Assembly: GCA_903894565.1 (NCBI GenBank)
Contig: CAITQP010000011.1
Location: 70,515-134,514, forward strand
Direction of reading: 5' to 3'
Source of the DNA: an uncultured bacterium
Lineage (GTDB): Bacteria > Patescibacteriota > Minisyncoccia > Phycocordibacterales > UBA9973
DNA: 64,000 bases
In this document: positions 1-64,000 of the stretch, piece by piece
How positions within the stretch are numbered: the stretch's first letter is position 1
Layout: each line of letters begins with the position of its first letter
The notes under the pieces: model-generated
Database searches by the model: none
Seen by the model: only the letters and a program-made list of their open reading frames with translations
Told to the model about the DNA's origin: nothing
Translations under genes and position numbers: made by a program

Positions 1-23
1 ACGTTGAAAAGTCGCCTCTCGCC

Positions 24-1130
24 ATGGAACTTATTTTTACAAATGCGATGTACCATGCCAGTCAGAAGGGACTATGGGAAATTTGGATTCAAGGAGCACC
101 ACACTTTTGGTTTTCACTCGAGATAGCAGGTTTTAACGGCGAGGTGCATTTTTATATTCGATCACCTTCGCGTATTCGTGACCTTGTAGAAACACAAGTG
201 TATGCGCAATACCCACAAGCAAAAGTAAAAGAAGTCGAAGACTACACACTTTCGGTGCCATTTGATGCGCCAAACGATGATTGGTATGTTTGGGGCGCGG
301 AATGGAAATTGTTGAACGACGATGCACTGCCTCTTCGTACATACAAGGATTATGGACTTGATCAACCGAGTGACAAAGAAACACTCAAGATTGATCCGCT
401 GACGCCAACGATCGAGTATCTTGGAGCGCTCAAGAGAGGACAGCAGGTGTGGATTCAACACGTCGTGCGACCATCGCTCAAGTCATACCACGGACATGGC
501 CACGGTGAGCCAAAGCATCATGGGTGGGTAGACGAAGCACACGCTGTTATGGAACGAATGCTTGATCCATATCGTCAGTATCGTTTGCAAGAAGGTGGTC
601 CAAAAGCAGGAACATACGCGTCTGAAGTTCGTGCTCCACGTACGATCGAAGAAAAAATGGAAAAGATTCGCGAAAAAATTGCGAAACTTGGATTCGACGT
701 TGGTATACGATTGATGTGTGTGGCTGATGCTCGCTTCAATACAGTCGAAGATTTTAACGGCCTCCGTCGATCGAGTCGTTTGATGTTTCGTCAATATAAT
801 GCGCCAGATAGTAATAGTCTTGTTCGTATTAACGCGACACAATTCGATTCACCATTTGCCGACCCAACAGGACTTGCAATCTGGAAGTTGAAAAACAGAA
901 CACTCAATTGGTATCGATTGCGTATTTTTTACCATCCACCACTGTGGTACTCATTTGATTACGGACCGACGATTACTGCGTTTACTGGAGCGAAGCCACT
1001 CGTTATTTCAGTGTTAAACGTTGAAGAACTTGCGACATTGTTCCATTTTCCGGGTCAGGTTTCGCAGGCTCCTTCGTTCAAACGTGTCGAGTCTCGTGTT
1101 GCAAAGCCGCCTTCGAATTTGCCTATGTAA
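24..1130 (+). CDS. hypothetical protein, probably 5'-truncated at the window edge; contains an HGHGHGEPKHHG His/Gly metal-binding-like motif
   Basis: Long ORF in frame from base 3 with no upstream stop. No P-loop or other recognisable catalytic motif. Confidence 0.45.
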   Translation: MELIFTNAMYHASQKGLWEIWIQGAPHFWFSLEIAGFNGEVHFYIRSPSRIRDLVETQVYAQYPQAKVKEVEDYTLSVPFDAPNDDWYVWGAEWKLLNDDALPLRTYKDYGLDQPSDKETLKIDPLTPTIEYLGALKRGQQVWIQHVVRPSLKSYHGHGHGEPKHHGWVDEAHAVMERMLDPYRQYRLQEGGPKAGTYASEVRAPRTIEEKMEKIREKIAKLGFDVGIRLMCVADARFNTVEDFNGLRRSSRLMFRQYNAPDSNSLVRINATQFDSPFADPTGLAIWKLKNRTLNWYRLRIFYHPPLWYSFDYGPTITAFTGAKPLVISVLNVEELATLFHFPGQVSQAPSFKRVESRVAKPPSNLPM

Positions 1131-1136
1131 TTTTGT

Positions 1137-2138
1137 ATGGAGCCTTTTGATGGAAACAATGAGAATACAATCAAAGAGCCGGTTTCGCCCAACGGGCGAA
1201 ACCGGCTCTGGGCGTTTCTCGTCGCATTTCTTATCGCGCTCAGTTTTTGTTGGTTTGCAATAAAGGCACCGAGTGGCTTTCCGCAAGAGGGAGCAACTGT
1301 AACGATCGCAAGCGGGGAGTCGCTCAAATCCGTTGGTACAAAGCTCCAGAATGCAAATATTATTCGTTCCCGTGTTGTATTTTCAAGCCTCGTTACGTTT
1401 ATGGGCGGAGAAAGAAGTATTTCTCCAGGAGATTATGTATTTAAAAATGGAGAATCACTACTTTCAATCGCACAACAAATAGCTCGTGGACAACACGGAG
1501 TTGATCAAATCAAAATTACAATTCCAGAAGGTGAGACGAATAGAGAGGTAGCAGATACAATCATCAAAAAAATTCCAAATTTTGACATACAAAAATTTCT
1601 TTCTATTTCAAAATCAAAAGAAGGGTACCTATTTCCCGAAACATATTTTGTATACCCAGCGGTTACTGCAGAAGAATTGAATCAGGAAATGACGGCAATG
1701 TTTGACCGACAAACGAAAGAACTATTCACGCGAGAGATACTTAACAAAGAGAGTCAAAGCGATATCGTCATCATGGCGTCATTGATTGAGCGTGAAGCAC
1801 ATGGTGATGACGACAGGGCAATGATCGCTGGGATACTTTGGAATCGTATTCAAAAAGGTATGTCGCTACAAGTCGATGCGACGGTAGCATATGCAAACAA
1901 CAAACCGGATACACAACTGCAGAAAAGCGATTTTTCGATTGATTCGCCGTACAATACTTATAAATACAGAGGTTTACCACCGGCGCCAATCGCTAACCCC
2001 GGACTCCTTGCACTCAAAGCTGCCATTTCTCCCTCAAAAACTGGTTACCTCTATTATCTTCACGACAAGCATGGTACTATCCATTACGCGAAAACTTACG
2101 CCGAGCATTTGAAGAATATTGCTCGATATCTTAAATAA
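1137..2138 (+). CDS. mltG: endolytic murein transglycosylase MltG (YceG family)
   Basis: N-terminal TM helix. Motifs YLFPETY, LIEREA, DATVAYA, SPYNTYKYRGLPPAPIANPG typical of YceG/MltG. Confidence 0.85.
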   Translation: MEPFDGNNENTIKEPVSPNGRNRLWAFLVAFLIALSFCWFAIKAPSGFPQEGATVTIASGESLKSVGTKLQNANIIRSRVVFSSLVTFMGGERSISPGDYVFKNGESLLSIAQQIARGQHGVDQIKITIPEGETNREVADTIIKKIPNFDIQKFLSISKSKEGYLFPETYFVYPAVTAEELNQEMTAMFDRQTKELFTREILNKESQSDIVIMASLIEREAHGDDDRAMIAGILWNRIQKGMSLQVDATVAYANNKPDTQLQKSDFSIDSPYNTYKYRGLPPAPIANPGLLALKAAISPSKTGYLYYLHDKHGTIHYAKTYAEHLKNIARYLK

Positions 2139-2154
2139 ATCAGCATTTAATCTT

Positions 2155-3585
2155 ATGGAAAAACACTACTATCCGACCATTGGTCTTGAAATTCACGCCG
2201 AACTTCGCACGAACTCAAAAATGTTCTGTGGTTGTAAAAACGACCCTGACGAGACCAAGCCAAACGTGAATATTTGTCCGATTTGTATGGCGCATCCGGG
2301 AGCAATTCCCGTGCCAAACAAACGCGCGATTGAGCAAGTCATCCGCGTTGGTCTTTCAATTGATGGAACAATTGCAGACTTCACCGAATTTGATCGCAAA
2401 AATTATTTTTATCCAGACATTCCAAAAGGCTATCAAATTTCTCAATACAAATATCCGATTGTCTCTGGCGGAAGTCTGGCTGACATGAAAGTAACTCGTA
2501 TTCACCTTGAGGAAGATACTGCGACGAGTAAACATGACCGAGGCGACTTTTCATTGATTGATTTCAATCGTGGGGGTGTGCCACTCATGGAGCTCGTAAC
2601 TGACGCTCAAACATTCGACGATATCGAAACTGCTGCAAAAACTGGCGGAGATTTTGGTCGCGAATACCAACTTCTTTTGCAGTATCTTGGTGCTTCGTAC
2701 GCCAACATGGAAAAAGGTGAGATGCGTGTAGAAGCAAACATTTCAATTTCGCCTGACCAAAAAGTCTGGGGCACAAAAGTTGAAGTAAAAAATCTTAACT
2801 CATTCAAGAGTGTCGAGCGTGCTATCCGCTACGAACTCAATCGCATGCGTGATTTGTACGAAGAAGGACGACAAGGGGAGATCGTTCAAGAAACACGTGG
2901 TTGGGATGAAATGAAGGGCAGCACATTTAGTCAGCGCGCAAAAGAATCCGCAGCTGATTATCGATATTTTCCGGATCCAGATATTCCAAAATTAAAATTG
3001 ACGGAGCTTTTTGACATGGATGCGCTCAAGATCGCACTTCCCGAGCTTCCTGTGGCAAAACGTGCGCGATATAAGAAAGATTACGGAATCAAGGATGAGG
3101 ATATCGAACGATACGTGAATGATTTTGAACTCGCTGTTTGGTTTGAGGAAGTGATCAAAGCATTGAATGATTCTGAGAAAATAAAAGTTGCATCAAACTA
3201 TACGACATCTGACTTGCTTGGAATTCTGAAAAATGATTCTGAGGCAAAAAAGCCATCACCGAAAAATTTTGCGGAGCTTGTCGCTCTCGTGACTGAAGGC
3301 AAAGTATCTTCACGTGCAGCAAAAGATATTCTTGCAATGATTGTAAAAGTTGACGGCTCGCCGAATGCGCTCGCCGAACAGCATGGTCTTATTCAGAAAA
3401 ACGATGAAGGTGCACTCAAAGCAATAGCTCAAAAAATCATCGAAGCAAATCCTAAAGTTGTCGCTGATTACAAATCTGGCAAGGAAGCTGCAATCATGAG
3501 CTTGGTTGGACAAATGATGAAAGAAACCAAAGGAAGCGCGAACCCCGCAATCGCATTAAAATTAATAAAAGAGCTTGTCGCGTAG
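2155..3585 (+). CDS. gatB: Asp-tRNA(Asn)/Glu-tRNA(Gln) amidotransferase subunit B
   Basis: MEKHYYPTIGLEIHAEL... N-terminus and full-length GatB/YqeY architecture. Start moved to the ATG at 2155, just after the mltG stop. Confidence 0.9.
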   Translation: MEKHYYPTIGLEIHAELRTNSKMFCGCKNDPDETKPNVNICPICMAHPGAIPVPNKRAIEQVIRVGLSIDGTIADFTEFDRKNYFYPDIPKGYQISQYKYPIVSGGSLADMKVTRIHLEEDTATSKHDRGDFSLIDFNRGGVPLMELVTDAQTFDDIETAAKTGGDFGREYQLLLQYLGASYANMEKGEMRVEANISISPDQKVWGTKVEVKNLNSFKSVERAIRYELNRMRDLYEEGRQGEIVQETRGWDEMKGSTFSQRAKESAADYRYFPDPDIPKLKLTELFDMDALKIALPELPVAKRARYKKDYGIKDEDIERYVNDFELAVWFEEVIKALNDSEKIKVASNYTTSDLLGILKNDSEAKKPSPKNFAELVALVTEGKVSSRAAKDILAMIVKVDGSPNALAEQHGLIQKNDEGALKAIAQKIIEANPKVVADYKSGKEAAIMSLVGQMMKETKGSANPAIALKLIKELVA

Positions 3586-3590
3586 CTAGA

Positions 3591-3687
3591 AAATGTACTC
3601 GGGAAAGGACTCGCGGAGCGCGACGGCGCGAGCGTGAGGCGAAAATCCTTCAGGATTTTACGCTGGTCCTTTCATGAGTACACTTTT
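3591..3687. repeat. structured palindromic repeat element, copy A (71-nt conserved core 3603-3673 inside an outer terminator-like hairpin)
   Basis: Core GAAAGGAC...GTCCTTTC is 67/71 identical to 7680-7750. Internal stems CTCGCG/CGCGAG and GCGAAAATCC-TTCA-GGATTTTaCGC. Outer stem TGTACTC/GAGTACA followed by a T-run. Confidence 0.7.
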
Positions 3688-3727
3688 CTTGCTACGCGCC
3701 ACGATCTTGTAGTATAGTGACAAAATT

Positions 3728-4825
3728 ATGGCAAATAAGGATTTTTATAATATTCTCGGCGTCTCGAAAGAGGCCTCAAAAGACGAAATCAAAAAGGCTT
3801 TTCATAAGCTCGCTCATAAATATCACCCTGACAAAAATAAAGGGGATGATTCTAAATTCAAAGAAGTGAATGAGGCATACCAGACACTTTCTGATGACGG
3901 AAAACGTGCCGAATACGATAGATTTGGATCAGAAGGACCGCAAGGATTTGGCGGACAGGGCGGATTCCAAGGTGGATTCAACCAAGGTGGTTTCGAAGGA
4001 TTTGATTTTTCCGGATTCCAAAACGGACAAGGTTTTGATATGGGAGATCTCGGCGATATTTTTGGTGAGTTTTTTGGTGGCGGACGCGGTGGCAATCAGC
4101 CACGACGCGGACGCGACATCTCAACAGAAATTACAATTCCATTTGCTGACAGTATTTTTGGAACCGTACGCAAAATTTTGATTACCAAAACATCGACTTG
4201 TGATACCTGTAATGGCTCTGGAGCAAAACAAGGAAGCAAGTCGGTAAGTTGTTCACAATGTAACGGCAAAGGACAAGTGCGCGAAACACGTCGCTCGATT
4301 CTCGGACCAGTCACAACAACTCGCGTGTGTGACGTGTGTGCCGGAGCTGGAACTGTGCCACAAGAAATGTGTGCAACATGTAAAGGCGCGGGCGTGCACC
4401 GCAAAGAAGAAGAAATTGAAATCCGTGTCCCCGCAGGAATTGAACCAGGCGAGATGATTCGTCTAACAGGCATGGGTGAAGCTGTGCGCAAAGGTGCATC
4501 AGGAGATTTGTACGTGAAGATCAATGTACAATCTCACCCAACATTCCGTCGAGATCGTATCAACTTGCTCATGGACATGGAAGTGAAACTCTCAGAGGCT
4601 ATTCTCGGCGCTGAGCGCGTCGTAGAGACACTTGATGGCTCGGTGACTATAAAGATACCGGAAGGCATCGCAAGTGGCACTCAGCTTCGCGTCAAAGAGC
4701 GTGGCGTGCCAGCAGGCAAAAGTCGCCGAGGAGATCTCATGATCAAAGTCACGGTCAAAATCCCAACAAAACTTTCCCGCAAGGCAAAAGAGGCTGTGGA
4801 ATTACTTCAGGACGAGGGGCTATAA
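3728..4825 (+). CDS. dnaJ: molecular chaperone DnaJ
   Basis: J-domain with HPD, G/F-rich linker, four CxxCxGxG zinc-finger repeats, C-terminal domain. Confidence 0.92.
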
Positions 4826-4864
4826 AAATTACCTCGTTGTTAGCGAAGTAATTTAGTTTTTTTC
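4825..4864 (+). terminator. intrinsic terminator after dnaJ
   Basis: Hairpin AAATTACCTCG-loop-CGAAGTAATTT followed by AGTTTTTTT. Confidence 0.55.
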
Positions 4865-5213
4865 GTCATCGCTATGTGAGCGATGTTGTTTGTTTGCATT
4901 TTGTGCACTCGAATATCGGAGTGATTGTACCAAGAGATGTGAGCGGTGAGTCTGGTATTACATACCAGCGCTTTTTTCCGTTGCAAACAGGTGACGTACA
5001 CGATATGAAAACCCGTGACTTTGTATGTTTTCTCATAGAAGACTTGTTTAAAATAATTTTTTATTAGTAAACCATCGTCGTCGTGTAAGGTAAACAAATG
5101 CAAAAATGTGGATAACTCGGGTTGACCTATTTACATTCTCGACGTAGATGCTATTATTTGCGCATTAAAAAAATAAGCAAAAAAGAGACCTCCATATCTA
5201 TATTTAACGAGAA

Positions 5214-6587
5214 ATGAAACCAACCTCATCCAAAAAACTTTGGAAAATCGGCATGAAGGAATACAACACCCAGTATTTCGACTTCAATAAAGACGGTGAC
5301 CTTATTATCAAAGAGGGCCACAACATTTATAATGTTCGCTATCTTGCGGAGAAGATGGGTACTCCACTTCAGATTCTTATGCCGTTTGTTATTGAGGAGC
5401 GCCTCGAGGACTTTCTAGACTTGAACAAGGAACTTGCCAAGAAGATTGGTTATCACGGAAAGTTTTTTTATCATTACCCAATGAAGGTGAATCAGAACAA
5501 GGAGGTCATCATGGCCCTTGTTGGTGATGGTGCTCATCTTGAGACATCTTCGTACAACGACCTCTATCTCATCAAAAAGATGCTTGATGCGGAAACATTC
5601 AATCCAAATATCCGTATTCTTTGTAATGGACCAAAGACAGACAAATATCTCAACCTTATCGATGAACTTCAGCACAAGGGCACAAAAGTCTTTCCGCTTA
5701 TTGAAGGACCGAACGAACTCAAAGTGCTTCAGCACTCACGTTACGATGTAGGTATTCGTCTTGCCATGAAAGTGAAGGTGAATTCTCGTTGGAACAAGCC
5801 AATCGATCGTTTTGGATTTCCTGCAGAAGAAATTCTTGCTATGGACAAGTTTAAGAACTTGAAAATTTTGCACTACCATATCGGTGGACAGATCGAGACG
5901 ATCAATGACATGCTTCCTCCGATCAAGTATGCATTGAATGTGTACTTTAAATTGAAGGAAAAGAATCCATCGCTCGACACACTTGATATTGGAGGTGGAA
6001 TGCCGATTCCGTTTACTCGCACCAAGACTTACTCCATTGAGAAGCTCATGGAAAAAATCTTTGAACTTTTGAAGAGCGAAGCTGACAAACGTGGCGTCCC
6101 TCACCCAAACCTTATTTGTGAGTGGGGAAGTTACATGGTGTATCCAGCTCAGATCACAATTTACAAAGTGAGTGATACAAAGAAAATCAACGACAAGAAA
6201 GCTGAGGGAAAGAAATGGTATGTCATTGACGGAAGCTTCATGAACGATCTGTGTGATACATGGGCGATTGGTCAAAAATGGGCAATGGCACCAGCTAATA
6301 ACAAGAACGACAAGAACTTGAATGAAGTCTGGCTTGCTGGTTCTACTTGTGATTCTGACGATACGTACAAAGGCATAAATGGCTCGGTAACGTTACCTGA
6401 CTATGATTTTGATACGCAGGATCCAATGTACATTGTGATATTCGATACAGGAGGCTACCAAGCATCACTCTCTATGAAGCACTGCCTATTGTCTGCTCCA
6501 CTTAAGATTATTGCCGAGAATGGACACATCGTCGTCGCTCGCAAACGTGAAAGTCCAGAGGACGTTGGTCAAAAGTTCGGTTGGTAA
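5214..6587 (+). CDS. PLP-dependent Orn/Arg/DAP decarboxylase family 2 enzyme, likely arginine decarboxylase by context
   Basis: PLP-lysine motif YPMKVNQNKEVIMALVGDG and LDIGGGMP motif. Followed by DHS-like gene, with agmatinase convergent downstream. Confidence 0.7.
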   Translation: MKPTSSKKLWKIGMKEYNTQYFDFNKDGDLIIKEGHNIYNVRYLAEKMGTPLQILMPFVIEERLEDFLDLNKELAKKIGYHGKFFYHYPMKVNQNKEVIMALVGDGAHLETSSYNDLYLIKKMLDAETFNPNIRILCNGPKTDKYLNLIDELQHKGTKVFPLIEGPNELKVLQHSRYDVGIRLAMKVKVNSRWNKPIDRFGFPAEEILAMDKFKNLKILHYHIGGQIETINDMLPPIKYALNVYFKLKEKNPSLDTLDIGGGMPIPFTRTKTYSIEKLMEKIFELLKSEADKRGVPHPNLICEWGSYMVYPAQITIYKVSDTKKINDKKAEGKKWYVIDGSFMNDLCDTWAIGQKWAMAPANNKNDKNLNEVWLAGSTCDSDDTYKGINGSVTLPDYDFDTQDPMYIVIFDTGGYQASLSMKHCLLSAPLKIIAENGHIVVARKRESPEDVGQKFGW

Positions 6588-6612
6588 ATTATTATTTGAT
6601 ATACTTATTCTC

Positions 6613-7632
6613 ATGAACAACAATCTTCCAACATTCGAATTTATTCTAAAGAATTACAAGAACTTCAACGCACGAGCACTTCGTGACGCAACTCTCGCGT
6701 ACTGGGATCACACCCAAAAAGGTGGAAAGATGTTCTGGGCTGTCGCCGGAGCTATGAGTTCTGCTCAGCTCGGTATCGTGCTTGCTCCTGCCATTCGAGC
6801 AGGTCTCATTTCGGGCATGTCTGTCACGGGCGCAAACCTTGAGGAATCATTGTTCCGTTTGGTAGCGCATGATCACTACAAGGATTTTCCAGATTATCGT
6901 TATTTCACGAAAGAAGACGATACCAAGATTCTTGAGAATCGCATGCGTCGCGTGACGGACACTTCGATTCCTGAGGACGAAGCGTTCCGCGTGGTTGAAA
7001 AACAAATCGTGCCTACGTGGAAGAAGGCTACAGAAGACAAGACTCGTCGTTTCTGGCACGAATATTTTTACGAACTTATTCAGCAAGTTGATCCAAAAGA
7101 CTATCAAGGTGACGTGAATGAGTGCTGGTTGCTCGCAGCAGCGCAAGCGAATATTCCAATCGTTGTTCCAGGATACGAAGACTCAACATTTGGAAATATT
7201 TTCGCAGGTCATGTGTATCATAATGATTGCACCGCATCAATCGTCAAAAGTGGCGTTGAATACATGGCTGCGTTTTATGAGCAGTACCAGAAGATGTCTG
7301 AAGGTGCAGGTGTCGGATTCTTCCAGATTGGAGGAGGTATCGCCGGAGATTTTCCAATTTGTGTTGTTCCTTCCCTTAAGTATGACGTTGAAGTCAAAGA
7401 GGTGAAGCCATGGGCATACTTCTGTCAGATTTCAGACTCGACTACTTCATACGGATCATATTCGGGTGCTACTCCAAACGAGAAAATCACTTGGGACAAG
7501 CTCACCAAAGACACTCCGATGTTTGTCGTTGAATCAGACGCGACTATCGTCGCTCCACTTATGCTCACTGCGCTTCTCGAAGCAAAAGCAAACCCTGACG
7601 CAGCAAATGCTTTAATCAAACAGTACGCGTAG
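6613..7632 (+). CDS. deoxyhypusine synthase-like protein
   Basis: QIGGGIAGDF and SYSGATPNEKITWDKL resemble the DHS NAD-binding and active-site-lysine region. Start trimmed to ATG 6613 (MNNNLPTFEF). Confidence 0.65.
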   Translation: MNNNLPTFEFILKNYKNFNARALRDATLAYWDHTQKGGKMFWAVAGAMSSAQLGIVLAPAIRAGLISGMSVTGANLEESLFRLVAHDHYKDFPDYRYFTKEDDTKILENRMRRVTDTSIPEDEAFRVVEKQIVPTWKKATEDKTRRFWHEYFYELIQQVDPKDYQGDVNECWLLAAAQANIPIVVPGYEDSTFGNIFAGHVYHNDCTASIVKSGVEYMAAFYEQYQKMSEGAGVGFFQIGGGIAGDFPICVVPSLKYDVEVKEVKPWAYFCQISDSTTSYGSYSGATPNEKITWDKLTKDTPMFVVESDATIVAPLMLTALLEAKANPDAANALIKQYA

Positions 7633-7660
7633 AGAAATAACCACAGAGGTACAGAAGCCG

Positions 7661-7770
7661 AAAAAAATAAAACACCCCCGAAAGGACTCGCGGAGCGCGA
7701 CGGCGCGAGCGTGAGGCGAAATTTCTTCAGAAATTTACGCTGGTCCTTTCGGGGGTGTTTTATTTTTTTC
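7661..7770. repeat. structured palindromic repeat element, copy B (core 7680-7750) inside a bidirectional terminator hairpin
   Basis: Outer stem AAAACACCCCC/GGGGGTGTTTT with A-tract and T-tract flanks. The core differs from copy A by two compensatory base pairs (AAATTTC-TTCA-GAAATTT). Confidence 0.7.
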
Positions 7771-7781
7771 GGCCACCGTAA

Positions 7782-8684
7782 TTATTTGAGCTTCTTTTTT
7801 GCTTCGAGGAGACGCTTCTTGTAGAACGTGTTGATCATGTTGTATACAATCTGTGCTGCTCCATATTCGGTAAGTACGTTATCGGAGACAGGGGAGACTT
7901 CGACGACATCGGCACCGACGAGTGTCTTTTTCTCGATGACTTTCTCGAGGAGCTTCAATGTATACCACCATTCGAGGCCACCTTGCACTGGTGTACCAGT
8001 ACCAGGCATATATGCTGGGTCAATACCATCAACGTCAATTGAGATATATACCTTTTTTGTGTTGATAGCGGAGACAACTTTGGCAATACTTGGAATTTTT
8101 TCACCATTCCATTCAAAAGTTTTGATATTTTTGAACGAAGAGAAATAATCTGATTCTTCCTTTGAATATGCGCGAATACCAACTTGTACAAGATTGAATC
8201 CGATTTCGTGTGCTCGACGCATGACAGCTGAGTGAGCATACTCAGTTGGGTCAGTATCATTGTAGTCACTATCGTCCTTGCGGAGATCACAGTGAGCATC
8301 AATTTGGAAAATCGTAATATCTTTTGGATTCTCTTTCTTCGCAAGCGCTTTGAGCGCACCAAAACTCATGGAATGTTCGCCACCGAGGAGGAGAGTGAGG
8401 GGCGCGACACTCTCAGAACACATTTTGACGACAGCTGCATGCGCTTCGTCTGGAGCCATCTTTGCAAGGCCTGGGATCTCTGTGTGAGCGATTTTGATGT
8501 AGTCAGTCGACTCGATACCATATCGCTTGTCCCAGAATTCGATCTGAGTATTCAAACATTCAACAACTTTTTTTGGACCGAGGGCGGTACCTTTGTGAAA
8601 TGATGCAGTCGCATCATACGGAGCACTGATAATATGCGCGTCAGCGACCTTCGGGTCTTTTGTATTAATGATTGATTGTGGCAT
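7782..8684 (-). CDS. speB: agmatinase / arginase-family ureohydrolase
   Basis: GGEHS, DAHCDL, SIDVDGIDPAYMPGTGTPVQGGL manganese-binding motifs. Confidence 0.8.
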   Translation of the reverse strand: MPQSIINTKDPKVADAHIISAPYDATASFHKGTALGPKKVVECLNTQIEFWDKRYGIESTDYIKIAHTEIPGLAKMAPDEAHAAVVKMCSESVAPLTLLLGGEHSMSFGALKALAKKENPKDITIFQIDAHCDLRKDDSDYNDTDPTEYAHSAVMRRAHEIGFNLVQVGIRAYSKEESDYFSSFKNIKTFEWNGEKIPSIAKVVSAINTKKVYISIDVDGIDPAYMPGTGTPVQGGLEWWYTLKLLEKVIEKKTLVGADVVEVSPVSDNVLTEYGAAQIVYNMINTFYKKRLLEAKKKLK

Positions 8685-8760
8685 GGGTGCATAATACCAC
8701 GAGAAAATGAAGAGAAAAAGATATTCACTTTCCGAAATCGGTTGACTTTGTGGTACAATA

Positions 8761-9621
8761 TTGGTGATGAAAATAAATTACGCGCAACGAATCTCGGTTT
8801 GGTATATGACCGGAATGATTATTTTTTGGTTTTTCCTTCTTGCAACTCACCGAACATTTGGTAATTTGAATTATTTCTTTTCGTTTTTAATGGGACTGCT
8901 TCCTTTTTTTGGTGGTATCGTGGCAATGATGCGTGCGCGCGATTGGACGAGCATGAAAGGGTATGTGAGTCGAGGTGTATTCTTCCTCGGACTCGGTCTT
9001 TTCTGCTGGGGTTGTGGTGAATTGATTTGGTCTTACTATAATTTCTTTACCGGCGTGTCTGCTCCTTACCCATCATTCGCGGACCTTGGCTTTGCTCCAA
9101 GTGTATTTTTCTATTGTATCGGTGCTGTATATCTTGCACGTGCTGCAGGTGCTGACCTTGGACTTCGACGACGCTTTGCAACGCTATTCATGGTTGTCGT
9201 TCCAGTCATCATGTTCTTTTTTTCGTACTATTTCTTGGTTACGGTTGCTCGTCAGGGTGTTTTGCTTTCAAGCTCTGATTCGCCACTCAAGAATTTCTTT
9301 GATATTGCATATCCAATCGGTGACTTTATCAGTTTGACAGCGGCTGTTGTGATCTCTGGACTTTCTTTCCGCTTCATCATGAGCGAGTATCGCATTGCCA
9401 TCTTCTCAATATTGTCTGGTCTCGCGGTAATGTTCGTTGCGGACTCTATTTTTTCGTACACCACAAGTCTCGCGACATATTTCAACGGCGACCTTGGTGA
9501 CATCATTTTCACCATCGCACTTTTCCTCCTGACATTTGGTGTTCTTGGTTTTTGTGGAGAGACGGATGAGTCTGCTTTAAATGAAAAACCAACGTTCTTC
9601 CGTTCGCTCTGGCACGTATAA
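8761..9621 (+). CDS. polytopic membrane protein, paralog A of 11486-12343
   Basis: Multiple TM helices. Shared blocks SAPYPSFADLGFAPSVFFYCIGAVYLA and FDIAYPIGDF with paralog B. Confidence 0.55.
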   Translation: MVMKINYAQRISVWYMTGMIIFWFFLLATHRTFGNLNYFFSFLMGLLPFFGGIVAMMRARDWTSMKGYVSRGVFFLGLGLFCWGCGELIWSYYNFFTGVSAPYPSFADLGFAPSVFFYCIGAVYLARAAGADLGLRRRFATLFMVVVPVIMFFFSYYFLVTVARQGVLLSSSDSPLKNFFDIAYPIGDFISLTAAVVISGLSFRFIMSEYRIAIFSILSGLAVMFVADSIFSYTTSLATYFNGDLGDIIFTIALFLLTFGVLGFCGETDESALNEKPTFFRSLWHV

Positions 9622-9636
9622 TACTATTTATCACTT

Positions 9637-10551
9637 ATGAACTGGTTTCTTCTAGCCCTACTCGCTCCGCTCGCATGGAGCGTAGCAAACTATCTCGACA
9701 AATTTCTCCTTTCGAATTCGAAAGGAGAGGGTGAGGGAGGTAGTGGGGGACTTCTAATACTTTCTTCTCTTGTGAGTTTGGTTGCAGCCGGATGTATTTT
9801 TTTGAAGCAAGGAGCACTCGGCATTACACTTGATTCGCAGTCGGTCGGAGTGCTCATTCTTTCGGGAATGTTTGAAGCACTCTATATCCTGTTTTATTTC
9901 TGGGCACTTGAAGCTGAATCAACAGCAACAGTAATATCGCTCTTTCAATTCGCCCCGATCATGGGGCTTTTGTTTGGGTATCTTATGCTCAACGAATCGC
10001 CAACAGGAATGCAATTCCTCGCAGTCTTGGTGATTCTTGTCGGTACCTTGCTTATCATCAAAAAGAAAGGGGAGAGATTGTCGTTTAATGGACATGTTTT
10101 GCTCATGATGATCGTTGCGACAACATTCGTCGGGATTTACAACACGTTGTTTAAAATTGTCGGTGAACATATACCGTTTTGGTCTGCGATGTTCTGGCAA
10201 TACCTTGGTATCGGCATGGTTGGTTTCTTACTTTTCTTTGGAGTCGCGCCATATCGCAAGCAGGCAATAGACATGATCACAAAAAAGAGCTTGAATTCGC
10301 TTGGATTGACCGGCCTTGCTGAAGTAATGAATATCGTGGCTCTCATGGCCACGAACGCGGCAATCCTGCTTGCGCCTGTGGCGCTCGTGCTTTCGATTAG
10401 CTCGATTCAGCCTGTCTTCGTCCTGATTGAGGCTTATATTATAACGGCCTTTTTCCCGAAGTTTTTAGACCCTTGCGATAAACCGGTATTCATGTTACAA
10501 TATGCATTAGGTATCCTCCTCGTCTGTGTTGGGGGATTTCTCATCTATTAA
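9637..10551 (+). CDS. EamA/DMT-family transporter (10 TM)
   Basis: Two-repeat 5+5 TM hydrophobic architecture typical of DMT/EamA. Confidence 0.65.
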   Translation: MNWFLLALLAPLAWSVANYLDKFLLSNSKGEGEGGSGGLLILSSLVSLVAAGCIFLKQGALGITLDSQSVGVLILSGMFEALYILFYFWALEAESTATVISLFQFAPIMGLLFGYLMLNESPTGMQFLAVLVILVGTLLIIKKKGERLSFNGHVLLMMIVATTFVGIYNTLFKIVGEHIPFWSAMFWQYLGIGMVGFLLFFGVAPYRKQAIDMITKKSLNSLGLTGLAEVMNIVALMATNAAILLAPVALVLSISSIQPVFVLIEAYIITAFFPKFLDPCDKPVFMLQYALGILLVCVGGFLIY

Positions 10552-10563
10552 TCAAAAAAGCGT

Positions 10564-11466
10564 ATGATTCCACTATTTCCAGAATTTAAAAAGCTCGAAT
10601 TGTCCGACAAGGACGAAATCGAGAGCTTTACGCGCCAATTTCCACCGTACTCTGACTTTAACTTCGTAAGTATGTGGAGTTGGGATATAAAATCTGAAAC
10701 ATCAGTTTCTCAATGTGAAGGAAACTTAATAGTTCGATTCACCGATTACTTATCAAAAGAGCCTTTTTACTCATTTATCGGAGTGAATAATATTTATAAA
10801 ACCATTGATTCGGTTACTGAGTATTCATTAAAAAATGGGTCTGGATCAAAACTTAAATTTATACCAAACGAGGTAGTTTCGATGATTAGTGATTCAAACT
10901 ACCTTGTTATTCCTGATCCAGATAACTTTGATTACGTATATAACATGCAAGAATTTCACGCTGGATTGGGAAAAAAATATGAAACTCAGCGCAATCAAAT
11001 TAACCGATTTCTAAAAAAACACCCCGGAGTTAAGACAGAGGTTTTCTTCGATTTTAGTGAAATTAAGGAAAAAATATTACGCTTGGAACAAAAATGGAAA
11101 TTAAATAAGATTATCGATGAAAAAGTCATTGAATTTCAAAGCGAATCAGCAGCTTTGTGGCGAATTTTCGACTTACAAGGCGAAAGTTTTGTTACAGTAG
11201 GTCTTTTTGATGGCGATGAATTAATTGGTTTCTGCGTATCAGAGCTCCTCGACAAAGAATATGCGATTGCCCATTTTGCAAAAGCTGACGTGAATTATTC
11301 TGGAGTATATTCGTACCTACTATACTCAACTTGTGACGCTCTGATTAAAAAAGGGAAAATATATTTGAACTACGAACAAGACTTAGGTTTAATGCACTTA
11401 CGTAATTCTAAAACTTCATTTCGTCCGGCCTATTACTTAAAGAAGAATATTGTTGTAAAACAGTGA
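10564..11466 (+). CDS. DUF2156-family protein (aminoacyl-phosphatidylglycerol synthase C-terminal-like, tRNA-dependent aminoacyltransferase fold)
   Basis: Family-typical blocks DYVYN...GKKYETQRNQINRF and NYEQDLGLMHLRNSKTSFRP. About 35% GC, lower than its surroundings. Confidence 0.65.
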   Translation: MIPLFPEFKKLELSDKDEIESFTRQFPPYSDFNFVSMWSWDIKSETSVSQCEGNLIVRFTDYLSKEPFYSFIGVNNIYKTIDSVTEYSLKNGSGSKLKFIPNEVVSMISDSNYLVIPDPDNFDYVYNMQEFHAGLGKKYETQRNQINRFLKKHPGVKTEVFFDFSEIKEKILRLEQKWKLNKIIDEKVIEFQSESAALWRIFDLQGESFVTVGLFDGDELIGFCVSELLDKEYAIAHFAKADVNYSGVYSYLLYSTCDALIKKGKIYLNYEQDLGLMHLRNSKTSFRPAYYLKKNIVVKQ

Positions 11467-11485
11467 ATAACTGATTTGCAAGAGG

Positions 11486-12343
11486 ATGAATCTATATTAC
11501 AATAGATTCATGAAAGAATCATCAACACCGTTTCAAAAATTATTGACGAACCATTTTGTGTTGCTTGCATCACTATTTTTTTGGGGAATGAGCGTATGGT
11601 GGGTTACCATAATTCTCCATGGTTATAGAGGCACGAATGATAACAATTTATTCACGGTTATTTACCCAATTTTATCACTTGCTGGTGGTATTACTGGACT
11701 CATCTATGCAGAACGATGGGGTGGTTTCAAGAGTCTTATAGGAAAAGCACTCAAATTTCTTAGTTTTGGACTTCTTGCTCAATTTTTCGGGCAGGCTGCG
11801 TACACATATTATATTTATTTAAAGGGAGTTGCTGTTCCGTACCCTTCGATTGGTGATATCGGGTACTTTGGAAGCGTTGTGTTTTATTTCCTTGGTGCTC
11901 TTTATCTTGCAAAAGTTTGCGGTTTTGGAAGATCGACTCGATCACTGAGCAGTAAACTTTTAGCGCTTGTAGTACCGATTCTCCTCCTTGCTTGTTCCTA
12001 CTTCTTCTTCTTGAGAGGTTATGATTTTAGTTCAATCAACTATCTGAAAACATTTTTGGATTTTGGATACCCAATTGGCCAAGCAATATATGTTTCAGTG
12101 GGAATTATCGCATTGTTGCTTTCAAGTACAGCAATGGGTGGTATAATGAAGAAGCCAATATTATTTTTAATATTTGCACTTATATTCCAGTACATATCAG
12201 ACTTCGTGTTTCTTTATCAGGCAAATAATGGGAGTTGGTATGTTGGTGGTTTAAACGACTACTTATACCTAGCATCATATTTTTTGATGACAATCGCTCT
12301 TGTTAACATTGGTGGCGTGTTTCGTACTATTAACGAAGCATAA
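11486..12343 (+). CDS. polytopic membrane protein, paralog B
   Basis: VAVPYPSIGDIGYFGSVVFYFLGALYLA, LDFGYPIGQAI. Low GC. Confidence 0.55.
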   Translation: MNLYYNRFMKESSTPFQKLLTNHFVLLASLFFWGMSVWWVTIILHGYRGTNDNNLFTVIYPILSLAGGITGLIYAERWGGFKSLIGKALKFLSFGLLAQFFGQAAYTYYIYLKGVAVPYPSIGDIGYFGSVVFYFLGALYLAKVCGFGRSTRSLSSKLLALVVPILLLACSYFFFLRGYDFSSINYLKTFLDFGYPIGQAIYVSVGIIALLLSSTAMGGIMKKPILFLIFALIFQYISDFVFLYQANNGSWYVGGLNDYLYLASYFLMTIALVNIGGVFRTINEA

Positions 12344-12350
12344 ATAAATT

Positions 12351-12644
12351 ATGGATACAGCAATAGACGTCTTCAACCAAATATCTATCCGTATCATCAA
12401 GGAGCAGGAGGCTATCATTGGGCCACTTGCCTGGAGTGAGGCGGCGAAGGTTCCAGGGCTCACAATCATCGACCCGAAGGCCCACACCGTGAGTGTTACA
12501 GGGGAACCGAAAGAGGTCATCAACAGTCTCGTTTCTCGCTACGAACAACTCTTTGGACGTCTCTCACGTGAAGTCAGTCGAGAAGCAGTCGTCGACCTCA
12601 CCGCAGATATCCCATCAGAAGATATTCCTACGAGTCTCAAATAA
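12351..12644 (+). CDS. small hypothetical protein (97 aa)
   Basis: ORF tightly spaced between membrane paralog B and the histidine kinase. Coding-like composition. Confidence 0.4.
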   Translation: MDTAIDVFNQISIRIIKEQEAIIGPLAWSEAAKVPGLTIIDPKAHTVSVTGEPKEVINSLVSRYEQLFGRLSREVSREAVVDLTADIPSEDIPTSLK

Positions 12645-12677
12645 CATTAGTATCAATAATTTTAAACCAAGTCACTA

Positions 12678-14066
12678 ATGTCACTTTTTTCCTGGCACAA
12701 AAAACAACCAGACGCATCTCCCGCAAAGGACTCACTTACTCCGAGCGACGTAAACGAAATACTGTACAAGCGAAATGCCGAACTTGCTATCAAAAACAAG
12801 GCGCTTTCGCTTCTTGGTAATTTGTACGAGACAAGTATTTTGACGCTTACACCAGCAGATCTCGCGCGCAAAATTTCAGATTCAGTTCGTGAGGCACTCA
12901 ACTACGAATCGGTTTCCATGTTTCAGTACGATAAGGAGAACGACGCTCTTGATCAGATTGGATATTCTCGCTCCGATCGTTACGACGAACAGCTTCGCTT
13001 GTCTGGAGTGAAGATTGATTACACGTCAATCGACAAAGCATCGACTCGTGAATTTTTTGATGGCGTCATGAACAAGCGCCAGCCAGTTTTGAATGAAAAA
13101 TTTGGCTTCATCCACAAAAACGGTGTACTGTCAGAAGAAGAAATTAAAATGTTGGCTGATCGAGCACACATCAAATCTTCGATTGTATATCCACTTGCAC
13201 TTGGTGAGCATGTGCTTGGAATGTTGCTCATTAGTATGAATCGCGAATACGAATCACTCCCTGATTACGAAAAGGGGATTATCGGAAGTATCGTGAACGT
13301 GGTCTCCCTCGCGCTCGACAAGTCTCTTACGTATGAGGCACTTCAGGATGCGAACGAGAAGCTGAAGAGTGTGGACAAGCTCAAGACAGAATTCTTGTCG
13401 CTCGCGGCTCATCAGCTCCGTAGTCCGCTTACAGCCATTCGTGGATATACATCGATGCTTCTCGACGGATCATTTGGAACTGTTGATACAAAGCAAAAGG
13501 AGGCGATTAATCGTGTGTTTGAATCAAGTAGCCACCTTACAAAGATCGTTGAAGATTTGTTGAACGTTTCCAAGATTGAAGCTGGGGGGATGAAGTACGA
13601 AATGGCTCCGTTTGATCTCGAAAAAGCAGTGCATGATTTGACGACAGACCTCTCTATCACAGCGGAAAAGAAAGGATTGAAACTTTCGTTTGCAACTGAT
13701 AGCAAAGGCCCATATACTGTCAACGGAGACATGGAAAAAATTCGTCAGGTTGTACTCAATGTCATCGACAATGCGATCAAATATACAATGCAAGGCTCCA
13801 TCTCAGTTTTGCTTGCACGCAATGAGGCAACCAAGATGATTCGCATCGCAGTTACAGATACCGGAATGGGAATTTCAGCTGAAGAAAAAGAAAAACTTTT
13901 CCAGAAATTTAGTCGCGGAGAAGGAGGAAAGACGAACACAAGTGGCTCAGGTCTCGGTCTCTATCTTGCGAAACAAATCGCCGAAGCTCACGGTGGGGAA
14001 GTTGTTATTGATTCGCCAGGCGCGGGCAAAGGTTCAACATTCACCATCGAACTCAAAGCGATGTAA
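12678..14066 (+). CDS. cytoplasmic sensor histidine kinase with GAF-like domain
   Basis: HisKA H-box LSLAAHQLRSPLTAIRGY. HATPase G-boxes DTGMGI and GSGLGLYLAK. No TM and no adjacent response regulator. Confidence 0.85.
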   Translation: MSLFSWHKKQPDASPAKDSLTPSDVNEILYKRNAELAIKNKALSLLGNLYETSILTLTPADLARKISDSVREALNYESVSMFQYDKENDALDQIGYSRSDRYDEQLRLSGVKIDYTSIDKASTREFFDGVMNKRQPVLNEKFGFIHKNGVLSEEEIKMLADRAHIKSSIVYPLALGEHVLGMLLISMNREYESLPDYEKGIIGSIVNVVSLALDKSLTYEALQDANEKLKSVDKLKTEFLSLAAHQLRSPLTAIRGYTSMLLDGSFGTVDTKQKEAINRVFESSSHLTKIVEDLLNVSKIEAGGMKYEMAPFDLEKAVHDLTTDLSITAEKKGLKLSFATDSKGPYTVNGDMEKIRQVVLNVIDNAIKYTMQGSISVLLARNEATKMIRIAVTDTGMGISAEEKEKLFQKFSRGEGGKTNTSGSGLGLYLAKQIAEAHGGEVVIDSPGAGKGSTFTIELKAM

Positions 14067-14070
14067 TAAA

Positions 14071-14115
14071 AGACAACAAAAAACACAGAGGTAACTCTGT
14101 GTTTTTTGTTGTCTT
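14071..14115. terminator. bidirectional intrinsic terminator (perfect 20-bp-arm palindrome)
   Basis: AGACAACAAAAAACACAGAG-gtaac-CTCTGTGTTTTTTGTTGTCT, between the convergent histidine-kinase and cysS genes. Confidence 0.7.
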
Positions 14116-14121
14116 GCGGAC

Positions 14122-15537
14122 CTATTTCTTTTCGATGACAAACCCCTTGTCTGTATCTTTAATGATATACCCATGTGAGGCAATCGAATCACGAAGTTTG
14201 TCACTGTCAGCCCAGTTTTTTGCGTTACGAGCTTCTTCACGTTTGTTTGCAAGGATAAGAACCTCAGCTGGAATTTCGATAGACGATTTTTCTCCAAGAT
14301 TGAATCCGAATACTTCGTCAAAATTGAGTGCAGTGACGACCATGTCACTAGGTGCGATGTTTTTGTCGTGTACGAGTTCGTGAAGCACCGAGAGCGCAAG
14401 TGGCATATTGAGATCATCATTAATCGCAGATAAAAATTTCTCTCGATACGATTCGTTTACTTTGCCACCGGCAAGGAGGTGTTCGATGTCGGTTGAATCG
14501 CTAGCAATGATGGCTTTTATACGTTTCAGCGCTGTGTCTGACGCCGTGAGTGCTTCCCATGTGAAGTTGAGTGGGGATCGATAGTGTCCAGAGAAATAAA
14601 AATAACGAAGAGAGAGGGGACTTATGTTGCGCGCAGTAATATCTGCGAGGGTGTACGCGTTGCCGAGCGATTTGCCCATGCGACCGCCATCAACTTGCAA
14701 AAATGCTCCATGCATCCAAAGATGAACGAATGGACTTTTGCCAGTCGCGCCTTCGGCCTGTGCGATCTCATTTGGGTGATGCGTGCTCTTGAGATCCTCA
14801 CCACCGACGTGAATATCGAATTGCTCGCCGAGATATTTCAGGCTCATTGCCGTACATTCACTATGCCAGCCAGGAAATCCGACACCCCATGGACTTTGCC
14901 ACTCCATGTCTCGTTTTGCATCTATCGGGCTAAATTTCCAGAGTGCAAAATCGCGGAAGTTGCGCTTTTCTGGATTGAAATCAACACGTGCGCCAGCTTT
15001 GATTTGGTCAAGGTTTGAAAGGACTCCATACGTGAATCCTTTTTTCTCGAAGGCTTCGGTGTCGAAATAGATACCGTCGTTGATACGATAGGTGAGACCT
15101 GCTAGTTCGAGCTGTTGTATGAGTGCTATCTGTTCCGGAATGTGTTCTGTTGCAGGGAGGAATGCTTCAGGCTCGGTAAGATTGAGCATTGTGTATCCGT
15201 GCTTAAAATCTTCGGTGTAGAATTTTGCGATCTCCCATGCATTTTTGCCTTCACGAGCCTTGGCCTTTTCCATACGATCTTCGCCAGTATCAGCGTCACC
15301 ACTATTGTCGCCAGTCAAATGGCCAACGTCCGTGATGTTCATATAGTAGTTGACCTTGTATTCGTTGTAGCGGAGCACACGTGCAACGAGGTCGCCGAGT
15401 GTATAGGTGCGCCAATTGCCAATCGTTACATAGTTGTAAACGGTCGGCCCGCAGGTATACATGCCAACACCGTTTGCACTTGTTGTACTAAACGGTTCAG
15501 CTTTGCGCGTCAGTGAATTGTAGAACGTTAGAGCCAT
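14122..15537 (-). CDS. cysS: cysteine--tRNA ligase
   Basis: Class I HIGH-like CGPTVYNYVTIGN, KMSKS as KMGKSLGN, full-length match. Confidence 0.92.
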   Translation of the reverse strand: MALTFYNSLTRKAEPFSTTSANGVGMYTCGPTVYNYVTIGNWRTYTLGDLVARVLRYNEYKVNYYMNITDVGHLTGDNSGDADTGEDRMEKAKAREGKNAWEIAKFYTEDFKHGYTMLNLTEPEAFLPATEHIPEQIALIQQLELAGLTYRINDGIYFDTEAFEKKGFTYGVLSNLDQIKAGARVDFNPEKRNFRDFALWKFSPIDAKRDMEWQSPWGVGFPGWHSECTAMSLKYLGEQFDIHVGGEDLKSTHHPNEIAQAEGATGKSPFVHLWMHGAFLQVDGGRMGKSLGNAYTLADITARNISPLSLRYFYFSGHYRSPLNFTWEALTASDTALKRIKAIIASDSTDIEHLLAGGKVNESYREKFLSAINDDLNMPLALSVLHELVHDKNIAPSDMVVTALNFDEVFGFNLGEKSSIEIPAEVLILANKREEARNAKNWADSDKLRDSIASHGYIIKDTDKGFVIEKK

Positions 15538-16442
15538 TTTTTAGAGCGGAAATAGATGATCAAGATGAGACACGTGAAGGCCATGCTTGCGAGTACGGCA
15601 ATGAGACGCTTCGGATCATCAAGATACAGGTATTTTGAGTTCATTGCAAATATCCATGAAATGAGACCGAGAGGGAGTAAAACAACGTTGATTGCCGTAA
15701 GACGGCGCATTGTTGCATTCGTTTTTGCGGAGAGAAGCGAATCGTTGGTGCGACGAAGGTCTTGTACCATCTGGCGACTTTCTTCAAGTGCTTGTGTGAC
15801 GTGTAAACATTCGCCTTCAATCATGCCCGCATAATTTGCGAATTCAGGGCCGTACATTTTTTGAGCCGAAGCACTAAATGATTTGATCATTTCTGTGTGC
15901 GATCGAAGAGCAGACTTCAAGTCAATGATAGTGCGGGATACATGAGAAAGGTGACTGACCATTGCGGTCTCGTAACCTGCAAAAATTTTGTGTTCAATAT
16001 CTCGAATATCGTGTTCGACTGATTCAAGCAAAAAGAGTGTATGTTTGTAGAGTTCCTTCATTTGTGCAAAGAAGAGAAATCCAGCATGTTCTCCAAAACG
16101 AGCACTCGAGATATAACTATTTGCTTCAAAGATCTTTGCAAAATCATGTAATGGATCAATGAGTTCGTAATGTGTTGTTATTAACGTATTTTCAAGCAAC
16201 ACAAAATCAATTTCGGTTTCGCGAATGCGTCCAGTTGTTCGATTTCGGATGGGGAAGTGAAGAATAACGTAAATTCCATTTTCGTAAATGTCTACTTTCG
16301 CTCGCTCAGAACTTGTAATGAGTTCTGTCGTAATTAGTGGGTGAAGATTGTATTCTTCCGCGATTGCCTCTGCTTCTTCTTTTGTAGGAGACTCAAGATC
16401 AATCCACGTGAGACCTTGGCGTGTTGTATATCGAGATATCAT
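15528..16442 (-). CDS. corA: CorA-family magnesium/cobalt transporter (AMN variant of the GMN motif)
   Basis: Cytoplasmic domain plus two C-terminal TMs with FAMNSKYL signature. Confidence 0.7.
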   Translation of the reverse strand: MISRYTTRQGLTWIDLESPTKEEAEAIAEEYNLHPLITTELITSSERAKVDIYENGIYVILHFPIRNRTTGRIRETEIDFVLLENTLITTHYELIDPLHDFAKIFEANSYISSARFGEHAGFLFFAQMKELYKHTLFLLESVEHDIRDIEHKIFAGYETAMVSHLSHVSRTIIDLKSALRSHTEMIKSFSASAQKMYGPEFANYAGMIEGECLHVTQALEESRQMVQDLRRTNDSLLSAKTNATMRRLTAINVVLLPLGLISWIFAMNSKYLYLDDPKRLIAVLASMAFTCLILIIYFRSKKWL

Positions 16443-16506
16443 GCGTCTATTATACTTGTTCTATTTCCAAAATGTAAGTGTATAGAGTATACTTTCGCTT
16501 AGTATT

Positions 16507-17889
16507 ATGAATATGAAAAAAACGGAAACGGATGAACTCGAAAAAGCATTCGAAGTTCCCGCAAAATTACTCGAAGAAGGGATCGAATTCGTAGAAAAAG
16601 AAGAAAAAATTCTTGTGAGCAAGAAACCGTTTAAACTTGCCGAAGAATATTGGAATACACTTGGACCAGGTCTCACATCTGGTGCTTCTGACGACGATCC
16701 TTCTGGAATTGCGACGTACTCCCAAACCGGTGCGCAGTACGGATTCAAACTTTTGTGGCTTTCCTGGTTTACGTTTCCGCTAATGGCTGTCGTTCAGGAA
16801 ATGTGCGCACGAATTGGCGTTGTCACCGGCCACGGACTTGCAGCAAATATCCGTCATCGATATCCACGTTGGGCGTTGTACATGATTACCTCGCTTTTGT
16901 TTGTTGCGAATACATTCAATATCGGAGCAGACCTCGGCGCAATGGCAAAAGGAACACAACTCATCGCGCCTCACTTAGGCTTTATGTTTTTGATTATAGG
17001 TTTTGCGGTCTTGAGTTTACTGCTTCAAATCTTCACAACATATGCCCGATATGCAAAATATCTGAAGTACCTTGCATTTGTATTGCTCGCATATATCCTC
17101 TCAGCGCTCATGAGTCATCTTGACTGGGGTGTTTTGATGCACAATGCGGTAATGCCTAAAATTACCTTCAGCAAGGATCAAATTTTTCTGATTTGTGCCA
17201 TCCTCGGAACAACTATTTCGCCATATCTTTTCTTTTGGCAAACTTCACAAGAAGTCGAAGAACAAAATCTTCAAGGAAGAGACGACGAAAACAAATGGAC
17301 ACAACCTGTTACAAAAAAGGAAATCCGCCATATTCGAGCCGATGTATGGAGTGGAATGTTTTTTTCAAACATCGTGATGTTTTTCATTATCGCAGCGTGT
17401 GCAGCAACACTTTATACTCACGGAGTTACCAATATTGCCACGGCAGCTGACGCTGCCTTGGCACTGCGCCCATTTGCAGGAGATCTCGCCTTCTTCCTTT
17501 TCGCTATTGGTATTATCGGTACGGGAATGCTTGCGATTCCGGTGCTTGCTGGATCGACATCCTATGCGATCTCTGAGAGTTTTGGATGGAAGCATGGTTT
17601 GTATCGCAAACTCAAAGAAGCGTACGCTTTTTATGGTGTCATCATTATTTCAGTAGTTCTTGGTATTCTGCTTAATTTCTGTGGAATTGATCCAATTAAA
17701 GCACTTATCTATTCCGCTGTTGCAAACGGGGTTATAGCCCCAGTCATCCTTATTTTTGTTGTGCTTTTGAGCTCTGAGAAGAAAATCATGGGGGATTACA
17801 CAAACAGCAAGCTTTCCACACGCGTTGGATGGCTTACTGTGGCGATCATGGCTGTGGCCGGTATCGCTGCTATTTTGTCCTTATTTTAA
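16507..17889 (+). CDS. mntH: NRAMP-family divalent metal transporter
   Basis: GPGLTSGASDDDPSGIATYSQTGAQYGFKLLW NRAMP signature. 11-12 TM. Confidence 0.85.
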   Translation: MNMKKTETDELEKAFEVPAKLLEEGIEFVEKEEKILVSKKPFKLAEEYWNTLGPGLTSGASDDDPSGIATYSQTGAQYGFKLLWLSWFTFPLMAVVQEMCARIGVVTGHGLAANIRHRYPRWALYMITSLLFVANTFNIGADLGAMAKGTQLIAPHLGFMFLIIGFAVLSLLLQIFTTYARYAKYLKYLAFVLLAYILSALMSHLDWGVLMHNAVMPKITFSKDQIFLICAILGTTISPYLFFWQTSQEVEEQNLQGRDDENKWTQPVTKKEIRHIRADVWSGMFFSNIVMFFIIAACAATLYTHGVTNIATAADAALALRPFAGDLAFFLFAIGIIGTGMLAIPVLAGSTSYAISESFGWKHGLYRKLKEAYAFYGVIIISVVLGILLNFCGIDPIKALIYSAVANGVIAPVILIFVVLLSSEKKIMGDYTNSKLSTRVGWLTVAIMAVAGIAAILSLF

Positions 17890-17904
17890 GGCGCTTTCCA
17901 CAGT

Positions 17905-17932
17905 TTGACTTCTATAAAAAATCGTGTAATAT
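17905..17932 (+). promoter_or_regulatory. sigma70-like promoter for rplU (TTGACT-16-TAATAT), near-leaderless
   Basis: -35 TTGACT 17905-17910, -10 TAATAT 17927-17932, ATG at 17942. Confidence 0.45.
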
Positions 17933-17941
17933 AGTCTCGGT

Positions 17942-18262
17942 ATGACTGAATTCGCAATTATAGCAACAGGGGGCAAACAGTATCCGGTATCTGTCGGAGA
18001 TGTTGTCCGCGTAGAAATACTTCCAGGTGACCTTAAAAAAGGCGACAAGGTAGTATTTGATCAGGTTCTCCTCGTCGACAATGGCAAAGATACTTCAATC
18101 GGAACTCCAACGATTCCAGGTGCTACTGTTGAGGGAATTTTTCAGACCGCAGGTCGCGGAAAGAAAGTTCTCGTCGTGAAGTACAAGGCAAAGAGTAAGT
18201 ACCACAAAAAGAATGGACATCGCCAGGGGTACTCAGAAGTGAAGATCTCAGCGATTAAATAA
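17942..18262 (+). CDS. rplU: 50S ribosomal protein L21
   Basis: FAIIATGGKQYPVSVGDVVRVE N-terminus. Confidence 0.9.
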   Translation: MTEFAIIATGGKQYPVSVGDVVRVEILPGDLKKGDKVVFDQVLLVDNGKDTSIGTPTIPGATVEGIFQTAGRGKKVLVVKYKAKSKYHKKNGHRQGYSEVKISAIK

Positions 18263-18269
18263 AAGTTAA

Positions 18270-18312
18270 AAAACAAAAAACACTCTGAAATTCTCAGAGT
18301 GTTTTTTGTTGT
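18270..18312. terminator. bidirectional intrinsic terminator (long palindrome)
   Basis: AACAAAAAACACTCTGAG-aaatt-CTCAGAGTGTTTTTTGTT. Shares its AAAAAACAC/GTGTTTTTTGTTGTC flanks with the terminator at 14071. Confidence 0.7.
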
Positions 18313-18324
18313 CCCTAATGTGGA

Positions 18325-18660
18325 TTAGTATAATTTCCCTCCAATTATAGCGTTAGGAGAACCAGGCGTAATTAAGATTACTTTTCCTTCAGAATCAGGT
18401 ACACCAAGTGTGAGTACTTCTGATTCGAAGGGTCCGATTTTTCGTGGTGGGAAATTAACAACTCCGAGAACAAGTTTTCCAACGAGTTCCTCTTTTGTAT
18501 ACAATGCGATAATTTGTGCTGATGATTTTTTGACTCCAATTTCTGGGCCAAAATCGATCGTAAGTTTATACGCTGGTTTTTTCGCTTCAGGAAAATCAAT
18601 TACTGAAATAATCTTACCTACACGTATATCAAGTTTTAAAAAATCTTCAATTGTTGCCAT
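18325..18660 (-). CDS. csaA: tRNA-binding protein (CsaA/Trbp111/YgjH family)
   Basis: FLKLDIRVGKIISV...KLTIDFG OB-fold tRNA-binding signature. Confidence 0.8.
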   Translation of the reverse strand: MATIEDFLKLDIRVGKIISVIDFPEAKKPAYKLTIDFGPEIGVKKSSAQIIALYTKEELVGKLVLGVVNFPPRKIGPFESEVLTLGVPDSEGKVILITPGSPNAIIGGKLY

Positions 18661-18687
18661 AGAGCGATTTTCGTTATCGATGAATAA

Positions 18688-19302
18688 TTATTCGTTTTTT
18701 GTTCTGGTGCGGAGGGCGTTGCCAAGCGTGTCAGCATCGGAGTACTCGATTTCCGTGCCAGTAGAGAGGCCTTTGCCAAGGATCGAAACGGGGATTGTCG
18801 TTTCAGATTTTTGGAGCTGAAGAGTGACGAGCGCTTCCGTTCTTTCGCCGTCAGGTGTAGCTGAGAGAGCAAGGATGATTTCTTTTAGCGTTGATTCTGA
18901 TTCTGCACTTACAAGACGAGACAATTCGAGAAGACGGATATGTGTTGATGCATCTTTTTCAATTGCTGGAGCGAGGCCACCGAGTACGAAATAGGTACCA
19001 CTATACGTACGGGACTGAATGAATCGGTCACGATCAGCATCTTTCTCAACAACAAGAAGCATGCTTTTGTCACGAGTCTTGTCGTTACATACGGGGCATT
19101 TTCCGTCAACAATATTTTCCGATAGCGCGAAACATCGCGCACAGCGACGCACATTTTTGCGAAGGTGAGTGATCTGTTCTATGAGATCGCGTGTGTAGTT
19201 TTCATCAGCTGTTGCAAGAAAATACGCAAAACGCATCGCTTGGCGTTCACCAATACCAGGAAATCGTTTAAAAAGTTGTTGGAGTTGTTTGAGTGTTTCC
19301 AT
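18688..19302 (-). CDS. recR: recombination protein RecR
   Basis: HhH FPGIGERQAMR, C4 zinc finger CARCFALS...CPVC, Toprim domain. Confidence 0.9.
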   Translation of the reverse strand: METLKQLQQLFKRFPGIGERQAMRFAYFLATADENYTRDLIEQITHLRKNVRRCARCFALSENIVDGKCPVCNDKTRDKSMLLVVEKDADRDRFIQSRTYSGTYFVLGGLAPAIEKDASTHIRLLELSRLVSAESESTLKEIILALSATPDGERTEALVTLQLQKSETTIPVSILGKGLSTGTEIEYSDADTLGNALRTRTKNE

Positions 19303-19312
19303 GCGAACAAAG

Positions 19313-20707
19313 TTAGAAATCTACGTCGTTACTACTGCCGCTACTGGAAGCAGCAAATGCGTCGAGTCCTGCGCCTGTATCGATCGACATGAAGCTTGAG
19401 GTTTTTTCATCCATGTAGAGTTCAATATCGCCGACAGGACCGTTACGATGTTTGGCAATAATAATCTTTGCGATATTTTGTCGATCAGATTCTTTGTTGA
19501 ACCTGTCTTCGCGGTGAATAAACATAACAACGTCGGCGTCTTGTTCGATGGATCCTGAGTCACGGAGGTCTGAGAGTCGTGGTTCTCCACCACGAGCTTC
19601 AACCGCACGAGAGAGCTGTGAAAGGGCGATAACCGGAACATTAATTTCACGTGCGAGTGCTTTGAGCGAGCGCGAAATTTCGGTAACTTGATTCACCATC
19701 GAATCATAGTTTTTGCTTGTGGACATGAGCTGGAGGTAGTCGATAACGATCAATCCAATATTGTGCTCGTTTTTTAGACGACGAGAAATAGATTTGATGT
19801 GCGCAATAGTACTTGATGCTTGATCGTCGATAAAAATAGGAGCCTTTGAAAGACGGTCGAGACCTTCTCGAAGAAGAGTGAAGTCTGAACCACTCGTCGA
19901 AAGTCCTCCCGTACGCAACTGCCATGCGCTAACGCGCGATTCAGCCGCGAGCATGCGGTCTACAAGCTGCTGAGAGCTCATTTCAAGTGAGAAGATGGCT
20001 ACGCCAACATTTTGCTTTGTCGCAGCAAGGCGAGCGAAATCGAGGGCAAGGGTCGTCTTTCCCACGGATGGACGAGCAGCAAGAATAATGAGGTCAGAAT
20101 TTTGAAATCCAGACAACATATCGTCGAGTGCTTTGAAACCAGTTGCGACTCCACGAATCTCACCCTTGTTTGAGTGCAGTCGCTCAAGACGAGTCCAAGC
20201 TTCGCCGAGCGTGTCTTTCAGGGCGAGATATTTTCCACGCTTTGGACTCTCTGCAATTGCGAATATTTCTTTCTCTGCGGTGTCGAGTACATCCTCGAGC
20301 GTAAGCTCTTGGGTGTCATAACCGAGTTCAGCAAGCTTGTCAGCTGATTCAATCAAGCGACGCAGGATATATTTTTCCTCTACGATAGCAGCATAGTGTT
20401 CTGCGTTTGTTGAAGAAGGCACAGAATTCGTAAGTTCAGCAAGAAACTTTGATCCACCGATGGAATCGATCAGCTTTTTCTCCTTGAGGCGATGCGAGAG
20501 TGTCAAAAGGTCGATCGGCTCGTTTTTGGCCGAAAGTTCAAGCATTGTCTCGTAAATCTTGCGGTGCTTGTCGCTATAAAACGATTCAGCTGTAATTCGG
20601 TCTGCAATATCAAGAAGTGTACCTGGCTTCAACATGATTGAACCAAGAACAGCCTTCTCGGAATCGAGACTTTGGGGTGGAACGCGGAGTTTCTTTTCGC
20701 CTGACAT
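19313..20707 (-). CDS. dnaB: replicative DNA helicase DnaB
   Basis: N-terminal DnaB domain, Walker A GARPSVGKTT, LIVIDYLQLM. No intein. Confidence 0.92.
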   Translation of the reverse strand: MSGEKKLRVPPQSLDSEKAVLGSIMLKPGTLLDIADRITAESFYSDKHRKIYETMLELSAKNEPIDLLTLSHRLKEKKLIDSIGGSKFLAELTNSVPSSTNAEHYAAIVEEKYILRRLIESADKLAELGYDTQELTLEDVLDTAEKEIFAIAESPKRGKYLALKDTLGEAWTRLERLHSNKGEIRGVATGFKALDDMLSGFQNSDLIILAARPSVGKTTLALDFARLAATKQNVGVAIFSLEMSSQQLVDRMLAAESRVSAWQLRTGGLSTSGSDFTLLREGLDRLSKAPIFIDDQASSTIAHIKSISRRLKNEHNIGLIVIDYLQLMSTSKNYDSMVNQVTEISRSLKALAREINVPVIALSQLSRAVEARGGEPRLSDLRDSGSIEQDADVVMFIHREDRFNKESDRQNIAKIIIAKHRNGPVGDIELYMDEKTSSFMSIDTGAGLDAFAASSSGSSNDVDF

Positions 20708-20822
20708 GCTCCGATTTTAGCACGCCAGAATATTGGGGGAAGTAGGCAAACAGGGAAAGCGTGTTACTAACGTGTGAATAGCCTCCATCGCGTTTTTGTT
20801 CTCAGTTTGGTATACTCGGAAT

Positions 20823-21767
20823 ATGAAAAAAGTCCTCCTTTCCGGCATTAAACCGACTGGTGATATGCATCTGGGCAACTATTTTGGTGCCATTAAGCAA
20901 TTTATCGACATGCAGGATTCGTACGAATCATATATTTTTATTGCCGACTTGCACGCACTTACAACCGTACGTGACCGAGAAGAACTCCGCAAAAATATTT
21001 TTACAATCGCAGCGACATATATGGCCTGCGGACTTGATCCCAAAAAGGTCACGTTGTTTCAACAGTCTGCAATCGGCGGGGAATTATGCGAGCTTACCTG
21101 GATGTTCAATTGTTTGACCACAGTGCCATACCTTGAACGAGCAGTGGCATACAAAGACGCGATCGCAAACGGTAAAGAAGCGACTGTTGGACTCTTTGAC
21201 TATCCAATCCTCATGGCCTCGGATATTCTGATGCAAAATCCCGATGTTGTTCCTGTCGGCTCTGATCAAAAGCAACATATCGAATATGCTCGAGATACAG
21301 CAGAGAAATTTAATCGCATTTGGAGTGAACAATTCAAGATGCCAGAACCGCTCATTCTTGAATCAACTGGAATTGTTCCAGGAATTGATGGGCGCAAGAT
21401 GAGTAAGAGCTATGGAAATACAATTCCACTATTCGCAAGTGATGCTGAAATTGAAAAGGCTGTCATGAGTATTGTTACGGATTCATCAGGTGATATTCCG
21501 ACAAACGTGTACGCAATACATAAGCTTTTCAAATCTGAAGCCGAACTCGCGCCATTGTACGAAACAAACAAAGGCAAATATAAAGCATCAAAAGACGCGC
21601 TCGCAAATGATATCAAGGCGTTTGTCGCTCCGATGCGCGCTCGATATATAGAACTGTGTGCGAATCCTAGTCTTGTTGAAGATGTATTATCAGCTGGTGC
21701 GAAAGTTGTAAAGGTTCGTGCTGAACAAAAAATGGTCGCTGTTAGGAAATCAGTCGGATTACTGTAA
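20823..21767 (+). CDS. trpS: tryptophan--tRNA ligase
   Basis: HLGNYFGA (HIGH) and KMSKSYGN. Start trimmed to ATG 20823 (MKKVLLSGIKPTG). Confidence 0.92.
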   Translation: MKKVLLSGIKPTGDMHLGNYFGAIKQFIDMQDSYESYIFIADLHALTTVRDREELRKNIFTIAATYMACGLDPKKVTLFQQSAIGGELCELTWMFNCLTTVPYLERAVAYKDAIANGKEATVGLFDYPILMASDILMQNPDVVPVGSDQKQHIEYARDTAEKFNRIWSEQFKMPEPLILESTGIVPGIDGRKMSKSYGNTIPLFASDAEIEKAVMSIVTDSSGDIPTNVYAIHKLFKSEAELAPLYETNKGKYKASKDALANDIKAFVAPMRARYIELCANPSLVEDVLSAGAKVVKVRAEQKMVAVRKSVGLL

Positions 21768-22048
21768 TGAATACAAAATACGAAAAAGAGTTTATCGACA
21801 CGTTGATGCGAGTTGCACAAGACAAAAAAACACTTCATAATTTCCTTGTAGGCATTTTAACACCAGCGGAGCACAAAGAAATCGTTACTCGTTGGCAGAT
21901 CGTCAAGCGTCTCGTAGAAGGAGATACTCAGCGAACGATTGCCAAAGATCTTGAGGTGGGGATCGCAACAGTTACTCGAGGAAGTCGTGAACTTACAAAT
22001 CCGGTTGGGAACCTTACTTATATAATTAAGAAGAATTCAAAAAAGTAA
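21767..22048 (+). CDS. TrpR-like protein, YerC/YecD family
   Basis: Small HTH protein FLVGILTPAEHKEIVTRWQIVKRL...RTIAKDLEVGIATVTRGSREL. Start overlaps the trpS stop (TAATG). Confidence 0.7.
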   Translation: MNTKYEKEFIDTLMRVAQDKKTLHNFLVGILTPAEHKEIVTRWQIVKRLVEGDTQRTIAKDLEVGIATVTRGSRELTNPVGNLTYIIKKNSKK

Positions 22049-22051
22049 TCT

Positions 22052-22297
22052 ATGGAATTTCTCGTCAACGCAATAAAAATTTTGATCATGTCGATCCTCT
22101 CGATTTTTTATTATCCAATCAATAGTGCGTTTTTGTTCTTACAAAAGCACTACCGCGATTGGCAAGTAAATGATCGTGTATCGTTTTATCTTGCAACACC
22201 GCTCTATTTTCTTCTTTTCCTTGTTACCTCAATACTTTCAATTCCACTTGAACGTATGGGGGAGGCGTACCATCCACCACTCGGAGGATTCCGATAG
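22052..22297 (+). CDS. small hydrophobic hypothetical protein (81 aa)
   Basis: ORF only. Two predicted TM segments. Confidence 0.3.
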   Translation: MEFLVNAIKILIMSILSIFYYPINSAFLFLQKHYRDWQVNDRVSFYLATPLYFLLFLVTSILSIPLERMGEAYHPPLGGFR

Positions 22298-22334
22298 TTT
22301 TCCATTTATAATTTGCATGGTATAGTGCGTATGC

Positions 22335-22525
22335 CGTCGACTCCGCTGACACGGACGAGGCAAAGAGAAGAAAATCCTCCACAATTGTGACAGGATGAGT
22401 AGACCTCTTCGGGTGCGCCCGTCATAGCGCAGAATGAGTCGAAAAGTAGGGTGGCACCGCGACAAACATCGCCCCTACAAATGTATTATTAATTAATACG
22501 TTTGGAGAGGCGATTTTTGTTTGCC
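22335..22525 (+). promoter_or_regulatory. T-box leader (tRNA-sensing riboswitch) upstream of aspS
   Basis: Antiterminator GTAGGG-TGGCACC-GCG...CGCCCCTAC matches the T-box consensus AGGGUGGNACCGCG. The competing terminator is ATCGCCCCTAC/GGAGAGGCGAT plus TTTTTGTTTG. GAC+purine specifier candidates lie at about 22346-22358 and 22386-22390. Confidence 0.7.
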
Positions 22526-22542
22526 CTCCGGCGCTTTACACA

Positions 22543-23931
22543 GTGAAAGACAGAATTTATACAAGTGAGCTATCAGGCAAAGTTGGTGAGACAGTAGTAC
22601 TCGCAGGATGGGTTGATGTGCGTCGAGATCAAGGCAAAATGGTCTTTTTTGACTTGCGTGACATGAAAGGAATTATTCAATGTATCGTACTTCCAATGCA
22701 TACTGATGCGATTACAATCGCAAAAGAAATTCGTCCAGAATGGGTGCTTCGTCTTGAAGGAAAGGTCAATAAGCGTCCAGAAAAAAATATTAACCCGAAC
22801 ATCCCGTCGGGTGATGTAGAACTTGAGGTGACCGCCATCCAAGTGCTCAACAAGTCTGAAACACCACCATTTGAGTTGAATACTGATACGATGCAAGTTG
22901 GCGAGGATATTCGTATGAAGTACAAATATCTCGATCTCCGTAGTGAGCGCATGCAAAAAAATATTCGCATGCGTGACAAGATCATCACTTTTTTCCGCGA
23001 ATACATGCATCAAAATGATTTCATTGAAATCGAAACTCCAATGATGACAAAGGGTACGCCCGAGGGGTCACGCGAATACGTCATTCCGTCGCGACTCTCG
23101 CCAGGCAATTTTTACGTACTTCCACAATCTCCACAGCAATTCAAACAGCTTTCGATGGTTGCTGGATTCGAAAAATACTTTCAAATTGCGCGATGTATGC
23201 GCGACGAAGATACACGAGGCGATCGTCAGCCTGAATTCACTCAGCTCGACTATGAATTGTCATTCGTCGAGCAAGAAGACGTGATTTCATACACAGAAGC
23301 AATGTATATTGCTATGGTGCAGACTTTGTATCCCGAAAAGAAAATTCAACAGATTCCGTTTCCTCGCATTACATACGCGGAATCAATGGAAAAATACGGA
23401 AATGACAAACCTGACATGCGTGTAAACAAAGAAGATCCCAACGAACTGGCTTTCTGTTGGATTGTAGATTTTCCAATGTTTGAAAAAGACGATGAAGGGG
23501 GAGTTCAGGCCGTTCACCATCCTTTCACATCAGTCAAAGTTGAAGATGCAGAGTTGCTCGATACTGCACCATTACAGGCTCGCGCGAATGCGTATGATAT
23601 CGTGCTCAATGGATATGAGCTCGGTGGCGGGTCAATTCGTATTCATCAGCGTGAGATGCAAAACAAGATCTTTCAGCTACTCGGACTTTCACAGGAGGCG
23701 ATCGAAGCTCGCTTTGGACACATGTTGCAGGCATTTGAGTATGGAGCACCACCACACGGCGGATGCGCACAAGGTATTGATCGTATCGTTATGCTTCTCC
23801 AAAATGAACCAAATATCCGCGAAGTCATTGCCTTTCCAAAGACAGGTGAGGGCAAAGATTTGATGATGGGTTCACCAAGTGAAGTTTCAGAGAAACAGCT
23901 TCGTGAATTAAATATTCAAATTAGAAAATAA
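22543..23931 (+). CDS. aspS: aspartate--tRNA ligase, short (archaeal/eukaryal-type, no GAD insertion; likely non-discriminating)
   Basis: GTG start. OB anticodon-binding domain plus class II catalytic core (FRDE, QSPQ, GGGSIR motifs). 462 aa. Confidence 0.9.
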
Positions 23932-23940
23932 ACCAACAGC

Positions 23941-24198
23941 ATGAAAACTTATATTGATTATTTTGAACTGATCGATACGCGCCGAAACGCTCACGCGTTT
24001 CGCGCTGAAATTGAAGAAGTACCTGCGCCAGGTATGTCACCGGAAGCACCAGGTGGCGACGACTGGCGCCGTCGCACCGATGACGACGACACGAGCGATG
24101 GAGATAGTGATGACGACGAAGACAAATATGTCGACACCGATGGTAATCCGGACACACGTGACGTAGATGGATACACGTTTCCAGTTCACAACCGTTAA
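23941..24198 (+). CDS. small highly acidic (Asp-rich) hypothetical protein
   Basis: ORF 8 nt after aspS, followed by a terminator hairpin. No known motif. Confidence 0.35.
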   Translation: MKTYIDYFELIDTRRNAHAFRAEIEEVPAPGMSPEAPGGDDWRRRTDDDDTSDGDSDDDEDKYVDTDGNPDTRDVDGYTFPVHNR

Positions 24199-24205
24199 TA
24201 CGCAG

Positions 24206-24242
24206 ATTAAAACCCGCACAGTTTGTACTGAGCGGGTTTTAT
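24206..24242. terminator. bidirectional intrinsic terminator
   Basis: AAAACCCGCaCAGT-ttgt-ACTGaGCGGGTTTT. Confidence 0.6.
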
Positions 24243-24259
24243 AATTGCGGCACAATAGC

Positions 24260-25117
24260 TTATTGTACCCATTTACTTACAAATTTTTGCATTTGACTGT
24301 AACCATCGAGCAAGATTTGTTCTCTTACGCGCCCTGGAGAATAAAACTGCCGGTTTTTTGCAAAGTCTTGCAACAGGATACTGTAATTTCTGCACAACCT
24401 CGTCCTTTGCCCTTCAAAATTAAGTTTATTAATTTGAGAAAATAGTTCAACGTGTGAATCGTCCAGTCCGTAAGGATAAAGTTTACCTAAACGTGAATTG
24501 TATATCAGTGGCTCGTAACACCGAGTGTATTCTTCAGGATCTTGATCAACTTGTGAAATCAGATTATTTACTACACATGTTTTTGAATTCAATTTGTTGA
24601 TAAGATTTAGGTACTGTTGCCACGCTAGACTTGATTTCAGAGTATCTACTCGTATGATTCTATCGAAATCGTGTGGACGATTTGGAAATACCCAATTAAT
24701 ACATTCCTTTTCGTCAGTTGGCACATTAGCAAGGTTATAATCGTTCTTCGGACCTATCGCCGATAATGACACATAGTCGAGTACAACTTTGACCCGATGC
24801 TCAATATCTGGATAGTGTTCACGAAGGTACTGTACGAAATGCGAGCTAAGTAACATTCCGCCATACTGCATCTCGTTGAATGTGTACCCTTCGCTCAGGA
24901 AGGGTTTCATTACCATGACCACCTCGGCTTGAGGGATACCCAGAGCAAGTCGCATTACTGGTGCAATGTAAGATAGGACGCTAAGAGGTATGTCAGCCCC
25001 ATAAACGACATCGCATGTAATCAGTATTGATTCTTCAGGACGAATTTGTCCGAAGAGGTTCCTAACAGCATTCGTGTTAGTGAAGAGCGCTTTAAGCGTT
25101 TTGTTGTAGTCCATCTT
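24260..25117 (-). CDS. hypothetical protein (285 aa from MDYNK; AT-rich gene)
   Basis: ORF with no recognisable motif. About 35% GC. Overlaps the upstream gene by 29 nt. Confidence 0.5.
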   Translation of the reverse strand, partial: KMDYNKTLKALFTNTNAVRNLFGQIRPEESILITCDVVYGADIPLSVLSYIAPVMRLALGIPQAEVVMVMKPFLSEGYTFNEMQYGGMLLSSHFVQYLREHYPDIEHRVKVVLDYVSLSAIGPKNDYNLANVPTDEKECINWVFPNRPHDFDRIIRVDTLKSSLAWQQYLNLINKLNSKTCVVNNLISQVDQDPEEYTRCYEPLIYNSRLGKLYPYGLDDSHVELFSQINKLNFEGQRTRLCRNYSILLQDFAKNRQFYSPGRVREQILLDGYSQMQKFVSKWVQ

Positions 25118-25208
25118 CAAATCTAAAATAATTGATTCTCGCTGTTTTGTTTTCGGTAAGACAAGAGAGACCGGTTTTTTCAGTGGCGAAAAAACAAAAA
25201 CCAGAAAT

Positions 25209-25790
25209 TCAAGAGTGAACAATTGCCGTGAAATCATGTGCTACCCAACGACTGTTCATAATTGTATTGGACAATAATTCAGTTATTCCTCGCTTCTGAA
25301 TTATGTTGAGCCACTCAGGTTGAATCATTGATATAATTCTCCAATGCCAAATAAATAGATTCTCATACTCATTAACAAGAAAGGTATCTGAGCATCGTTC
25401 GAGAGCCTGCAGCACAAATCCTGAAACAGAGACATACATAGGCTCGTCAAGTTTATAGCAACGAGCGTATTCAAGAATGTAGCTTGCGATTAAGTCAGCA
25501 TTGGTTATTGATAGTGTGCTGATTGATTGCAACTGCGCAATTTGCACTGCGTCTTGAGTGTAAAATTCTTTTGGAAGAGGAGAGATTTTACAATTGTTTA
25601 ATTGACCACACATCTTTTCGTTAAGGAATATTTGTAACCTGTAGGATTCGAGAAAATCCTCATATTTTATTTTGCAGTGTTCACAAAATATTTCCCTTGT
25701 CTCACTGTGGAGCCACCACAAGATATAACCACCCCAGTTATGGTCATCAACGTTAGTAGAATACATACATTTAATATTTGTCTGTCGCAT
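25209..25790 (-). CDS. hypothetical protein (193 aa, AT-rich)
   Basis: ORF, translationally coupled to 24260-25117. No recognisable motif. Confidence 0.5.
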   Translation of the reverse strand: MRQTNIKCMYSTNVDDHNWGGYILWWLHSETREIFCEHCKIKYEDFLESYRLQIFLNEKMCGQLNNCKISPLPKEFYTQDAVQIAQLQSISTLSITNADLIASYILEYARCYKLDEPMYVSVSGFVLQALERCSDTFLVNEYENLFIWHWRIISMIQPEWLNIIQKRGITELLSNTIMNSRWVAHDFTAIVHS

Positions 25791-25823
25791 TTGTCGAATA
25801 TTTTTTTGTGAATGAATGTTTTA

Positions 25824-25854
25824 AAAGCCCTGTCCCGAGTATCGGGACAGGGCT
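25824..25854 (-). terminator. hairpin terminator after the TrpR-like gene
   Basis: GCCCTGTCCCGA-gta-TCGGGACAGGGC. Confidence 0.5.
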
Positions 25855-25870
25855 AGCTTCGGCGCAACTT

Positions 25871-26212
25871 TTATTTTTTCTTGCGCAAAGACAATCCTTT
25901 CCCGACACGGGTAGGAGTATGATGATGCTTCTTGTTGAGACGAGCGATGACAACTTTGTATCCATCGCCACCTTTGTTGAGCCATTTTGAGACGCGAGCA
26001 ATGGTTGTAGATGAAAGTCCGGTTTCCTTTTCAATCTGAGTGTAGGGGAGTTTGTCCGTGAGCATTTCCGCAGCCCGGTAACGATTGCCAAATTCAGTTA
26101 TCTCAGGTTCGGTGAGTAAGTCACGCAAAAATCGCTCCGCCTCATCTGTAGATTTGAGTGAAAGTAGCGCTTCAACAAGCTTTTTAGTTTTTGTATTATC
26201 AAAACCGCTCAT
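25871..26212 (-). CDS. TrpR-like protein, YerC/YecD family (second copy) with basic His-rich tail
   Basis: FLRDLLTEPEITEFGNRYRAAEMLTDKLPYTQIEKETGLSSTTIARVSKWLNKGGDGY. C-terminal KKHHHTPTRVGKGLSLRKKK. Confidence 0.65.
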   Translation of the reverse strand: MSGFDNTKTKKLVEALLSLKSTDEAERFLRDLLTEPEITEFGNRYRAAEMLTDKLPYTQIEKETGLSSTTIARVSKWLNKGGDGYKVVIARLNKKHHHTPTRVGKGLSLRKKK

Positions 26213-26335
26213 ATATCTACTATAGCAAACTATAGCACTGTAGTCAACTAAAGCGTTTGAATTGACTCAAAGTTAGGTAATAGGAGCGATCAGTGTTAGT
26301 GTTAGCACCTTAGTAACTAACGAACGAAGTATTCT

Positions 26336-26449
26336 ATGACAGACGAAACAACGACTCCAGTCGCTACGCAAGTAGAGACACCTGAAGCGACACCAGAAAC
26401 ACCGACAACAGAGGCGCCTGTCGAGACAACTCCTGAAACAGCTGCGTAA
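26336..26449 (+). CDS. possible 37-aa Thr/Pro/Glu-rich mini-protein (not in ORF track)
   Basis: ATG...TAA ORF MTDETTTPVATQVETPEATPETPTTEAPVETTPETAA, followed immediately by a terminator hairpin. Confidence 0.2.
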   Translation: MTDETTTPVATQVETPEATPETPTTEAPVETTPETAA

Positions 26450-26465
26450 GCACTGTCACTCATAC

Positions 26466-26493
26466 AAAAATGACCCGAATTCGGGTCATTTTT
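26466..26493. terminator. bidirectional intrinsic terminator
   Basis: AAAAATGACCCGAATTCGGGTCATTTTT. Confidence 0.6.
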
Positions 26494-26513
26494 GTTGTGT
26501 CAGCTGAGCGTGA

Positions 26514-27665
26514 CTATATCAACTCAATAATTTTCAAGTATATTTCAGTCGCCTTTTCGCAACGCGAGACATCGCAGTATTCATTTGGTTTGTGACTCGC
26601 ACTCTGGTCACCTGGCCCAAGAATAATACCGGGGATTCCCATCTCAGAAAAGAAACAAAGATCCGTGGAATCCTTCGAGAGTCCGATCGTAGTTACGAGT
26701 TTTTTTGCGCAGGCAACGATTTTTGTTTTTGGATCAGTATGTCCTGGGGGAGACGGAGTATATATGACGCGAATGTGTGCACCGAATTTTGTACACAACT
26801 TCTCAACTATCTCAAACGCAGATTTGTGCAGGCTCGGGGTTGTACGAATGTCTATCGTGAATGAACAGGTATCAGGAAATTTGTTCGGCGCGACAGGGTC
26901 GCCGGCTTGGATAGAAGTGATCCCAATCGAAGGCTTGCCAAGTACAGAATCAGTATATGTTTTGCCGAGCTCTATTTCGAGTTTTTTTAACTCCTCAACG
27001 ATATTCATCGCCTCGAGAATTGCATGTTTTTTGATGAGTTCTGGTTGCGCTCCGTGTCCACCATCACCATTTACGGATATCTCTGCGTGAATATTTCCAC
27101 GGTGACCAAGATGAATTTCATCCATGTTCGTTGGTCCACACACTACGGCAGAAATTTCAGTATATTTCAAAGACCATTTCTTTTCAGTAAACCACGCGAG
27201 AAATGATTTTGTACCATCTCCACCCGTTTCTTCTTTACAAACAAAAACAATCCAGACATCGAGCGCTGGCTGTGTCTTGGCGCACGCATCACCGAGTGCG
27301 AGGAGCGACGCGAGGCTTCCTTTGGCATCACTTGCTCCAACCCCATATATTTTGCCGTCGATTTCTATACCACTATCCTTGCCGTACGGTGGAAATTTCC
27401 AGAGTGAAAGAGCGCCAGGAGAAACCGTATCCATATGCGCGTTAAAAATAAGAGCCCGAGTTGTATCTGCGCCCGGAATACGTACATATACGTTGCCTTC
27501 ATGTTTTAGAGGTTTTAATCCTGCGACAAGGAAGTGGGTAAATAAGTAGTCTGCGAGATTACGTTCATGGCTTGAGATAGAAGCAATTTTGACGATGTCT
27601 TTCAATAAATTTGTTGTATTCATTTTATATGAAGAATACTGTAGCAGTTCCTCGGCACACGTCAA
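26514..27665 (-). CDS. M20-family metallopeptidase (ArgE/DapE-like deacylase)
   Basis: NAHMDTVSPG, GASDAKGSLASLL metal-binding motifs. Dimerisation domain. Confidence 0.8.
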   Translation of the reverse strand: MTCAEELLQYSSYKMNTTNLLKDIVKIASISSHERNLADYLFTHFLVAGLKPLKHEGNVYVRIPGADTTRALIFNAHMDTVSPGALSLWKFPPYGKDSGIEIDGKIYGVGASDAKGSLASLLALGDACAKTQPALDVWIVFVCKEETGGDGTKSFLAWFTEKKWSLKYTEISAVVCGPTNMDEIHLGHRGNIHAEISVNGDGGHGAQPELIKKHAILEAMNIVEELKKLEIELGKTYTDSVLGKPSIGITSIQAGDPVAPNKFPDTCSFTIDIRTTPSLHKSAFEIVEKLCTKFGAHIRVIYTPSPPGHTDPKTKIVACAKKLVTTIGLSKDSTDLCFFSEMGIPGIILGPGDQSASHKPNEYCDVSRCEKATEIYLKIIELI

Positions 27666-27725
27666 ATTTTAGTTAGGATACTTTGTTTGTGAGAAAGGGT
27701 AAAATAGTCTAAAATAACAGATTAT

Positions 27726-28478
27726 ATGGAAGAATCAGCTATCGCCTCAAGCTATACCGTCAAGACCAGCGCTTTCGAGGGCCCGCTCGAGCTCCTTCTC
27801 AACTTGGTAGAAGGAAAGAAGTTATTCATTAACGAGATTTCTCTTGCGGGAGTTACCGATGATTATCTTGCTTTTGCACGAAGTCTTCCCAAAAACGATC
27901 TCACGGAATTAACTTCATTTCTTGCTATTGCAGCGACGCTCATCCTGATTAAAAGTCGTTCCTTGCTGCCAGGATTTTTGGTTACAAAAGAAGAAGAGCA
28001 AGATATTCAGGATCTTGAATCAAGACTTGCTCTGTATTCAATGATACGTGAAGTAAGTATTTCCTTGAGCGAGCGATACGGCAAAACCGTGATTCGCTTG
28101 CCTGTCGAACGTGAATTATTCACGGCGGTTTTTGCGCCTGATCCAAAATTGTCCGTCAGTATTCTTTCAAGTTCGGCACTTGAGTGTCTTGGACGCGTTC
28201 CAAAAGAAGAAATATTACCTCAAGTTCGAGTGCGGAAAATTATTAGTATTGATGAAATGCTTTCGAGTCTTGCTGAGCGTGTGGCAACAGCATCGCGTAT
28301 TTCATTCCGTGAATGGCAGAAATCGGTTACTGGTTCTGATCGCGAAGCAATGAAGAGTAATGTTATTGTTTCGTTCCTTGCAATGCTTGAGCTTGTACGT
28401 CAGGGGATGATGGACGCATTACAATCGGCAGATTTTGATGATATCGAATTAAGTAAAGTAACTAATCAAGAAGTATAA
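27726..28478 (+). CDS. scpA: segregation and condensation protein A
   Basis: FEGPLELLLNLVEGKKL N-terminus. Confidence 0.85.
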   Translation: MEESAIASSYTVKTSAFEGPLELLLNLVEGKKLFINEISLAGVTDDYLAFARSLPKNDLTELTSFLAIAATLILIKSRSLLPGFLVTKEEEQDIQDLESRLALYSMIREVSISLSERYGKTVIRLPVERELFTAVFAPDPKLSVSILSSSALECLGRVPKEEILPQVRVRKIISIDEMLSSLAERVATASRISFREWQKSVTGSDREAMKSNVIVSFLAMLELVRQGMMDALQSADFDDIELSKVTNQEV

Positions 28479-28480
28479 AT

Positions 28481-29050
28481 ATGAAAAATTCTAGCCTTGT
28501 TGAAGCACTCCTATTTTCTCGCGCTGAACCGTGGACACTTGTCGAGCTTGCAAAAGCACTGAATCTTGGAGGACAGGAAACTGCAGACGCTATTGCCGAA
28601 CTCGAAACTTCCATGGAAGGGAGAGGTATCGTCGTGATGCGCGCAGGCGACACAATCACGCTTGGTACACACAAAGAAGCAAGCGACGTCCTTGAAAAAA
28701 TTTACAAGGACGAATTGAGCAAAGGCCTCTCAAAAGCATCAATCGAGACACTTTCGATAATCATGTACGGTGATGAAGTTACTCGAGGCAAGATTGATTA
28801 TATTCGTGGAGTAAATTCAGGCTTTATTCTTCGATCACTTTTGGTTCGCGGGCTCATTGAGCGCAAAGTGTATCCGCGGGACCGAAAACGTTTTATGTAC
28901 ACACCGACGGTAGCATTACTCGCTACGCTGGGGGCACAAAATGTAAAAGATTTGCCGGAGTACGAACGAATAAATAGCGAACTCAGAAACGCCTCAGTCG
29001 GAGCAGAAATTGAACCAAATGATGAAACAAGAGAACAAGCACCTAACTAA
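28481..29050 (+). CDS. scpB: segregation and condensation protein B
   Basis: LVEALLFSRAEPWTLVELAKAL winged-helix repeats. Confidence 0.85.
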   Translation: MKNSSLVEALLFSRAEPWTLVELAKALNLGGQETADAIAELETSMEGRGIVVMRAGDTITLGTHKEASDVLEKIYKDELSKGLSKASIETLSIIMYGDEVTRGKIDYIRGVNSGFILRSLLVRGLIERKVYPRDRKRFMYTPTVALLATLGAQNVKDLPEYERINSELRNASVGAEIEPNDETREQAPN

Positions 29051-29960
29051 CTTTTTGATAGTTCTTATTTTTCTTGGATTCGTTGCTGTTCTCAACTGGA
29101 GCGGTCACAAGAAAATAGAACAAGAAACAGCGTGTCGCGAAATGAAAACGATTCTTTCGCAAAATCTCCTGAATTCTATTTCAGGCAGATTACTCGCGCA
29201 TGCGATAAGCGTTTCCAACCTCACACGAGAGGAACCACTGTATACTGAAAATGACACGTTACCACTTCCGCTCGCATCACTTACAAAACTCATGACGGTA
29301 CGAGTGGCACTTAAATCAGTATCACTGAATGACAGCTATCAAGTGAAGCCCGCGGACATTGTTTTTGATAAAGGTTCAGGTTTTGTCGCTGGCGACAAAT
29401 ACTCAGTACGAGATATAGTAAAAGCTACACTTATCGCCTCATCAAATAATGCAGCTATGATGCTTGCGCGAAGTACCAAACTTGATCCGCTGCACTTTAT
29501 TTCTCTCATGAATTTTGAGGCACAAAATCTCCATTTATCCACTCTTCACTACGACAGTGTGAGTGGTCTTGATACTGATACAAACCAACCGACAGCTACT
29601 GGAAGCGCTCGAGATGTACTTGCGCTTCTTTATAAGGATGCATTGGATAATCCGGAAGTATTTTCATTTGGCACAATCCCAAATACAACAATCCGTTCGG
29701 AGAATGGGCGCTCGATTTCACTTGCAAATACGGATCAAGCACTCGACAAATTGCCACTTTTGAAGGCTTCAAAAACAGGCTATACTGATACGGCTGGTGG
29801 AAACTTGGCTATCCTATGGCAAAACCAAGCCGGAGATACGCTCGGTGCTGTTGTTCTCGGATCGACGGTTGCTGGCAGATTTTCTGACATGATTACTTTG
29901 TATAACGCAGTCAACATTTACTCTACGGCCGAAAACGGATTACAAAAAACTTGCAAATGA
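29010..29960 (+). CDS. D-alanyl-D-alanine carboxypeptidase (S11/PBP5-like)
   Basis: SLTK (SxxK), SSNN (SxN), KTGYT (KTG) motifs. N-terminal TM. The start may instead be the ATG at 29019 or 29022. Confidence 0.8.
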   Translation: MNQMMKQENKHLTNFLIVLIFLGFVAVLNWSGHKKIEQETACREMKTILSQNLLNSISGRLLAHAISVSNLTREEPLYTENDTLPLPLASLTKLMTVRVALKSVSLNDSYQVKPADIVFDKGSGFVAGDKYSVRDIVKATLIASSNNAAMMLARSTKLDPLHFISLMNFEAQNLHLSTLHYDSVSGLDTDTNQPTATGSARDVLALLYKDALDNPEVFSFGTIPNTTIRSENGRSISLANTDQALDKLPLLKASKTGYTDTAGGNLAILWQNQAGDTLGAVVLGSTVAGRFSDMITLYNAVNIYSTAENGLQKTCK

Positions 29961-31261
29961 AATCACTAAAACAACATGTCCCAGATTGGTTAAAGCGCGC
30001 ATACCATCGAGCGCGCGGTTTTATTGCTGCGTTTCAGTATGGATTTCCAGCAGAAAAAATGATTATCGTTGGGATCACTGGCACAAAAGGGAAGACATCA
30101 ACTGCAAACTATACGTGGAGCGTACTTTCTGCCGGGGGGTATAAAGCAGGACTTATTTCAAGCGCCAATTTTCGTATTGATACAGTTGAGGAACCAAATC
30201 CGTATCATATGACAATGCCCGATCCATTTCTCATTCAACGGAAAATGAGAGAAATGCTTGATGCAAACATTTCCGTAGTTTGTATGGAAATGACGTCAGA
30301 AGGAATGAAGCAGTATCGTCACTCAGGTATTCCTGTTGATATCGCCGTATTTACCAATCTTACACCTGAGCATCTCTCGTCTCATGGAAATAGCTTTGAG
30401 GAATATAAACTCGCAAAAGTACCGCTGTTTCGTGATGCACTCAATCATCCTCACAAAATAATCGGAGGAAAAGTGATCCCGCGTGTCATAATTGCAAACG
30501 CTGATAGTGAGCATTCTGAGTTGTATCTTTCTTTTCCTGCTGACCAAAAAATTACCTACGGTATTTCGTCCGGTGAAATTCGAGCAACAGCAATCATAGA
30601 AGAAAAAACTGGAACTCGCTTCGTTGTATCAGGTGAAAAGATGCATCTTGCAATTCCGGGATTGTTCAACGTGTACAACGCACTTCCTGCCTGTGTCGTG
30701 GGTACCGTGCTTGGTGTTTCAGTCAAAGACATCAAACTCGGACTAGATCAACTCGCCGTAATTCCAGGAAGAATGGAACTTGTTGATGGTGGTCAACCTT
30801 TCACGGTGATCATTGACTACGCACATGAACCGGCTGGCATGGAGGCTCTCCTTACTTCAACGCGAAAATTATGTGGGCCAAATGGTAAGGTCATCCTACT
30901 AACTGGAGTAATTGGAGGCGGACGTGAGTCGCGCAAGCCATTGATTCGCGTGGCAACACAAAAAGCTGATGTACTCGTAATTACAAACGAAGATCCATAC
31001 GATGATGATCCAGAAAAAATGATTTCCGAACTTGTAGCTACAGCACTCAATGAAGGCATGCTCTTGGAACAAAATCTTTTTGAAACAATCGATCGTAAGG
31101 AGGCGATCATGATTGCGCTCAGACACGCACAAGCAGGAGATGTCGTAATCATATCTGGAAAAGGTGCCGAGCAAACAATGATGACAGCAACGGGTGCAGT
31201 ACCATGGGATGAGCGTGCTATAGTGAGACAGTCGGTACAAGAATATCTCCAAACAAATTAA
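29957..31261 (+). CDS. murE: Mur ligase, likely UDP-MurNAc-tripeptide synthetase MurE
   Basis: GITGTKGKTST P-loop. DYAHEPAGMEAL resembles the MurE DYAHTPDAL motif. ATGA overlap with the upstream stop. Confidence 0.75.
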   Translation: MKSLKQHVPDWLKRAYHRARGFIAAFQYGFPAEKMIIVGITGTKGKTSTANYTWSVLSAGGYKAGLISSANFRIDTVEEPNPYHMTMPDPFLIQRKMREMLDANISVVCMEMTSEGMKQYRHSGIPVDIAVFTNLTPEHLSSHGNSFEEYKLAKVPLFRDALNHPHKIIGGKVIPRVIIANADSEHSELYLSFPADQKITYGISSGEIRATAIIEEKTGTRFVVSGEKMHLAIPGLFNVYNALPACVVGTVLGVSVKDIKLGLDQLAVIPGRMELVDGGQPFTVIIDYAHEPAGMEALLTSTRKLCGPNGKVILLTGVIGGGRESRKPLIRVATQKADVLVITNEDPYDDDPEKMISELVATALNEGMLLEQNLFETIDRKEAIMIALRHAQAGDVVIISGKGAEQTMMTATGAVPWDERAIVRQSVQEYLQTN

Positions 31262-31266
31262 TTTTT

Positions 31267-32358
31267 ATGCAAACGACAGCAACAATCATCCAGTCACACG
31301 CAACAGTAAATGATGCGGTAAAAATATTTGTCCCGACAGTCATCGCGTTCATTATCGGTATGGGAATTACACCTCTGGTCACTCATTTCTTGTATGAATG
31401 GAAGCTTTGGAAAAAAACAAGCGTACTGAAAACGATTGACGGGAAAGAGGCAACGATTTCTGGAAAATTGCACGATGACGAGAATAGAAAAACACCTCGC
31501 ATGGGCGGAATTATTGTCTGGATGAGCGTCCTCCTGACCACGATGCTTCTTGCTGTTGTCGCAATGCTGATCCCGTCACAAAATGCAGTTAAACTTTCGT
31601 ACCTATCCCGCAATCAAACATGGCTGCCGTTGTTTACTCTGATGGCCGGAGCAATTGTTGGAATCATCGATGATGTGCTCGTTGTTGGAGGAAAAGGCAA
31701 GGCGGTCGGCGGGGGATTGTCTCTCACCATACGCCTAGTATCAGTTTTCCTCTTGTCACTTATTGGCGCACTCTGGTTTTATTTTAAACTTGGTGTTTCA
31801 GGTATAGACATTCCATTCGGCGGATTTTTGCATCTTGGATTCCTTTTTATACCATTCTTTATTTTTACAATGCTATCGATGTACGCCGGAGGCATCATTG
31901 ATGGAGTCGACGGTCTCGCAGGGGGAGTCTTTATGGTTATGTTTTCTGCGTATGCAGTTATTGCCTATGCTCAAGGCCAAGTGGACCTTGCTTCGTTTTC
32001 AATGGTCGTTGTTGGAGGTTTGCTCGTATTTCTTTGGTTTAACATTCCACCTGCACGATTTTTTCTGTCCGAAACGGGCACAGTTGCGCTAACGACAACA
32101 CTTACTGTCGTAGCCTTTCTTACAAAACAAGTACTTTTACTACCAGTCATCGCGTTACCGCTCGTACTTACAATCATTTCAGTGCTCGTACAACTTCTCT
32201 CAAAACGATTTCGGAATGGAAAAAAAGTTTTCTTGGTCGCCCCACTTCACAATCATTTTCTTGCTCTTGGATGGCCAGCAGCAAAAGTTACGATGCGATA
32301 TTGGATATTCGCAGTCTTGTGTGCAGTGCTTGGTATCGTGCTCGCACTTGTCTCCTAA
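31267..32358 (+). CDS. mraY: phospho-N-acetylmuramoyl-pentapeptide transferase
   Basis: GIIDDVL, DGVDGLAGG, APLHNHFLALGW motifs. Confidence 0.9.
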   Translation: MQTTATIIQSHATVNDAVKIFVPTVIAFIIGMGITPLVTHFLYEWKLWKKTSVLKTIDGKEATISGKLHDDENRKTPRMGGIIVWMSVLLTTMLLAVVAMLIPSQNAVKLSYLSRNQTWLPLFTLMAGAIVGIIDDVLVVGGKGKAVGGGLSLTIRLVSVFLLSLIGALWFYFKLGVSGIDIPFGGFLHLGFLFIPFFIFTMLSMYAGGIIDGVDGLAGGVFMVMFSAYAVIAYAQGQVDLASFSMVVVGGLLVFLWFNIPPARFFLSETGTVALTTTLTVVAFLTKQVLLLPVIALPLVLTIISVLVQLLSKRFRNGKKVFLVAPLHNHFLALGWPAAKVTMRYWIFAVLCAVLGIVLALVS

Positions 32359-32361
32359 TTC

Positions 32362-33465
32362 ATGGCTCAAACAACAAAAACGATCGATTATATTTTTCTG
32401 ACGATTGCGCTGATACTAATCATTGCTGGAATTTTTTCATTTTTTTCTGCGTCGCTCGGTGTTCTGGCTCGAAGTGAATCCGTTTTTTACCAAATACTTA
32501 TCTCTCAAATCGTTCTCGGCTTAGTAGGAGGTATTATTGCTCTCTACGTTTGTATTCGAATTCCGTACATGTTCTGGCGTAAACATGCTGGAAAATTATT
32601 GATTGGATCAATAATTCTTACTTCGCTTGTATATGTGCCGCACCTCGGATTTGCCCACGGAGGAGCACGACGATGGATTTCGATCTTGGGCGTCTCATTT
32701 CAACCTGTTGAATTCTTAAAAATTGGATTTATCACATATATTGCTGCATGGTTGTCATGGGCGAAAAAGAAAGTAGAGAACCCTCTCTACGGAGTCCTTC
32801 CGCTTGTAATCGTTCTTGGAATTATCGCGAGTGTACTTTTATTTCAACCTGATACAAAAAGTCTCATCTTGATGAGTGCAACGGGGCTTGCGATGCTTTT
32901 TCTCTCGGGTACTCCGTGGAAACATCTTCTTGCGCTCGGGGGGATCGTGGCTGTTGTTTTTGTCGCCCTGGCATTTCATACTCCATACCTCAGGCAGCGT
33001 GTGGCTACATTTATGAACCCTGCGAGTGACCCAACAGGCTCATCCTACCAACTGCAACAATCACTCATCGCGATTGGCTCTGGCGGTGTCGGTGGAAGAG
33101 GTTTTGGGCAGAGTATTCAAAAATTCAACTATCTTCCTGAACCACAGGGCGATTCAATTTTCGCGGTCATCGGGGAAGAATTTGGTTTCGTTGGAAGTAC
33201 GATCATCATTCTCTTATATATTCTTTTTGCGATGCGCGGTCTCTGGATTGCACGACGCGCGCCGGACGCATTTAGTGGACTGCTTGCATCGGGACTTGTT
33301 ATAATCATATCGTTACAGGCGTTTATGAATGTCGCATCAATCGTTGGGCTGTTTCCGCTCACAGGCGTACCGCTTGTGTTCATGAGTCAAGGTGGAACGT
33401 CGCTCCTCTTGTCGCTTGCAACAGTTGGAATCATTCTTCAAATCTCAAAAGAACGTAAACTATAA
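32362..33465 (+). CDS. ftsW: SEDS-family peptidoglycan glycosyltransferase FtsW/RodA
   Basis: 10-TM SEDS architecture. QPVEFLKIGFI and GDSIFAVIGEEFGF motifs. Confidence 0.85.
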   Translation: MAQTTKTIDYIFLTIALILIIAGIFSFFSASLGVLARSESVFYQILISQIVLGLVGGIIALYVCIRIPYMFWRKHAGKLLIGSIILTSLVYVPHLGFAHGGARRWISILGVSFQPVEFLKIGFITYIAAWLSWAKKKVENPLYGVLPLVIVLGIIASVLLFQPDTKSLILMSATGLAMLFLSGTPWKHLLALGGIVAVVFVALAFHTPYLRQRVATFMNPASDPTGSSYQLQQSLIAIGSGGVGGRGFGQSIQKFNYLPEPQGDSIFAVIGEEFGFVGSTIIILLYILFAMRGLWIARRAPDAFSGLLASGLVIIISLQAFMNVASIVGLFPLTGVPLVFMSQGGTSLLLSLATVGIILQISKERKL

Positions 33466-33471
33466 TTATTT

Positions 33472-34602
33472 ATGAAAATCGTATTTACAGGCGGAGGATC
33501 AGGCGGGCATTTTTATCCCATTATTGCAGTTGCTGAAGCAGTACACAAAATTGTGGATAGCGAAAAGATCCTCGACCTCGAATTGTATTATTACTCCGAC
33601 GCACCCTACAACAAAGAAGATCTTTTTGAAAATGGTATTCAATTCGAATCAATCTTTGCGGGCAAACGTCGCCTCTACTCAAGTTTCCAAAACTTTATCG
33701 ATATTTTTAAAACTGGTTTTGGTGTCGTGCAAGCAGTGGGGTCACTTTTTTTCTTGTATCCAGATGTTGTTTTTGGCAAAGGGGGATATGCCAGTTTTCC
33801 TGTTTTACTCGCAGCACGCGTCCTCGGTATCCCTGTTGTAATCCATGAATCTGATTCAGTTCCAGGACGAGTCAACAAATGGGCAGGCCGTTTTGCTCAA
33901 AAAATCGCAGTATCATATGACGAGGCGAGTCAGTATTTTCCCAAAGATCGTGTCGCTCTCACTGGTCAACCAATTCGTCAGGATTTACTCGAACGGAAGC
34001 CTGAGGGTGCGACATCGTACCTAAAGCTTGATCCAACAATGCCAACAATCTTGATACTTGGCGGTTCACTCGGAGCTGAAGCGATCAACAATATCGTCAT
34101 TGACTCATTGCCTCAACTTCTCAAAAACTACCAGGTGATTCACCAAACAGGAATCAAGAATTTTGCCGAGGTAGAAGCGCGAGCAAAATTCATGGTGAAC
34201 AATACCGAACTGTACGAAAGCAGATATCGACCGTTTGCCTTTCTTGATCCGCTTGCAATGAAAATGTCCGCCGGTGCAAGTGATCTCGTTGTCTCTCGAG
34301 CAGGTTCAACGATTTTTGAAATTGCATCATGGGGTCTTGCCTCGATATTGATTCCGATCACAGTGTCTCAAGATGATCATCAAAAAAAGAACGCATTCAA
34401 CTATGCTCGCCATGGAGCAACGACTGTTATCGAGGAGGGGAACTTATCTCCTGCAATACTCATCGGTGAAATCAATCGTTTTTTCGAGGATGATATTCGT
34501 CGCAGAAATATGGCGGCTTGCGCCAAAGCCTTCGCAACGCCACTTGCTGCACAAAAAATTGCACGATTACTCGTCGATATTGCACTCGAACACGAGGGCT
34601 AA
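33472..34602 (+). CDS. murG: UDP-GlcNAc:lipid I N-acetylglucosaminyltransferase
   Basis: FTGGGSGGHFYP N-terminal G-loop. GT28 C-terminal domain. Confidence 0.9.
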   Translation: MKIVFTGGGSGGHFYPIIAVAEAVHKIVDSEKILDLELYYYSDAPYNKEDLFENGIQFESIFAGKRRLYSSFQNFIDIFKTGFGVVQAVGSLFFLYPDVVFGKGGYASFPVLLAARVLGIPVVIHESDSVPGRVNKWAGRFAQKIAVSYDEASQYFPKDRVALTGQPIRQDLLERKPEGATSYLKLDPTMPTILILGGSLGAEAINNIVIDSLPQLLKNYQVIHQTGIKNFAEVEARAKFMVNNTELYESRYRPFAFLDPLAMKMSAGASDLVVSRAGSTIFEIASWGLASILIPITVSQDDHQKKNAFNYARHGATTVIEEGNLSPAILIGEINRFFEDDIRRRNMAACAKAFATPLAAQKIARLLVDIALEHEG

Positions 34603-34643
34603 TCTACGCGTAAACCCTTGTATTATATGCAGAAAAACTGCTA

Positions 34644-34671
34644 TTGACATTTTATTTATAAAATGTATAAT
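34644..34671 (+). promoter_or_regulatory. consensus sigma70-like promoter TTGACA-16-TATAAT
   Basis: TTGACA 34644-34649 and TATAAT 34666-34671, upstream of the 34689 ORF and gltX. Confidence 0.5.
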
Positions 34672-34688
34672 AAATAAAAATTCGTACT

Positions 34689-34970
34689 ATGTGGATAATT
34701 GACACAATAATTACAGTATTGAAATTCGCCCTTTGGGTCATATTTCATGTGGGGCCTTTCTGGGCGCTCCATATCGCTCTATACGCATGGAACGATGCGT
34801 ACCAAGACTGGTATCACAAACTTCTCGGACGCAAGGCGTTCGATAGAAGTGGTAAGCCCCACCACGATCACCACGAAGAGGGTGGTGAGCACATCGAAAT
34901 AGGTTATGACGGCGATTCCGCAATTGATCACAGTCGTGACAGAGTCACTAGAGTTGATCATGATGCGTAA
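34689..34970 (+). CDS. small hypothetical protein with N-terminal TM and His/Asp-rich tail
   Basis: ORF downstream of a strong promoter and followed by a terminator. Confidence 0.4.
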   Translation: MWIIDTIITVLKFALWVIFHVGPFWALHIALYAWNDAYQDWYHKLLGRKAFDRSGKPHHDHHEEGGEHIEIGYDGDSAIDHSRDRVTRVDHDA

Positions 34971-34974
34971 ATTA

Positions 34975-35009
34975 AAAAGCACATTACGATTTTATCGTAA
35001 TGTGCTTTT
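34975..35009 (+). terminator. intrinsic terminator
   Basis: AAAAGCACATTACGA-tttta-TCGTAATGTGCTTTT plus a T-run. Confidence 0.55.
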
Positions 35010-35041
35010 GTTATTTCCAATACTTTGATAGACTCCTAGGC

Positions 35042-36400
35042 ATGTCAACGAACGAACACATTATCACTCGAATAGCACCATCACCGACTGGGTTCTTTCA
35101 TATGGGAACCCTCCGAACAGCCTTGTTTTGCTACTTGTACGCACGCAAACACGACGGCAAGTACCTCCTCCGTATTGAGGACACAGACAAAATTCGTTCA
35201 AAGAAAGAATTTGAAGATGATATTCTCGAATCATTGAAATGGCTCGGCATCGAGCACGATGCATTCTTTCGTCAAAGCGAGCACCTTTCCGAACACAAAA
35301 TCTACCTCCAAAAACTCATTGACGAAGACAAGGCCTACATTTCAAGAGAAGAATCAAAAGAGAACGCCGGGGAAATGCGCGAGGTTATTCGTTTTCGCAA
35401 CAAATCAGAGACTGTCACATTCCACGATTTGATTTTGGGTGATGTCACCGTAGACACAAGTGATCTCGGTGATTTTGTGATCGCCAAAGATTTTGATACT
35501 CCGCTCTACAATTTTGCCGTTGTCGTTGACGACTGCAACGCAAACATCACACACGTAATTCGTGGACAAGATCACGTGCCGAATACACCTCGTCAAATTT
35601 TACTGTATAAAGCGTTAGACAAACCAGTTCCCGCATTCGCGCATATTCCGCTCATACTTGCTCCTGACAAACAAAAACTCTCCAAGCGCAAGCATGGCGA
35701 GAGCGTTGCTGTTTCAACGTACCGCAAAAATGGATATTTACCTGAGGCACTGATAAACTTCATGGCTCTTATTGGATGGAACCCCGGAACAGAACAAGAA
35801 ATTTTTTCACTCAAAGGTCTCGTCGAAGCATTCACGCTCGAACGTGTTCAAAAAAGTCCTGGAGTATTCAACCTCGACAAACTCAACTGGATTAACAAAG
35901 AGCACATGAAGTTACTTCCAATCGAAGAACAGGAAAAACGTGTGTTTGAATTCCTTCCTGAGTCCGTGACAAATTTGCCGCATTTCAATACAGAAAAAAT
36001 GCGCACACTTGTACCCAATATTATCGAACGTATCGAGAAATTTGGCGATGTTCGAACGATGGGTGATGGTGGGGAGCTCACATTCTTCTTTGAAACTCCT
36101 ACACTCGTACGTGATTCGCTCGTGTTTAAAGGATCAACAGCCGATGAGGGAAAGACACATCTTCTAGAAGCACAAGCAATCCTCACAAATCTCGGAGAAT
36201 CCGACTGGACAATCGAAACGATTAAATCAGCGATCATGGCATACGCAGATACACTTCCAAAACGTGGGCCCGCACTTCATCCACTTCGCTATGCATTGTC
36301 AGGACTCGAACGATCTCCTGATCCATTTACTATTGCAAATGCAATCGGCAAGACAGAGACCCTTCATCGCATTCAAAACGCGCTCACTATTCTCGCGTAA
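35042..36400 (+). CDS. gltX: glutamate--tRNA ligase
   Basis: PSPTGFFHMGTLRTAL (HIGH-class) and KLSKRKHG. Start trimmed to ATG 35042. Confidence 0.9.
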   Translation: MSTNEHIITRIAPSPTGFFHMGTLRTALFCYLYARKHDGKYLLRIEDTDKIRSKKEFEDDILESLKWLGIEHDAFFRQSEHLSEHKIYLQKLIDEDKAYISREESKENAGEMREVIRFRNKSETVTFHDLILGDVTVDTSDLGDFVIAKDFDTPLYNFAVVVDDCNANITHVIRGQDHVPNTPRQILLYKALDKPVPAFAHIPLILAPDKQKLSKRKHGESVAVSTYRKNGYLPEALINFMALIGWNPGTEQEIFSLKGLVEAFTLERVQKSPGVFNLDKLNWINKEHMKLLPIEEQEKRVFEFLPESVTNLPHFNTEKMRTLVPNIIERIEKFGDVRTMGDGGELTFFFETPTLVRDSLVFKGSTADEGKTHLLEAQAILTNLGESDWTIETIKSAIMAYADTLPKRGPALHPLRYALSGLERSPDPFTIANAIGKTETLHRIQNALTILA

Positions 36401-36426
36401 GCACTCAATTCTGCTACAATAGACGT

Positions 36427-37716
36427 ATGCGATTGTCCCGAACAAGAATTATTTTCACACTCATACTGAGTATGTGTGTGCCGGTTCTTGCTTTGGCCGA
36501 CACCGCAAGCGATCTCTCTAGTAAAATTTCTGATCAAAATACTGCGATAAGCAATCTCGAAAAAGAAATCGCTGGTTATCAGCAACAACTCACGCTTCTC
36601 GGTCAGAACAAAAATACTCTCGCAAACACAATCCAAACACTGAACCTCGAATCAAAAAAATTGAACGCGGATATTCAAGTTACAGAGGGAAAAATATCAG
36701 CCGAAAATTTGACACTCAGTTCTCTTGGCTCATCAATCCAAAAAACTGGTGACAACATTACCGACCTCCGAATCGCGCTCGCAAAAAGTCTTCACGAGAT
36801 GCAGATTGACGATAAGCATACTGTTATTCAATCCTTACTCTCAGAACATAGTTTTTCAGCATTGTGGCACTACAATGAAGAGCGCTCTGCGTTTCGTGTC
36901 GGTATTCGCGAACGTACAGGCCAGCTCGCGACTACAAAGAATGCTCTCATAACACATCAAACAGAAGTACAGAAAGCAAAAAATATTCTTGTTGATCTTG
37001 AAAATCAACTCCAAGACCAAAAAACGATTAATCAAAAGACACAGTCGCAAAAAAACGCACTGCTAAAGCTGACAAAAAATCAGGAAACAAACTACCAAAA
37101 AATCGTGGCGCAAAAGCAAGCACTGAAAACGCAAATGGAAAGCGACTTACATGACTACGAATCAAAATTGAAGTATGTTTTGAATCCAAGCCTCTTACCA
37201 TCGTCAGGATCGACCCCTTTTATTTGGCCGCTCGATAAAGTAATCATCACACAGCTATTTGGCAAAACGATCGCAGCTGCGCGTCTGTATGTCACAGGAT
37301 CACACAATGGCGTTGATTTTGGTGCACCAGTTGGTACACCGGTAAAGGCGATGGCTATTGGCACAGTTATTGGCTCTGGGAATACCGATACGGCATGTCC
37401 TGGTGCGTCATATGGTAATTGGGTATTTATTCGATACGATAATGGCTTGTCGAGCGTATACGGCCATTTGTCGCTCGTAAAAGCAGGAAGTGGCTCTAGA
37501 GTGCTCCCTGGGGATATTGTTGCTTATAGCGGGTCAACTGGCTACGCTACGGGGCCACATCTGCATGTTTCAGTCTTCCCAAACGACGGAGTTGGTATCC
37601 ATAGCTTCCCAAGCAAAGCCTGTCCAGGTAGAACAATAACGATTCCAACTGCTGCAACAAATGCTTATCTTGATCCGATGCTCTACCTACCAAAAAATTA
37701 CAAAACAGCATTTTAG
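36427..37716 (+). CDS. M23-family peptidoglycan endopeptidase with N-terminal coiled coil (EnvC-like)
   Basis: Signal peptide, long coiled-coil region, M23 motifs HNGVDFGAPVGTPV and GPHLH. Confidence 0.8.
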   Translation: MRLSRTRIIFTLILSMCVPVLALADTASDLSSKISDQNTAISNLEKEIAGYQQQLTLLGQNKNTLANTIQTLNLESKKLNADIQVTEGKISAENLTLSSLGSSIQKTGDNITDLRIALAKSLHEMQIDDKHTVIQSLLSEHSFSALWHYNEERSAFRVGIRERTGQLATTKNALITHQTEVQKAKNILVDLENQLQDQKTINQKTQSQKNALLKLTKNQETNYQKIVAQKQALKTQMESDLHDYESKLKYVLNPSLLPSSGSTPFIWPLDKVIITQLFGKTIAAARLYVTGSHNGVDFGAPVGTPVKAMAIGTVIGSGNTDTACPGASYGNWVFIRYDNGLSSVYGHLSLVKAGSGSRVLPGDIVAYSGSTGYATGPHLHVSVFPNDGVGIHSFPSKACPGRTITIPTAATNAYLDPMLYLPKNYKTAF

Positions 37717-37755
37717 CTTTCTTTTTGGGCATTTTTAGGGTATTCTGTCAAAGCA

Positions 37756-39228
37756 ATGTCAAAAAACGAATCAATCCTCCGTTTCGAAGAGGTGTCATTT
37801 GAATACGGGCACAACAAACCTATCCTTGAGGCTGTAAGCTTCGGGATTCGTCGTGGCGCCAAAATCACACTCATGGGACAAAATGGTGCCGGCAAAAGTA
37901 CGATTTTTGGACTTATCAATGGAACAAGTGAACCCGAGAATGGTTCTATAATCATTGGCGACGGAGTTACGATAGCGACAAGTCGTCAGGTTATACCACG
38001 AACAGAAATGGATCTGACTGTACGCGAATTTTTTCAAAAACAATTCAAACAAAAAGTTTATGATATCGATCCCAAAATTGATGACGCTCTTGAGATCGTC
38101 AATCTGAAAGGGCATGAAAAAGTACACGATCGAATTATCAAGACATTTTCTGGGGGTCAACAAGCGCGCCTTTTGCTCGCATCTGCACTGATTACCGATC
38201 CTGATATCTTGCTTCTCGACGAACCAACAAACAATCTTGATAAGGCAGGAATTGAGCATCTTACACAATTTCTCATTAATTATAAAAAAACGGTTGTCGT
38301 TATTTCCCATGATGCCGAATTTTTGAACGCGTTCACTGACGCAGTCTTGTATCTCGATATCTATACACGCAAAGTTGAATACTACGTTGGAAACTACAAC
38401 AACGTTTTGAAAGACATTACCGCTCGTGTTGAACGAGAGAACATGAAGAACGCACAGCTCGCAAAACAAATCCAGGCGAAAAAGGACAAGTCAAACGAAT
38501 TTGCGCACAAAGGAGGACGTTTGCGTCTCGTTGCAAAACGCATGAAGGAACTCGCTGAAGATCTTGAGGAGGAGATGGTGGATGTTCGCAAAGAAGACAA
38601 AACAATCAAACAATTTACCATTCCACATCAACCTGACTTGATCGGTGAAATCATTTCGATCACATCGCTCTCCATGATGAAAAATCACAAGCCTGTTGAG
38701 CGTAAAATTTCTGCATCCCTAAAACGCAATCAGCACTTACTTCTGAAAGGACCGAATGGAATAGGGAAGACAACTCTCCTCGAAAGTATCGCTCGTGGTA
38801 CTGCTAAAGGCGTCACCATTCAGAGTGGAGTGCGGGTTGGATATTACCGTCAAGATTTCGGAACACTCAATTTTGACGAGACACCGTTTCAGGCACTCAA
38901 GAATGTAGTCATGCGAATCACCGGGCGTTTTGAAGAAGAGCGTATGCGTTCAGTCGCAGCAGGATTCCTCATCACTGGAGAAATCATGAATACCAAAATC
39001 GGTGCGCTTTCTGAGGGGCAAAAAGGACTTGTCGCTTTCGCGAGCCTTGTACTCGAACAACCAGGACTCCTTATTCTCGATGAGCCAACAAACCATATAA
39101 ACTTCCGTCATCTTCCTATCATCGCCAAGGCACTTGATCAATACCAAGGTGCAATGATTGTCGTTTCTCACGTACCGGAATTTCTCGCTCAGATTCGTAT
39201 CGATGACACACTCGACCTCGACAAGTAG
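37756..39228 (+). CDS. ABC-F family ATPase (tandem ABC domains, no TM)
   Basis: Two Walker A (GQNGAGKST, GPNGIGKTT), two LSGGQ-like signatures, inter-domain linker. Confidence 0.85.
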   Translation: MSKNESILRFEEVSFEYGHNKPILEAVSFGIRRGAKITLMGQNGAGKSTIFGLINGTSEPENGSIIIGDGVTIATSRQVIPRTEMDLTVREFFQKQFKQKVYDIDPKIDDALEIVNLKGHEKVHDRIIKTFSGGQQARLLLASALITDPDILLLDEPTNNLDKAGIEHLTQFLINYKKTVVVISHDAEFLNAFTDAVLYLDIYTRKVEYYVGNYNNVLKDITARVERENMKNAQLAKQIQAKKDKSNEFAHKGGRLRLVAKRMKELAEDLEEEMVDVRKEDKTIKQFTIPHQPDLIGEIISITSLSMMKNHKPVERKISASLKRNQHLLLKGPNGIGKTTLLESIARGTAKGVTIQSGVRVGYYRQDFGTLNFDETPFQALKNVVMRITGRFEEERMRSVAAGFLITGEIMNTKIGALSEGQKGLVAFASLVLEQPGLLILDEPTNHINFRHLPIIAKALDQYQGAMIVVSHVPEFLAQIRIDDTLDLDK

Positions 39229-39236
39229 TTCGTTTT

Positions 39237-40148
39237 TTAATCAAAAATATTTGCGAGATACGTATCGATGTCACGTTGGTCCATCGCGTAAAAATATGTT
39301 GCGCGATTGTGAATTTCAGTTGCAAGCTTCACTCCTACAAATCGCCAGTGCCATGGTTCGAATTGGTACGACGGGTTGTTTTCAGGGTACGAAATGACAA
39401 AACCGTACTGGTATGCGTTTGCTTGAAGCCACACATATTCAGGTGTTTTTTCGAATCCTGAAAGTGCACCATCGATTTTTTGAGTAGTAAAATCTACGGC
39501 CGTGCCGAGCTGGTGCTCAGAATATCCTTGTTCGGCAGAAAATGAGTTGGCAGTTCCTGAACCATAAGTAACTCGATACTTCGCTTTCAAGATTGCTTGA
39601 GTACCAAATGATCTATATGCAGAATCAAGTCGAAGTGTGAGTCCAGCGTTTTGTGCTGAAGTAAGCAGATTCGTGAGATATGGTAAGACATTTGTGTGAA
39701 TCTGTAGTTGCTTTGTTTCAGGACTCGCAAAATGCGAATCAACATACGAGAGCGAGACGGGGACGTAATGCTCGTTCAAAAAATATACTTTCGAGTACTG
39801 TTTTAAAAGCTCGGGGTCAGTCTTGCTTAATTTTTCAAGATTACCGACAGTACTCGTTACTGCGCCGATTTGCTCTATAACAAGTGCATTTTTCTGTTGT
39901 TCTGAAAGAAGCGCATCTGTTAAAAATGAATTTGTTGTTTTTAATGAAGCCAGTGAATCAGTAATGTCTTTTATTTTTTGATCTGTTACACTTTTGTTCG
40001 CCAATAGTTCGATATTCGTTTTGGTGATTGAATTTTGGAGCGAACGAACAGTTGTTTGATAGTGATAGATACCATACACGACGAGCGCGAGCGTAGCGAG
40101 CGCGATACCTCCGTACACAATGCGTAGTCGAAGTGATGTTGTTTGCAT
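39237..40148 (-). CDS. M15-family D-Ala-D-Ala carboxypeptidase (VanY-like), membrane-anchored
   Basis: SAYRS, SEHQLGTAVD, EPWHWRFVG zinc-binding motifs. N-terminal TM. Confidence 0.75.
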   Translation of the reverse strand: MQTTSLRLRIVYGGIALATLALVVYGIYHYQTTVRSLQNSITKTNIELLANKSVTDQKIKDITDSLASLKTTNSFLTDALLSEQQKNALVIEQIGAVTSTVGNLEKLSKTDPELLKQYSKVYFLNEHYVPVSLSYVDSHFASPETKQLQIHTNVLPYLTNLLTSAQNAGLTLRLDSAYRSFGTQAILKAKYRVTYGSGTANSFSAEQGYSEHQLGTAVDFTTQKIDGALSGFEKTPEYVWLQANAYQYGFVISYPENNPSYQFEPWHWRFVGVKLATEIHNRATYFYAMDQRDIDTYLANIFD

Positions 40149-40173
40149 CTATGTAGTATACAAGCCTTTAGGA

Positions 40174-40470
40174 CTAACGCGAAAGATATTTTTTACCGTA
40201 CTTTGTCATCTCGTCGAAAATTGTTGCAAGCTTTTTTCCTTTTACGCTAATCAAATAGTGAGGTTCTCGTTTTGTAATAATCCCTTCACTCTCCAATTTT
40301 TGTAATTTAAGAGAAAGTGTTCGCGTGCTAATACCAGTTAGGGAGTCATGTAACTCAGAAAAACGCATCTCGCTCTTCATAAGATCGCGGAGAATAAGCA
40401 TAGTCCAGGTGTCCGAAAGCAAGGAAGCTACCTTCGCTATAGGACATTTTGCCTTACTGTGGTCTTTCAT
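40174..40470 (-). CDS. HxlR-family winged-helix transcriptional regulator
   Basis: CPIAKVASLLSDTWTMLILRDLMKSEMRFSELHDSLTGISTRTLSLKLQKLESEGII. Start trimmed to MKDHSKAKCP. Divergent from yceI. Confidence 0.75.
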   Translation of the reverse strand: MKDHSKAKCPIAKVASLLSDTWTMLILRDLMKSEMRFSELHDSLTGISTRTLSLKLQKLESEGIITKREPHYLISVKGKKLATIFDEMTKYGKKYLSR

Positions 40471-40562
40471 ATATTTGGCGATTATAACATACTTTACTTT
40501 GTAAAGCACCTCCTGTATACTAAGAGTCTTACAAACAGTAATTTATATACATACACTATTTT

Positions 40563-41087
40563 ATGAATACATGGCATATCGACGCAGCGCACTCAGAAGT
40601 TGGTTTTACAGTGAAGCATCTCCTTATCTCGACTGTCCGCGGTCGTTTTGGAACATTTGAAGGTACGCTCAGTGCAACTGACGAAACATTTTCTGACGCA
40701 AAACTTTCGTTTAGTGCGGACACAGCAAGTATTACGACAAACAACGCGATGCGCGACGCACACCTCCAGTCGCCTGATTTCTTTGATGGTGCAAACAACC
40801 CGAAAGTACTGTTTGTCTCAAAATCATTCGCGAAGAGTGGAGACAATGCGTACGCAGTCGTTGGCGACTTCACCATGCGTGGCGTAACAAAAGAAATCAC
40901 GATCAACGCAATCCTTAATGGATCAGTTGTAGATGCATATGGAAAGAAAGTTGTATCGTTTGATGTGAGTGGCACAATCAAGCGTACTGATTTCGGTGTA
41001 AACTGGAACGCAGCGCTTGAAGCTGGTGGTGTCGCCGTCAGTGAAGATGTAACCCTCGAGGCTACAATCGAATTGAAGCAGGAATAA
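40563..41087 (+). CDS. YceI-family polyisoprenoid-binding protein
   Basis: WHIDAAHSEVGFTVKHLLISTVRGRF N-terminus. Confidence 0.85.
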   Translation: MNTWHIDAAHSEVGFTVKHLLISTVRGRFGTFEGTLSATDETFSDAKLSFSADTASITTNNAMRDAHLQSPDFFDGANNPKVLFVSKSFAKSGDNAYAVVGDFTMRGVTKEITINAILNGSVVDAYGKKVVSFDVSGTIKRTDFGVNWNAALEAGGVAVSEDVTLEATIELKQE

Positions 41088-41100
41088 TATTCACCAAAGG

Positions 41101-41138
41101 AAATAAAATGGCCGCGCGTACGCGCGGCCATTTTATTT
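41101..41138. terminator. bidirectional intrinsic terminator
   Basis: AAATAAAATGGCCGCGCG-ta-CGCGCGGCCATTTTATTT. Confidence 0.6.
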
Positions 41139-41173
41139 CCTTTTTATTTCAAACTGAAATATACTAAAACAAC

Positions 41174-42286
41174 ATGGCTCGCAAGCGAATCAAAATTATT
41201 CACACATGGTACGCGAAAAACGAGCGGATCATTTCTACTTTGTCACTCGTTGGCGGATTTGTATTCAATGCACTTACGCTAACTCGAGTTGACGAGTTCA
41301 TGGAAAATTTTTGGGTCATTGTTCATCTCGTAGTGGTTGGCGCGTGTATCATCATGCTCAACCGTCAGGAAAACTTTGAAACACTAGACTCAAAAAATCC
41401 AGAACGTCTACACTTTTGGCTCGTAACAGTCCTTCAATTTACATTCGGAGGACTCCTGAGTACGTTTATTGTTTTCTATCTTCGAAGTGCCGTTATTGCA
41501 GTGGCATGGCCATTTTTCCTCATTCTTGCAGCTGCTTTTGTTGCGAATGAATCGCTCAAGCATCACTATTCTCGCGTCAGTTTCCAAATCGGATTTTTTT
41601 TCCTCTCGATATACCTTTTTGCGATATTTGTTGTTCCTGTGATCATGCACCAAATTAGTACTCAAGTATTTCTCATGAGTGGAGGGTTAAGTGTTATCGC
41701 ACTTATTGGATTTATTGCACTTCTGCGAAAATCAACACAAATTGATATCGCAAAAGTACGAATTGAATTATTATCAATCGTTGCAGGTATTTTTGTAATC
41801 GTAAATGCGTTTTACTTCCTGAATATTATTCCTCCGCTTCCACTCGCACTTACTGACGCCGGAATCTATCATTCCATTTCACGCACGACTACTGGCACCT
41901 ATTCTGTGACGCTCGAACCCGAGTCAATTCGAGAAAAATTGCTCACATACATAAGTGTATATCCGACCTTCCATGCGACAAAAGATAGTCTTGTGTATGC
42001 GTATAGTTCAATATTCTCTCCACTTTCGTTCAATACAACCGTCACTCATCAATGGCAAAAATATGATCCGACTATAAAAAAGTGGGCGACGGAGATTAGC
42101 GTAGATCTTTCTGTGTCAGGTGGACGAGCCCAAGGATACCGCACCTATTCGATCAATAGTGATCTCACTGAAGGGAAGTGGCGTGTGAACGTGCTGACTC
42201 CAGGCGGGCAGCTTGTCGGACGGATGGCGTTCGAAGTAGTGCTTGATGGAACCCCGACGACACTTCTCACTGAGACGAAAGAGTAA
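41174..42286 (+). CDS. hypothetical polytopic membrane protein with soluble C-terminal domain (possibly DUF2914-like)
   Basis: About 6 TM helices followed by a C-terminal beta-rich domain (KWRVNVLTPGGQLVGRMAFEVV). Confidence 0.5.
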   Translation: MARKRIKIIHTWYAKNERIISTLSLVGGFVFNALTLTRVDEFMENFWVIVHLVVVGACIIMLNRQENFETLDSKNPERLHFWLVTVLQFTFGGLLSTFIVFYLRSAVIAVAWPFFLILAAAFVANESLKHHYSRVSFQIGFFFLSIYLFAIFVVPVIMHQISTQVFLMSGGLSVIALIGFIALLRKSTQIDIAKVRIELLSIVAGIFVIVNAFYFLNIIPPLPLALTDAGIYHSISRTTTGTYSVTLEPESIREKLLTYISVYPTFHATKDSLVYAYSSIFSPLSFNTTVTHQWQKYDPTIKKWATEISVDLSVSGGRAQGYRTYSINSDLTEGKWRVNVLTPGGQLVGRMAFEVVLDGTPTTLLTETKE

Positions 42287-42336
42287 CTGGTACACTGCTT
42301 TTGCAAAATATCATTTCATCAGTATACTGTGAGCGC

Positions 42337-43185
42337 ATGAATAGATTTTTACGAGTTATATTTCAGATATTTGTGGGGATTTTTGCTGTGATTGGCCTCG
42401 CCTTCACCGTGGTTTTTTTCGGTATGCGCTACGGGATTTTTAATGTACGTGGATCAATCGCACAGAGAAATTCATTTTTCAACACCCCTACAACAACTCC
42501 GAAAAATGTGGTTGTGGCACCATGCCTCGACACTCAACTAACCTGTCAATGGAATCAAACACCAGAATGGCAAGCTATCCAAGGCGGACTTGAAAAAGAT
42601 TCAATGGTCATCAATCGCGTAAGTGCTGAGACTGGTGTGTCAGCACGCATGATTGCGTCAGTCGTCGTGCCAGAACAAACTAGATTTTTCACTGCTAACC
42701 GTGAGATATTCAAAAGCTATTTTGAACCACTCAAAATACTCGGATCAATGACGCAATTTTCTCTTGGTATCTCAGGCATCAAGGAACCTACGGCAAAAGA
42801 TATTGAACTATACGCAACGACCGAAACGGCCGATGCATACCCAGGAAATGGAATGAGTGCACTATTCGCTTATCCTGACGGACAAGATCACGATACGGTA
42901 CTTTATAATAGACTGACTGATGCAAAAGATCATTACTATCAGTATCTCTACACGGCACTTTTCATAAAAGAAATCGAAGCACAATGGCAAAAGTCTGGTT
43001 TTGATATCACAAAAGACCCAGGAACGATCGTCACACTCTTTAACCTTGGTTTCAATGCCTCACACCCAAATGCGCAACCGAAGGTTGGGGGAGCGAATAT
43101 TGTATCTGGAGGTACAACGTATGTGTACGGCGAACTTGGAGCGCTCTTCTACAACAGCACTGAATTACCAGACATCAAGCCGTAA
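42337..43185 (+). CDS. hypothetical membrane-anchored extracytoplasmic protein
   Basis: ORF with one N-terminal TM. Start trimmed to the first ATG (MNRFLRV). Confidence 0.5.
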   Translation: MNRFLRVIFQIFVGIFAVIGLAFTVVFFGMRYGIFNVRGSIAQRNSFFNTPTTTPKNVVVAPCLDTQLTCQWNQTPEWQAIQGGLEKDSMVINRVSAETGVSARMIASVVVPEQTRFFTANREIFKSYFEPLKILGSMTQFSLGISGIKEPTAKDIELYATTETADAYPGNGMSALFAYPDGQDHDTVLYNRLTDAKDHYYQYLYTALFIKEIEAQWQKSGFDITKDPGTIVTLFNLGFNASHPNAQPKVGGANIVSGGTTYVYGELGALFYNSTELPDIKP

Positions 43186-43356
43186 GATACTAAGTCAATA
43201 GACCTATTGACTTTATCTTTAGATAATGGTTTATTACTAAGTAATTCTACCGTCACCGTAATTCAAAGGTGGTCATTAAGGCTGCAGCAACGCACTGACA
43301 TTTTTGTCATGGACAGTCTGAGCAAATAATTCGTTAAACAATTCAATACGTTCTTT

Positions 43357-44172
43357 ATGCAGAAAAAGTCGAGTGACCCTCGCAAGAAAAAGTATTCTCC
43401 ACCCGTACAGACACCTCCATCTCCTCCTCAAGGAAACAGGAAGTTCGTGTTATTAATCAGTTGCGTCGTTATTCTGGTAGCTGGATACATAATCCTGAAC
43501 TTCAGGAATAATTCTCCGAACAGAGAGGCTCAGCGAATTATCAGCCGAGCATTTGGAATTACCGAATTTATTCCGGACAGTACAAAAAATGTGAAACGCC
43601 TCATTCAAGAAGGGCTCAAGGAAATGAAAATTCTTAAACTGGGGTCAGATGGTAAGGTCCATATCCCGGACAGTGGTCGTTTTTTTATTGTTACAGTTCC
43701 CGGAACGGAGATGCCTGGATCAAACGATGCTGCGCCGTTCGAAAGCAAAACCATGATGGAATTTTCATGGGAAGAGATTGAATTGCACGGGAAAGTTGTG
43801 ATACTTATGAATAATGAAATCGAGGACATCTCACATGACCTCGACGTAAAAGCTTCATGTCTGATTCATGAAATGATTCATGCACTACAAGCAAGCAAAC
43901 ACCTAAATGAAGGACAAAAAAAACTTCGGCCCGAGCAGCAGTACTCAGATGAGTGTGTGGCTTGGAATTCGCAAGTCTACCTTTATCAAAAGGTGCACCC
44001 AGAGGTGTTTGCTGGTATTACATGTAAATGCGAGACCGGCCTGCTCTTAGGGATGAATGATTTTCAAAGAAAGATTCTTGTTAGTGACGAAAGAGACCCT
44101 CTGATTCACAGTCTGGTTTTGTTCTCGCTCTGTAAGGATTCTTTCCTCAAGAAACTCTACCCTGAGAAGTAG
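43357..44172 (+). CDS. hypothetical membrane-anchored protein with HExxH zinc-metallopeptidase-like motif
   Basis: N-terminal TM and CLIHEMIHALQ (HExxH). Confidence 0.5.
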   Translation: MQKKSSDPRKKKYSPPVQTPPSPPQGNRKFVLLISCVVILVAGYIILNFRNNSPNREAQRIISRAFGITEFIPDSTKNVKRLIQEGLKEMKILKLGSDGKVHIPDSGRFFIVTVPGTEMPGSNDAAPFESKTMMEFSWEEIELHGKVVILMNNEIEDISHDLDVKASCLIHEMIHALQASKHLNEGQKKLRPEQQYSDECVAWNSQVYLYQKVHPEVFAGITCKCETGLLLGMNDFQRKILVSDERDPLIHSLVLFSLCKDSFLKKLYPEK

Positions 44173-44199
44173 TCAGGTGACGAATTTATGATTTTGATT

Positions 44200-44236
44200 A
44201 ATAGCAGGCTCAAAAAGAGCCTGCTATTTTTCATTT
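44200..44236 (+). terminator. intrinsic terminator
   Basis: AATAGCAGGCTC-aaaaa-GAGCCTGCTATT plus TTTCATTTT. Confidence 0.55.
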
Positions 44237-44292
44237 TGCGTCGTAAATGCGGTTTAATTGACATTTTACTTAAATATTGTTATATATTAAGT

Positions 44293-45078
44293 ATGAAATT
44301 TGAGCCGAAAAAGAAACCTGAACTCCCACAATCTTCCTCGTGGGGAGGCGTTGCTGAGTGGTACGACAATCATCTTGAAACAGACAAGGACAGCTACCAG
44401 GAAAAAGTTATAGCACCGAACCTGCTCCGATTGCTTGATATTAAAAACGGCACCCGAGTACTTGATCTCGCGTGTGGTCAAGGTTTTTTTTCGCGTAAAA
44501 TTGCCGACAAAGGCGCACTTGTTACTGGTGCAGATATTGGCAAAGAACTCATTGCTGTCGCACAAAAACGCTCACCAAAGATTACTTATCATGCGACTCC
44601 AGCGCACAAACTTGGGTTTGCACAAGGCGAGACGTTTGATGTCGTGATCATAATTCTTGCCATCCAAAACATTGGCAACATGGGAGAAGTATTCAAAGAA
44701 GTATGGCGCGTTCTCAGGAAAGGAGGTCGGATGATCCTCGTTCTAAACCATCCAGCATTTCGTATTCCAAAACGTTCAAGTTGGGGATTCTCAAGCGCAG
44801 ATAAAAAACAATACCGTCGTATCGATGGATATTTGTCAGAGAACACTGTGCCAATCGTAATGCACCCAGGTCAATCAAACAGTGAATCAACTGTCTCGTA
44901 CCATAGATCAATGCAAGACTACTTTAAGTCACTAAACAAAGCTGGCTTTGTGGTGTCTCGCCTTGAAGAATGGATCTCTCACAAAAAAAGTCAAAATGGT
45001 CCCCGACAAGTAGCAGAGGATACTGCTCGAAAAGAAATCCCGCTTTTCTTGATGATCGAAGCGAAAAAAGAAAACTAA
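44293..45078 (+). CDS. class I SAM-dependent methyltransferase
   Basis: VLDLACGQGFF (motif I), post-I acidic residue, motif II. Start trimmed to MKFEPKK. Confidence 0.8.
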   Translation: MKFEPKKKPELPQSSSWGGVAEWYDNHLETDKDSYQEKVIAPNLLRLLDIKNGTRVLDLACGQGFFSRKIADKGALVTGADIGKELIAVAQKRSPKITYHATPAHKLGFAQGETFDVVIIILAIQNIGNMGEVFKEVWRVLRKGGRMILVLNHPAFRIPKRSSWGFSSADKKQYRRIDGYLSENTVPIVMHPGQSNSESTVSYHRSMQDYFKSLNKAGFVVSRLEEWISHKKSQNGPRQVAEDTARKEIPLFLMIEAKKEN

Positions 45079-45092
45079 AACATCACGCATTA

Positions 45093-46073
45093 CTATGCGT
45101 GATGTTTTTGATATTCACTGTAGTAGCGCACCATCGGTGGCAAACTTGCTGCAACGGGAAGTGCGAGAAATGCTCCAATTACTCCAAATAATCCACCTCC
45201 AACGACAACAGAAATAAACGAAAGTGCGGGAGATATGTCGAGTGCCTTGTTATAGATTGCTGGTGAAATAACAACATTTTCTAATTGTTGATAGATAAGA
45301 TGAAGAACGAGAATCAATGTTCCCGTAAGCGGAGATATCGTATAACCGATTACAAGAGCCGGGAGCGTGCCGAGCGTGCCTCCAATGAGGGGGAGAAGAT
45401 CCATAATACCTGCGAAAATTGCGAGAGGAAGAGCAAATGGAACATTAAGCGCAACGAGAACTATGAAGAGATACATCGCACAAATAATTGAGATAATGAC
45501 ATTTCCACGAATATACTGACCATTCACACGGGCAACTTCCATCAACGTCGAATGCATTCGAGCTCTGTCTTTCGTTGGGAAAATGTCGAGGAAAAAACCA
45601 AGGAAACGCTCGTTGTCGAGGATAAGATAAAATGCCATAAAAAACACAGTAATAACAGCAACGACACCGGAAGCAAGCGTCTTTGTTGAGGTCACAATAT
45701 CGCCTGAATGTTGTGAGAAATAAGCAGCAGCATCAAATGAGCGCAACTCTGGCGGAAGAAACATCGCGTGGCTGAGTACCTGATGCAGTGTAGCCATCAA
45801 CGACGGAATTTCACTGACAATGTTTGGAACAACAAATACTCCAAAGAAAATAAATGGAATAAGGAGTAACGCAAAAACAAACATGGTCGCTGGAAGAAGC
45901 GGCATCCTTTTGTGTACTCGCTTTACGTAGGGGTATACTGCTGTTGCCAAAATAAGCGAAATAACAATTGCGACGAGCACATCGATGGCTTGCCATGCAA
46001 GCAGGATACCGAGCGCGAGCAAAGTGACGCGACCCAATGCTTGCCATGAAAGTGGATGTTCTTTGTTTGTCAT
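45093..46073 (-). CDS. AI-2E family transporter (PerM/YdiK-like)
   Basis: 8-TM architecture with the C-terminal signature LPLIGGTLGTLPALVIGY...FLALPVAAS. Confidence 0.75.
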   Translation of the reverse strand: MTNKEHPLSWQALGRVTLLALGILLAWQAIDVLVAIVISLILATAVYPYVKRVHKRMPLLPATMFVFALLLIPFIFFGVFVVPNIVSEIPSLMATLHQVLSHAMFLPPELRSFDAAAYFSQHSGDIVTSTKTLASGVVAVITVFFMAFYLILDNERFLGFFLDIFPTKDRARMHSTLMEVARVNGQYIRGNVIISIICAMYLFIVLVALNVPFALPLAIFAGIMDLLPLIGGTLGTLPALVIGYTISPLTGTLILVLHLIYQQLENVVISPAIYNKALDISPALSFISVVVGGGLFGVIGAFLALPVAASLPPMVRYYSEYQKHHA

Positions 46074-46102
46074 ATGTACTCTGTATTGTATACTAAAAAT
46101 AT

Positions 46103-46582
46103 ATGAGTATCCATCCTGAAGTCACTATCGGCCACGTGCATCTCACCGTTTCTGACCTTGATCGTGCGCTCGTTTTTTATCGCGACCTCCTTGGTTTTGA
46201 AATTACAACTCGTTATGGTGATTCAGCAGTATTTCTTTCTGCCGGTGGATACCATCATCACATCGCGCTCAACACATGGGCAGGCAAAGGTGCAACACCA
46301 CCACCGTCTGGACACACGGGTTTGTATCATGTGGCAATTCTCTATCCATCGCGCAAAGAACTTGCTCGCATTGTTCAAAAATTAATCGACGAAAAATATC
46401 CAGTCACCGGCACAGCCGATCATGGAGTATCAGAAGCTATTTATCTCAACGACCCCGATGGAAACGGTGTAGAGCTGTACTGCGATCGTCCACGAAATAC
46501 ATGGAAAGTAAAAAACGATGGCGAGGTTGAAATGGTAACCGAAGTACTCGACGTAGACAATTTGCTTGCCGAGTTACTTTAA
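46103..46582 (+). CDS. VOC-family (glyoxalase/dioxygenase-fold) protein
   Basis: IGHVHLTVSDLDRALVFYRDLLGFE and HIAL metal-binding residues. Confidence 0.8.
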   Translation: MSIHPEVTIGHVHLTVSDLDRALVFYRDLLGFEITTRYGDSAVFLSAGGYHHHIALNTWAGKGATPPPSGHTGLYHVAILYPSRKELARIVQKLIDEKYPVTGTADHGVSEAIYLNDPDGNGVELYCDRPRNTWKVKNDGEVEMVTEVLDVDNLLAELL

Positions 46583-47332
46583 ATTGAGTTTCTTGAGAAG
46601 CGTTGAGATTTCTGATTTTGTCAGATTGCGATATGCGCCGTCTTGCAAATCTCCGATCTTGATGTGTTCGATACGTAGACGAATGAGGTCCATGACCTGA
46701 TCTCCGGCAGCCTCAACCATTTTTCGAATCTGACGGTTGCGGCCTTCTTTCAAGATAATACGAAACGTCTTGTCACTTTCACGAGTGATTTGAGTACTCA
46801 TGGTACGTACACGATCAATCACCATTCCGTGTTCGAGTTTGTCGATAAATTTTTGATTCACGCCTTTGGCGAGCGTCACGCGATATTCTTTTTCGTGTTC
46901 GAATTTCGGATCCAGCAAACGATGCGTGATGCGACGATCATTCGTCATCAAAATGAGTCCGTGTGATTCTTTGTCGAGACGACCAATAGGGAACACAGGG
47001 GTACGAAATTTTGTATTGTCGAGAATGTCTTCTTCGTCTCCTTGTGCACCAGTCGTCACAAGACCCATCGGCTTGTTGTAGGCATAATACACATATGATT
47101 GCTTCGCTCCGCGAAGCTCAACTTTGTCCATGATTGGATCAATTTGCATGCCAGGAACAGCCTTCGTGCCATTCACGTAGACTTTGCCGGCAAGGATCAT
47201 TTCATCCGCCTCACGGCGTGAAGAAAGGCCGATATCAGCCATATGTTTGTTGATACGGACTGTCGTTTTGCCTTTCGGCTTCACGGAGTACCCGGCAGCA
47301 ACCTGTTTTTTGTTTGGAGTTTGTGTTCGCAT
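46574..47332 (-). CDS. pseudouridine synthase, RsuA/RluB family (S4 domain)
   Basis: S4 domain followed by the catalytic GRLDKESHGL motif. Confidence 0.85.
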   Translation of the reverse strand: MRTQTPNKKQVAAGYSVKPKGKTTVRINKHMADIGLSSRREADEMILAGKVYVNGTKAVPGMQIDPIMDKVELRGAKQSYVYYAYNKPMGLVTTGAQGDEEDILDNTKFRTPVFPIGRLDKESHGLILMTNDRRITHRLLDPKFEHEKEYRVTLAKGVNQKFIDKLEHGMVIDRVRTMSTQITRESDKTFRIILKEGRNRQIRKMVEAAGDQVMDLIRLRIEHIKIGDLQDGAYRNLTKSEISTLLKKLNLK

Positions 47333-47407
47333 TTCGAAATATATTAGAACATATTTTTATAAAAAAAGCAATTTCGTACGAAACCAAGAACCTGATACGA
47401 TAGAAGT

Positions 47408-47875
47408 ATGAATTACTGGCTCATAAAATCTGAAGCGAGTTGCTATTCCATCGACGACCTCAAGCGCGACAAGAAGACAGCGTGGTCCGGCATTCGCAAT
47501 TACCAAGCACGCAATTTTATGCGTGATGACATGCGTCTTGGCGATCAAGTTTTGTTTTATCACTCAAACGGCACACCCGAAATACCGAGCGGTATCTATG
47601 GTATTGCAAAAGTCGTGAGCAAACCACATCGAGACGAAACTCAGTTTGATACGAAGGATGAACATTTTGATCCAAAGGCTTCCGAAACGAACCCTATTTG
47701 GGCCTGCGTTGATGTCGGATTTGTACGTAAGTTCAAACAACCGATCCCACTCACTGAACTCAAGCGCGATTCAAAGCTCAAAGGTCTCGCCGTGCTGGAG
47801 CGTGGCTCGAGACTTTCAGTCACACCTGTTAGCGAGGAGCATTTCCTACGAATCGTAACCGAACTTATTCAATAG
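47408..47875 (+). CDS. EVE (PUA-like) domain protein
   Basis: MNYWLIKSEASCYSIDDLKRDKKTAWSGIRNYQARNFMRDDMRLGDQVLFYHSN. Confidence 0.8.
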   Translation: MNYWLIKSEASCYSIDDLKRDKKTAWSGIRNYQARNFMRDDMRLGDQVLFYHSNGTPEIPSGIYGIAKVVSKPHRDETQFDTKDEHFDPKASETNPIWACVDVGFVRKFKQPIPLTELKRDSKLKGLAVLERGSRLSVTPVSEEHFLRIVTELIQ

Positions 47876-47922
47876 ACCACACAAAAACACTAAATGCCTT
47901 GGCACTTAATGTACGCAAGGCA

Positions 47923-48804
47923 TCATATTATTTTTGTTTTCAGGAAATACGTTGCGAACAGTACTTCCTGTTTTTTTTGTTCTCGCTCGGTATCGTCTTT
48001 ACTGAGCAAGGATATTACGGCAAACATGATTTGCATCCGAACACGTTCGTTTTGAAAACGCATTTCGAATACATTTTCTGTGTTTCTAGAAATTGAGATT
48101 TTTTTGACTGCGCTATTAATTAGGGCAGAATATGTCGAATCGTCTTTTCCAAGAACACATTTTTTCTTTTTTGTCTGACTCACGATGTCACGAGCGACCA
48201 CGCTGATTTGCGATTTAAAATTTGGGATCGAGGTGTTCATGAGAACTGCTTCGAAATGCGAAATTTCAATTTCATTGGCGACAAAATCACTCGCGTCACC
48301 ATCATACGGCCTCGGAATAATGTAAATATATGCTCGATACGTTTGATCGTACAGAGCAAGCGTCTGCAACGGCTCAGAAAATTTCTGAGAGCTACACACG
48401 ACAAGCGTACTCGATCCAAAAAGCTGGGTAAATCTTACCCCATGAAACGGGTTTGATGTCATTGATTCAATTGTTCCAATTGACGAATCGGGGACAATTG
48501 CGATTACAAAATATTTTCCGTCCTGAGGTCGCCGACCTAGAAACCGAAAACTATTTTGGTCGGGGAGAGCGAGCACCCCGCGTTCTGTAAAAAACAAGAA
48601 GATTTTTTTGACATTCTCGCTGTCATCATTCTTTACTTTTCGCATCATCTTCTCCATGCGAGAGATGATGGAATCGCTTTGTTGCTCAAGTTGAGCAACC
48701 TCTTTTTTCACGGGTTGCTGGCAATGGCCAATACCCGATACGAAAAAGGCGATTATTATTATAATAATTATAATAATCGTGAATTTAACTGTTCTTTTTT
48801 TCAT
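47923..48804 (-). CDS. hypothetical secreted protein with poly-Ile signal/anchor
   Basis: Start trimmed to MKKRTVKF. Nine consecutive Ile are encoded by an (ATT/ATA)n tract at 48770-48796. Confidence 0.5.
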   Translation of the reverse strand: MKKRTVKFTIIIIIIIIIAFFVSGIGHCQQPVKKEVAQLEQQSDSIISRMEKMMRKVKNDDSENVKKIFLFFTERGVLALPDQNSFRFLGRRPQDGKYFVIAIVPDSSIGTIESMTSNPFHGVRFTQLFGSSTLVVCSSQKFSEPLQTLALYDQTYRAYIYIIPRPYDGDASDFVANEIEISHFEAVLMNTSIPNFKSQISVVARDIVSQTKKKKCVLGKDDSTYSALINSAVKKISISRNTENVFEMRFQNERVRMQIMFAVISLLSKDDTEREQKKQEVLFATYFLKTKII

Positions 48805-48957
48805 ACACCGTTTTTTATGGTTACTCCATTCAAAGAATCTCCCGGAATCGAGTAACCATAAAAAACTATTCGCAATGAGCTTTTTTATCACAATATCACG
48901 CATATTAGAACCTGTCAAAAAGGGGAGTCGAGGCTTGTTGTGATATCGTAGAGGGAC

Positions 48958-49506
48958 ATGAGTCTCGGAGCACAAAAACTTTCGTTTGAATATACAGTAC
49001 GCTCAACACTTCGTGCACGAAATCTCCGTATCAGTGTCAAACACGATGGATCTGTTGTAATTACAAAGCCCCGATTCGTTCCAAACCTTGTCGTGCATTC
49101 GTTTGTAAAAAAACATTCGTCTTGGATCGAAGCACGCATTACGGAATTCGCATCCAAGCCAGCACCGCTACTTGGCAAACAGTCACGACGAGACTTTGTC
49201 GAGCACAAAGAGCGCGCGAGAGCGCGCGTTCACGAGCTTGTACTCAAGTGGAACAAACACTACAAACTACCGGTCAACACAATCAGCATCGGAAATCAAA
49301 AAAGTCGCTGGGGAAGTTGTTCGTCGAAAAAAAATCTTAATTTTAACTACAAAATTATATTTCTTCCGGTAGAGCTACAGGACTATATCGTTGTCCACGA
49401 GCTTTGTCATCTCAAAGAACTAAACCACTCAGAGCGATTTTGGAATCTCGTTACCGAATCAATTCCAAATCACAAGCTTCTTCGTGCCGAGCTTAAAAAA
49501 TATTAA
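48958..49506 (+). CDS. YgjP-like metallopeptidase (DUF45/M48-related, HExxH)
   Basis: YIVVHELCHLKELNHSERFW. Confidence 0.75.
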   Translation: MSLGAQKLSFEYTVRSTLRARNLRISVKHDGSVVITKPRFVPNLVVHSFVKKHSSWIEARITEFASKPAPLLGKQSRRDFVEHKERARARVHELVLKWNKHYKLPVNTISIGNQKSRWGSCSSKKNLNFNYKIIFLPVELQDYIVVHELCHLKELNHSERFWNLVTESIPNHKLLRAELKKY

Positions 49507-50744
49507 TTTGTAAGGGGAGTCGTCTGTTGGTTTATTCGCGCTCGGAGAGACACATATCCATACACAGCGGCGGCGATACAGGCGAAACCTCCGACAACAA
49601 GACCATATCGTGGACTCAACACCTGACTGACCCAGCCAATGATCGGTCCGCCGATCGGTGTTGACCCAAGGAACGCTACGGCCCAAAGCGCCATAACACG
49701 TCCTCGCATCTCAGGACTACTTTCCATTTGCAGAAGCGAATTACTGCGAGATAAGAAACTGATTGAAAAGAATCCAGTTACAATCATTGCGATAAATGCA
49801 GTCGTTAGTGTCGGCATGAATGCAACAACAAACATCGAGAGACCAAAGAGCAGTGCTGATGTATAAATCATTTTTTGCGTAATCTTTTTGAATTGCGCTG
49901 TGTAGAATCCACCGATCATTGATCCAAGCCCGATAGCTGTATTGAGGAGCGCGTACGTGCCAGCATCACCATGCAAAGTGAATTGCGCGAATAATGGCAC
50001 GACGACGGTAAATTCGTACGCGAGTGTACCAACTATAGCCATCATAATGAGCGTATCGCGGAGTGCCGGTGTCGCGCGCACATATCGAAGACCTTCACGA
50101 ACTTGTCCGCGAACAGTCTTGATGCGATCTGCGATATACAATTCATGTTCACGCATCATCACGAGCGCAATCACGACTGGAATAAACGAAATCGCATTTA
50201 CAAAAAAACATGCACCGATGCCAAGCGTTGCAATAATTATTCCAGCAATCGCGGGACCAACGACGCGAGCCAAATTCACTTGGAGCGAATTCACCGAAAC
50301 TGCATTATTCAAATGATCGGTACCAACCATTTCAGAAATGAATACCTGACGAGTCGGACTATCAACTGCGTTTACAAAACCAAGCGCGAGCGCAAGTAAT
50401 TCGATGGCCCACAAATGAGCGTTTCCGGTCAACACAAGAATCCATAGTATCAACGCCAAAAGTGCTGAAATGCTTTGAGTGACATACAGTAGTTTACGTT
50501 TGTTGAATCGATCAGCCAAAACTCCGCCCCAAGCTCCAAATATAAGCACTGGTAGAAACTGGAGGGCAGTCACAATACCCAAAGCAGTACCCGAACCAGT
50601 GATCTTGAGCACAAGCCATGATTGACCAATAACTTGCATCCAAGTACCAGATAGGGAAATCGCCTGGCTAAAAAAATACAATCGAAAATTGTATATCTTG
50701 AGCGACTTAAATGTTTTTTTACTGAAGTGTTTGAGTTTTGACAT
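49503..50744 (-). CDS. MFS transporter (12 TM)
   Basis: Two six-helix halves. Typical MFS motifs LADRFNKRK and GPIIG. Confidence 0.8.
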   Translation of the reverse strand: MSKLKHFSKKTFKSLKIYNFRLYFFSQAISLSGTWMQVIGQSWLVLKITGSGTALGIVTALQFLPVLIFGAWGGVLADRFNKRKLLYVTQSISALLALILWILVLTGNAHLWAIELLALALGFVNAVDSPTRQVFISEMVGTDHLNNAVSVNSLQVNLARVVGPAIAGIIIATLGIGACFFVNAISFIPVVIALVMMREHELYIADRIKTVRGQVREGLRYVRATPALRDTLIMMAIVGTLAYEFTVVVPLFAQFTLHGDAGTYALLNTAIGLGSMIGGFYTAQFKKITQKMIYTSALLFGLSMFVVAFMPTLTTAFIAMIVTGFFSISFLSRSNSLLQMESSPEMRGRVMALWAVAFLGSTPIGGPIIGWVSQVLSPRYGLVVGGFACIAAAVYGYVSLRARINQQTTPLTN

Positions 50745-50880
50745 CTAAATCCATCATAGCAGATATTTGAAATGAATTAAGTTCAGTCGAAACGCGTGAA
50801 CCACGGCCGGCCCCTCTGGTTTAACGTCGTAAAAGATATATTGTGCGACGTTAGCATAGGAGCTCCCCTGAGGGAAAACG

Positions 50881-51753
50881 CTACTTTGCACAGTCATTAA
50901 AGGCTGCGACCTGTTTGTTGTATTCGATACGGAGTGCGTCTACAGATGCAAATTCTTTGGAGTATTGTTCGACGCCTTGGTTGTAAATTGTCACAATTGC
51001 GTCCATATTTTTGAATTGAGCCCTTCCCTCGTCAATTGATTTTTTGAGACCACCAAGCTTCGTTGAAAGGTTTGTGAGATCTGCTTCACCTGTATCAACC
51101 TGTGTTTTGAGATTGGTATCAATCGTCGGACAATCAGACAGCGGACGACCAAAGTGTTGCACTAAAACGGAGACCTCGTAGCCTTGGTATGTACCATGAG
51201 CCACACCAACTCCGATTTCGGTATATGTAGTGTCCAAAATATTTGCTCGATGACCTGGACTGTTCATCCAGGCCTGCACGACGTCAGCACTATCTTTAAA
51301 GTTACCAAGTGCAAGATTCTCACCAATTTTGATATATGCGTATCCCTGATCATGCACGAGATCTGTCACGCCACGACCATCCGGTGCTACGTGCTCAAAA
51401 TACTGTCGCTTTAAAATGTCGTCTGCTTTTACTTGGGCTGAAGCATCAAGCTTGGCATTCTCAGTCAAAGTTTTTTCAGATTGTTCTGTGCGCTGATTGT
51501 TTGTCTCAAAAATAATTCCAGTCACACTTATCAATGAAGCATTCGTACTTGAGTTCGTATTCGTATTTTTGGGAACAAGTTTTTGTGCGTCGATTTTGGT
51601 GAGTGGTTCAGGAAGCGTGTTGTCTGTCGCAACGTGAATCTTGGGTTGTATAAACGTATCAAAGGCAGTGCTGTTATGAAGCAATATAAAAAAACTTGTG
51701 CCGAGCACAAAGAGTATGGTGATGATATTTATAGTCGTGGTTTTCATGAGCAT
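50881..51753 (-). CDS. CAP/SCP/PR-1 domain protein (YkwD-like), membrane-anchored
   Basis: GHRANIL...EIGVGV...HFG CAP motifs. N-terminal TM. C-terminal coiled coil. Confidence 0.75.
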   Translation of the reverse strand: MLMKTTTINIITILFVLGTSFFILLHNSTAFDTFIQPKIHVATDNTLPEPLTKIDAQKLVPKNTNTNSSTNASLISVTGIIFETNNQRTEQSEKTLTENAKLDASAQVKADDILKRQYFEHVAPDGRGVTDLVHDQGYAYIKIGENLALGNFKDSADVVQAWMNSPGHRANILDTTYTEIGVGVAHGTYQGYEVSVLVQHFGRPLSDCPTIDTNLKTQVDTGEADLTNLSTKLGGLKKSIDEGRAQFKNMDAIVTIYNQGVEQYSKEFASVDALRIEYNKQVAAFNDCAK

Positions 51754-52133
51754 GATGGTGCGAGTGCGTATCCGGCAGATTCTGCTTGTGCTTTCGTATC
51801 AAAGTAGACACGATTTGATTCTTTGATTTTGCTTGCACTGGCACAGTTGGCGGTATAGTATTTCTTGCCATTTTTTGAGGCTACGAATGACCCAGATTGG
51901 GTTTTTGGAGTAGATACAGGACTTCGTGAAATATCGCTTGAAATAGGGCTTATATAGGCATTTAGAGGGCACTCGATGGCAACCAACGGCTCCTTATGAG
52001 TCTCAGCTCGAGCAATGTAGCCCAAATAGAAGGAAATCCCTGCTGAAACGACCAAAACCCCAATAAATACAAGCTTCTGCCGGTGTTCCCCTACCCAACC
52101 CTTGATATTTGTTTTAAAATCATATATACTCAT
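51744..52133 (-). CDS. hypothetical membrane-anchored protein with Cys-containing C-terminal KYYTANC...GYALAPSC module
   Basis: ORF with one TM. Start trimmed to the first ATG. 10-nt overlap with the downstream CAP gene. Confidence 0.4.
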   Translation of the reverse strand: MSIYDFKTNIKGWVGEHRQKLVFIGVLVVSAGISFYLGYIARAETHKEPLVAIECPLNAYISPISSDISRSPVSTPKTQSGSFVASKNGKKYYTANCASASKIKESNRVYFDTKAQAESAGYALAPSCS

Positions 52134-52162
52134 TTCTGTTATTATATAGCACAAACTGATTT

Positions 52163-52435
52163 ATGGCACATCGTAAAGCGGGAGGAACCGCCAGAAACCT
52201 AAAGGACTCAAATCCTAAATATCTCGGAACCAAGCTCTATGCAGGAGAGAAGGCACAGACTGGATCCATCATTGTACGTCAGCGCGGAACAGTGATTATG
52301 GCCGGACGCAATGTCAAAGTTGCAACAGACCATACTCTCTTTGCTCTCAAGTCTGGAACAGTTTCTTTCGCAAACAAGCGCAAAGTAAACTACGACGGCA
52401 CAAAGACCACAAAGAAAATCGTTCACGTCGACTAA
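52163..52435 (+). CDS. rpmA: 50S ribosomal protein L27
   Basis: MAHRKAGGTARNLKDSNPKYLG...VRQRGT...DHTLFA. Confidence 0.92.
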   Translation: MAHRKAGGTARNLKDSNPKYLGTKLYAGEKAQTGSIIVRQRGTVIMAGRNVKVATDHTLFALKSGTVSFANKRKVNYDGTKTTKKIVHVD

Positions 52436-52444
52436 TACAAAACG

Positions 52445-52506
52445 AAAAACGCCTCACTTATTTTCTGATCAGGTCACCTGATGAAAAAATAAGTGAGGCG
52501 TTTTTT
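52445..52506. terminator. bidirectional terminator, 62-nt nested perfect hairpin
   Basis: Outer stem AAAAACGCCTCACTTATTTT/AAAATAAGTGAGGCGTTTTT. Inner ATCAGGT-c-ACCTGAT. Confidence 0.7.
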
Positions 52507-52513
52507 ATATTTG

Positions 52514-52957
52514 CTACGCTTTTGAAACAGTCACAACAATAGATTCCTTCATGCCCATCGCCTCGATTGAGACGGAGTATTCGCCTGTGTGTTTGATTGG
52601 CTCGGCGAGACGGATGAATTCTTCGGCGATGGTGATCTGGTGTTGCTTTTTGAGTGCCTCTGCGATGTCTTTCTGGTGGATTGCTTTAAAGAGACTTCCT
52701 TGCTCGTTGGCCTTTGCAGAAAGGGCCACACCGACACCAGAGACGGCACGGAGGTTCTTTTTGAAGAGGTCTGTTTGGACTTCTTTGACTACGCGAACCT
52801 CATTCTGAGAGCGTTCGAGTTTCTTGATAGCCTCAGGGGTCGCGATAATAGCGAAGCCTTTTGGCAAGAGGAAATTGCGGACGTATCCGTCAGGTTGTTC
52901 CTTGATTTCGTTGATATTGCCCACTTTCGGGACTTTCTTGATGAATATAACTTTCAT
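52514..52957 (-). CDS. rplI: 50S ribosomal protein L9
   Basis: MKVIFIKKVPKVGNINEIKEQPDGYVRNFLLPKG. Confidence 0.9.
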   Translation of the reverse strand: MKVIFIKKVPKVGNINEIKEQPDGYVRNFLLPKGFAIIATPEAIKKLERSQNEVRVVKEVQTDLFKKNLRAVSGVGVALSAKANEQGSLFKAIHQKDIAEALKKQHQITIAEEFIRLAEPIKHTGEYSVSIEAMGMKESIVVTVSKA

Positions 52958-52992
52958 AACAAGGTCAGTATACCTGATTTTGTGAGGTAAGA

Positions 52993-54216
52993 CTACTTCC
53001 CTGTTTTGAAGTATTCGAGGGCTCGGTTGAGCACTGGATCGACATGATTTGCGATATCTTTGTCGCTTACCGTGACTGCAATATCAGGCTTGAGGCCGTG
53101 TTCTGAAATCCATGAGCCATTTGGTGTAAGCCATTTTGCGACCGTAATTTTCATGGTTGTGTCTTTCGTGACATCGAGCACTTCTTGCACAGATCCTTTG
53201 CCGTAAGTCGTCTCACCGATAAGTGGAGCGACATTGTGTTGCTGAAGTGCCCCTGAAAGAATTTCGGATGCTGAAGCAGAGCCTTTGTCGACAAGTACGG
53301 CAACTTTGATATTTTTCATATCGAGCAAATCAAAACCTTTACTGCGGTAAATTTTTGGAGAACCATTTTTGCCAAAGTCTTCAGTCACGATTGTGTCGCC
53401 TTCGGGCAAGAAGAAACTTGCCATATCGACAGCTGAATCAAGATAACCTCCAGGGTTACCACGAAGATCGAGCACAAGCTGTTTAGAGCCACTCTTTGAA
53501 AAATCTTCGAGTGCCTTTTCCATAAGTGTTGCTGACGTCGCACTGAAACTATAGAGACTGATAACGTATACTCCATCAGGACGAAGTTTCGCGTCGATTG
53601 TTGGCACGTCAATAACATCACGTGTGACAACAACATCGTTTGGTTTCGATTTGCCTTCGCGATACATCGAGAGTGTGACAGAAGTACCCTTTGGTCCGCG
53701 AATGATCGTGACCGCTTGGTCAACAGACATATCTTCGGTCGTCTTTCCGTTTATTTTTAAAATCTTGTCTCCAGGCAAAATACCAGCTTTTTCAGCAGGT
53801 GTACCTTTGAGTGGAGCAATGACAGTCAGGACTTTGTCCTTGATTCCAACTTCCATTCCAATACCTTCAAAACTGCCACTGATGGTGTCAGAAAAATTCT
53901 TTGAATCTTGTGGTGGAAAGAATACAGAGTATGGATCGCCTGTTGATGCCACGAGGCCTTTGATTGCACCATACACACGATCCTGCGCACTGATCTTGTC
54001 AGCACCAGGAAACTTCTGATCCATGATATTCCAGACCTTCCAAAACGGAGCAAAATCCGCTTGGCTCACGACACTTGGGTTATCTTTGTTTGTAACAGCA
54101 GTTACTTGTTCTTCACTAGTACGATGATGCGAACCGGCTGAAAAACCGGTAAAAAATACTCCTGAGAGGATGAGCACGGATACCGCACCAAGAACAATTT
54201 TTGCTCGTATTTTCAT
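52993..54216 (-). CDS. ctpA: S41-family C-terminal processing peptidase
   Basis: PDZ domain plus the catalytic S41 core (GNPGGYL, TYGKGSVQ). Signal/TM at the N-terminus. Confidence 0.85.
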   Translation of the reverse strand: MKIRAKIVLGAVSVLILSGVFFTGFSAGSHHRTSEEQVTAVTNKDNPSVVSQADFAPFWKVWNIMDQKFPGADKISAQDRVYGAIKGLVASTGDPYSVFFPPQDSKNFSDTISGSFEGIGMEVGIKDKVLTVIAPLKGTPAEKAGILPGDKILKINGKTTEDMSVDQAVTIIRGPKGTSVTLSMYREGKSKPNDVVVTRDVIDVPTIDAKLRPDGVYVISLYSFSATSATLMEKALEDFSKSGSKQLVLDLRGNPGGYLDSAVDMASFFLPEGDTIVTEDFGKNGSPKIYRSKGFDLLDMKNIKVAVLVDKGSASASEILSGALQQHNVAPLIGETTYGKGSVQEVLDVTKDTTMKITVAKWLTPNGSWISEHGLKPDIAVTVSDKDIANHVDPVLNRALEYFKTGK

Positions 54217-54242
54217 AAATGTTTGTATAGTATACCGTGTTC

Positions 54243-55403
54243 TTATTGATACTGTATATAGATAGGCTGTGGAGTAAGTTTCAAGAGTTCTGCTGGAGTG
54301 AGCATTCGCTTGCTTGGCGGGAGTAAATCATTCTTGTAAAACAATTTAAATCCAGCAAATTGTACTGGTTGCGGAGTAATGACCGTGTTGTAGGTATTGA
54401 TTTTCTTTGCAGCGAAACCCCAACCATCCATGTCCATAACGAATTGCACTTCAGGAAGTGGTTTGATGAGTTTGTAATTCGTTATCATTGGCATCGTAAA
54501 GCGATGAATAACCAAAATCTTTGGAGGAAGATTATTGTCTTGCACAATCTTCGCGAGATAGTTCATCGCCCAATTGATGTCAGTAGCATCCATTGTTCCA
54601 ATAACAGAACCTGGACGCTCACTGTGCTTCATCGAAAACTCTGGATCGAGTCCGAGATGCACATCAGGCATTTTCAAATATTTTTCAAGAAGTGGAACTT
54701 CAGTCTGCACATTACTCAGAGCAACTTGAATATCAAGAAATACAATTCCATGAATCTTGTGCGCGAGCTCGAGCGCGTGATCGATCTGCGTGTCAGGCAT
54801 GCGCAAACGGTATTTGCCATCACGTCCCGAGCTTCCTTGAGCAGTAACAACAATATAGTGAATCGCCGGTATGACAGGGGTCGTCGGATCTGCGACTTTC
54901 CACACCTCAACTTCCTTATTCAATTTATCAAGCATTACGTCGGTCGGATATTGACCAAGCACGCCCATTCCTTTTGAATAAAAGTTGCCATAGTACGCAA
55001 CAATACGGTTGAACGGAAGAAGTGCTCCATAGTTAGGATACACAGTCTTCGGTGGCCAGAGTGGGGTTACTTTTGGGGTTACGAGCGTACCAGTAACGTC
55101 ATCACCACTCGCCTTCTCCGATGGAGCAACGGGTTTTGGAGCTGGATTATTTGCGATCTGAAGAAGCTTTTTGTCGTATGCGATCGTATCAAGTACTGGT
55201 TTTGGAACCGGCGGCAGGAGCGCAGGAAGTGTGACCGTCGATACATCACTTTTAAGGGTATTACTCGTTAAACCACCTTTTGTATATGCAAAATGCGTCT
55301 TTTTATATTCAAACAAAAAAAGTGATGCGACAATCGCGAGCACAAGAACTCCTCCGGTAATTGTAACTATCTGTTTCTGTTTTGGAGAGAGAGTGAATCG
55401 CAT
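54243..55403 (-). CDS. hypothetical membrane-anchored extracytoplasmic protein (386 aa)
   Basis: ORF with an N-terminal TM, a Pro-rich linker and a large C-terminal domain with no clear motif. Confidence 0.5.
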   Translation of the reverse strand: MRFTLSPKQKQIVTITGGVLVLAIVASLFLFEYKKTHFAYTKGGLTSNTLKSDVSTVTLPALLPPVPKPVLDTIAYDKKLLQIANNPAPKPVAPSEKASGDDVTGTLVTPKVTPLWPPKTVYPNYGALLPFNRIVAYYGNFYSKGMGVLGQYPTDVMLDKLNKEVEVWKVADPTTPVIPAIHYIVVTAQGSSGRDGKYRLRMPDTQIDHALELAHKIHGIVFLDIQVALSNVQTEVPLLEKYLKMPDVHLGLDPEFSMKHSERPGSVIGTMDATDINWAMNYLAKIVQDNNLPPKILVIHRFTMPMITNYKLIKPLPEVQFVMDMDGWGFAAKKINTYNTVITPQPVQFAGFKLFYKNDLLPPSKRMLTPAELLKLTPQPIYIQYQ

Positions 55404-55612
55404 TATGATGTTTCGGTAAATGTCTCTGTTTTAATTTCAGCTACGTTATTTATATTGCGAACGCGAACTTGTTTCCAAATCAGGGCACTCAAATACGTAA
55501 CGGTAAGTCCGGTCGCGACAATAAGAATTGTTTTCCAAAGATCTGGAAAACCGAGGAATGGAAGAATCATTAACCACACACCCAAAATAAGCAAAACTTT
55601 TTCTTTATTCAT
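55403..55612 (-). CDS. small two-TM membrane protein (69 aa)
   Basis: ORF overlapping the start of the downstream gene by 1 nt. Hydrophobic. Confidence 0.4.
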   Translation of the reverse strand: MNKEKVLLILGVWLMILPFLGFPDLWKTILIVATGLTVTYLSALIWKQVRVRNINNVAEIKTETFTETS

Positions 55613-55636
55613 ATCAGAGTGATTATACTCGCTTCG

Positions 55637-56326
55637 TTACTTTTCGACAACGACAACAAACTCCCCTTTTTGTTTTTCTGGAGTTGTTTCGAGGATCGTG
55701 CGAAGTTCGAGTGGTGTGCCTTCGAGTACTTCTTCGAATTGTTTTGTGAGTTCACGTGCAATCCAAACATGCGCCTCTGGATACAATTCTTCGAGTTCTT
55801 TCATAAGCTTCACGATGCGATGAGAAGACTCGTAACACACTTGCGCGTCTTGGGCTTCACGCATTGCTTTGATCACCGTTTGGCGACCCTTTTTGTGTGG
55901 AAGAAAACCGAGAAATGTGAATCGTCCACCTGAGACTGGAATCACTGAAAGTGCCGTTGTGAGAGCTGATGCGCCAGGAATCGGCACGATGCGGAGCTCT
56001 GAGCCAAATCGCTTGCGAAGATAGGTGATGAGTGGTGAGCCTGGGTCGGAAATAAGCGGTGTCCCTGCATCACTCACAAGCGCGAGATTGTCACCACGTT
56101 CGAGTTTTTCAGCGATCGAATGCAATTTCGCTTCGGTCGAATGCGCGTGATAACTTTCTGTTTTCGCGTGGATATTGTGTCGCCCAAAAAGAATTTTTGT
56201 GTGACGAGTATCTTCACAAAGAACAAGCGAAACCTCGCTCAAAATACGAAGAGCTCGAAGGGTTATATCTTCGAGGTTTCCGATTGGTGTTGCAACGATA
56301 TAGAGTGTGCCGAGTTCTTTGTTCAT
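55637..56326 (-). CDS. rsmI: 16S rRNA (cytidine1402-2'-O)-methyltransferase
   Basis: LYIVATPIGNLEDITLRALRIL...LCEDTRHT. Confidence 0.85.
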   Translation of the reverse strand: MNKELGTLYIVATPIGNLEDITLRALRILSEVSLVLCEDTRHTKILFGRHNIHAKTESYHAHSTEAKLHSIAEKLERGDNLALVSDAGTPLISDPGSPLITYLRKRFGSELRIVPIPGASALTTALSVIPVSGGRFTFLGFLPHKKGRQTVIKAMREAQDAQVCYESSHRIVKLMKELEELYPEAHVWIARELTKQFEEVLEGTPLELRTILETTPEKQKGEFVVVVEK

Positions 56327-56329
56327 AGT

Positions 56330-57061
56330 CTAAATGATGCGCATTGCGCCTGTTTTGCCGTCCCATTCATACATTACATCTTTTCTTTCTATTACGATAG
56401 TCCAACCATTTTCCCGCGCCACTTTGGCGAGCTTGGCATTCGGATTGAAACAAATGGGGTTTTCAACAATCGAGAGCATTGGAATGTCTCCTTCTGTATC
56501 CCCCACTGCATATGAGCCGAGTAGTGAAAGTCCGTGTTTTTCGGCAGCACGCTTCACTATTGCCGACTTGTCACTGATTAGTTCTTCACTGACGACGTTG
56601 CCTGTAAATTTCTCGTCACCATCAAGCTCATAAAATCGTCCATATACTTTGTCGAATCCAAGCATCGTACAAAAATCATGAAGTACGGCCCATGGTGATT
56701 GCGATACGGCAAGCAAAAAATATCCTTGCTCTTTGAGATCACGGATCAATTTGCTTGTATACAAATAGCGAATATTTTTGTCCTTTGCGTTGACGGTTTT
56801 CGCGGCTTCGTGCAGTGCTGTGTACGGCAATCCTTTCATGTGCGAAGTGAATGACTCAACCACCTTCATGATGTAGTCTTCATATGAACCTTGTCGCTCT
56901 ATCCATGCTTCCTCATATCCTTTGTAGAGTGTTCGTGCGCTCTCGGGGAAATCACCACGTCGAACAAGCTCCTCAACAAGTTTGATAAGGAGGCTCGAAC
57001 GAAAAATAGTCCCATCAATGTCAAATACTGCGACTTTTTTGGGTGTAGTGTTTGATTCCAT
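56330..57061 (-). CDS. HAD-IB family hydrolase
   Basis: VAVFDIDGTI motif I, and later HAD motifs. Confidence 0.75.
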   Translation of the reverse strand: MESNTTPKKVAVFDIDGTIFRSSLLIKLVEELVRRGDFPESARTLYKGYEEAWIERQGSYEDYIMKVVESFTSHMKGLPYTALHEAAKTVNAKDKNIRYLYTSKLIRDLKEQGYFLLAVSQSPWAVLHDFCTMLGFDKVYGRFYELDGDEKFTGNVVSEELISDKSAIVKRAAEKHGLSLLGSYAVGDTEGDIPMLSIVENPICFNPNAKLAKVARENGWTIVIERKDVMYEWDGKTGAMRII

Positions 57062-57062
57062 A

Positions 57063-57893
57063 TTAGTTTCCTACCATTCCGGCGACTTCACGTATCAGCT
57101 TCTCAGCGATGTCCTTTTCAACACCAAACATTCGAACGAGATCGCGTGCCTCGTACGTGAGCAAATCTTGCGCGAGAATAATATTTTTCTTGGCGAGTTC
57201 AGGCAACAACAATTTTGGAAGCGATGGCAAGACGGTGACTGGATAGAGTTTTTTGTCGGCAATGATATCTTCAAGACTTGCACCGCGTGGATAATTCCAG
57301 CCAGTCAATCGAATACCTCGACACTTTGCATACTGAATAGCTGCATCAGTAAATTTTGTGTTCGTCACAACCCACATCGCATATTCAAATTTCTTCTGAT
57401 TATTTTCCGGTTCGTTTTTGACGATATCAATCAGTCGAGCGTCAGCATACATAATGACGTCAACGTGCGTTTTGATTCCCGGTTCGTTGTGATATTTGGC
57501 CTCAACGAGAAAACGCTTACTGCCTTCAGCCGCGATGACATCGATCTCATGCGAGACACATTTGCCCTTAAGTGTGACGTCACGCTTGGTGGTGAATCCA
57601 TACGCTTGAAGCACAACTTCAAAATATTGTTCGAAGATAAATCCAGCAGGTCCAAGCGCCTCAAGACCGCGACGCAAACTATAGCGAGCTGCGACATCCG
57701 GCGCTTCTTTCATGAGATATTTCAGAGACTTACGAAATATAGAATTGGTCGAATCATTTGGGTTTACTTTTGTCCCAACAGTACGACAAATAGTATCAGC
57801 GACATCACGTGGAGCACCTGCCTTACGCATCGAAAGACACAGTTTCGAAGGACTAAATTCTTCTCGCACGCCACCAGTCTTTACGATTTCCAT
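57063..57893 (-). CDS. ATP-cone domain protein fused to a restriction-endonuclease-like (Mrr-type) fold and a C-terminal HhH
   Basis: N-terminal ATP-cone-like IVKTGGVREEFSPSKL. Central EIDVIAAEGSKRFLVEAKYH (PD-(D/E)xK-like). C-terminal helix-hairpin-helix. Start trimmed to ATG 57893. Confidence 0.55.
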   Translation of the reverse strand: MEIVKTGGVREEFSPSKLCLSMRKAGAPRDVADTICRTVGTKVNPNDSTNSIFRKSLKYLMKEAPDVAARYSLRRGLEALGPAGFIFEQYFEVVLQAYGFTTKRDVTLKGKCVSHEIDVIAAEGSKRFLVEAKYHNEPGIKTHVDVIMYADARLIDIVKNEPENNQKKFEYAMWVVTNTKFTDAAIQYAKCRGIRLTGWNYPRGASLEDIIADKKLYPVTVLPSLPKLLLPELAKKNIILAQDLLTYEARDLVRMFGVEKDIAEKLIREVAGMVGN

Positions 57894-57997
57894 ATATTCC
57901 CATTCTACCACGGAGACTCAAAAGGTGGAAAAGTGACCTATCTTTTGCATTGCGAAATGGTAGGATGGTTGCAACTCACAACTACATTAAAATTAAA

Positions 57998-58300
57998 ATG
58001 GAAAACCACGCTAGTATCTGCGGAACACTTGCTTCCCTTTTTTCAATTGGGTTATGCATTTATGGCACACCCAGCCAGATTTGGATTATCTGGAAAAAGA
58101 AAGCCGCTGACGAAATATCTGGACCCAACACATATATGACTGCGGGCTACGCAGTCTTCATGTGTGGGTACGGATTCGAAATCCATAGTGCCTATATATT
58201 TGTCCCAGAATTTATTGGGTCGATATCGAGCGTACTTTTGGTAATACTTGTAATTTATTACAAGTATTTTAATAAAAATAATACGCCGCCTCCATTATAA
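57998..58300 (+). CDS. probable SemiSWEET (PQ-loop/MtN3) transporter, ~100 aa, 3 TM
   Basis: TPSQIWIIWKKKAADEIS PQ-loop after TM1. Three TM helices. Start trimmed to ATG 57998. Confidence 0.55.
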   Translation: MENHASICGTLASLFSIGLCIYGTPSQIWIIWKKKAADEISGPNTYMTAGYAVFMCGYGFEIHSAYIFVPEFIGSISSVLLVILVIYYKYFNKNNTPPPL

Positions 58301-58307
58301 GAGGCGG
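58284..58307. terminator. bidirectional intrinsic terminator
   Basis: GCCGCCTC-cattataa-GAGGCGGC with T-runs on both strands. Confidence 0.6.
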
Positions 58308-59351
58308 CTATATTTTTTCCCACGGAGCACCGCTATGAATAAAATGTCCGTGTGCTGCAACATTTTTGTACACTGCATTTCGGAGTCCAAGTTTTTCAAT
58401 AATTGCTTTTGGCGCGAAATCAAATCGTCCTTGTATTACACTTGAAATATCTTCGCCATTTTCATTGGTGACTGTTAGCATTACAGGTTCTGCTACACCG
58501 ATAGCGTACGCGACAGAGACGAGCGCTTCTTTTGCTACTCCTTCGCGCACAAGTGCTTTTGCAACAAAGCGCGCCATGTAGGCAGCAGAGCGATCTACTT
58601 TGGTCGCATCTTTACCACTGAAACACCCACCGCCGTGCGGAATAATTCCCCCGTACGTATCAACCATGATCTTTCTTCCGGTGAGTCCTGTGTCAGCATC
58701 AAATCCACCAATCGTGAACATGCCACTTGGATTAATAATCACTCTCGCCGTTTGAAGCGTGTCGCCGAAAATTGGTTTGAGTACGACTTCACGAATTCCA
58801 TTTTCGATCTCCGTATGCGTTACTTGTTCGGTGTGCTGTACACTCACCACAATCGTATCGACGACATCATCTACCATCGTGATCTGAGTTTTGCCATCAG
58901 GAAGAAGCCACGGAAGACGCGCACTGGTTTCTGGTTTGTCGAGCAATTCGACGATACGTGCAGCATACACAACACCGCGCGGAAGCATCTCAGGAGTTTC
59001 GTTCGTAGCGAATCCGTACATGATCCCTTGATCCCCCGCTCCATCATGATTCACCCCTTCCGCAATCTCTGGTGACTGCTTCACAATCTGCGTGCGAATT
59101 TCGATGTCGCTCGTGAATCCAATCGAGCGATACACATCACGCGCAATGCTCTCGACATCGACATATGCAGTCGAAGTAATCTCGCCACCGAGTGTGAGCA
59201 GTCCATGCGCTCCAAATGCCTCAATCGCAACACGTGCAAATGGATCTTGTGCAAGATGTGCATCAAGAATTGCATCTGAAATTTGATCGCACACTTTGTC
59301 AGGGTGACCGCGACGAACATTTTCGACTGTGTATTTTTTTGGTATATACAT
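58308..59351 (-). CDS. metK: S-adenosylmethionine synthetase
   Basis: MYIPKKYTVENVRRGHPDKVCDQISDAILDA, GGGAFSGKD, full-length match. The upstream 52 codons of the track ORF are riboswitch, not coding. Confidence 0.9.
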   Translation of the reverse strand: MYIPKKYTVENVRRGHPDKVCDQISDAILDAHLAQDPFARVAIEAFGAHGLLTLGGEITSTAYVDVESIARDVYRSIGFTSDIEIRTQIVKQSPEIAEGVNHDGAGDQGIMYGFATNETPEMLPRGVVYAARIVELLDKPETSARLPWLLPDGKTQITMVDDVVDTIVVSVQHTEQVTHTEIENGIREVVLKPIFGDTLQTARVIINPSGMFTIGGFDADTGLTGRKIMVDTYGGIIPHGGGCFSGKDATKVDRSAAYMARFVAKALVREGVAKEALVSVAYAIGVAEPVMLTVTNENGEDISSVIQGRFDFAPKAIIEKLGLRNAVYKNVAAHGHFIHSGAPWEKI

Positions 59352-59370
59352 AAAGTTTAATAACAAATAG

Positions 59371-59510
59371 TAAGGAGAAGAATAAAAAAAATACTCTTCA
59401 CCCGACAGGTAAGAGTACGACGTGTATCTTCCTTTCGGAATTTGGATGAAGCACCTTGCACTCGGGTAGGTTGCTGGTGGGTCATTGAGCCAAATCTCTC
59501 GCCACACTCT
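59371..59510 (-). promoter_or_regulatory. SAM-I (S-box) riboswitch with intrinsic terminator, leader of metK
   Basis: Minus-strand sequence UGUAUCAAGAGUGUGGCGAGAGAUUUGGCUCAAUGACCCACCAGCAACC...AAGGUGCUUCAUCC..UUCCGAAAGGAAGAUACA matches the SAM-I P1-P4 core. It is followed by the UACUCUU/AAGAGUA hairpin plus U9. Confidence 0.75.
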
Positions 59511-59682
59511 TGATACAAACGATATTCAGTTGTATTGACACATTACCAGAACTCTCCTAAAAAAGCAAAAGCCCGACGCAGATAGGCTACGTCGGGACTC
59601 TTACTTTTTGTCGACCACTTATACATGTATTATACCTATATGTCTATACGATATCAAGCAAGCAGACTGTGGATTTTGTTTT

Positions 59683-60129
59683 CTAGATGCGATATTTTTT
59701 TCCGCGCCACTTGTCAGCGACTTTGACACGAGTGAGTGAGCGTTCAAGTTCACTTGCAAAGTGTTCGAAGTCTACAACCTCGCCATTCTCTTTCATCTTT
59801 TTCAATTCATCTGCACGAGCTTGTGCAGCACGAACTGCATCTTCAGAAATTTCTTTGACGTGTTCTGCGAAATCTGCGAGTACGGCGACTTCAGTCACAC
59901 CGCTAACGCCTTTGACTTCGATGAAGCCACCGGAGACTGCCATTGGTACAACGTCCTCGCCGTGACGGGCGACGATATCTCCTGAAGCGAGTCCAGACAC
60001 GAGCGGAATGTGATGTGGAAGAATGGTGATTTCACCTTCGGTGGTAGGAATTGTTACAGAATCTACCATTTCTTCAAGCACCGTTTTCTCGGGCGTGATT
60101 ATTTTGAGTTTTATTTGATTACTTGACAT
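59683..60129 (-). CDS. atpC: F0F1 ATP synthase epsilon subunit
   Basis: N-terminal beta-sandwich IKLKIITPEKTVLEEMVDSVTIPTTEGEITILPHHIPL plus C-terminal helices. Confidence 0.85.
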   Translation of the reverse strand: MSSNQIKLKIITPEKTVLEEMVDSVTIPTTEGEITILPHHIPLVSGLASGDIVARHGEDVVPMAVSGGFIEVKGVSGVTEVAVLADFAEHVKEISEDAVRAAQARADELKKMKENGEVVDFEHFASELERSLTRVKVADKWRGKKYRI

Positions 60130-60169
60130 AAATGATATTTTAATCTATTCTACTAACAAACCCTTTTTT

Positions 60170-60310
60170 ATGATTCTAAGTATAGCCGTTCAGGGATACG
60201 AGATAAATCCCTACGTTTTGGCAATCGGACTATTTGTCCTTGCCATATGTGGAATCTTCGGTGGAAGGTTCCTTCGCTTCTTAGCGAATAAATTCAAATC
60301 CACCTAGCTC
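60170..60310 (+). CDS. possible 46-aa single-TM mini-protein antisense to the atp operon (not in ORF track)
   Basis: ATG...TAG ORF MILSIAVQGYEINPYVLAIGLFVLAICGIFGGRFLRFLANKFKST. A hairpin with T-run lies immediately downstream. Confidence 0.2.
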
Positions 60311-60347
60311 CGAGAAAAAACATTTTTTTCTCGGAGTTTTGCATTAC

Positions 60348-61721
<1,374 letters not shown>

Positions 61722-61744
61722 TTAATAATCTTATAAAAATATTG

Positions 61745-62641
61745 TTAACTGACACTTGCCATACCTGCGGAGATCTCGGAAATTTCTTGCGTGATTCCAG
61801 CTTGGCGAGCTTTGTTAAATGCTAATGTCAGGTCATCGATCATCTCTCCTGCGGCGTCACTTGCGTTCTTCATCGCAAGCATTCGAGCAGAGTGTTCACT
61901 GGCGGTCGATTCGAGAATCATCTGGTAGACACGCATGCGGGCAATCTTCTCGACAATCATACTCATGAGCGTTTCGTAATCTGGCTCGAAAGTGTAATTG
62001 ATTGTTGCCTTCGATGCGTTTTGTTTTGCTTCAGCGATTGTTTCCATCAGTTCATCTTTTTTGACAGGAAGCAGTGTCGCTATCTGTGGAGTCTGTGTGA
62101 GGGCTGAAACGAAATCCGTGTATGCGACACACACTCGATCATATCCGCCTTTTTTGTAGAGATCGAGAATATAATTGCCGATTGGATAAATATCACTGAG
62201 CTTTGGGGCATCGGCGATATCATTGAAAGATGCGATGATGTTTTGTCCGAGACGGCGGAGATTGCTCTCCCCCTTCGCACCGATAGAAATGAAGTCGAGT
62301 GTCTGACCTGCGTGTTCACGGATGAATGCGATCGTCTTGCGCGTGACTTGAGAATTGTATCCGCCACAGAGTGAGCGATTTGATGTTACGAGCACGACGA
62401 GAATTTTTTCTTTCGTCTTGTCAGTACCTGCGCCCGCGATGAGTGGATTCTGTGTTTCAGAAACGTACTCTGCGAGTGACTGCAAAACTTCCCATGAGTA
62501 GCCGGCATAAGCTCGCGAAGCGAGCGTCGCAGATATTGCGCGCTTCATCTTAGACGCCGAGACGAGTTCCATCGCCTTGGTGATCTTTTTCGTGTTTTTG
62601 ATCGATTTGATTCGACGTTTGAGTTCTTTTCCAGCTGCCAT
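61745..62641 (-). CDS. atpG: F0F1 ATP synthase gamma subunit
   Basis: Gamma-subunit N- and C-terminal helices. ITQEISEI C-terminal motif. Confidence 0.9.
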   Translation of the reverse strand: MAAGKELKRRIKSIKNTKKITKAMELVSASKMKRAISATLASRAYAGYSWEVLQSLAEYVSETQNPLIAGAGTDKTKEKILVVLVTSNRSLCGGYNSQVTRKTIAFIREHAGQTLDFISIGAKGESNLRRLGQNIIASFNDIADAPKLSDIYPIGNYILDLYKKGGYDRVCVAYTDFVSALTQTPQIATLLPVKKDELMETIAEAKQNASKATINYTFEPDYETLMSMIVEKIARMRVYQMILESTASEHSARMLAMKNASDAAGEMIDDLTLAFNKARQAGITQEISEISAGMASVS

Positions 62642-62662
62642 AATATTAATTAAATAGAATTA

Positions 62663-64000
62663 CTACGCGAATACTTTTTTGAAGTCTTCGATCGCTTGTT
62701 TCAATTCTGCTTCGCCATCGTCTTCCCACATTTTTTTCTCGCGAACTTGTTTGAGGAAAGTTTTTGCATTCTGCTCAACGTATTCGACAAGTCCTTTTTC
62801 AAACTCGCCAATCTTCGCGACAGGAATACTGTCGAGATATCCCTTCACGAGCGCGTAGAGCGCAACGATCTGGTGCTCAACGAGCATTGGTGAGTACTGT
62901 GGCTGTTTCAAAAGTTCAACTGCGCGCTTTCCGCGTTCGAGCTGAGACTTGGTTGCTTCGTCGAGGTCGCTACCGAATTGACTGAACGCTTCGAGTTCAC
63001 GGAATTGTGCGAGGTCGAGCTTGATAGTTCCAGCGACTTTCTTCATTCCCTTGATCTGTGCTGATCCTCCCACGCGAGACACGGAGAGACCGACGTTGAT
63101 GGCTGGGCGGATACCCTTGTAAAAGAGATCAGTTTCCAAGAAGATTTGTCCGTCTGTAATCGAAATCACGTTGGTTGGAATGTATGCGGACACGTCACCA
63201 CCTTGTGTCTCGATGATTGGAAGTGCGGTGATTGATCCACCACCGTAATCTTTGTTCTTGCGACACGCACGCTCAAGGAGACGTGAGTGCAAGTAGAAGA
63301 CGTCTCCAGGATATGCTTCGCGACCTGGTGGACGGCGGAGCAAGAGCGAGATTTCGCGGTACGCGACAGCGTGCTTTGAAAGATCATCGTAGACGATCAA
63401 AACATCCTGACCTTTGTCCATGAAATATTCGGCAATAGAAACTCCAGCGTATGGTGCAATGTATGCAAGCGCTGCAGGATCTGATGCACCAGCTGAAACA
63501 ATGACAGTGTAATCCATCGCGCCACCTTCGCGGAGACGAGTTTCGAGTTTGCGGAGTTTTGAATCCTTCTGACCAATTGAAACGTACACACAGATCATGT
63601 TCTGACCTTTCTGGTTGAGGATGGTGTCGATTGCGATTGCAGTCTTTCCAGTCTGGCGGTCACCGATGATGAGCTCACGCTGTCCACGACCAATTGGTAC
63701 GAGGGCGTCGATCGCTTTTATACCGGTCTGCATTGGCTGGTCGACACCCTGACGAGTGATCACACCTGAAGCAACGCGCTCGATTGGGTATGTTGCTGAA
63801 GCCTTCACTGCACCCATGCCATCGATTGGCTTGCCGAGCACGTCAACAGTGCGTCCGACGAGAGCCTCGCCGACTCCGATTTCAAGAATTTTTCCTGTCG
63901 CTTTGACTTCGTCACCCTCTTTGATAGTTGCGTAGTCACCAAGCACAATGATACCGACAGAGTCTTCTTCGAGGTTGAGCGCAACACCCATTACTCCTGA
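62663..64000 (-). CDS. atpA: F0F1 ATP synthase alpha subunit, N-terminus beyond window
   Basis: GDRQTGKTA Walker A and a full C-terminal domain. The ORF runs to the window edge and about 60 N-terminal residues are missing. Confidence 0.92.

Follow-up and report, generated by a model that had tools for sequence, protein, structure and literature searches.

The window examined here, a 64,000-nucleotide stretch of DNA, contains two long intergenic hairpins with unrelated stems that are tipped by almost the same branched fold, which raises the question of what this shared fold is and why it has been kept. In agreement with an earlier note on this DNA, we found two 71-nucleotide copies that are identical at 67 of 71 positions, here termed E1 and E2 (Table 1). 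Also as claimed, the four differing bases form two compensated pairs, both in the seven-base-pair hairpin 2: E positions 43/54 change from A-T in E1 (3645/3656) to T-A in E2 (7722/7733), and positions 45/52 from C-G (3647/3654) to T-A (7724/7731). RNAfold gives an identical three-way structure for both copies, consisting of an eight-base-pair closing stem (P1, GAAAGGAC/GTCCTTTC), hairpin 1 and hairpin 2. The folding z-scores are -4.3 and -3.8 for the cores; including the outer stems lowers them to -6.1 and -11.5. A 39-mer common to E1 and E2 occurs twice in the window versus zero times expected from 100 shuffles, and these are the only two copies of element E in the 64 kb searched. The sequence CGTC is present in E solely as the hairpin 1 loop read on the reverse strand.

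Table 1. Positions of element E and its outer stems in the window
Feature	Positions	Strand	Description
E1 (71 nt)	3603-3673	+	P1, hairpin 1, hairpin 2; covariance-model hits 80.8 and 87.4 bits
E1 closing stem P1	3603-3610/3666-3673
E1 hairpin 1	3611-3637		apex GCGC-GACG-GCGC at 3618-3629
E1 hairpin 2	3639-3664
E2 (71 nt)	7680-7750	+	covariance-model hit; two compensated pairs differ from E1
E2 P1	7680-7687/7743-7750
E2 hairpin 1	7688-7714
E2 hairpin 2	7716-7741
Locus 1 outer stem, 5' arm	3569-3602	+	spans last gatB codons and stop (3583-3585)
Locus 1 5' arm, inner 7 bp	3594-3600		TGTACTC, then GG linker 3601-3602
Locus 1 outer stem, 3' arm	3674-3708	+	AT linker, GAGTACA 3676-3682, T-tract, inverted copy of gatB end
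Locus 2 outer stem, 5' arm	7657-7679	+	GCCGAAAAAAATAAAACACCCCC, A-tract, inverted repeat
Locus 2 outer stem, 3' arm	7751-7773	+	GGGGGTGTTTTATTTTTTTCGGC, T-tract, inverted repeat

The outer stems indeed share no sequence relationship: locus 1 has TGTACTC/GAGTACA, in a stem that reaches about 29 base pairs, and locus 2 has GCCGAAAAAAATAAAACACCCCC and its complement. Both contain A- and T-tracts. E1 lies between gatB and dnaJ, and E2 between a deoxyhypusine-synthase-family gene and a convergent arginase-family gene, as first described. The hairpin at locus 1 comprises 140 nucleotides with 29 outer pairs (-72.6 kcal/mol). The end of gatB, stop codon included, is copied inverted in its 3' arm, and the -35-like TTGCTA (3689-3694) of a predicted dnaJ promoter sits within this same arm. 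A GTAG near E is a coincidence arising from the gatB stop codon. At locus 2 the arms pair into a bidirectional terminator-like hairpin between the convergent genes. Direct reading and folding place a G+C-rich hairpin directly before a U-tract at both window copies, which a consensus terminator scanner does not call because the loop, a 71-nucleotide three-way junction, is too long. The description of the outer stems as terminator hairpins thus holds for the two window copies; it does not extend to several members of the wider family described below, which have long stems without U-tracts (L019, L025 and L032, and L021 in the gene direction). A further proposal, that E was inserted into the loops of pre-existing terminators, fails at locus 1. 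Most other relatives are without E, and in these the spacer between gatB and dnaJ is 13-38 nucleotides long with no hairpin.

We compared three sister species, represented by the window, the MAG ELA106 (L003), and the GROS21 metagenomes (L004). Their coding DNA is 87-90% identical, and their third codon positions 63-72%. E is present at both orthologous sites in all of them with 64-71 of 71 bases identical (71/71 and 70/71 for E1 in L003 and L004, respectively, and 70/71 and 64/71 for E2), and the flanks of E2 are merely 68-80% identical. Within this clade every change in E is compensatory or improves pairing, with the single exception of a base in the hairpin 2 loop (TTCA/TTCG). E is inherited at orthologous sites and evolves far more slowly than neutral DNA. 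This conservation of the whole element beyond neutral sites is stronger evidence of selection than covariation.

The orientation of E differs among the three sister species at both loci. At locus 1 the arrangement CTC-GG-E-AT-GAG is replaced by CTC-AT-E'-CC-GAG, where the linker bases have turned with E. Because adjacent stem bases flip along with it, E was inverted in place, and this occurred without sequence loss. The flip of E1 is safe from mis-assembly because just seven perfect base pairs surround it; E2 is a spacer between perfect 23-nucleotide inverted repeats whose orientation could in principle be mis-assembled. At least one copying event has also brought E to a second hairpin close by, and conversion has given E2 of L004 a hairpin 2 of the E1 type. 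Among the matches listed, the six GROS21 contigs (L004-L009, each from another sample) share one orientation; seven further similar places lie beyond this listing. Neither these contigs nor the window, which has no recombinase gene, give support to a programmed invertible switch (inverton).

E is not confined to these species. A homologue in L012/L013, located by synteny rather than by pattern, is about 60% identical, follows the same gene, and retains a homologous outer stem; its three-way fold is unchanged, and GCGCGACGGCGC...GTGAG is identical. A metagenome scan yielded seven further members of the family in other Patescibacteria, on contigs of 33-49% GC. Each caps a different outer stem, 25-34 base pairs long in six and about 10 base pairs in L018, and the complete hairpin structures of the family are near-perfect palindromes of 124-205 nucleotides. 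Two 29-nucleotide variants of hairpin 1 are each common to contigs of differing GC content. The genes adjoining family members are gatB/dnaJ, DHS/arginase, grpE/dnaK, polA/holA, SLT/rpmE, RNase/LOG, a T4CP-like gene and comEC. The earlier note had considered that only two copies might exist and that relatives might lack them; with both loci in the sister species and seven more members found, E is instead part of a previously undescribed family of conserved three-armed folds capping long intergenic hairpins in Patescibacteria, tiny-genome CPR bacteria of the Paceibacteria type.

Covariation was tested over 12 members of the family. Paired cells make up 92.6% versus 81% in shuffles, and the covariation score is 0.341 versus 0.131; none of 500 shuffles reached either observed value, and the score beats those of all slid registers. 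The covariation reported for the variable stem is upheld by this larger set, where five of the seven pairs in hairpin 2 have changed on both sides. The register given for the second internal stem (CTCGCG/CGCGAG), in contrast, is not backed by the comparative data. The P2 register pairs C10-G32, N11-N31 and C12-G30 and lies below a GGA/GA internal loop; its covarying pair E11-E31 is G-C in six sequences and U-A in five. P1 also changes by covariation across the family (GGGGC/GUACCC, AGGC/GCCU and others), and so behaves more like a stem than like a conserved end.

The inference in the earlier note that covariation argues for selection on structure is insufficient by itself, because template-switch mutation mechanically produces multi-base compensatory changes and loop inversions (PMC8794818, PMC8604942). 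The regions around E bear signs of such a process. The 3' arm at locus 1 mirrors the end of gatB, and the two covary between species (GCGTAG/CTACGC versus AGCTAG/CTAGCT); at locus 2 the outer stem changes from CCTCC/GGAGG to CCCCC/GGGGG. Perfect palindromes with a spacer of 0-1 nucleotides are found elsewhere in the window. If E were a functionless palindrome, made and maintained purely by template switching, then the compensatory changes, the homogenised arms, the extension of the stem into gatB and the loop inversions would all be covered (PMC8794818, PMC8604942). However, template switching cannot preserve unpaired bases or the non-palindromic order of two different hairpins, nor can it keep an identical hairpin 1 apex across lineages of 33-49% GC, and we regard this neutral account, which the constraint among sister species disfavours, as highly improbable. 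Template switching accounts for what happens around E but leaves E itself unexplained.

The alternative offered at the outset, a conserved and strand-specific structured RNA of the 3' UTR, is hard to reconcile with flips that leave the sequence intact in sister species. If E were such an RNA, either a 3'-UTR or intercistronic regulatory element or an sRNA processed from the long stem, most lineages would display its functional strand, and the flipped window copies would be recent and non-functional. The three-way junction does show covariation and conserved junction and loop bases, and the long stem may be akin to an RNase III processing stalk. In addition, outside the window clade E has one orientation, antisense to co-directional flanking genes at 5/5 loci and to the one visible neighbouring gene at two further loci. 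Yet the strand that folds better, with purine-rich loops, is this antisense strand, and E1 is 70/71 identical despite its 'wrong' orientation in the window and L004, where a dead copy should decay. The gene association is inconsistent, and a search of Rfam 15 with the window and 11 related loci gave no match at E at or above the gathering threshold (the best sub-threshold match is RAGATH-32, with 18.8 bits versus the 41.8 required). We consider a strand-specific RNA very unlikely, and rejected assignment to the strand-specific cis-regulatory RNAs, despite the covariation, since orientation varies among sister species and no class of genes is consistently associated.

A site acting at the level of DNA would be indifferent to strand. 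Here E would form a hairpin or cruciform, and a chromosomal protein with a part in replication, recombination, segregation or topology would recognise it on either strand; any RNA function would be irrelevant. This would suit a sequence that is kept whatever its orientation relative to transcription, that is present in low copy number among unrelated housekeeping genes, that has conserved unpaired bases, and that belongs to a near-perfect palindrome of 124-205 nucleotides that could extrude. The covariation shows intra-strand pairing and cannot separate DNA from RNA. Against such a site, no candidate protein is known, the positions follow no logic (the GC skew of the window is weak), and the bias in orientation relative to genes outside the window clade would be needless for a symmetric DNA site. 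We judge it to be quite unlikely.

A serious rival, although in our view an unlikely one, holds E to be selfish DNA: a small, non-autonomous repeat of the REP, ERIC or MITE sort, copied by an enzyme that is encoded elsewhere in the genome or arrives horizontally. Hairpin tips would be preferred or tolerated because insertion there is harmless. E1 was copied recently from E2 and occupies a place that is free of the element in relatives; the distribution is patchy and the loci vary by lineage; and both hairpin 1 variants span contigs of different GC content. P1 resembles 8-base-pair terminal inverted repeats, present in the window clade as GAAAGGAC/GTCCTTTC, and the conversion of hairpin 2 in L004 also suits a repeat. 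Moreover, ERIC sequences are likewise highly conserved while their location and orientation vary. The MITE-like behaviour originally suggested is not borne out, however. The flanks contain no direct target-site duplication and no constant target, and are instead mutually complementary (GG/AT at E1, C/G at E2, and purine-rich linkers in others), and P1 covaries across the family, which would not be expected of a conserved end bound by a transposase. The copy number is extremely low in the sequence searched: no further copies were found elsewhere in about 300 kb of related loci, and a scan of 185,579 GTDB species genomes for exact window-type ends gave one match. Among about 66 ORFs of the window there is no transposase, integrase, HUH domain, Y1 transposase or recombinase, and searches of viral contigs, phages and plasmids gave no copies of E. 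Because the neighbouring stem bases turn together with E, the flips are not re-insertions. Finally, with two copies, selection for transposition cannot explain the 64-71/71 identity of orthologous copies across three species.

We tentatively favour, at somewhat less than an even chance, the reading of E as a low-copy, cis-acting structural cap that is kept by host selection while template switching builds, homogenises and flips its stem, and not as an actively proliferating transposon. Template switching during replication would create, extend, homogenise and flip a locus-specific outer stem around the very stable E fold. Upon transcription, hairpins 1 and 2 and P1 would be the first to fold, which would nucleate the long outer stem and let it close. 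Judging from their anatomy, the E hairpins at the window sites with A- and U-tracts are predicted to serve gatB and the converging DHS-like and arginase-family genes as very stable bidirectional intrinsic terminators, and possibly as barriers to 3' exonucleases. A hypothetical protein could recognise E by the invariant apex of hairpin 1 (GCGC-GACG-GCGC, on an internal loop rich in purines) and by those unpaired bases that are conserved.

Several observations count against the cap reading. A plain hairpin would terminate equally well, so the conservation of 71 nucleotides including unpaired bases is left unaccounted for. A DNA-level site explains conservation in both orientations no less well than a role in RNA does, and the antisense placement outside the window clade is not predicted by a structural cap. 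In several family members U-tracts are absent. The patchy distribution in close relatives, with loci that differ between lineages, is a pattern of mobile DNA. We consider it possible, though doubtful, that E is a recognition module of a new kind, maintained by the host at the tip of a long stem that E itself generates, read in either orientation by a hypothetical Patescibacterial protein, and not selfish DNA. If so, E would represent a class of cis-element or structured RNA that is new and has no Rfam entry, and a natural case of a functional fold that seeds a template-switch-driven palindrome around itself.

Other small structured repeats share features with E. Correia/NEMIS, BOX and RUP elements, Rickettsia palindromic elements and the GC clusters of yeast mitochondria are G+C-richer than their host genomes and intergenic in small or A+T-rich genomes, and some are cleaved or act as terminators once transcribed. 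Unlike E, every one of these exists in many copies, and recognisable ends or target duplications mark most of them; to our knowledge none has been described as a conserved cap in unrelated long stems. ERIC elements occur in tens to hundreds of copies and have terminal inverted repeats with TA duplications. The ERIC/IRU elements of enterobacteria are mentioned in PMC3733652 and PMC3116915. Like E, they are imperfect palindromes of about 70-130 nucleotides in transcribed intergenic regions that form long RNA hairpins. However, they are not nested in locus-specific outer stems, and E folds as a three-way junction, is present twice per 64 kb without a duplication and occurs in Patescibacteria.

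REP elements are palindromes of 20-40 base pairs, one end of which carries an unpaired tag, either GTAG or CGTC (PMC3733652). REP, BIME and REPIN sequences are present in high copy number, are linked to a RAYT gene, and have been proposed as terminators or mRNA stabilisers (PMC3733652, PMC3116915, PMC3337134). E resembles them as a vertically persistent, hairpin-forming extragenic palindrome located downstream of genes, between co-directional or convergent ORFs (PMC3733652, PMC3116915, PMC3337134). We rejected membership in REP/REPIN because E is 71 nucleotides long, branched and of low copy number in the sequence searched, and the window has no RAYT/Y1 transposase gene. The window copies share with intrinsic terminators an A-tract, a G+C-rich stem and a T-tract, and a position at gene ends or between convergent genes. 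In contrast, their loop is a 71-nucleotide three-way junction rather than 3-8 nucleotides, and several family members are without U-tracts.

The behaviour of E is also like that of minute hairpin-loop inversions and template-switch mutations, where a spacer between short inverted repeats flips among close relatives (PMC8794818, PMC8604942; in plastids, PMC9653739), arms are homogenised, compensatory changes arise simultaneously, and stems are lengthened by reverse-complement copying. However, the known inversions involve short loops, and the 'loop' that flips here is a strongly conserved, self-folded module of 71 nucleotides.

Two copies of a 71-nt element lie in the window, and their anatomy is as the earlier note had read it. 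The copies are identical at 67 of 71 positions, and the four differences (element positions 43/54 and 45/52) amount to two pairs, each compensated, within a hairpin of 7 bp. The two copies share one fold, a three-way junction made up of P1 (a closing stem of 8 bp), hairpin 1, whose apex is GCGC-GACG-GCGC, and hairpin 2. The family is characterized by a conserved core reading GGAGCGCGACGGCGCGAG...GTGAG, after which comes a variable A/U hairpin. Each copy is nested in a long outer stem with A- and T-tracts, and the sequences of the two stems are unrelated. The first copy (E1) with its surroundings (100 nt) has a folding energy of -47 kcal/mol and the second (E2) with its surroundings (121 nt) one of -77 kcal/mol; no shuffled sequence folded as well as either. 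A 39-mer common to both copies occurs twice in the window against zero expected occurrences, and the 64 kb hold these two copies only. The independently assembled Logan contig ERR4193932_305894 (4049 nt), whose DnaJ is identical to that of the window, starts inside E1 and ends inside E2. Its assembly graph was thus broken at the element, an independent indication that the sequence is repeated in that genome.

Features of the window and of related loci
Feature	Sequence	Coordinates	Strand	Remark
E1	window	3603-3673	+	between gatB and dnaJ
E2	window	7680-7750	+	between deoxyhypusine-synthase-family gene and convergent arginase-family gene
Match to Logan contig	window	3638-7686		contig L001
dnaJ	window	3728-4825		chaperone/protease neighbour
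Polyamine-type cluster	window	5214-8684		conserved
Palindromic hairpin	window	14070-14115
Palindromic hairpin	window	18272-18310
Palindromic hairpin	window	41096-41143
Palindromic hairpin	window	52445-52505
metK ORF	window	58308-59507	-	mechanical call
SAM riboswitch (RF00162)	window	59421-59519	-	48.7 bits; directly upstream of S-adenosylmethionine synthetase gene
ABC-transporter ATPase ORF	L018	122-1000	+	stop codon within element
Element	L018	965-1037
Extra hairpin	L020	8041-8160		nested in hairpin 2 loop
Element	L021	1433-1505		chaperone/protease neighbours grpE/dnaK
Element	L025	6144-6216		upstream of LOG-lon (chaperone/protease neighbour)
G+C-richer non-coding sequence	L038	7100-7460		DHS-like/arginase-family spacer
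gatB-dnaJ spacer	L040	1095-1230

Named homologues of the window's proteins come from Candidatus Nomurabacteria and unclassified MAGs, and the lineage belongs to the Patescibacteria (CPR). We fetched orthologous loci via the deoxyhypusine-synthase (DHS)-like protein and found the element inherited at both orthologous sites in two sister lineages, the MAG ELA106 (L002/L003) and a population (L004-L009) that recurs in many GROS21 metagenomes. Coding DNA of the window is 87-90% identical to theirs and third codon positions 63-72%; the three are separate species-level lineages. Relative to the window, E1 is conserved at 71/71 positions in L003 and 70/71 in L004, and E2 at 70/71 and 64/71, whereas the non-coding flanks of E2 match at only 32/47 and 22/32 positions in L003 and at 36/45 and 21/32 in L004. 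About 20 differences would be expected in a neutral 71-mer. Almost all changes within the element are compensated pairs, wobble-to-Watson-Crick replacements or extensions of pairing, the sole exception being a base in the hairpin 2 loop (TTCA/TTCG). Because the changes are so few and mostly keep the pairing, the whole element, unpaired bases included, must be strongly constrained. A neutral palindrome is very unlikely, since template switching has no means of preserving bases that are not paired, or the succession of two unlike hairpins. The earlier note had named a recent duplication as the reading to adopt if there were only two copies and relatives lacked the element; the sister lineages carry it, and seven more members occur in other contigs.

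These further members were found in one metagenome scan, using as a pattern the bases common to the window and L012, a diverged homologue. The scan returned 21 loci, comprising 14 chance matches in G+C-rich coding DNA and seven true members on contigs of 33-49% GC. All seven share P1, a purine-rich internal loop or its paired equivalent, an invariant apex on hairpin 1, GUGAG at the junction, and an A/U-rich hairpin 2 of variable sequence. The outer stem is different in each, with 25-34 base pairs in six members and about 10 in L018, and whole hairpins of the family measure 124-205 nt. With regard to which strand folds, mismatches in the outer arms are G-T in 20 cases and A-C in 9, in data that are non-independent and noisy at distal pairs. 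Among 12 aligned sequences, five of the seven hairpin 2 pairs have changed on both sides and the central P2 pair (element positions 11 and 31) alternates between G-C and U-A. Paired cells reach 92.6% as against 81% in shuffles, none of 500 of which attains the observed value, and slid registers are all far worse than the chosen structure. These elements of CPR bacteria, structured and conserved, make up a new family that had not been annotated before and that is unusual in how its members nest and flip.

The genes flanking the element across the family are unrelated housekeeping genes. In the new members it lies between hrcA-grpE and dnaK, polA and holA, a transglycosylase gene and rpmE, a beta-CASP RNase gene and LOG-lon, or an ABC ATPase gene and ybeY, and otherwise beside a coupling-protein-like gene or comEC. 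This want of a theme, together with an orientation that varies in the window clade, makes a strand-specific riboswitch-like RNA unlikely. Outside that clade, the strand bearing GGAGCGCGACGGCGCGAG is antisense to both neighbours at each of the five loci whose flanking genes are co-directional (L012, L019, L021, L025 and L032) and to the single visible neighbour at L020 and L030, a small sample; the antisense-lying strand is the better-folding one and has purine-rich loops. Read along the direction of transcription, several hairpins of the family lack a U-tract, and the term terminator is therefore not apt for the family as a whole.

Several individual loci carry features of their own. In L020 a very G+C-rich hairpin of about 50 nt is nested in the hairpin 2 loop as a second level of nesting. 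The ATPase ORF of L018 ends within the element, so that its last 12 or so codons are element sequence, and the outer stem there is degenerate. Chaperone or protease genes adjoin three of about nine independent loci, as noticed post hoc, and no CIRCE-like operator is present. The metK ORF call in the window overruns the SAM riboswitch, and the true start codon must therefore lie further downstream.

The element is sparsely distributed. It is absent between grpE and dnaK in the nearest retrievable relatives of L021 (59-68% GrpE identity), which indicates a patchy distribution; the flip and conservation comparisons cover the window clade. No further copies occur in about 300 kb of the window and related loci. 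When 185,579 species genomes were scanned for the exact window-type ends, the sole match was E1 of ELA106. Rfam was searched with the window and with 11 loci, both at the gathering threshold and by E-value, and gave only sub-threshold chance matches to microRNAs and RAGATH-32. Two scans of viral contigs yielded nothing real; seven viral 18-mer matches lie in coding DNA of G+C-rich phages and score at most 24 bits, compared with 58-89 for true members. BLAST against phage records and plasmids gave no matches to the element. On inspection against the consensus sequences, we found none of the defining features of hammerhead, twister or other small ribozymes, k-turns, sarcin-ricin motifs, group II intron domain V, SRP RNA, CIRCE/HAIR heat-shock operators, integron attC sites or IS200/IS605 ends. 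GC skew in the window is weak, and the position of the element relative to the replication terminus cannot be read from it.

Both copies are forward in the window and both are reverse in L003, while L004-L009 have E1 forward and E2 reverse. The flip at the gatB-dnaJ spacer (locus 1) took two linker bases along on each side, turning CTC-GG-E-AT-GAG into CTC-AT-E'-CC-GAG (E', the flipped element), which places the breakpoints inside the outer stem. The spacer between the inverted repeats was thus inverted in situ and was not excised and inserted anew. The flip of E1 is secure because only seven perfect pairs adjoin it; the orientation of E2 is to be read with the caveat that an assembler could mis-orient a spacer whose arms are perfect over 23 nt. 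Orientation agrees in all six of the retrieved GROS21 contigs, which come from different samples, and so gives no hint of switching within the population. A site acting at the DNA level would best account for such orientation-independence; lacking any candidate reader, it seems to us an improbable explanation.

The earlier note had proposed that the element was inserted into pre-existing terminator loops. Among relatives without the element (L011, L038 and the contig of P0003), the gatB-dnaJ spacer is only 13-38 nt long and has no hairpin, so the difference at locus 1 is the whole palindrome of about 110 nt rather than the 71-nt core alone. The 5' arm takes in the last gatB codons and the stop codon, and the 3' arm repeats these in inverted form. 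The arms covary between species, with GCGTAG/CTACGC in the window and AGCTAG/CTAGCT in L003, a change that alters the last GatB amino acid. In L040 the same spacer contains GTACTCGG, 15 nt and CGTTTTCTTGC, both sequences in common with the locus 1 arms; this likeness to the two arms minus the element could mean either an empty site or a remnant. The TTTTCTTGC part falls on the -35 region of the promoter predicted for dnaJ.

At the second locus, most relatives have ordinary short-loop terminators of unrelated sequence 3' of the DHS gene; these plain, non-homologous stems do not qualify as an empty site. L012 and L013 instead carry a much-diverged homologue of the element within a homologous outer stem (ACAACACCCC...), with the three-way fold of the window and identical GCGCGACGGCGC and GTGAG. 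Within the window clade, the stem beside the element has changed from CCTCC/GGAGG to CCCCC/GGGGG, and in L004 hairpin 2 of E2 has turned into the E1 sequence while other E2-specific bases were kept, a short gene-conversion tract. Taken together, these comparisons suggest that E2 is old and vertically inherited, that E1 is a later copy of it placed 4 kb away, and that both surrounding stems are dynamic. A composite transposon or island bounded by the two copies is ruled out, as dnaJ-ODC-DHS is syntenic in relatives without the element. The surrounding genes, of the ornithine/arginine-decarboxylase, deoxyhypusine-synthase and convergent arginase/agmatinase families, make up a polyamine-type cluster that is conserved. 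Across the retrieved relatives, identity is 88-98% for the deoxyhypusine-synthase-family protein, generally above that of DnaJ (68-94%) and GatB (72-97%). The DHS-like/arginase-family spacer itself is variable, with zero to three extra small genes depending on the relative; that of L038 holds about 350 nt of G+C-richer non-coding sequence that looks like a structured RNA gene and has no Rfam match.

Template switching, the copying of reverse complements during replication, is documented to create and extend stems, homogenise arms, produce multiple simultaneous compensatory changes and invert loops (PMC8794818, PMC8604942). Such a process would fit the stem growth, arm covariation, compensatory changes and loop flips at both loci. 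Other perfect palindromes in the window have spacers of 0-1 nt, which RNA folding does not need and template switching makes, in support of this mechanism. Long, perfect or near-perfect terminator-like hairpins are common in the window, with arms of 18-30 nt and spacers of 0-4 nt, and one is a 48-bp palindrome without a spacer. Perfection through the loop suggests that these hairpins arose by template switching and not by selection on RNA alone. The mechanism put forward in the earlier note, a MITE-like insertion into pre-existing terminator loops with covariation arguing for selection on structure, is only partly right, and the case cautions against taking covariation alone as proof of RNA function.

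We tentatively favor the view that the element is a low-copy structural cap kept by the host. The compact three-way junction would fold first and nucleate the long stem, and replication template switching around so stable a fold would have built the stem and would go on remodelling it. At both window sites this would yield a bidirectional terminator of great stability that also protects 3' ends. That the hairpin 1 apex is invariant and unpaired bases are conserved implies that some putative factor recognises the element. The comparisons establish that the element is conserved, inherited, duplicated and inverted in place and that its structure extends across the family, whereas a template-switch origin of the stems, a role as terminator or stabiliser and a protein partner are inferred. 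The main rival, a REP/ERIC-like selfish repeat mobilised in trans, would explain the patchy distribution and the new copy; we think it unlikely, though less so than a DNA-level site, since it leaves conservation at two copies unexplained and a signature of mobility is absent.

To our knowledge, almost no non-coding elements have been described in Patescibacteria, whose genomes are tiny and streamlined. The element is about 99% identical between lineages (at the lowest 64/71, for E2 in L004) beside synonymous sites that have diverged by about 30%, which points to an unrecognised interaction with a candidate partner protein or with the machinery of replication or transcription. The element withstands inversion and recurs across lineages atop unrelated long stems, and would constitute an unusually clear natural record of template switching in bacteria, in which stems are created, arms homogenised and loops flipped. 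A model of the family can now be built and used to search complete CPR genomes and metatranscriptomes.

Comparison with known systems sets the element apart. A classical MITE is rejected because there is no direct target duplication, the supposed terminal repeats covary as a helix does and copy number is minimal; none of the approximately 66 window ORFs encodes a transposase, integrase or HUH enzyme. Nor is it a REP, a class of high-copy palindromes of 20-40 bp that carry an unpaired GTAG/CGTC tag (PMC3733652). The small palindromic intergenic repeats of the ERIC/REP type are nonetheless its nearest kind, although it does not fit them on the features compared.

Follow-up and report, generated by a model that had tools for sequence, protein, structure and literature searches.

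The six open reading frames at positions 8761–14066 of the window, the whole 64-kb (64,000 nt) stretch of DNA analysed here, form one operon, in which an amino-acid-attaching enzyme is encoded together with a transporter and a membrane sensor kinase in three pieces. The genes, all on the + strand, follow one another in the order memA, EamA, DUF2156, memB, s97 and HK, with intergenic gaps of 15, 12, 19, 7 and 33 nt. The operon ends at a bidirectional, intrinsic-terminator-like hairpin (14071–14114; 20-bp stem, −32 kcal/mol) located between HK and a convergent CysRS gene. A preliminary description of this DNA had placed the ORFs correctly; they are real, and the motifs it quoted are present in the translation. 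Our best explanation, to which we give a probability of about 0.45, is that the cassette may be a circuit that makes, exports and senses an aminoacylated compound, its putative product.

The enzyme (10564–11466, + strand) is a freestanding DUF2156 protein, a tandem-GNAT homologue of aminoacyl-tRNA transferases in a 2HQY-like subfamily. The DUF2156 assignment proposed earlier is borne out by Pfam, where PF09924 (LPG_synthase_C) matches over profile positions 7–294 of 298 with E = 7e-21 and 75 bits (cut-off 27.5), and by fold search. Foldseek analysis of the AF2 model (pLDDT 92) gives 2hqy as the closest solved relative (TM 0.84, E = 8e-22); the same entry is the sole PDB match of the sequence profile (E = 2.4e-37), which matches none of the MprF chains in the PDB at E ≤ 1. 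The MprF synthase domains are found by Foldseek with TM 0.60–0.65 and E ~ 1e-11 (5vrv, 4v35, 6lv0, 4v36, 7duw), FemX with TM 0.58 and E ~ 2e-9, and tRNA-dependent ligases acting on small molecules with E = 3e-8 to 2e-7 (9wqw, 9wqx, 9wqy; 3e-8 for Sbb17). Between the two GNAT lobes the model and residue conservation predict an α(+) helix, residues 137–152 (KKYETQRNQINRFLKK; 10972–11019, + strand). Among 47 sequences R143 is invariant, position 151 is K/R in 83%, and R148 and K138 are conserved in 68% and 60%, respectively; the mean net charge of the helix is +4.3. This helix is the tRNA-binding element of DUF2156 enzymes (PMC8913301, PMC7334510). The predicted structure shows the tandem-GNAT, α(+)-helix fold of aminoacyl-tRNA transferases.

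The protein is a single domain of 300 aa, without an aaRS or membrane domain, and a hydrophobic-segment scan reveals no TM segment, in agreement with its earlier description as standalone. It has 880 homologues; the best 120, whose source names are of CPR lineages, measure 220–332 aa (~300 aa in almost every case) and contain no domain other than PF09924. The tandem-GNAT fold, the basic inter-lobe helix and PF09924 above threshold are shared with MprF/aaPGS, but there is no fused PF03706 flippase, the membrane proteins encoded nearby do not resemble MprF, and the gene is embedded in a kinase operon. 2HQY, a freestanding DUF2156 ‘conserved protein of unknown function’ of Bacteroides thetaiotaomicron, has the same length and architecture but is only about 23% identical. 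The fungal ErgS (ergosteryl-glycine synthase) and ErdS are also freestanding, receive aa-tRNA from a separate synthetase and carry the basic α(+) helix (PMC8913301); in contrast with the present protein, they are eukaryotic, use a sterol acceptor and have no transporter or kinase partners. The MprF/Fem-like GNAT enzymes VlmA (valanimycin) and Sbb17/Sba18 use aa-tRNA to attach an amino acid to a soluble, in the case of VlmA small-molecule, acceptor (PMC2922099), but belong to antibiotic gene clusters, whereas the window cassette has only a transporter and a sensor kinase and no biosynthetic cluster. The specificity of DUF2156 enzymes is not predictable from sequence (PMC8913301).

The two membrane proteins, memA (8761–9621, + strand; 286 aa, with the real start probably at 8815 according to gene callers) and memB (11486–12343, + strand; the start may be 11510), are paralogous, as had been noticed before: they are 29% identical over 249 aa (BLASTP, E = 2e-32), and the memB-family HMM scores 265 bits against memA. 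No Pfam or NCBIfam model matches memB, and the pair represents a new family, predicted to have 8 TM helices and lacking a Pfam model. Seven hydrophobic segments are seen in memA. The AF2 model of memB (pLDDT 89.5, pTM 0.88) has 8 helices, and the positive-inside rule gives an N-in/C-in topology, with the C-terminus in the cytoplasm. In this predicted topology the invariant motifs PYPSxGD and DFGYP, and most of the invariant residues, are at the outer face. memA is found only in some relatives (L014, L015, L030, L055, L082, L090, L095); in L082 it lies beside a second DUF2156 gene, divergently transcribed.

It had been suggested that the flippase or translocase part of a split MprF is supplied by memA and memB, which would move an aminoacylated lipid made by the DUF2156 enzyme. 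memB does adjoin the DUF2156 gene and is swapped with it (see below), and in MprF the membrane domain is needed to position the synthase (PMC8131360). However, neither protein matches PF03706 in Pfam, and Foldseek against the PDB finds no MprF-like fold, the best matches being generic 7TM bundles at E = 0.015 and above. The 8 TM helices of memB compare with 14 in the MprF flippase domain, its gene is translationally coupled to s97 and HK, and its family is fused to signalling outputs. The missing PF03706, the missing MprF fold and the signalling fusions make a flippase role very unlikely.

The memB family has 3190 members, with fusions to GAF-HK, NB-ARC/STAND, TrmB-HTH and MazG-like domains. 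Given the fusions to STAND NTPases, TrmB HTH and a MazG-like domain, memB appears to behave as a modular input domain. The adjacent s97 (12351–12644, + strand; 97 aa) is a probable cytoplasmic adaptor module between memB and the kinase: it is fused to the memB C-terminus in P0146, P0192, P0219 and P0239 (E = 2e-23, 4e-28), in P0291 its region separates memB from GAF (E = 1e-25), and its gene directly follows memB in 36 of 59 loci. HK (12678–14066, + strand) encodes a soluble GAF-HisKA-HATPase_c histidine kinase, with Pfam scores of 64 bits for HisKA and 93 bits for HATPase_c and the H-box AHQLRSPL in its translation. The GAF domain is slightly under the Pfam cut-off (20.7 vs 22.4 bits); a 98%-identical orthologue is called a GAF kinase by NCBI, and the homologue P0291 is above the cut-off. 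This weak GAF is the only input domain in the same polypeptide, memB and s97 being separate genes; in some loci the kinase downstream of memB-s97 is only ~282 aa long and has no sensor domain. The single-chain P0291 carries memB, s97 and GAF-HK in that order, and the kinase is collinear with its residues 352–778 (E = 1e-53); 11486–14066 therefore reads as one sensor kinase split into three genes, with memB as the predicted 8-TM input module and HK as the catalytic part. The earlier idea that the membrane paralogues are sensor partners of the soluble kinase is strongly backed by P0291 and by the memB-s97 fusions P0146/P0192.

No DUF2156 or EamA gene is present within 6 kb of P0291, so a nearby enzyme is not required for memB kinases to work. 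The lack of a response regulator near the kinase, noted previously, extends to the whole 64-kb window, which has no receiver-domain (REC) ORF; in some relatives (L029, L051, L079, L173–175) a response regulator directly follows the kinase. In the HisKA_7TM (PF16927) kinases, too, a polytopic membrane input feeds HisKA-HATPase_c, and a second cassette architecture in CPR uses such a fused kinase, an unrelated 7TM kinase and a Cys-rich protein replacing memB and s97. memB differs in having no Pfam model and in being a separate gene with a separate adaptor; no homology was detected between memB and the 7TM domain in the long kinases that are linked to the cassette (hhalign probability 2%).

The EamA-DUF2156-memB-s97-HK gene order is kept across many CPR lineages. 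The kinase lies ≤3.5 kb from DUF2156 in 56 of 59 loci, and memB adjoins DUF2156 in 39/59 (47/54 when counted from the memB side). EamA (9637–10551, + strand) is an EamA/DMT-family transporter, with two PF00892 repeats (E = 1.6e-14) and 9 hydrophobic segments at the threshold used, in keeping with the two repeats and about 10 TM helices of this family. It adjoins DUF2156, on either side, in 38 of the 59 judgeable loci. For translocation of the product, should one of the genes perform it, EamA is a better candidate, as exporter or flippase, than memA/memB.

In some lineages (L148/L149/L158 and L173–175) the identical DUF2156 slot is occupied by an ATP-grasp homologue of amino-acid/peptide ligases, which EamA also adjoins. 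PF18604 is found in 18 of its 30 family members and PF02655/PF02222/PF14397 in others, and the PDB profile matches are 8ynd (1.4e-11), 8yi6 and 3wvq; the assignment needs the family profile, a single-sequence query giving no match. Both pre-ATP-grasp and ATP-grasp domains are found (L149, L173–175). An ATP-grasp ligase is a known alternative to a tRNA-dependent GNAT ligase; for the peptidoglycan cross-bridge, the ATP-grasp and Fem-type ligases are the two known routes (PMC2922099). With FemX among the structural relatives and an Asp/Glu racemase near the cassette in L173, the enzyme or its substitute could add an amino acid to lipid II or to a UDP-MurNAc-peptide amine, with the kinase monitoring the wall. 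This seems far-fetched: 2HQY and MprF are nearer relatives of the protein than FemX is, the cassette contains neither mur nor fem genes, L175 lacks the racemase, and an EamA exporter would not be expected.

A more probable, though still unlikely, explanation is that the operon remodels envelope charge. DUF2156 would aminoacylate a scavenged lipid (PG or DAG) and EamA would flip it outward, amounting to an MprF split in two, while memB-s97-HK would sense external stress rather than the product and regulate the response. A cationic lipid-linked sugar is flipped by ArnE/F, which are small proteins of the DMT superfamily, and in staphylococci mprF is under the control of GraRS/ApsRS. The membrane context of the operon, the clear structural kinship with MprF synthase domains and the fact that the well-characterised PF09924 enzymes other than VlmA act on lipids (PMC8913301, PMC7334510) point the same way. 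Against this, an ATP-grasp homologue takes the DUF2156 slot, and an isolated MprF synthase domain, lacking a membrane anchor, shows poor to no function on lipids in vivo (PMC8131360). Envelope remodelling also gives no reason for the joint replacement of enzyme and sensor described next, and does not predict the adjacency of arginine decarboxylase genes.

The DUF2156 and memB genes are lower in GC (0.342 and 0.367) than their neighbours (0.41–0.50), as reported before, and the same is seen in GC3 (0.32 vs 0.38–0.55). The low GC is a family-wide trait, not special to the window: of 71 loci, 97% have a DUF2156 gene with less GC than the locus around it (mean difference −6.5 points), and the same holds for memB in 90% of 50 loci. 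Comparison with the sister genome L015 shows that the block of low GC matches a module swapped by recombination (10686–12347, + strand), comprising DUF2156 from about codon 41 and all of memB. DNA identity is ~86% outside the module and ~50% inside, with breakpoints at ~10690 and ~12348; at the protein level it is 97% for EamA, 41% for DUF2156, 40–41% for memB, 99% for s97 and 98% for HK. L090 has a third allele with the same left breakpoint, and independent swaps are seen between L002/L032 and L029/L107, giving three lineages in all in which sister genomes of ~85% DNA identity have DUF2156/memB alleles only about 40% identical. s97 is 95–99% identical between sister genomes whose memB differ. 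Enzyme and membrane input are exchanged together between sister genomes, in which EamA, s97 and the kinase hardly differ. The window allele resembles that of L082, a more distant syntenic relative (67–75%), so the replacement probably took place in L015 and L090, and the window allele appears to be vertically inherited. The earlier view of the low GC as a mark of acquisition is right in that the block is a swapped module, but probably not for the window allele itself. One reverse discordance was also seen: in the pair L078/L074 memB is 81% identical and DUF2156 only 43%. The matrix correlation of DUF2156 with memB is 0.40, and with EamA or s97 0.46–0.49.

In comQXP of B. subtilis and agrBDCA of S. 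aureus, variation is confined to a segment that spans the enzyme producing the signal and the polytopic membrane input of the kinase, and the kinase core is conserved. The polymorphism of the cassette is similarly confined to enzyme and receptor input. The cassette differs in having no precursor-peptide gene (the DUF2156-memB gap is 19 nt, with no ORF), no adjacent response regulator in the window and an enzyme that is tRNA-dependent by homology. The paired replacement suggests that product specificity may be matched to sensor specificity. It would also fit a co-adapted protein-protein interface, if DUF2156 docked at the membrane on memB and the kinase read enzyme occupancy or aminoacyl-tRNA supply, as a sensor of nutrient or translation status, rather than an exported product. 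A conserved cytoplasmic WGGxKS loop in memB and the positioning role of the MprF membrane domain (PMC8131360) speak for such a dock. Its probability is low, as most of the invariant memB residues are at the outer face and EamA and the ATP-grasp substitution are left unexplained, ATP-grasp enzymes using free amino acid and ATP, not aa-tRNA.

That three lineages carry strongly diverged alleles at one fixed locus could also reflect a phage/host arms race over a hypervariable enzyme and membrane-protein pair, e.g. in surface-receptor modification or abortive infection. The NB-ARC/STAND fusions of memB, a STAND protein in the kinase slot of L088, restriction-modification and TIR genes adjoining the cassette in L085 and the family-wide low GC would be in line with this. 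We consider it highly improbable, since PADLOC and PHROGs give no matches for memA, EamA, DUF2156, memB or s97, and the cassette is very widespread rather than island-like and stays in the same syntenic place, surrounded by housekeeping genes.

Beside the operon (5214–8684) lie genes for a PLP-type arginine decarboxylase (5214–6587, + strand), a DHS/SpeY-like protein (about 6620–7632, + strand) and an agmatinase-like ureohydrolase (7782–8684, − strand), their families read from orthologues in L001/L082/L090 (Pfam Orn_Arg_deC_N, DS and Arginase, respectively). Such a trio makes up the agmatine-dependent homospermidine pathway (PMC13625781). An arginine decarboxylase of either fold or an agmatinase is found ≤2.5 kb from the cassette in 10/76 and 8/45 loci (13–18%), and the polyamine genes are possibly linked to it in function. 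Because an ATP-grasp ligase can fill the DUF2156 slot and the cassette is repeatedly accompanied by genes for arginine decarboxylases, which have either of two unrelated folds, a soluble amine such as agmatine or a polyamine is slightly favoured over a membrane lipid as acceptor (roughly 55:45).

In the proposed make-export-sense circuit, the cytoplasmic DUF2156 enzyme would transfer an amino acid from aminoacyl-tRNA to the acceptor, and EamA would carry the product into the membrane or to its other side. With its conserved pocket on the outer side, memB would detect this product, or a state it creates, and signal through s97 to the kinase, which would phosphorylate a response regulator encoded elsewhere. 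The co-replacement could instead have come about by hitch-hiking, the two genes being neighbours flanked by conserved recombination anchors. Also counted against the circuit are P0291, the L078/L074 discordance, matrix correlations that do not single out DUF2156-memB, the low frequency of polyamine adjacency, the missing response regulator, the 7TM/Cys-rich architecture, the uncharacterised state of 2HQY and the prevalence of lipid acceptors. Of the preliminary interpretation, the DUF2156 assignment, the conserved neighbourhood and the sensor partnership stand, acquisition stands in part, and the flippase role of the paralogues finds no support.

The operon is widely conserved in CPR/Patescibacteria and uncharacterised. 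The exchange of the enzyme and the membrane part of the sensor as a unit suggests that a compound made by the cell itself may also be sensed by it.

The six open reading frames of the preliminary description (8761-14066) are all present on the + strand with the coordinates it gave: memA (from 8761), EamA (9637), the DUF2156 gene (10564), memB (11486), a 97-aa ORF denoted s97 (12351) and a GAF histidine kinase (12678). The gaps between them are 15, 12, 19, 7 and 33 nt, and a hairpin with a 20-bp stem (14071-14114) ends the set before the convergent CysRS gene; the six ORFs therefore form a single operon. Pfam identified EamA (E=1.6e-14), DUF2156 (PF09924; 75 bits against a cut-off of 27.5, with profile positions 7-294 of 298 covered) and the HisKA and HATPase_c domains of the kinase. 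The GAF domain scored narrowly below threshold (20.7 against 22.4 bits); a 98%-identical orthologue carries the NCBI name GAF kinase, and one homologue exceeds the threshold. No Pfam or NCBIfam model matched memA, memB or s97. The two membrane proteins are paralogous as described (29% identity over 249 aa, E=2e-32), and no receiver-domain ORF occurs across the whole 64-kb window, in agreement with the reported lack of a nearby response regulator. Two further candidate roles were rejected. For a regulatory RNA or dedicated tRNA, Rfam returned only miRNA models far below threshold, on a hairpin, and ARAGORN found no tRNA genes in the 64-kb window. For membership of a defence system, PADLOC and PHROGs were empty for memA, EamA, DUF2156, memB and s97; what they matched in the kinase was of the generic ATPase-domain kind.

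An extended -10-like element, TGGTACAAT, lies at 8751-8759, 2 nt upstream of the annotated TTG start of memA at 8761; because of this position, ATG 8767 or 8815 is the likelier start, and gene callers place it at 8815. Further upstream, two intergenic hairpins (3575-3700 and 7636-7781; -68 and -79 kcal/mol) have an almost identical GC-rich core of ~70 nt (GAAAGGACTCGCGGAGCGCGACGGCGCGAGCGTGAGGCGAAA...TTTACGCTGGTCCTTTC) and differing outer stems. Each is located at a gene 3' end and is kept in the sister contigs L015 and L090, and Rfam yields only miRNA matches far below threshold for both. They may be copies of one repeated structured element, or terminators of one family.

The neighbourhood is conserved in relatives. 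A scan with one genome per species gave 329 DUF2156 relatives, from which 80 loci were analysed, 59 of them with enough flank. A histidine kinase lies within 3.5 kb of DUF2156 in 56 of these 59, with memB as a direct neighbour in 39, EamA as a direct neighbour in 38 and s97 present in 36; EamA-DUF2156-memB-s97-HK is the most frequent gene order. When metagenomes were sampled from the memB side, DUF2156 was directly adjacent in 47/54 loci. Response regulators are usually missing from the neighbourhood, with a CheY-like gene following the kinase in some lineages, CP066685.1 (L173) being one example. Obligate coupling of DUF2156 and memB was rejected, since one fused kinase (P0291, at locus L087) has no DUF2156 gene within 6 kb. 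In a second architecture, DUF2156-EamA-X-HK, an 8-9 TM domain is part of the kinase itself and is not related to memB; with an hhalign probability of 2%, the idea that memB is a detached 7TM domain of the long cassette-linked kinases was rejected too. Gene X (L017 11910-12338; also L020, L022, L026, L033, L039, L062-L064 and L067-L069) encodes a conserved protein of 123-153 aa that combines a membrane anchor at the N-terminus with a cysteine-rich domain (YEGxCDP...CEDDxCT...CSITYCD); the stop codon of X and the start of the kinase gene overlap, and the Pfam search with X was empty. On one contig, L085, a DUF2156-(memB+s97 fusion)-HK form is directly followed by a type I/IIG restriction-modification pair and a ThsB-TIR-like gene (3828-10648), a defence-island-like context.

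The memB family comprises 656 close homologues, and 3190 members by exhaustive profile search. The predicted memB structure is an 8-helix bundle (pLDDT 89.5) to which no solved structure is significantly related; Foldseek ranks generic 7TM bundles highest (E>=0.015), and MprF is absent from its matches. The proposal that the membrane paralogues are an MprF-type flippase, or one half of a split MprF, was rejected: memA and memB have no Pfam match, and for memB the Pfam and structural searches were both empty of MprF-like proteins. Membership of the Lipocone superfamily was also set aside, the Lipocone preprint not covering the cassette family.

The other earlier suggestion, that the membrane paralogues are sensor partners of the soluble kinase, gains support from gene fusions. 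Several homologues of 378-386 aa join memB to the 97-aa ORF, and P0291 (796 aa) is collinear with the operon, with memB at 7-263, s97 at 268-358 (E=1e-25) and the whole GAF kinase at 352-778 (E=1e-53). In many loci the kinase after memB-s97 is only about 282 aa long and has no sensor domain of its own. By the positive-inside rule both memB termini are cytoplasmic, which fits the C-terminal fusions, and the invariant PYPSxGD and DFGYP motifs are on the outer face. The fusions, the collinearity of P0291, the sensorless kinases and the topology argue that 11486-14066 encodes one predicted sensor kinase in three genes, with memB as the membrane input. The kinase is a conventional HisKA/HATPase_c enzyme, its input delivered in trans by a new domain family.

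In other members of this family the fusion partner is an NB-ARC/STAND NTPase, a TrmB-type HTH or a MazG-like domain. The STAND proteins carry the memB-type domain at the C-terminus (L173 2496-4526, L088 1857-4202, P0269, P0288, P0242) and show marginal similarity only to Avs/mad8 models; that of L088 occupies the kinase position after DUF2156-memB-s97, while that of L173 is just upstream of the cassette. At L089 (1084-3504) a TrmB-type HTH and two tandem memB domains make up an 806-aa protein, next to which lie a receiver gene and a HisKA_7TM kinase; the protein looks like a regulator form of the family, one-component and tethered to the membrane. As for memA, it is an extra paralogue. The more distant syntenic locus L082 has a second DUF2156 gene (6122-7030, - strand; 302 aa, 40% identical to that of the window), divergent from memA and placed between the agmatinase and memA homologues. 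This gene is missing from the window, where agmatinase and memA are only 76 nt apart, so memA looks like the orphan remnant of a second enzyme-sensor pair.

Pfam and fold searches agree on the earlier assignment of the 10564 protein as a standalone DUF2156 protein. Its AlphaFold model (47 homologues, pLDDT 92) has as its best Foldseek match 2HQY (TM 0.84, E=8e-22), a Bacteroides protein without assigned function. MprF synthase domains from several species rank second (TM 0.60-0.65, E about 1e-11), followed by FemX and then the small-molecule tRNA-dependent ligases Sbb17/Sba18. Against the PDB, the sequence profile matches 2HQY alone (E=2.4e-37). This ranking and the single profile match place the protein, as judged from sequence and model, in a freestanding DUF2156 subfamily distinct from the aaPGS enzymes. 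The 880 homologues are nearly all about 300 aa long and single-domain, and their source names are those of CPR lineages. Residues 137-152 form a helix between the GNAT lobes that is basic family-wide: R143 is invariant and the net charge averages +4.3. In those DUF2156 enzymes that have been characterised, the helix serves to bind the acceptor arm of the tRNA, and substrate specificity is not readable from sequence (PMC8913301, PMC7334510). One defining feature of MprF is its PF03706 flippase domain, which the 10564 protein does not have, so the enzyme should not be classed as a split MprF. It adds a new member to the freestanding DUF2156 group.

In six loci (L148, L149, L158, L173-175), among them a complete Levyibacteriota genome (L173; CP066685.1), a 427-433-aa protein occupies precisely the slot that separates EamA from memB-s97-HK. 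Searched as a single sequence against Pfam and the PDB, the L149 enzyme gave no match. Its family of 117 members has pre-ATP-grasp and ATP-grasp domains, with profile matches to the ATP-grasp peptide ligase 8YND (1.4e-11), the BesA-type L-propargylglycine-L-glutamate ligase and PGM1; the relationship is detectable only via the profile and family members, not from the lone L149 sequence. tRNA-dependent GNAT and ATP-grasp ligases are known alternatives for attaching an amino acid, for example in the peptidoglycan cross-bridge, and the MprF-like VlmA acts on a small-molecule acceptor (PMC2922099). Given these precedents, the role of the slot appears to be the joining of an amino acid to an acceptor by either activation chemistry.

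The enzyme and sensor genes are replaced as a module. The window and L015 are syntenic, with about 85% DNA identity over >19 kb, and similarity is lost at 10686-12342. A sliding alignment places the drop, from about 86% identity to about 50%, at ~10690 (codon 40 of DUF2156) and the recovery, to 96%, at ~12348, which is three bases short of s97. At the protein level L015 and the window share 97% identity in EamA, 41% in DUF2156, 40-41% in memB, 99% in s97 and 98% in the kinase. L090 carries a third allele (DUF2156 41% identical to the window and 46% to L015) with the left breakpoint in common. Several alleles are present in the GROS21 groundwater metagenomes. Independent replacements of enzyme plus sensor are seen between L002 and L032, with near-identical boundaries, and between L029 and L107; in L011/L120 the pattern is reversed, the module being 94-97% identical and s97 and the kinase only 85-89%.

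The low GC of DUF2156 (0.34) and memB (0.37), against 0.41-0.50 in neighbouring genes, was borne out and extends to third codon positions; the low-GC block is the swapped module. The conclusion drawn from it earlier, acquisition, holds in that the block is exchanged by recombination. Recent acquisition by the window genome is rejected, as low GC is family-wide (relative to the own locus, DUF2156 is low in 97% and memB in 90% of loci, with s97 and the kinase not depleted) and L082 has the same allele class at the same site (67% and 75% identity). Since CysRS is 73-74% identical in L082, the window's allele is probably, on this comparison, the inherited one. Pairwise identities of DUF2156 and memB correlate at 0.40 (mirror-tree style), no higher than those of DUF2156 with s97 or EamA; the correlations of memB with EamA, s97 and the kinase are far lower (0.06-0.17). 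That enzyme and sensor have repeatedly been replaced between near-identical genomes speaks for strong selection, diversifying or frequency-dependent, of the kind that occurs in pherotype, kin-recognition and surface-variation systems. Co-replacement could also be explained by adjacency alone.

The window operon is preceded by a PLP-type arginine decarboxylase (5214-6587, +), a DHS/SpeY-like gene and an agmatinase-like gene (7782-8684, -), a trio corresponding to the agmatine-dependent homospermidine pathway (PMC13625781). The longest DHS/SpeY-like ORF (TTG 6511) overlaps the decarboxylase end by 77 nt (6511-6587); orthologues called at 340 aa imply a start near 6610-6620. L173-175 have an arginine decarboxylase of the pyruvoyl-dependent type, whose gene overlaps the start of EamA. 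Within 2.5 kb of the cassette, 10/76 genome and 8/45 metagenome loci have an arginine decarboxylase of either fold or an agmatinase, in several arrangements, against an estimated chance expectation of about 2% (~three target genes, ~4.5 kb of searched flank, ~0.8 Mb genome). A polyamine link to the cassette is suggestive and not general.

Beyond the enzyme fold, split-kinase architecture, conserved linkage, ligase substitution and module swaps demonstrated here, we infer a make-export-sense circuit for an aminoacylated compound. The cytoplasmic ligase would produce the compound, EamA would move it out of the cytoplasm or to the outer leaflet, and memB would read it at its outward-facing site and relay the signal to the kinase via s97. 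With enzyme and sensor replaced together, product and receptor would stay matched, and the swapped pair resembles the polymorphic signalling loci comQXP and agr. Against the circuit count the characterised PF09924 enzymes, which so far, VlmA excepted, use lipids; the fused kinase P0291, with no DUF2156 nearby; and one locus pair that has memB in common but not DUF2156. A soluble amine acceptor is slightly favoured over a lipid because the enzyme found in place of DUF2156 is an ATP-grasp ligase, the cassette repeatedly has arginine decarboxylases next to it and EamA members typically carry small metabolites. The ineffectiveness of the isolated MprF synthase domain on lipids in vivo (PMC8131360) is a further reason. 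A bolder reading of the cassette, unlikely at roughly 15%, is a tRNA-dependent pherotype system of CPR bacteria, in which DUF2156 alleles would load differing amino acids onto an agmatine/polyamine-type amine, EamA would secrete the conjugate and the matching memB allele would detect it, with the ATP-grasp ligase as the equivalent in some lineages.

No paper was found on this cassette, nor any linking CPR bacteria with DUF2156. Each part is of a known kind; what is new is their combination, the split over three genes, the interchangeability of the ligases and the allelic module. A large share of bacterial diversity belongs to the CPR/Patescibacteria, which are mostly uncultured episymbionts with tiny genomes; to our knowledge, almost nothing is known of their sensing and signalling. 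The five-gene cassette is found in hundreds of CPR species, and its retention in reduced genomes implies an important function. It brings a new 8-TM sensor family of about 3,000 members without a Pfam model, together with a three-gene split kinase and a predicted amino-acid-ligating enzyme, either tRNA-dependent or ATP-dependent. If the product is a lipid, the cassette would show how lipid-scavenging bacteria tailor and monitor borrowed membranes. If it is a secreted aminoacyl conjugate, it would represent a new class among bacterial signals, one built from charged tRNA, and, were the pherotype reading true, sister strains with different DUF2156/memB alleles would be separate communication or kin-recognition groups.

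Follow-up and report, generated by a model that had tools for sequence, protein, structure and literature searches.

A T-box of the short-Stem-I type, predicted to act as a transcription attenuator, upstream of aspS in a patescibacterial genome

A leader lies at 22333-22523 on the plus strand of the 64-kb stretch of patescibacterial DNA analyzed here (the window); it ends in a U-tract, 20 nt short of the GTG with which the aspartyl-tRNA synthetase gene aspS begins. Its T-box core reads AAAAGUAGGGUGGCACCGCG, its antiterminator has a UGGCACC bulge, and a strong terminator overlaps the antiterminator; the Rfam T-box model does not recognize the leader at its gathering score. The question is whether this leader is a T-box, what it might sense, and how it would act on aspS. 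We find that it is a T-box of a short-Stem-I type despite the subthreshold Rfam score, and its sequence features make it very probably a working, if putative, tRNA-sensing switch. The features of the locus are as follows.

22299-22326, plus strand: promoter-like site from a consensus scan (TTTCCA, 16-nt spacer, extended -10 TGgTATAGT)
22333-22361, plus strand: ultrashort Stem I, 29 nt (basal helix GCC/GGC, K-turn, helix UCCG/CGGA, terminal loop CUGACA)
22348-22351, plus strand: specifier, the Asp codon GAC at 22348-22350 followed by A22351, a conserved purine on its 3' side; both lie in the terminal loop of 6 nt, 22346-22351
22363-22409, plus strand: Stem II (base AAGAG/CUCUU; internal loop AGAAA ... 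GAGUAGAC, the S-turn motif; distal hairpin AUCCU-CAC-AAUU-GUG-AGGAU)
22410-22431, plus strand: Stem IIA/B pseudoknot (IIA CGGG/CCCG with loop UGCG; IIB, the UGCG loop with CGCA at 22428-22431)
22432-22445, plus strand: purine string of the discriminator (GAAUGAG-UCG-AAAA), with the 3-nt UCG spacer in the place of Stem III
22446-22478, plus strand: antiterminator (A1 GUAGGG 22446-22451 with CCCUAC 22473-22478; bulge UGGCACC 22452-22458; A2 GCGA-CAAACA-UCGC)
22468-22523, plus strand: intrinsic terminator (hairpin 22468-22514 and U-tract UUUUUGUUUG 22514-22523)
22524-22529, plus strand: CCCUCC after the terminator, a complement of GGAGAGG at 22505-22511, part of the terminator 3' arm
22543-23931, plus strand: aspS, encoding a 462-amino-acid AspRS of the bacterial type with a GTG start and no GAD insertion domain

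The sequence AAAAGUAGGGUGGCACCGCGACAAACAUCGCCCCUAC was located at 22441-22478 (plus strand), 65 to 102 nt 5' of the GTG at 22543. The T-box core GGGTGGNACCGCG had one match in the 64 kb, against 0.07 expected by chance, and the posterior probabilities of the Rfam alignment were close to 1 across 22441-22461. In a permissive local scan of 581 nt, RF00230 matched 22328-22479 over the full length of the model at 31.1 bits (E 3.9e-5), about one third of its gathering score of 93, and a Rfam scan at the gathering score reported no T-box for the leader. A covariance model of related leaders, trained with the window left out, matched 22333-22478 from end to end at 101.4 bits (E 1.5e-23), which was its single match in the whole window. 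An earlier note on this DNA had proposed a T-box leader, and the core, the antiterminator, the terminator, and the score of the held-out model support it. That note had proposed the search with RF00230 and had named the want of distal AGAGA/GNUGA motifs and a low covariance score as grounds against its reading. Taken literally, the motifs are absent and the score (31.1 versus 93 bits) is below the threshold, and the T-box identity stands nonetheless, as a short-Stem-I variant that the note had not foreseen.

The same design, with strong covariation, is shared by about 130 related leaders found in genomes and metagenomes of Patescibacteria. They sit 5' of three AspRS types and have the specifier GAC in approximately 88% and AAC in approximately 12%, and an analogous loop 5' of thrS carries ACC; thus, the codon matches the gene. 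The relatives score 30 to 51 bits with the Rfam T-box model, whose gathering score is 93, or go undetected, and the class is thereby missed in riboswitch censuses of Candidate Phyla Radiation (CPR) genomes. The leader is present on only approximately 12% of the orthologous aspS genes and is thus dispensable. A minimal subclass (e.g., L065, L062, and L115) lacks both Stem II and IIA/B, its sensors being 83 to 97 nt long, with 83 to 84 nt in L065 and L115; these leaders consist of a K-turn hairpin with a 7-nt loop, CU-GAC-AA, an unstructured linker of approximately 25 to 30 nt, an antiterminator without Stem III, and strong intrinsic terminators.

In the leader of the window, a 3-bp basal helix, a 3-nt bulge (GUC, 22336-22338), and tandem G.A/A.G pairs (G22339.A22358 and A22340.G22357) predict a K-turn in Stem I, with GUC-GA and GA at 22336-22340 and 22357-22358, respectively. 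Stem I also has a C41.C56 mismatch and the 4-bp helix UCCG/CGGA. Across the family, the GA of the K-turn 5' strand is invariant, and the position beside the G.A pairs is mostly non-Watson-Crick. Pairing was assessed with anchors defined by sequence only and with control matches, which avoids the bias of a parser that depends on pairing; the anchors were found in 108 of 130 leaders, and at least 6 of the 8 positions were paired in 106 of these 108, compared with 3 of 33 control matches. In alignment A2, set in a fixed register with an N placeholder for the optional seventh loop base, compensatory changes occurred in all eight pairs, and the covariation was 0.52 versus 0.21 when shuffled, a value that 0 of 500 shuffles reached. 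An RNAalifold consensus independently gave the same Stem I helices.

The specifier codon is placed in the terminal loop, not in an internal loop, and this loop reads NN-GAC-A or NN-AAC-A in essentially all family leaders. The earlier note had suggested GAC plus a purine as the specifier and had left the choice between GAC and AAC to be made; GAC followed by A is indeed present at 22348-22351, pointing to tRNAAsp and not to tRNAAsn. The GAC triplets at 22339, 22355, 22389, 22403, and 22461 were rejected as specifiers, none being at the conserved loop position. The distal platform of Stem I that docks the tRNA elbow, an interdigitated T-loop motif made of the AG bulge and the distal loop, is missing, with approximately 74 model positions reduced to 4 nt in the Rfam alignment and a 6-nt hairpin loop in their place. 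A reading of AAGAGAAG as a GA-motif was mistaken, as this sequence is the Stem II 5' strand together with its S-turn loop.

Nothing upstream stands in for the elbow platform, a candidate that was ruled out because the promoter adjoins Stem I. The extended -10 element ends 6 nt from Stem I, and a -10 of the form TANNNT ending 3 to 12 nt 5' of Stem I was found in 72 of 90 family leaders (control, 21 of 90); an extended -10 was found in 38 of 90 (control, 1 of 90). Given this adjacency, the transcript probably starts at Stem I.

The base helix of Stem II was 99.4% paired in alignment A3, with compensatory changes at five of five positions and a covariation of 0.73 versus 0.32 (0/500). The UAGA of its internal loop is invariant, and the conserved AGAA ... 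AGUAGA motif suggests an S-turn fold. IIA was 95% paired and covarying in the same alignment. Since the IIB partners are shifted in the MAFFT columns, each sequence was compared with its own shuffles; IIA and IIB of at least 4 bp were present in 33 of 37 leaders versus 22% of shuffles. The Stem II and IIA helices were supported independently by the RNAalifold consensus. Downstream, the Stem III hairpin is missing: in the Rfam alignment, 3 nt stand where the model has 17 Stem III positions, and the flanking purines are kept. Family leaders have AAUGAG or AAUNAAG and, further on, AAAGUA, with 3 nt between them in some and a Stem III hairpin in others.

The antiterminator helices and the 7-nt UGGCACC bulge were as the earlier note had described them, with A2 formed by GCGA/UCGC within 22459-22472. 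Alone, the antiterminator folds at about -12 kcal/mol; its Rfam posterior probability is high, and the R1 alignment agrees. The UGGC of the bulge is complementary to a tRNA 3' GCCA. The A2 pair beside the bulge is G22459-C22472, replacing the canonical G.U, and among 11 genome-derived leaders this pair was G-C in 10 and A-U in 1. The G.U at the A2 base has been described as the primary steric sensor of the 3'-aminoacyl group (PMC7583486), and this leader may therefore tell charged from uncharged tRNA differently or less well. The overlapping terminator was also correctly anticipated, although its hairpin is longer than had been described: it has approximately 19 bp and a ΔG of -22.3 kcal/mol (z -6.4), and none of 200 shuffles was as stable. 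Positions 22468-22478 are common to the antiterminator (A2/A1) and the terminator 5' arm, making the two helices mutually exclusive. In the family, a hairpin and a U-tract follow the T-box in 95 of 102 leaders (median ΔG, -28.6), and the start codon lies a median of 25 nt past the U-tract start. An exact 5-mer complement after the terminator was observed in 28 of 89 leaders versus 3 of 89 in the shuffled control, and it covaries. A short upstream open reading frame, with a UUG in the U-tract, GGAGAGG as its Shine-Dalgarno (SD) sequence, and an overlap with the GTG, was considered and rejected, as its frame and stop are not conserved in L029 and L065.

We think it likely that the leader is a T-box transcription attenuator coupling aspS expression to the charging of tRNAAsp. 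The elements of sequence and structure, their covariation in relatives, and the mutual exclusion of the helices are observed here, whereas we infer that the RNA binds tRNA, senses its aminoacylation, and terminates transcription in vivo. According to this model, transcription would start approximately 7 nt past the -10, directly at Stem I, whose terminal loop would offer GAC and the following A to tRNAAsp at its anticodon, GUC. The K-turn would bend Stem I against Stem II, and the S-turn purines of Stem II together with the IIA/B pseudoknot would clamp the codon-anticodon helix, replacing the missing elbow platform. The UGGC of the bulge would then pair with the 3' GCCA of tRNAAsp (discriminator G73), an end that is free when the tRNA is uncharged. 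G73 is an identity element of tRNAAsp and tRNAAsn, which UGGC fits. Pairing with the tRNA would stabilize the antiterminator, which is weak at about -12 kcal/mol compared with about -22 kcal/mol for the terminator, letting RNA polymerase enter aspS, whereas a charged tRNA would be unable to dock, and the terminator would form and stop transcription at 22514-22523. Transcriptional T-boxes have been reported to depend on a long Stem I that contacts the elbow if they are to capture tRNA quickly, and Stem III has been reported as indispensable for the discriminator (PMC7583486). Current structural and kinetic models count Stem III as integral to the charge sensor. Both the elbow contact and Stem III are missing in the aspS leader, an observation that speaks against an attenuator, as do the G-C pair at the A2 base, the low Rfam score, and the presence of the leader on a minority of orthologs.

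The ultrashort Stem I has so far been linked to translational control (PMC7583486; PMC7778990), and the hairpin might instead sequester a ribosome-binding element, or the leader might exert dual control. An SD-like GGAGAGG (22505-22511) does lie in the terminator 3' arm and would be freed in the antiterminator state, but at 31 nt from the start it is too distant to serve as an SD sequence. A subgroup of the family with full-length AspRS has no U-tract, and the CCCC of its A1 3' strand can pair with a AAAGGGGU SD sequence located 6 to 7 nt before the AUG; a sequestrator is seen in this subgroup only. In the window, however, the U-tract is directly 3' of the hairpin, the GTG is 20 nt past it and outside the hairpin with no SD sequence near the start, and a hairpin with a U-tract is the rule in the family, as given above. 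We therefore consider translational or dual control improbable.

Less probable still is a leader in decay, left over from a canonical T-box whose Stem I platform, Stem III, and tRNA sensing have been lost, leaving a constitutive attenuator or a neutral sequence. CPR genomes undergo reductive evolution, and the low Rfam score and the patchy spread among orthologs would agree with decay. So would the absence of parts that are essential in current models (PMC7583486). Against this, approximately 130 leaders repeat the reduced design and show compensatory substitutions in the helices of Stem I, Stem II, and IIA, the loop codon is kept and matches the amino acid of the gene (Asp or Asn for AspRS and Thr for thrS), and the T-box bulge, the antiterminator, and the strong terminators are kept as well; moreover, a nonfunctional leader that put a -22 kcal/mol terminator before an essential gene would be deleterious. 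That the Stem I hairpin mimics an anticodon arm and is bound by AspRS itself, which would regulate its own gene in the manner of the thrS operator of E. coli, is highly improbable: its stem of 4 to 5 bp and loop of 6 to 7 nt have the size of an anticodon arm, and the CU-GAC-AA loop of the minimal leaders has the length and flanks of an anticodon loop, but the loop holds a codon (GAC, AAC, or ACC) where a synthetase mimic would need the anticodon GUC, and the hairpin is always linked to the T-box bulge, antiterminator, and terminator.

The gene behind the predicted attenuator bears on which tRNAs are served. The AspRS has the Pfam domains tRNA-synt_2 and OB anticodon-binding, and no Pfam GAD; in alignment A4, it is a bacterial enzyme with a clean deletion of approximately 120 amino acids relative to L113 and L137, consistent with the GAD-less enzyme that the earlier note had described. 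The same note had called it archaeal type, which does not hold: the enzyme scored 658 bits in two stretches with the bacterial aspS model NF001750 (cutoff, 443) and 597 bits with TIGR00459, whereas it fell short of the cutoffs of the archaeal/nondiscriminating models NF003483 (226 bits; cutoff, 353) and TIGR00458 (197 bits; cutoff, 368). An exact-sequence lookup of the AspRS returned no record. The gatB gene was confirmed at 2119-3585, no AsnRS was seen among the tested open reading frames of the 64-kb window, and four leaders of orthologous aspS genes (L078, L090, L099, and L159) carry AAC specifiers; taken together, these make it plausible that the AspRS is nondiscriminating. The AAC specifiers argue that the enzyme family serves tRNAAsn, and the alternation of GAC and AAC on AspRS genes is plausibly genomic evidence for an AspRS serving both tRNAAsp and tRNAAsn. 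A search of the window and 50 loci for tRNAAsp and tRNAAsn genes found none; genes for tRNAThr, tRNAMet, and other tRNAs were nearby.

Searches of the accessible literature found nothing on a T-box in the Candidate Phyla Radiation, Patescibacteria, or Parcubacteria, nothing relevant on a truncated Stem I combined with a terminator, and no description of the reduced aspS T-box design. The aspS leader contradicts the current rules on which parts T-boxes need, and the family, with its truncated Stem I plus terminator, usual lack of Stem III, G-C in place of the G.U "steric sieve," and, in a subclass, loss of Stem II, provides natural test cases for the contacts that are truly required. We would give even chances to the broader proposal that Patescibacteria hold a large unannotated T-box lineage that senses tRNA cotranscriptionally without elbow contact and is reduced to sensors of 83 to 97 nt. 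If the minimal leaders work, the elbow platform, the Stem II/pseudoknot clamp, and Stem III would all be dispensable, the kissing-loop and NCCA contacts would suffice, and these leaders would be the smallest natural tRNA-sensing riboswitches. Each of the three parts has been reported as essential in some context. The family also offers very compact tRNA-responsive parts for synthetic biology, and it would mean that an essential synthetase is under amino acid-specific feedback in bacteria whose regulation is regarded as minimal.

Compared with known systems, the aspS leader shares with canonical RF00230 leaders, such as that of B. subtilis tyrS, the T-box sequence, the UGGN bulge, A1/A2 competing with a terminator, the K-turn, a specifier of a codon plus a purine, Stem II, IIA/B, and attenuation of an aminoacyl-tRNA synthetase gene, but it lacks the specifier internal loop, the AG bulge, the distal loop platform, and Stem III. 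A two-codon "NT-box" was reportedly described by Saad et al. in 2013 for Firmicutes aspS and the indirect Asn pathway. In Firmicutes with a T-box on aspS, the AspRS gene is likewise T-box controlled, as in C. acetobutylicum (PMC2494555), and specifiers with the Asn codon fit a nondiscriminating AspRS with GatCAB; however, those leaders have the canonical long Stem I, and the organisms and AspRS forms differ. The glyQS-type T-boxes resemble the minimal subclass, having no Stem II or IIA/B and a single-stranded linker from Stem I to the discriminator, but they keep the long Stem I platform, Stem III, and the all-G/C codon GGC, whereas the minimal CPR leaders lack the platform as well as Stem III, and their codon is GAC or AAC; the leader of the window, unlike the glyQS type, retains Stem II. 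In its parts, the leader also resembles the translational ileS T-boxes of Actinobacteria (M. tuberculosis, M. smegmatis, and N. farcinica; "class II" in TBDB), which likewise have a K-turn Stem I with an apical specifier loop and no elbow platform (PMC7583486) and likewise use the S-turn of Stem II together with the IIA/B pseudoknot as a compensating anticodon clamp. The T99 decoding module of N. farcinica ileS has the same size and order of parts as 22333-22431 (99 nt) (PMC10651847). The differences are that the aspS leader has a terminator with a U-tract where the actinobacterial T-boxes have an SD sequestrator, that its Stem III is down to 3 nt and its A2 pair is G-C and not G.U, and that it carries GAC (or AAC) before an AspRS gene in Patescibacteria, whereas theirs is AUC before ileS in Actinobacteria.

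The leader of aspS (22543-23931, + strand, GTG start) extends over 22333-22523 on the + strand, and its sensing part is preceded by a promoter-like element. The features are as follows.

22299-22326, +: promoter-like TTTCCA-16-TGgTATAGT, from a consensus scan
22333-22361, +: Stem I, with a GCC/GGC basal helix, the 3-nt bulge GUC, tandem G.A/A.G, a C.C mismatch and UCCG/CGGA
Stem I terminal loop: CUGACA, closed by the 4-bp UCCG/CGGA helix
22363-22409, +: Stem II, with the base AAGAG/CUCUU and the conserved internal loop AGAAA ... GAGUAGAC
22410-22431, +: IIA/B pseudoknot, CGGG-UGCG-CCCG ... CGCA
Purine string: GAAUGAG-UCG-AAAA, in which the Stem III position is reduced to 3 nt

The earlier note had proposed GAC followed by a purine as the specifier; the Asp codon GAC (22348-22350) and its following purine indeed stand in the Stem I terminal loop. 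The antiterminator sequence that it quoted was found at 22441-22478 (+), 65-102 nt 5′ of the aspS GTG (22543), with helices as described, GUAGGG (22446-22451) with CCCUAC (22473-22478) and GCGA/UCGC within 22459-22472, and the 7-nt bulge UGGCACC (22452-22458) between them. A single copy of the T-box core, GGGTGGNACCGCG, is present in the 64-kb window versus 0.07 expected by chance. Its competing terminator is likewise present as a ~19-bp hairpin (22468-22514) that overlaps the 3′ half of the antiterminator and is followed by UUUUUGUUUG. The folding energy is -22.3 kcal/mol for this hairpin (z = -6.4; none of 200 shuffles equally stable) and -12 kcal/mol for the antiterminator in isolation. The GTG lies 20 nt beyond the U-tract, and no Shine-Dalgarno (SD)-like sequence was found within 15 nt of it (22524-22545). 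Given the hairpin and U-tract, the position of the GTG and the lack of a nearby SD, the leader in the window is a predicted transcription attenuator.

Several other elements surround it. The sole SD-like motif near aspS is inside the terminator, 31 nt 5′ of the GTG. Immediately 3′ of the U-tract, CCCUCC (22524-22529) complements GGAGAGG (22505-22511) of the terminator 3′ arm, and is transcribed only once the termination decision is past; such a complement recurs in 28 of 89 leaders among the matches listed (control, 3/89) and shows covariation (UGAAG/CUUCA). A weak terminator-like hairpin (22281-22294) lies just 5′ of the aspS promoter, and an 81-aa hydrophobic ORF without a Pfam match (22052-22297, +) separates this promoter from a TrpR-like gene.

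The window's AspRS affiliates with Patescibacteria (Paceibacteria: Nomurabacteria and relatives). Among 80 orthologous aspS loci from species-representative genomes, 10 carry a T-box core 5′ of aspS, and none was found elsewhere in ~620 kb of these loci. A metagenome scan with the T-box core and A1 3′ strand alone, Stem I being left out of the search, yielded at least 120 further loci, with an AspRS-like gene 3′ of nearly all matches listed. Stem I was then sought by anchors that do not require pairing (GA, 5 nt, NN[G/A]AC[A/G], 0-1 nt, 5 nt, NA). They matched 108 of 130 leaders among the matches listed, at least 6 of 8 positions being paired in 106 of these, versus 33 of 212 coding-region control windows (6 pairs reached in 3) and 1/130 reverse complements. 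Across 93 distinct Stem I sequences, compensatory changes occurred at all 8 pairs (139 cells), and covariation was 0.52 versus 0.21 in shuffles (0/500 reached it) and at most 0.15 for slid partners. The position adjoining the G.A pairs was mostly non-Watson-Crick, as in K-turns. Leaders missing the anchors have small variants of the same hairpin, with no canonical long Stem I among them in the matches listed. On this comparative evidence, Stem I is a genuine element, and it is short in every family leader among the matches listed.

Among 90 distinct leaders, 72 have a -10 element that ends 3-12 nt 5′ of Stem I (control, 21/90), and 38 have an extended -10 (control, 1/90), peaking 8-9 nt 5′ of Stem I. 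The RNA would thus start at Stem I, which would make an upstream substitute for the elbow platform impossible. In 35 leaders with the Stem II domain, as in the window, the base helix of Stem II reaches 99.4% pairing and shows compensatory changes at 5/5 positions, and IIA is 95% paired (covariation, 0.73 versus 0.32 shuffled; 0/500 reached it). A IIA stem together with a IIB of 4 bp or more occurs in 33 of 37 leaders versus 22% of shuffles.

With Rfam gathering thresholds, a scan of the whole window reported no T-box. Its sole report was a SAM-I riboswitch (59421-59519, -; RF00162, 48.7 bits, above the gathering score) directly 5′ of the SAM synthetase gene metK (58308-59420, -), an ordinary arrangement and the second riboswitch on this small CPR genome fragment. 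In a permissive scan of 22040-22620, the T-box model RF00230, which the earlier note had suggested running, matched full-length at 22328-22479, but its 31.1 bits (E = 3.9e-5 in the 581-nt search) fall well short of the gathering score, 93. Alignment was near-perfect over the T-box sequence and antiterminator; the low score arises since ~74 distal Stem I model positions are reduced to 4 nt and 17 Stem III positions to 3 nt. Other family members fared similarly, eight scoring 30-51 bits and seven being missed at E ≤ 0.01. A family covariance model, built on an alignment of 29 sensing domains that excluded the window, gave 101.4 bits (E = 1.5e-23) over 22333-22478, its sole match in 64 kb; among the 80 orthologous genome loci it detected 10, with scores of 36-100 bits. 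RNAalifold on the same 29 domains independently recovered Stem I (3 + 4 bp, 6-nt loop), both the basal and the distal helix of Stem II, and helices A1 and A2 with the 7-nt bulge, with compensatory changes in 15 of 24 pairs.

Stem I is joined to the T-box core by a linker of bimodal length. Window-like leaders have the Stem II domain and, in 72/76, a 6-nt loop. Minimal leaders have a 24-33 nt linker without an S-turn Stem II, which is absent in 29 of 30 leaders with a 7-nt loop; this loop is typically CUGACAA, and in length and flanks it is like an anticodon loop. Their sensors span 83-97 nt from the Stem I base to the A1 end, fourteen of them with terminators of -23 to -33 kcal/mol, and their consensus fold comprises Stem I, an unstructured linker, the antiterminator and nothing more. 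The linker retains GUUUUAAAGAG-NNN-AAAGUA, the counterpart of the IIB 3′ strand and purine string of window-like leaders, suggesting that the minimal class may have been derived by deletion. In the closest relative, L001 (84% AspRS identity), the leader is built differently: its loop is 7 nt long, Stem II and the pseudoknot are absent, a Stem III hairpin is present, and the terminator is unlike the window's. Of the orthologous aspS genes, only ~12% are preceded by a leader of any kind. Together, these patterns suggest that the leaders may undergo fast gain, loss and remodelling.

Among the matches listed, 95 of 102 leaders have a hairpin (dG ≤ -10; median dG, -28.6) with a U-tract 3′ of the T-box, the start codon lying a median of 25 nt past the U-tract start. 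The U-tract is absent from a sub-group before full-length AspRS genes, where pairing is possible between CCCC, the 3′ strand of A1, and an AAAGGGGU SD 6-7 nt 5′ of the AUG; an SD sequestrator, instead of a terminator, appears to be the platform of these leaders, so that the family would use both types. In this sub-group, tRNA-Thr(GGU), and sometimes tRNA-Met, lies immediately 5′ of the leader (L098, L101, L154, L162, L113, L137, L164).

Specifiers of leaders among the matches listed, by AspRS type assigned by NCBIfam
Insertion-less bacterial AspRS (~460-480 aa): GAC 36, AAC 4
Full-length bacterial AspRS (584-589 aa): GAC 6, AAC 2
Archaeal-type 'aspartate-tRNA(Asn) ligase' (427-456 aa): GAC 46, AAC 6

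The genes 3′ of AAC leaders encode true AspRS, not AsnRS (NCBIfam), and the AAC specifiers would fit enzymes that also charge tRNAAsn. G73 is the discriminator of tRNAAsp and tRNAAsn, and the UGGC bulge of aspS leaders fits it. No cognate tRNAAsp or tRNAAsn gene was found in the window or in 50 loci. At some loci (L093, L125, L148 and others), full-length tblastn AspRS matches follow the leader without a long ORF under code 11, possibly due to an alternative code (e.g., UGA recoding, as in some CPR lineages) or assembly frameshifts.

Three thrS leaders, at L095 (core on the - strand, oriented position 3323), L109 (core 2574) and L170 (core 3517), carry a UGGA bulge and a hairpin, CCGCGC-UCACCAA-GCGCGG, whose 7-nt terminal loop contains ACC+A, indicating that the terminal-loop specifier design is not confined to aspS. 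Each is followed, 2 kb downstream, by an archaeal-type aspS that has a GAC leader of its own. At the A2 base, thrS leaders of similar organisms retain G.U; the pair adjoining the bulge is G22459-C22472 in the window, not the conserved G.U, G-C in the L001-L078 leaders and A-U in L040.

The window's AspRS matched the bacterial model NF001750 with 658 bits in two stretches and the archaeal/non-discriminating model with 226 bits, below its cutoff of 353, so that the archaeal type claimed earlier was not borne out. Its 462-aa, GAD-less nature was confirmed, as ~120 aa of the insertion (GAD) domain of full-length relatives are cleanly absent. The deletion lies between DKPDMR and a 13-residue stretch, and most commonly the 80 Patescibacteria orthologs are of this insertion-less form (~460-480 aa). 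GatB is encoded at 2119-3585, as previously noticed, and no AsnRS was found among the tested ORFs of the window. CysRS, GluRS and TrpRS are also encoded, none with a T-box at its gene. Two small Trp_repressor-family (PF01371) proteins are encoded at 21767-22048 (+) and 25871-26212 (-), the former directly 3′ of trpS (20796-21767); trpS paired with this TrpR-like gene may be a protein-based counterpart to the RNA control of aspS.

Conservation and covariation point to a T-box that would sense tRNAAsp and control a GAD-less aspS, for which non-discriminating activity is plausible; of the earlier interpretation, the T-box, GAC specifier and GAD-less aspS are retained and the archaeal-type enzyme is dropped. 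The main interest is the architecture: in Patescibacteria, these T-boxes form a large lineage, previously unannotated, with a short Stem I, mostly without Stem III and driving predicted intrinsic terminators, and it includes an even smaller sub-class. No T-box in the Candidate Phyla Radiation, Patescibacteria or Parcubacteria is described in searchable full text, which does not cover all journals, and an earlier description may exist. Transcriptional T-boxes are stated to have a long Stem I with an elbow-binding motif, ultrashort Stem I being that of translational actinobacterial leaders; Stem III is stated as indispensable, and a G.U at the A2 base as the primary steric sensor (PMC7583486, PMC7778990, PMC11297988). 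The short-Stem-I model of TBDB was applied only to Actinobacteria and to hits Rfam had already detected (PMC7778990). Against the reviews and TBDB, the window's leader breaks the Stem I, Stem III and A2 G.U rules, and the minimal class one further stated rule. Actinobacterial ileS translational T-boxes have the same decoding module, i.e., a K-turn Stem I with an apical specifier, a Stem II S-turn and a IIA/B pseudoknot, and window 22333-22431 is 99 nt long, as is the N. farcinica T99 construct (PMC10651847).

Follow-up and report, generated by a model that had tools for sequence, protein, structure and literature searches.

Among the described SAM-I riboswitches, the closest counterparts of the element reported here are the metK S-box leaders (yitJ/metI-type) of Bacillus subtilis and the metF aptamer of Thermoanaerobacter tengcongensis (PDB 2GIS). 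In the classical S-box logic, SAM stabilizes P1 at the expense of the antiterminator, which allows the terminator to form and turns the gene off. A metK gene placed behind a terminator is the family's most typical context, and the aptamer we located on the minus strand of a 64-kb stretch of DNA (the window) agrees with it. As in SAM-I/S-box leaders (RF00162), a four-way junction of P1-P4, a K-turn in P2, a pseudoknot between the P2 loop and J3/4 and the binding core are combined with a location before metK and a terminator/antiterminator platform that shares the P1 3' strand. The 170 nt upstream of metK are very likely to form an S-box leader, consisting of a SAM-I aptamer and an intrinsic terminator, through which SAM would feed back on SAM synthetase.

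The aptamer and the start of metK

Across the whole 64-kb window and all 4227 Rfam families, the sole gathering-level match was to RF00162 (SAM riboswitch, S-box leader), at 59421-59519 on the minus strand (48.7 bits against a gathering threshold of 44.4; E = 4e-8 for the 64-kb window), spanning model positions 1-108 of 108 and hence the full length of the model. The margin over the gathering threshold was 4 bits, whilst clade model R1, which we built from 12 compact aptamers and the canonical structure, scored the same aptamer at 92.5 bits. A permissive Rfam rescan of the leader region alone returned RF00162 again and otherwise nothing credible. The original prediction had recognized S-box elements in this sequence and had named the Rfam SAM-I model as the check; that search, run here, was significant and above the curated threshold, RF00162 matched end to end, and all of the elements listed were located in the window sequence. 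The proposal that these elements occupy the 156 nt downstream of a GTG at 59507 was upheld in substance and corrected in extent, as the aptamer reaches 12 nt 5' of that codon, which itself lies inside the 5' strand of P2.

The aptamer comprises P1 (59519-59512 with 59428-59421; UGUAUC/GAUACA), P2 including the K-turn (59507-59476; K-turn-type GA...AUGA), P3 (59475-59450; GCAACC/GGUGC) and P4 (59440-59429; a UUCC-GAAA-GGAA hairpin), all on the minus strand, and on the same strand the P2 loop (59493-59490, UUGG) forms the pseudoknot with J3/4 (59445-59442, CCAA). J1/2 AAGAG and J3/4 AUCC were both found in the window sequence, and the P1 UAUC/GAUA, J1/2 AGAG, P3 GCAACC/GGUGC and P2 K-turn GA motifs all agree with the Rfam consensus line. 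The P1, J1/2 and P3 motifs among these are what we take to be the SAM-pocket residues in PDB 2GIS, and UAUC...GAUA, J1/2 AAGAG, GCAACC and GGUGC did not vary across the clade alignment. As aligned by Rfam, three inner P3 pairs are non-canonical; with the P3 register shifted by one base they become U-G, A-U and C-G, closing a CCGA loop. Unconstrained thermodynamic folding of the leader did not recover the aptamer fold, and such folding commonly misses ligand-dependent folds that contain a pseudoknot. On every feature testable in silico, the element belongs to the SAM-I family and is predicted to bind SAM.

The 3' end of the aptamer lies 70 nt before the metK ATG, on the same strand. As originally described, the six-frame ORF at this locus (58308-59507) runs for 399 codons from a GTG start and exceeds the conserved MetK N-terminus by 52 codons. 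Every alignment to PDB MetK structures (n = 45; best E against solved structures 7e-94) began at ORF residue 56-59, equivalent to E. coli MetK residue 4-6, and the N-terminal, central and C-terminal MetK domains of Pfam (PF00438, PF02772 and PF02773) occurred in order, all above cut-off, with the N-terminal domain starting at ORF residue 59. Neither the PDB MetK alignments nor the Pfam search detected homology in the 52-codon extension. In the two closest relatives, L001 (94% MetK identity) and L002 (72%), the ATG equivalent to 59351 is the first start codon to follow the preceding stop, and because the ORFs start there the extension is closed in both. Given where MetK homology begins and where the relatives' ORFs start, the extension (59352-59507, minus strand) is an ORF-calling artefact, a non-coding leader occupied by the aptamer and the terminator. 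The start proposed at 59351 is supported by both homology and ORF boundaries: as judged from these, metK is an S-adenosylmethionine synthetase gene of 347 aa (58308-59351, minus strand), and the 399-aa ORF appears to be a reading-frame accident.

No Shine-Dalgarno (SD) motif precedes 59351. Of 50 long window ORFs, only 5 have an SD-like motif, and a metK without one is normal for window genes; a survey has found that the anti-SD motif of 16S rRNA is often missing in Parcubacteria (PMC9297842). Exact-sequence look-ups in public gene calls found neither the 347-aa nor the 399-aa product. Annotation of metK should read 347 aa from 59351, accompanied by RF00162 as a feature at 59421-59519; a caller that always chooses the longest ORF would hide the riboswitch.

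Conservation and covariation among relatives

The best MetK relatives among one-genome-per-species GTDB contigs were nearly all metagenome-assembled genomes, labelled as Patescibacteria, Paceibacterota, Nomurabacteria, Saccharibacteria and similar, and the window genome is Patescibacteria-like. No closer relatives were found in the metagenome scan, where the best reached 62%. Gene order atpD-atpC-metK was common to the window, L001 and L002. An aptamer upstream of metK was detected in 22 of 80 genome relatives at the Rfam gathering threshold and in 42 of them with clade model R1, which also detected one in 46 of 80 metagenome relatives; pooled, 88 of 160 loci carried the aptamer before metK, all of these counts being lower bounds because the upstream sequence at some loci was too short for scoring. 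Every match among relatives lay on the metK strand and immediately upstream of metK.

In an alignment of 43 sequences, which was fitted to the model and hence leans towards the structure, 88.1% of cells held standard pairs compared with 77.1% in shuffles, and 23 of the 28 pairs had changes on both sides. None of 500 shuffles reached any of five covariation measures, and pairing fell to 32-45% when the partners were slid by 1-3 columns. RNAalifold applied to a plain MAFFT alignment, not model-fitted, recovered P2, P3 and P4 with compensatory changes. The P2-loop/J3/4 pseudoknot, a type of pairing that a covariance model cannot encode and that therefore lay outside it, was 98.1% paired across the clade, with compensatory changes in all four pairs. 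Its first pair is U-A in the window, in place of the commonest form, C-G. When the window is compared with L002, double substitutions preserve pairing in P2 (U-A to C-G), in the pseudoknot (U-A to A-U) and in P3 (C-G to G-C), and aptamer differences among the window, L001 and L002 were either confined to loops or compensatory.

Expression platform and predicted switching

An intrinsic terminator follows the aptamer at 59384-59418 on the minus strand (-11.2 kcal/mol). Its stem of 12 pairs with one bulge (59418-59391) is formed by GUACUCUUACCU (59418-59407) and GGGUGAAGAGUAU (59403-59391), and UACUCUU...AAGAGUA directly abuts a U-run of eight (59391-59384). The original prediction had identified this stem correctly but had counted nine U, where the uninterrupted run is eight; its claim that metK is regulated by transcription termination gains support from homology, the ORF boundaries of the two relatives, clade-wide covariation and the terminator/antiterminator pair, SAM binding and termination themselves being predictions. 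In prefix folding, the terminator formed in co-transcriptional prefixes of 130-135 nt; L001 has an identical terminator and L002 a conserved one. A simple terminator scan missed it because of the bulge and the small number of G-C pairs (four) in an AU-rich stem. Two automatic terminator pickers took a downstream alternative hairpin in the window and L001, and the terminator energy was evaluated by hand.

The competing structure is a predicted antiterminator at 59401-59439 on the minus strand (ViennaRNA, -13.7 to -13.8 kcal/mol), in which the 3' strands of P4 and P1 (UCCGAAAGGAAGAUAC, 59439-59424) pair with the 5' arm and loop of the terminator (GUACUCUUACCUGUCGGG). In silico it is incompatible both with P1/P4 and with the terminator, the P1 3' strand being the shared element, and it appears in the free minimum-energy structures of the leader and of the read-through RNA. 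Across the clade, a hairpin with a T-run occurs soon after the aptamer in 38 of 43 leaders, and in all 38 of these terminators the 5' arm is the pyrimidine-rich one (binomial p = 7e-12, a value overstated since the sequences are related), which is what complementarity to the purine-rich 3' end of the aptamer, GGGAAAGAU, requires. Measured against shuffles, antiterminator complementarity was not significant in the 38 leaders (mean z -0.68), whose arms are short, pyrimidine-rich and of low complexity. A few relatives (L013 2966-3001, L066 451-465 and L078 2760-2789) have a very short gap between aptamer and metK and no T-run terminator, with a hairpin right at the ATG in L013, which hints at a different kind of expression platform in some SAM-I leaders of Patescibacteria.

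The most likely promoter of the metK leader, judged by its motifs, lies at 59533-59568 on the minus strand and combines a -35 TTGCTT (59568-59563) with an extended -10 TGG-TAATGT (59548-59540), which would place the transcription start near 59533, 14 nt before P1. A consensus promoter scan did not detect it, the consensus match being weak (7/12). TGGTA is shared unchanged by the window, L001 and L002, the equivalent in L002 is TTGCAT-17-TATCAT, and TGG-type extended -10 boxes recur across the window.

Taken together, these parts point to the following predicted sequence of events. At high SAM, the ligand would bind a pocket formed by P1, J1/2 and P3 and lock P1, P4 and the pseudoknot; the locked aptamer would leave the terminator 5' arm free to pair with its 3' arm, and RNA polymerase would stop at the U8 tract before metK. 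At low SAM, the P4 and P1 3' strands would instead pair with the terminator 5' arm and loop, the resulting antiterminator would block the terminator, and metK would be transcribed and MetK translated from the ATG at 59351. Termination at the U-run is expected to depend on GUACUCUU.

Beyond the U-run, read-through RNA can form an alternative downstream hairpin (59370-59406, minus strand; -11.3 to -12.1 kcal/mol) from the terminator 3' arm (GGGUGAAGAGUA), a U7 loop and a third arm, UAUUCUUCUCC (59383-59373), which is a near-copy of the terminator 5' arm and sits at the same place in L001 and L002. The hairpin is available only after read-through and may lock the read-through RNA in this form. 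A double change (A-U to G-C) maintains the pairing in L002, where it is stronger than the terminator (-12.8 versus -9.3). We also observed a long-range 12-bp helix on the minus strand between J1/2-P2 (59511-59500) and 59422-59411, pairing AAGAGUGUGGCG with CGUCGUACUCUU at -12.6 kcal/mol, which dominates the unconstrained minimum-energy fold of the leader and competes with P2. In such folds it is a possible second means of sequestering the terminator 5' arm that would also disrupt P2.

Both of these structures bear on a reading in which the aptamer is real and acts on translation or mRNA stability instead of termination, through the hairpin 59406-59370 or the helix 59511-59500/59422-59411. In a genome without SD sequences, accessibility of the start site could matter, and the re-pairing of the third arm with the terminator 3' arm, its compensatory change in L002 and the competition of the long-range helix with P2 would all fit such control. 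We nevertheless regard it as improbable, because the 30 nt before the metK ATG stay unpaired in every predicted conformer, so that nothing is sequestered there, and because eight U come immediately after the terminator hairpin, with the same layout in 38 of 43 relatives; a hairpin with a U-run is the defining signature of an intrinsic terminator. Control by termination is the reading we retain for the leader.

Two further readings would deny the riboswitch a function altogether, and we give both very little credence. One holds that the 399-aa ORF is a true gene translated from the GTG at 59507 and that the riboswitch-like match is coincidental or vestigial; its frame is indeed open from 59507 in the window, and the Rfam score is near threshold. 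Against this, the extension is free of homology, the frame is closed in L002 and even in L001 with its 94% identical MetK, the sequence is explained by RNA-level covariation rather than codon-level conservation, and the U8 terminator would fall inside the coding sequence. The other, just as hard to credit, treats the aptamer as a relic in decay that has lost SAM binding, metK being expressed constitutively. Although a score only 4 bits over threshold and an irregular inner P3 could be taken as signs of decay, all ligand-contact positions are intact, changes among the window, L001 and L002 are confined to loops or compensatory, and the terminator and antiterminator are both intact. A functional S-box leader acting on metK remains our preferred interpretation.

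The upstream unit, the host and the relation to known riboswitches

Between the atpC stop (59683) and the riboswitch lies a further unit (59557-59657, minus strand; L001 2690-2800, L002 2650-2770). It opens with a promoter-like TTGATA-17-TATAAT (59657-59629; 11/12 consensus match), for which L002 has TTTACA-18-TATACT at the same position. A 16-nt block, GTATAAGTGGTCGACA (59621-59606), begins at the predicted transcription start and is identical in L002 despite a MetK identity of 72%. It is followed by a G+C-rich hairpin of 10 bp (core stem 59596-59572) and a T-run; the hairpin carries one compensatory change in L002, and this terminator was detected by the simple scan. The U-tract pairs back with an A/G-rich tract, giving an overall fold of -30.5 kcal/mol. 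The unit is single-copy in the window, about as conserved in L002 as the riboswitch and absent from the other 158 related loci; it matched no Rfam family, with a best E of 0.75 in permissive mode. It may be the terminator of the atp operon or a small RNA gene of about 60 nt.

Two other interpretations of the unit were considered and rejected. A small ORF, MYKWSTKSKSPDVAYLRRAFAFLGEFW, with an ATG at 59625 has an open frame in both the window and L002, but in L001 its ATG reads AGG, and as this codon lies only 3 nt past the -10 box and upstream of the likely transcription start, an RNA or DNA element is more likely. A role as a trans- or cis-acting antiterminator, through pairing of GUAAGAGU with the 5' arm of the metK terminator, was set aside since 12% and 20% of shuffles equalled the duplex energies and since the A/G-rich segment pairs with the unit's own U-tract instead. 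We consider it rather unlikely that the upstream unit is a gene for an sRNA of about 60 nt with a single-stranded 5' block, GUAUAAGUGGUCGACA, and that a three-arm terminator also locks the ON state after read-through; both parts draw on three sequences (window, L001 and L002) that represent two independent lineages. If true, this CPR bacterium would have in the upstream unit a trans-acting sRNA that has yet to be described.

Across the whole window, a -10-like hexamer (at least 5/6 matches to TATAAT, often with TGG or TGC before it) precedes 15 of 48 long ATG-ORFs. Its end lies 4-9 nt upstream of the ATG, and the distances peak sharply at 6 nt; genes with such leaderless-type promoters include those at 8767 (+), 16442 (-), 20823 (+), 36427 (+) and 40148 (-). 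This pattern suggests that leaderless mRNAs are widespread in the genome and, as the genome appears to rely heavily on them, the long leader of metK would be exceptional.

The riboswitch is notable only for its host, an ultrasmall bacterium of the Patescibacteria (CPR). To our knowledge Patescibacteria have few recognizable regulators, yet over half of the sampled relatives keep a predicted SAM-sensing RNA before metK. In a genome without SD use and with many apparently leaderless mRNAs, the predicted switch acts via termination, not by masking a ribosome site. Our literature search did not find natural SAM riboswitches described in CPR bacteria, which does not by itself establish an absence of reports. 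A 2024 review calls for CPR genetic tools and mentions synthetic riboswitches only, as tools for the future (PMC11665869); the element could provide a native ligand-responsive part for such tools in these organisms.

Set against the described families, the element is real but ordinary, and nothing known about SAM-I riboswitches is altered by it. SAM-IV (RF00634) and SAM-I/IV (RF01725), which belong to the same Rfam clan (CL00012), recognize the same ligand with a similar binding core but lack the SAM-I-type P4 and pseudoknot arrangement, and RF00162 prevailed in clan competition as the best model for the window aptamer. Compared with other SAM-I/S-box leaders, the locus differs in its Patescibacteria-like, SD-less host, in a P4 reduced to a minimal 4-bp GAAA hairpin that abuts P1, in the U-A rather than C-G first pair of its pseudoknot, and in an additional arm, the third, which lies beyond the U-run and is able to re-pair with the 3' arm of the terminator.
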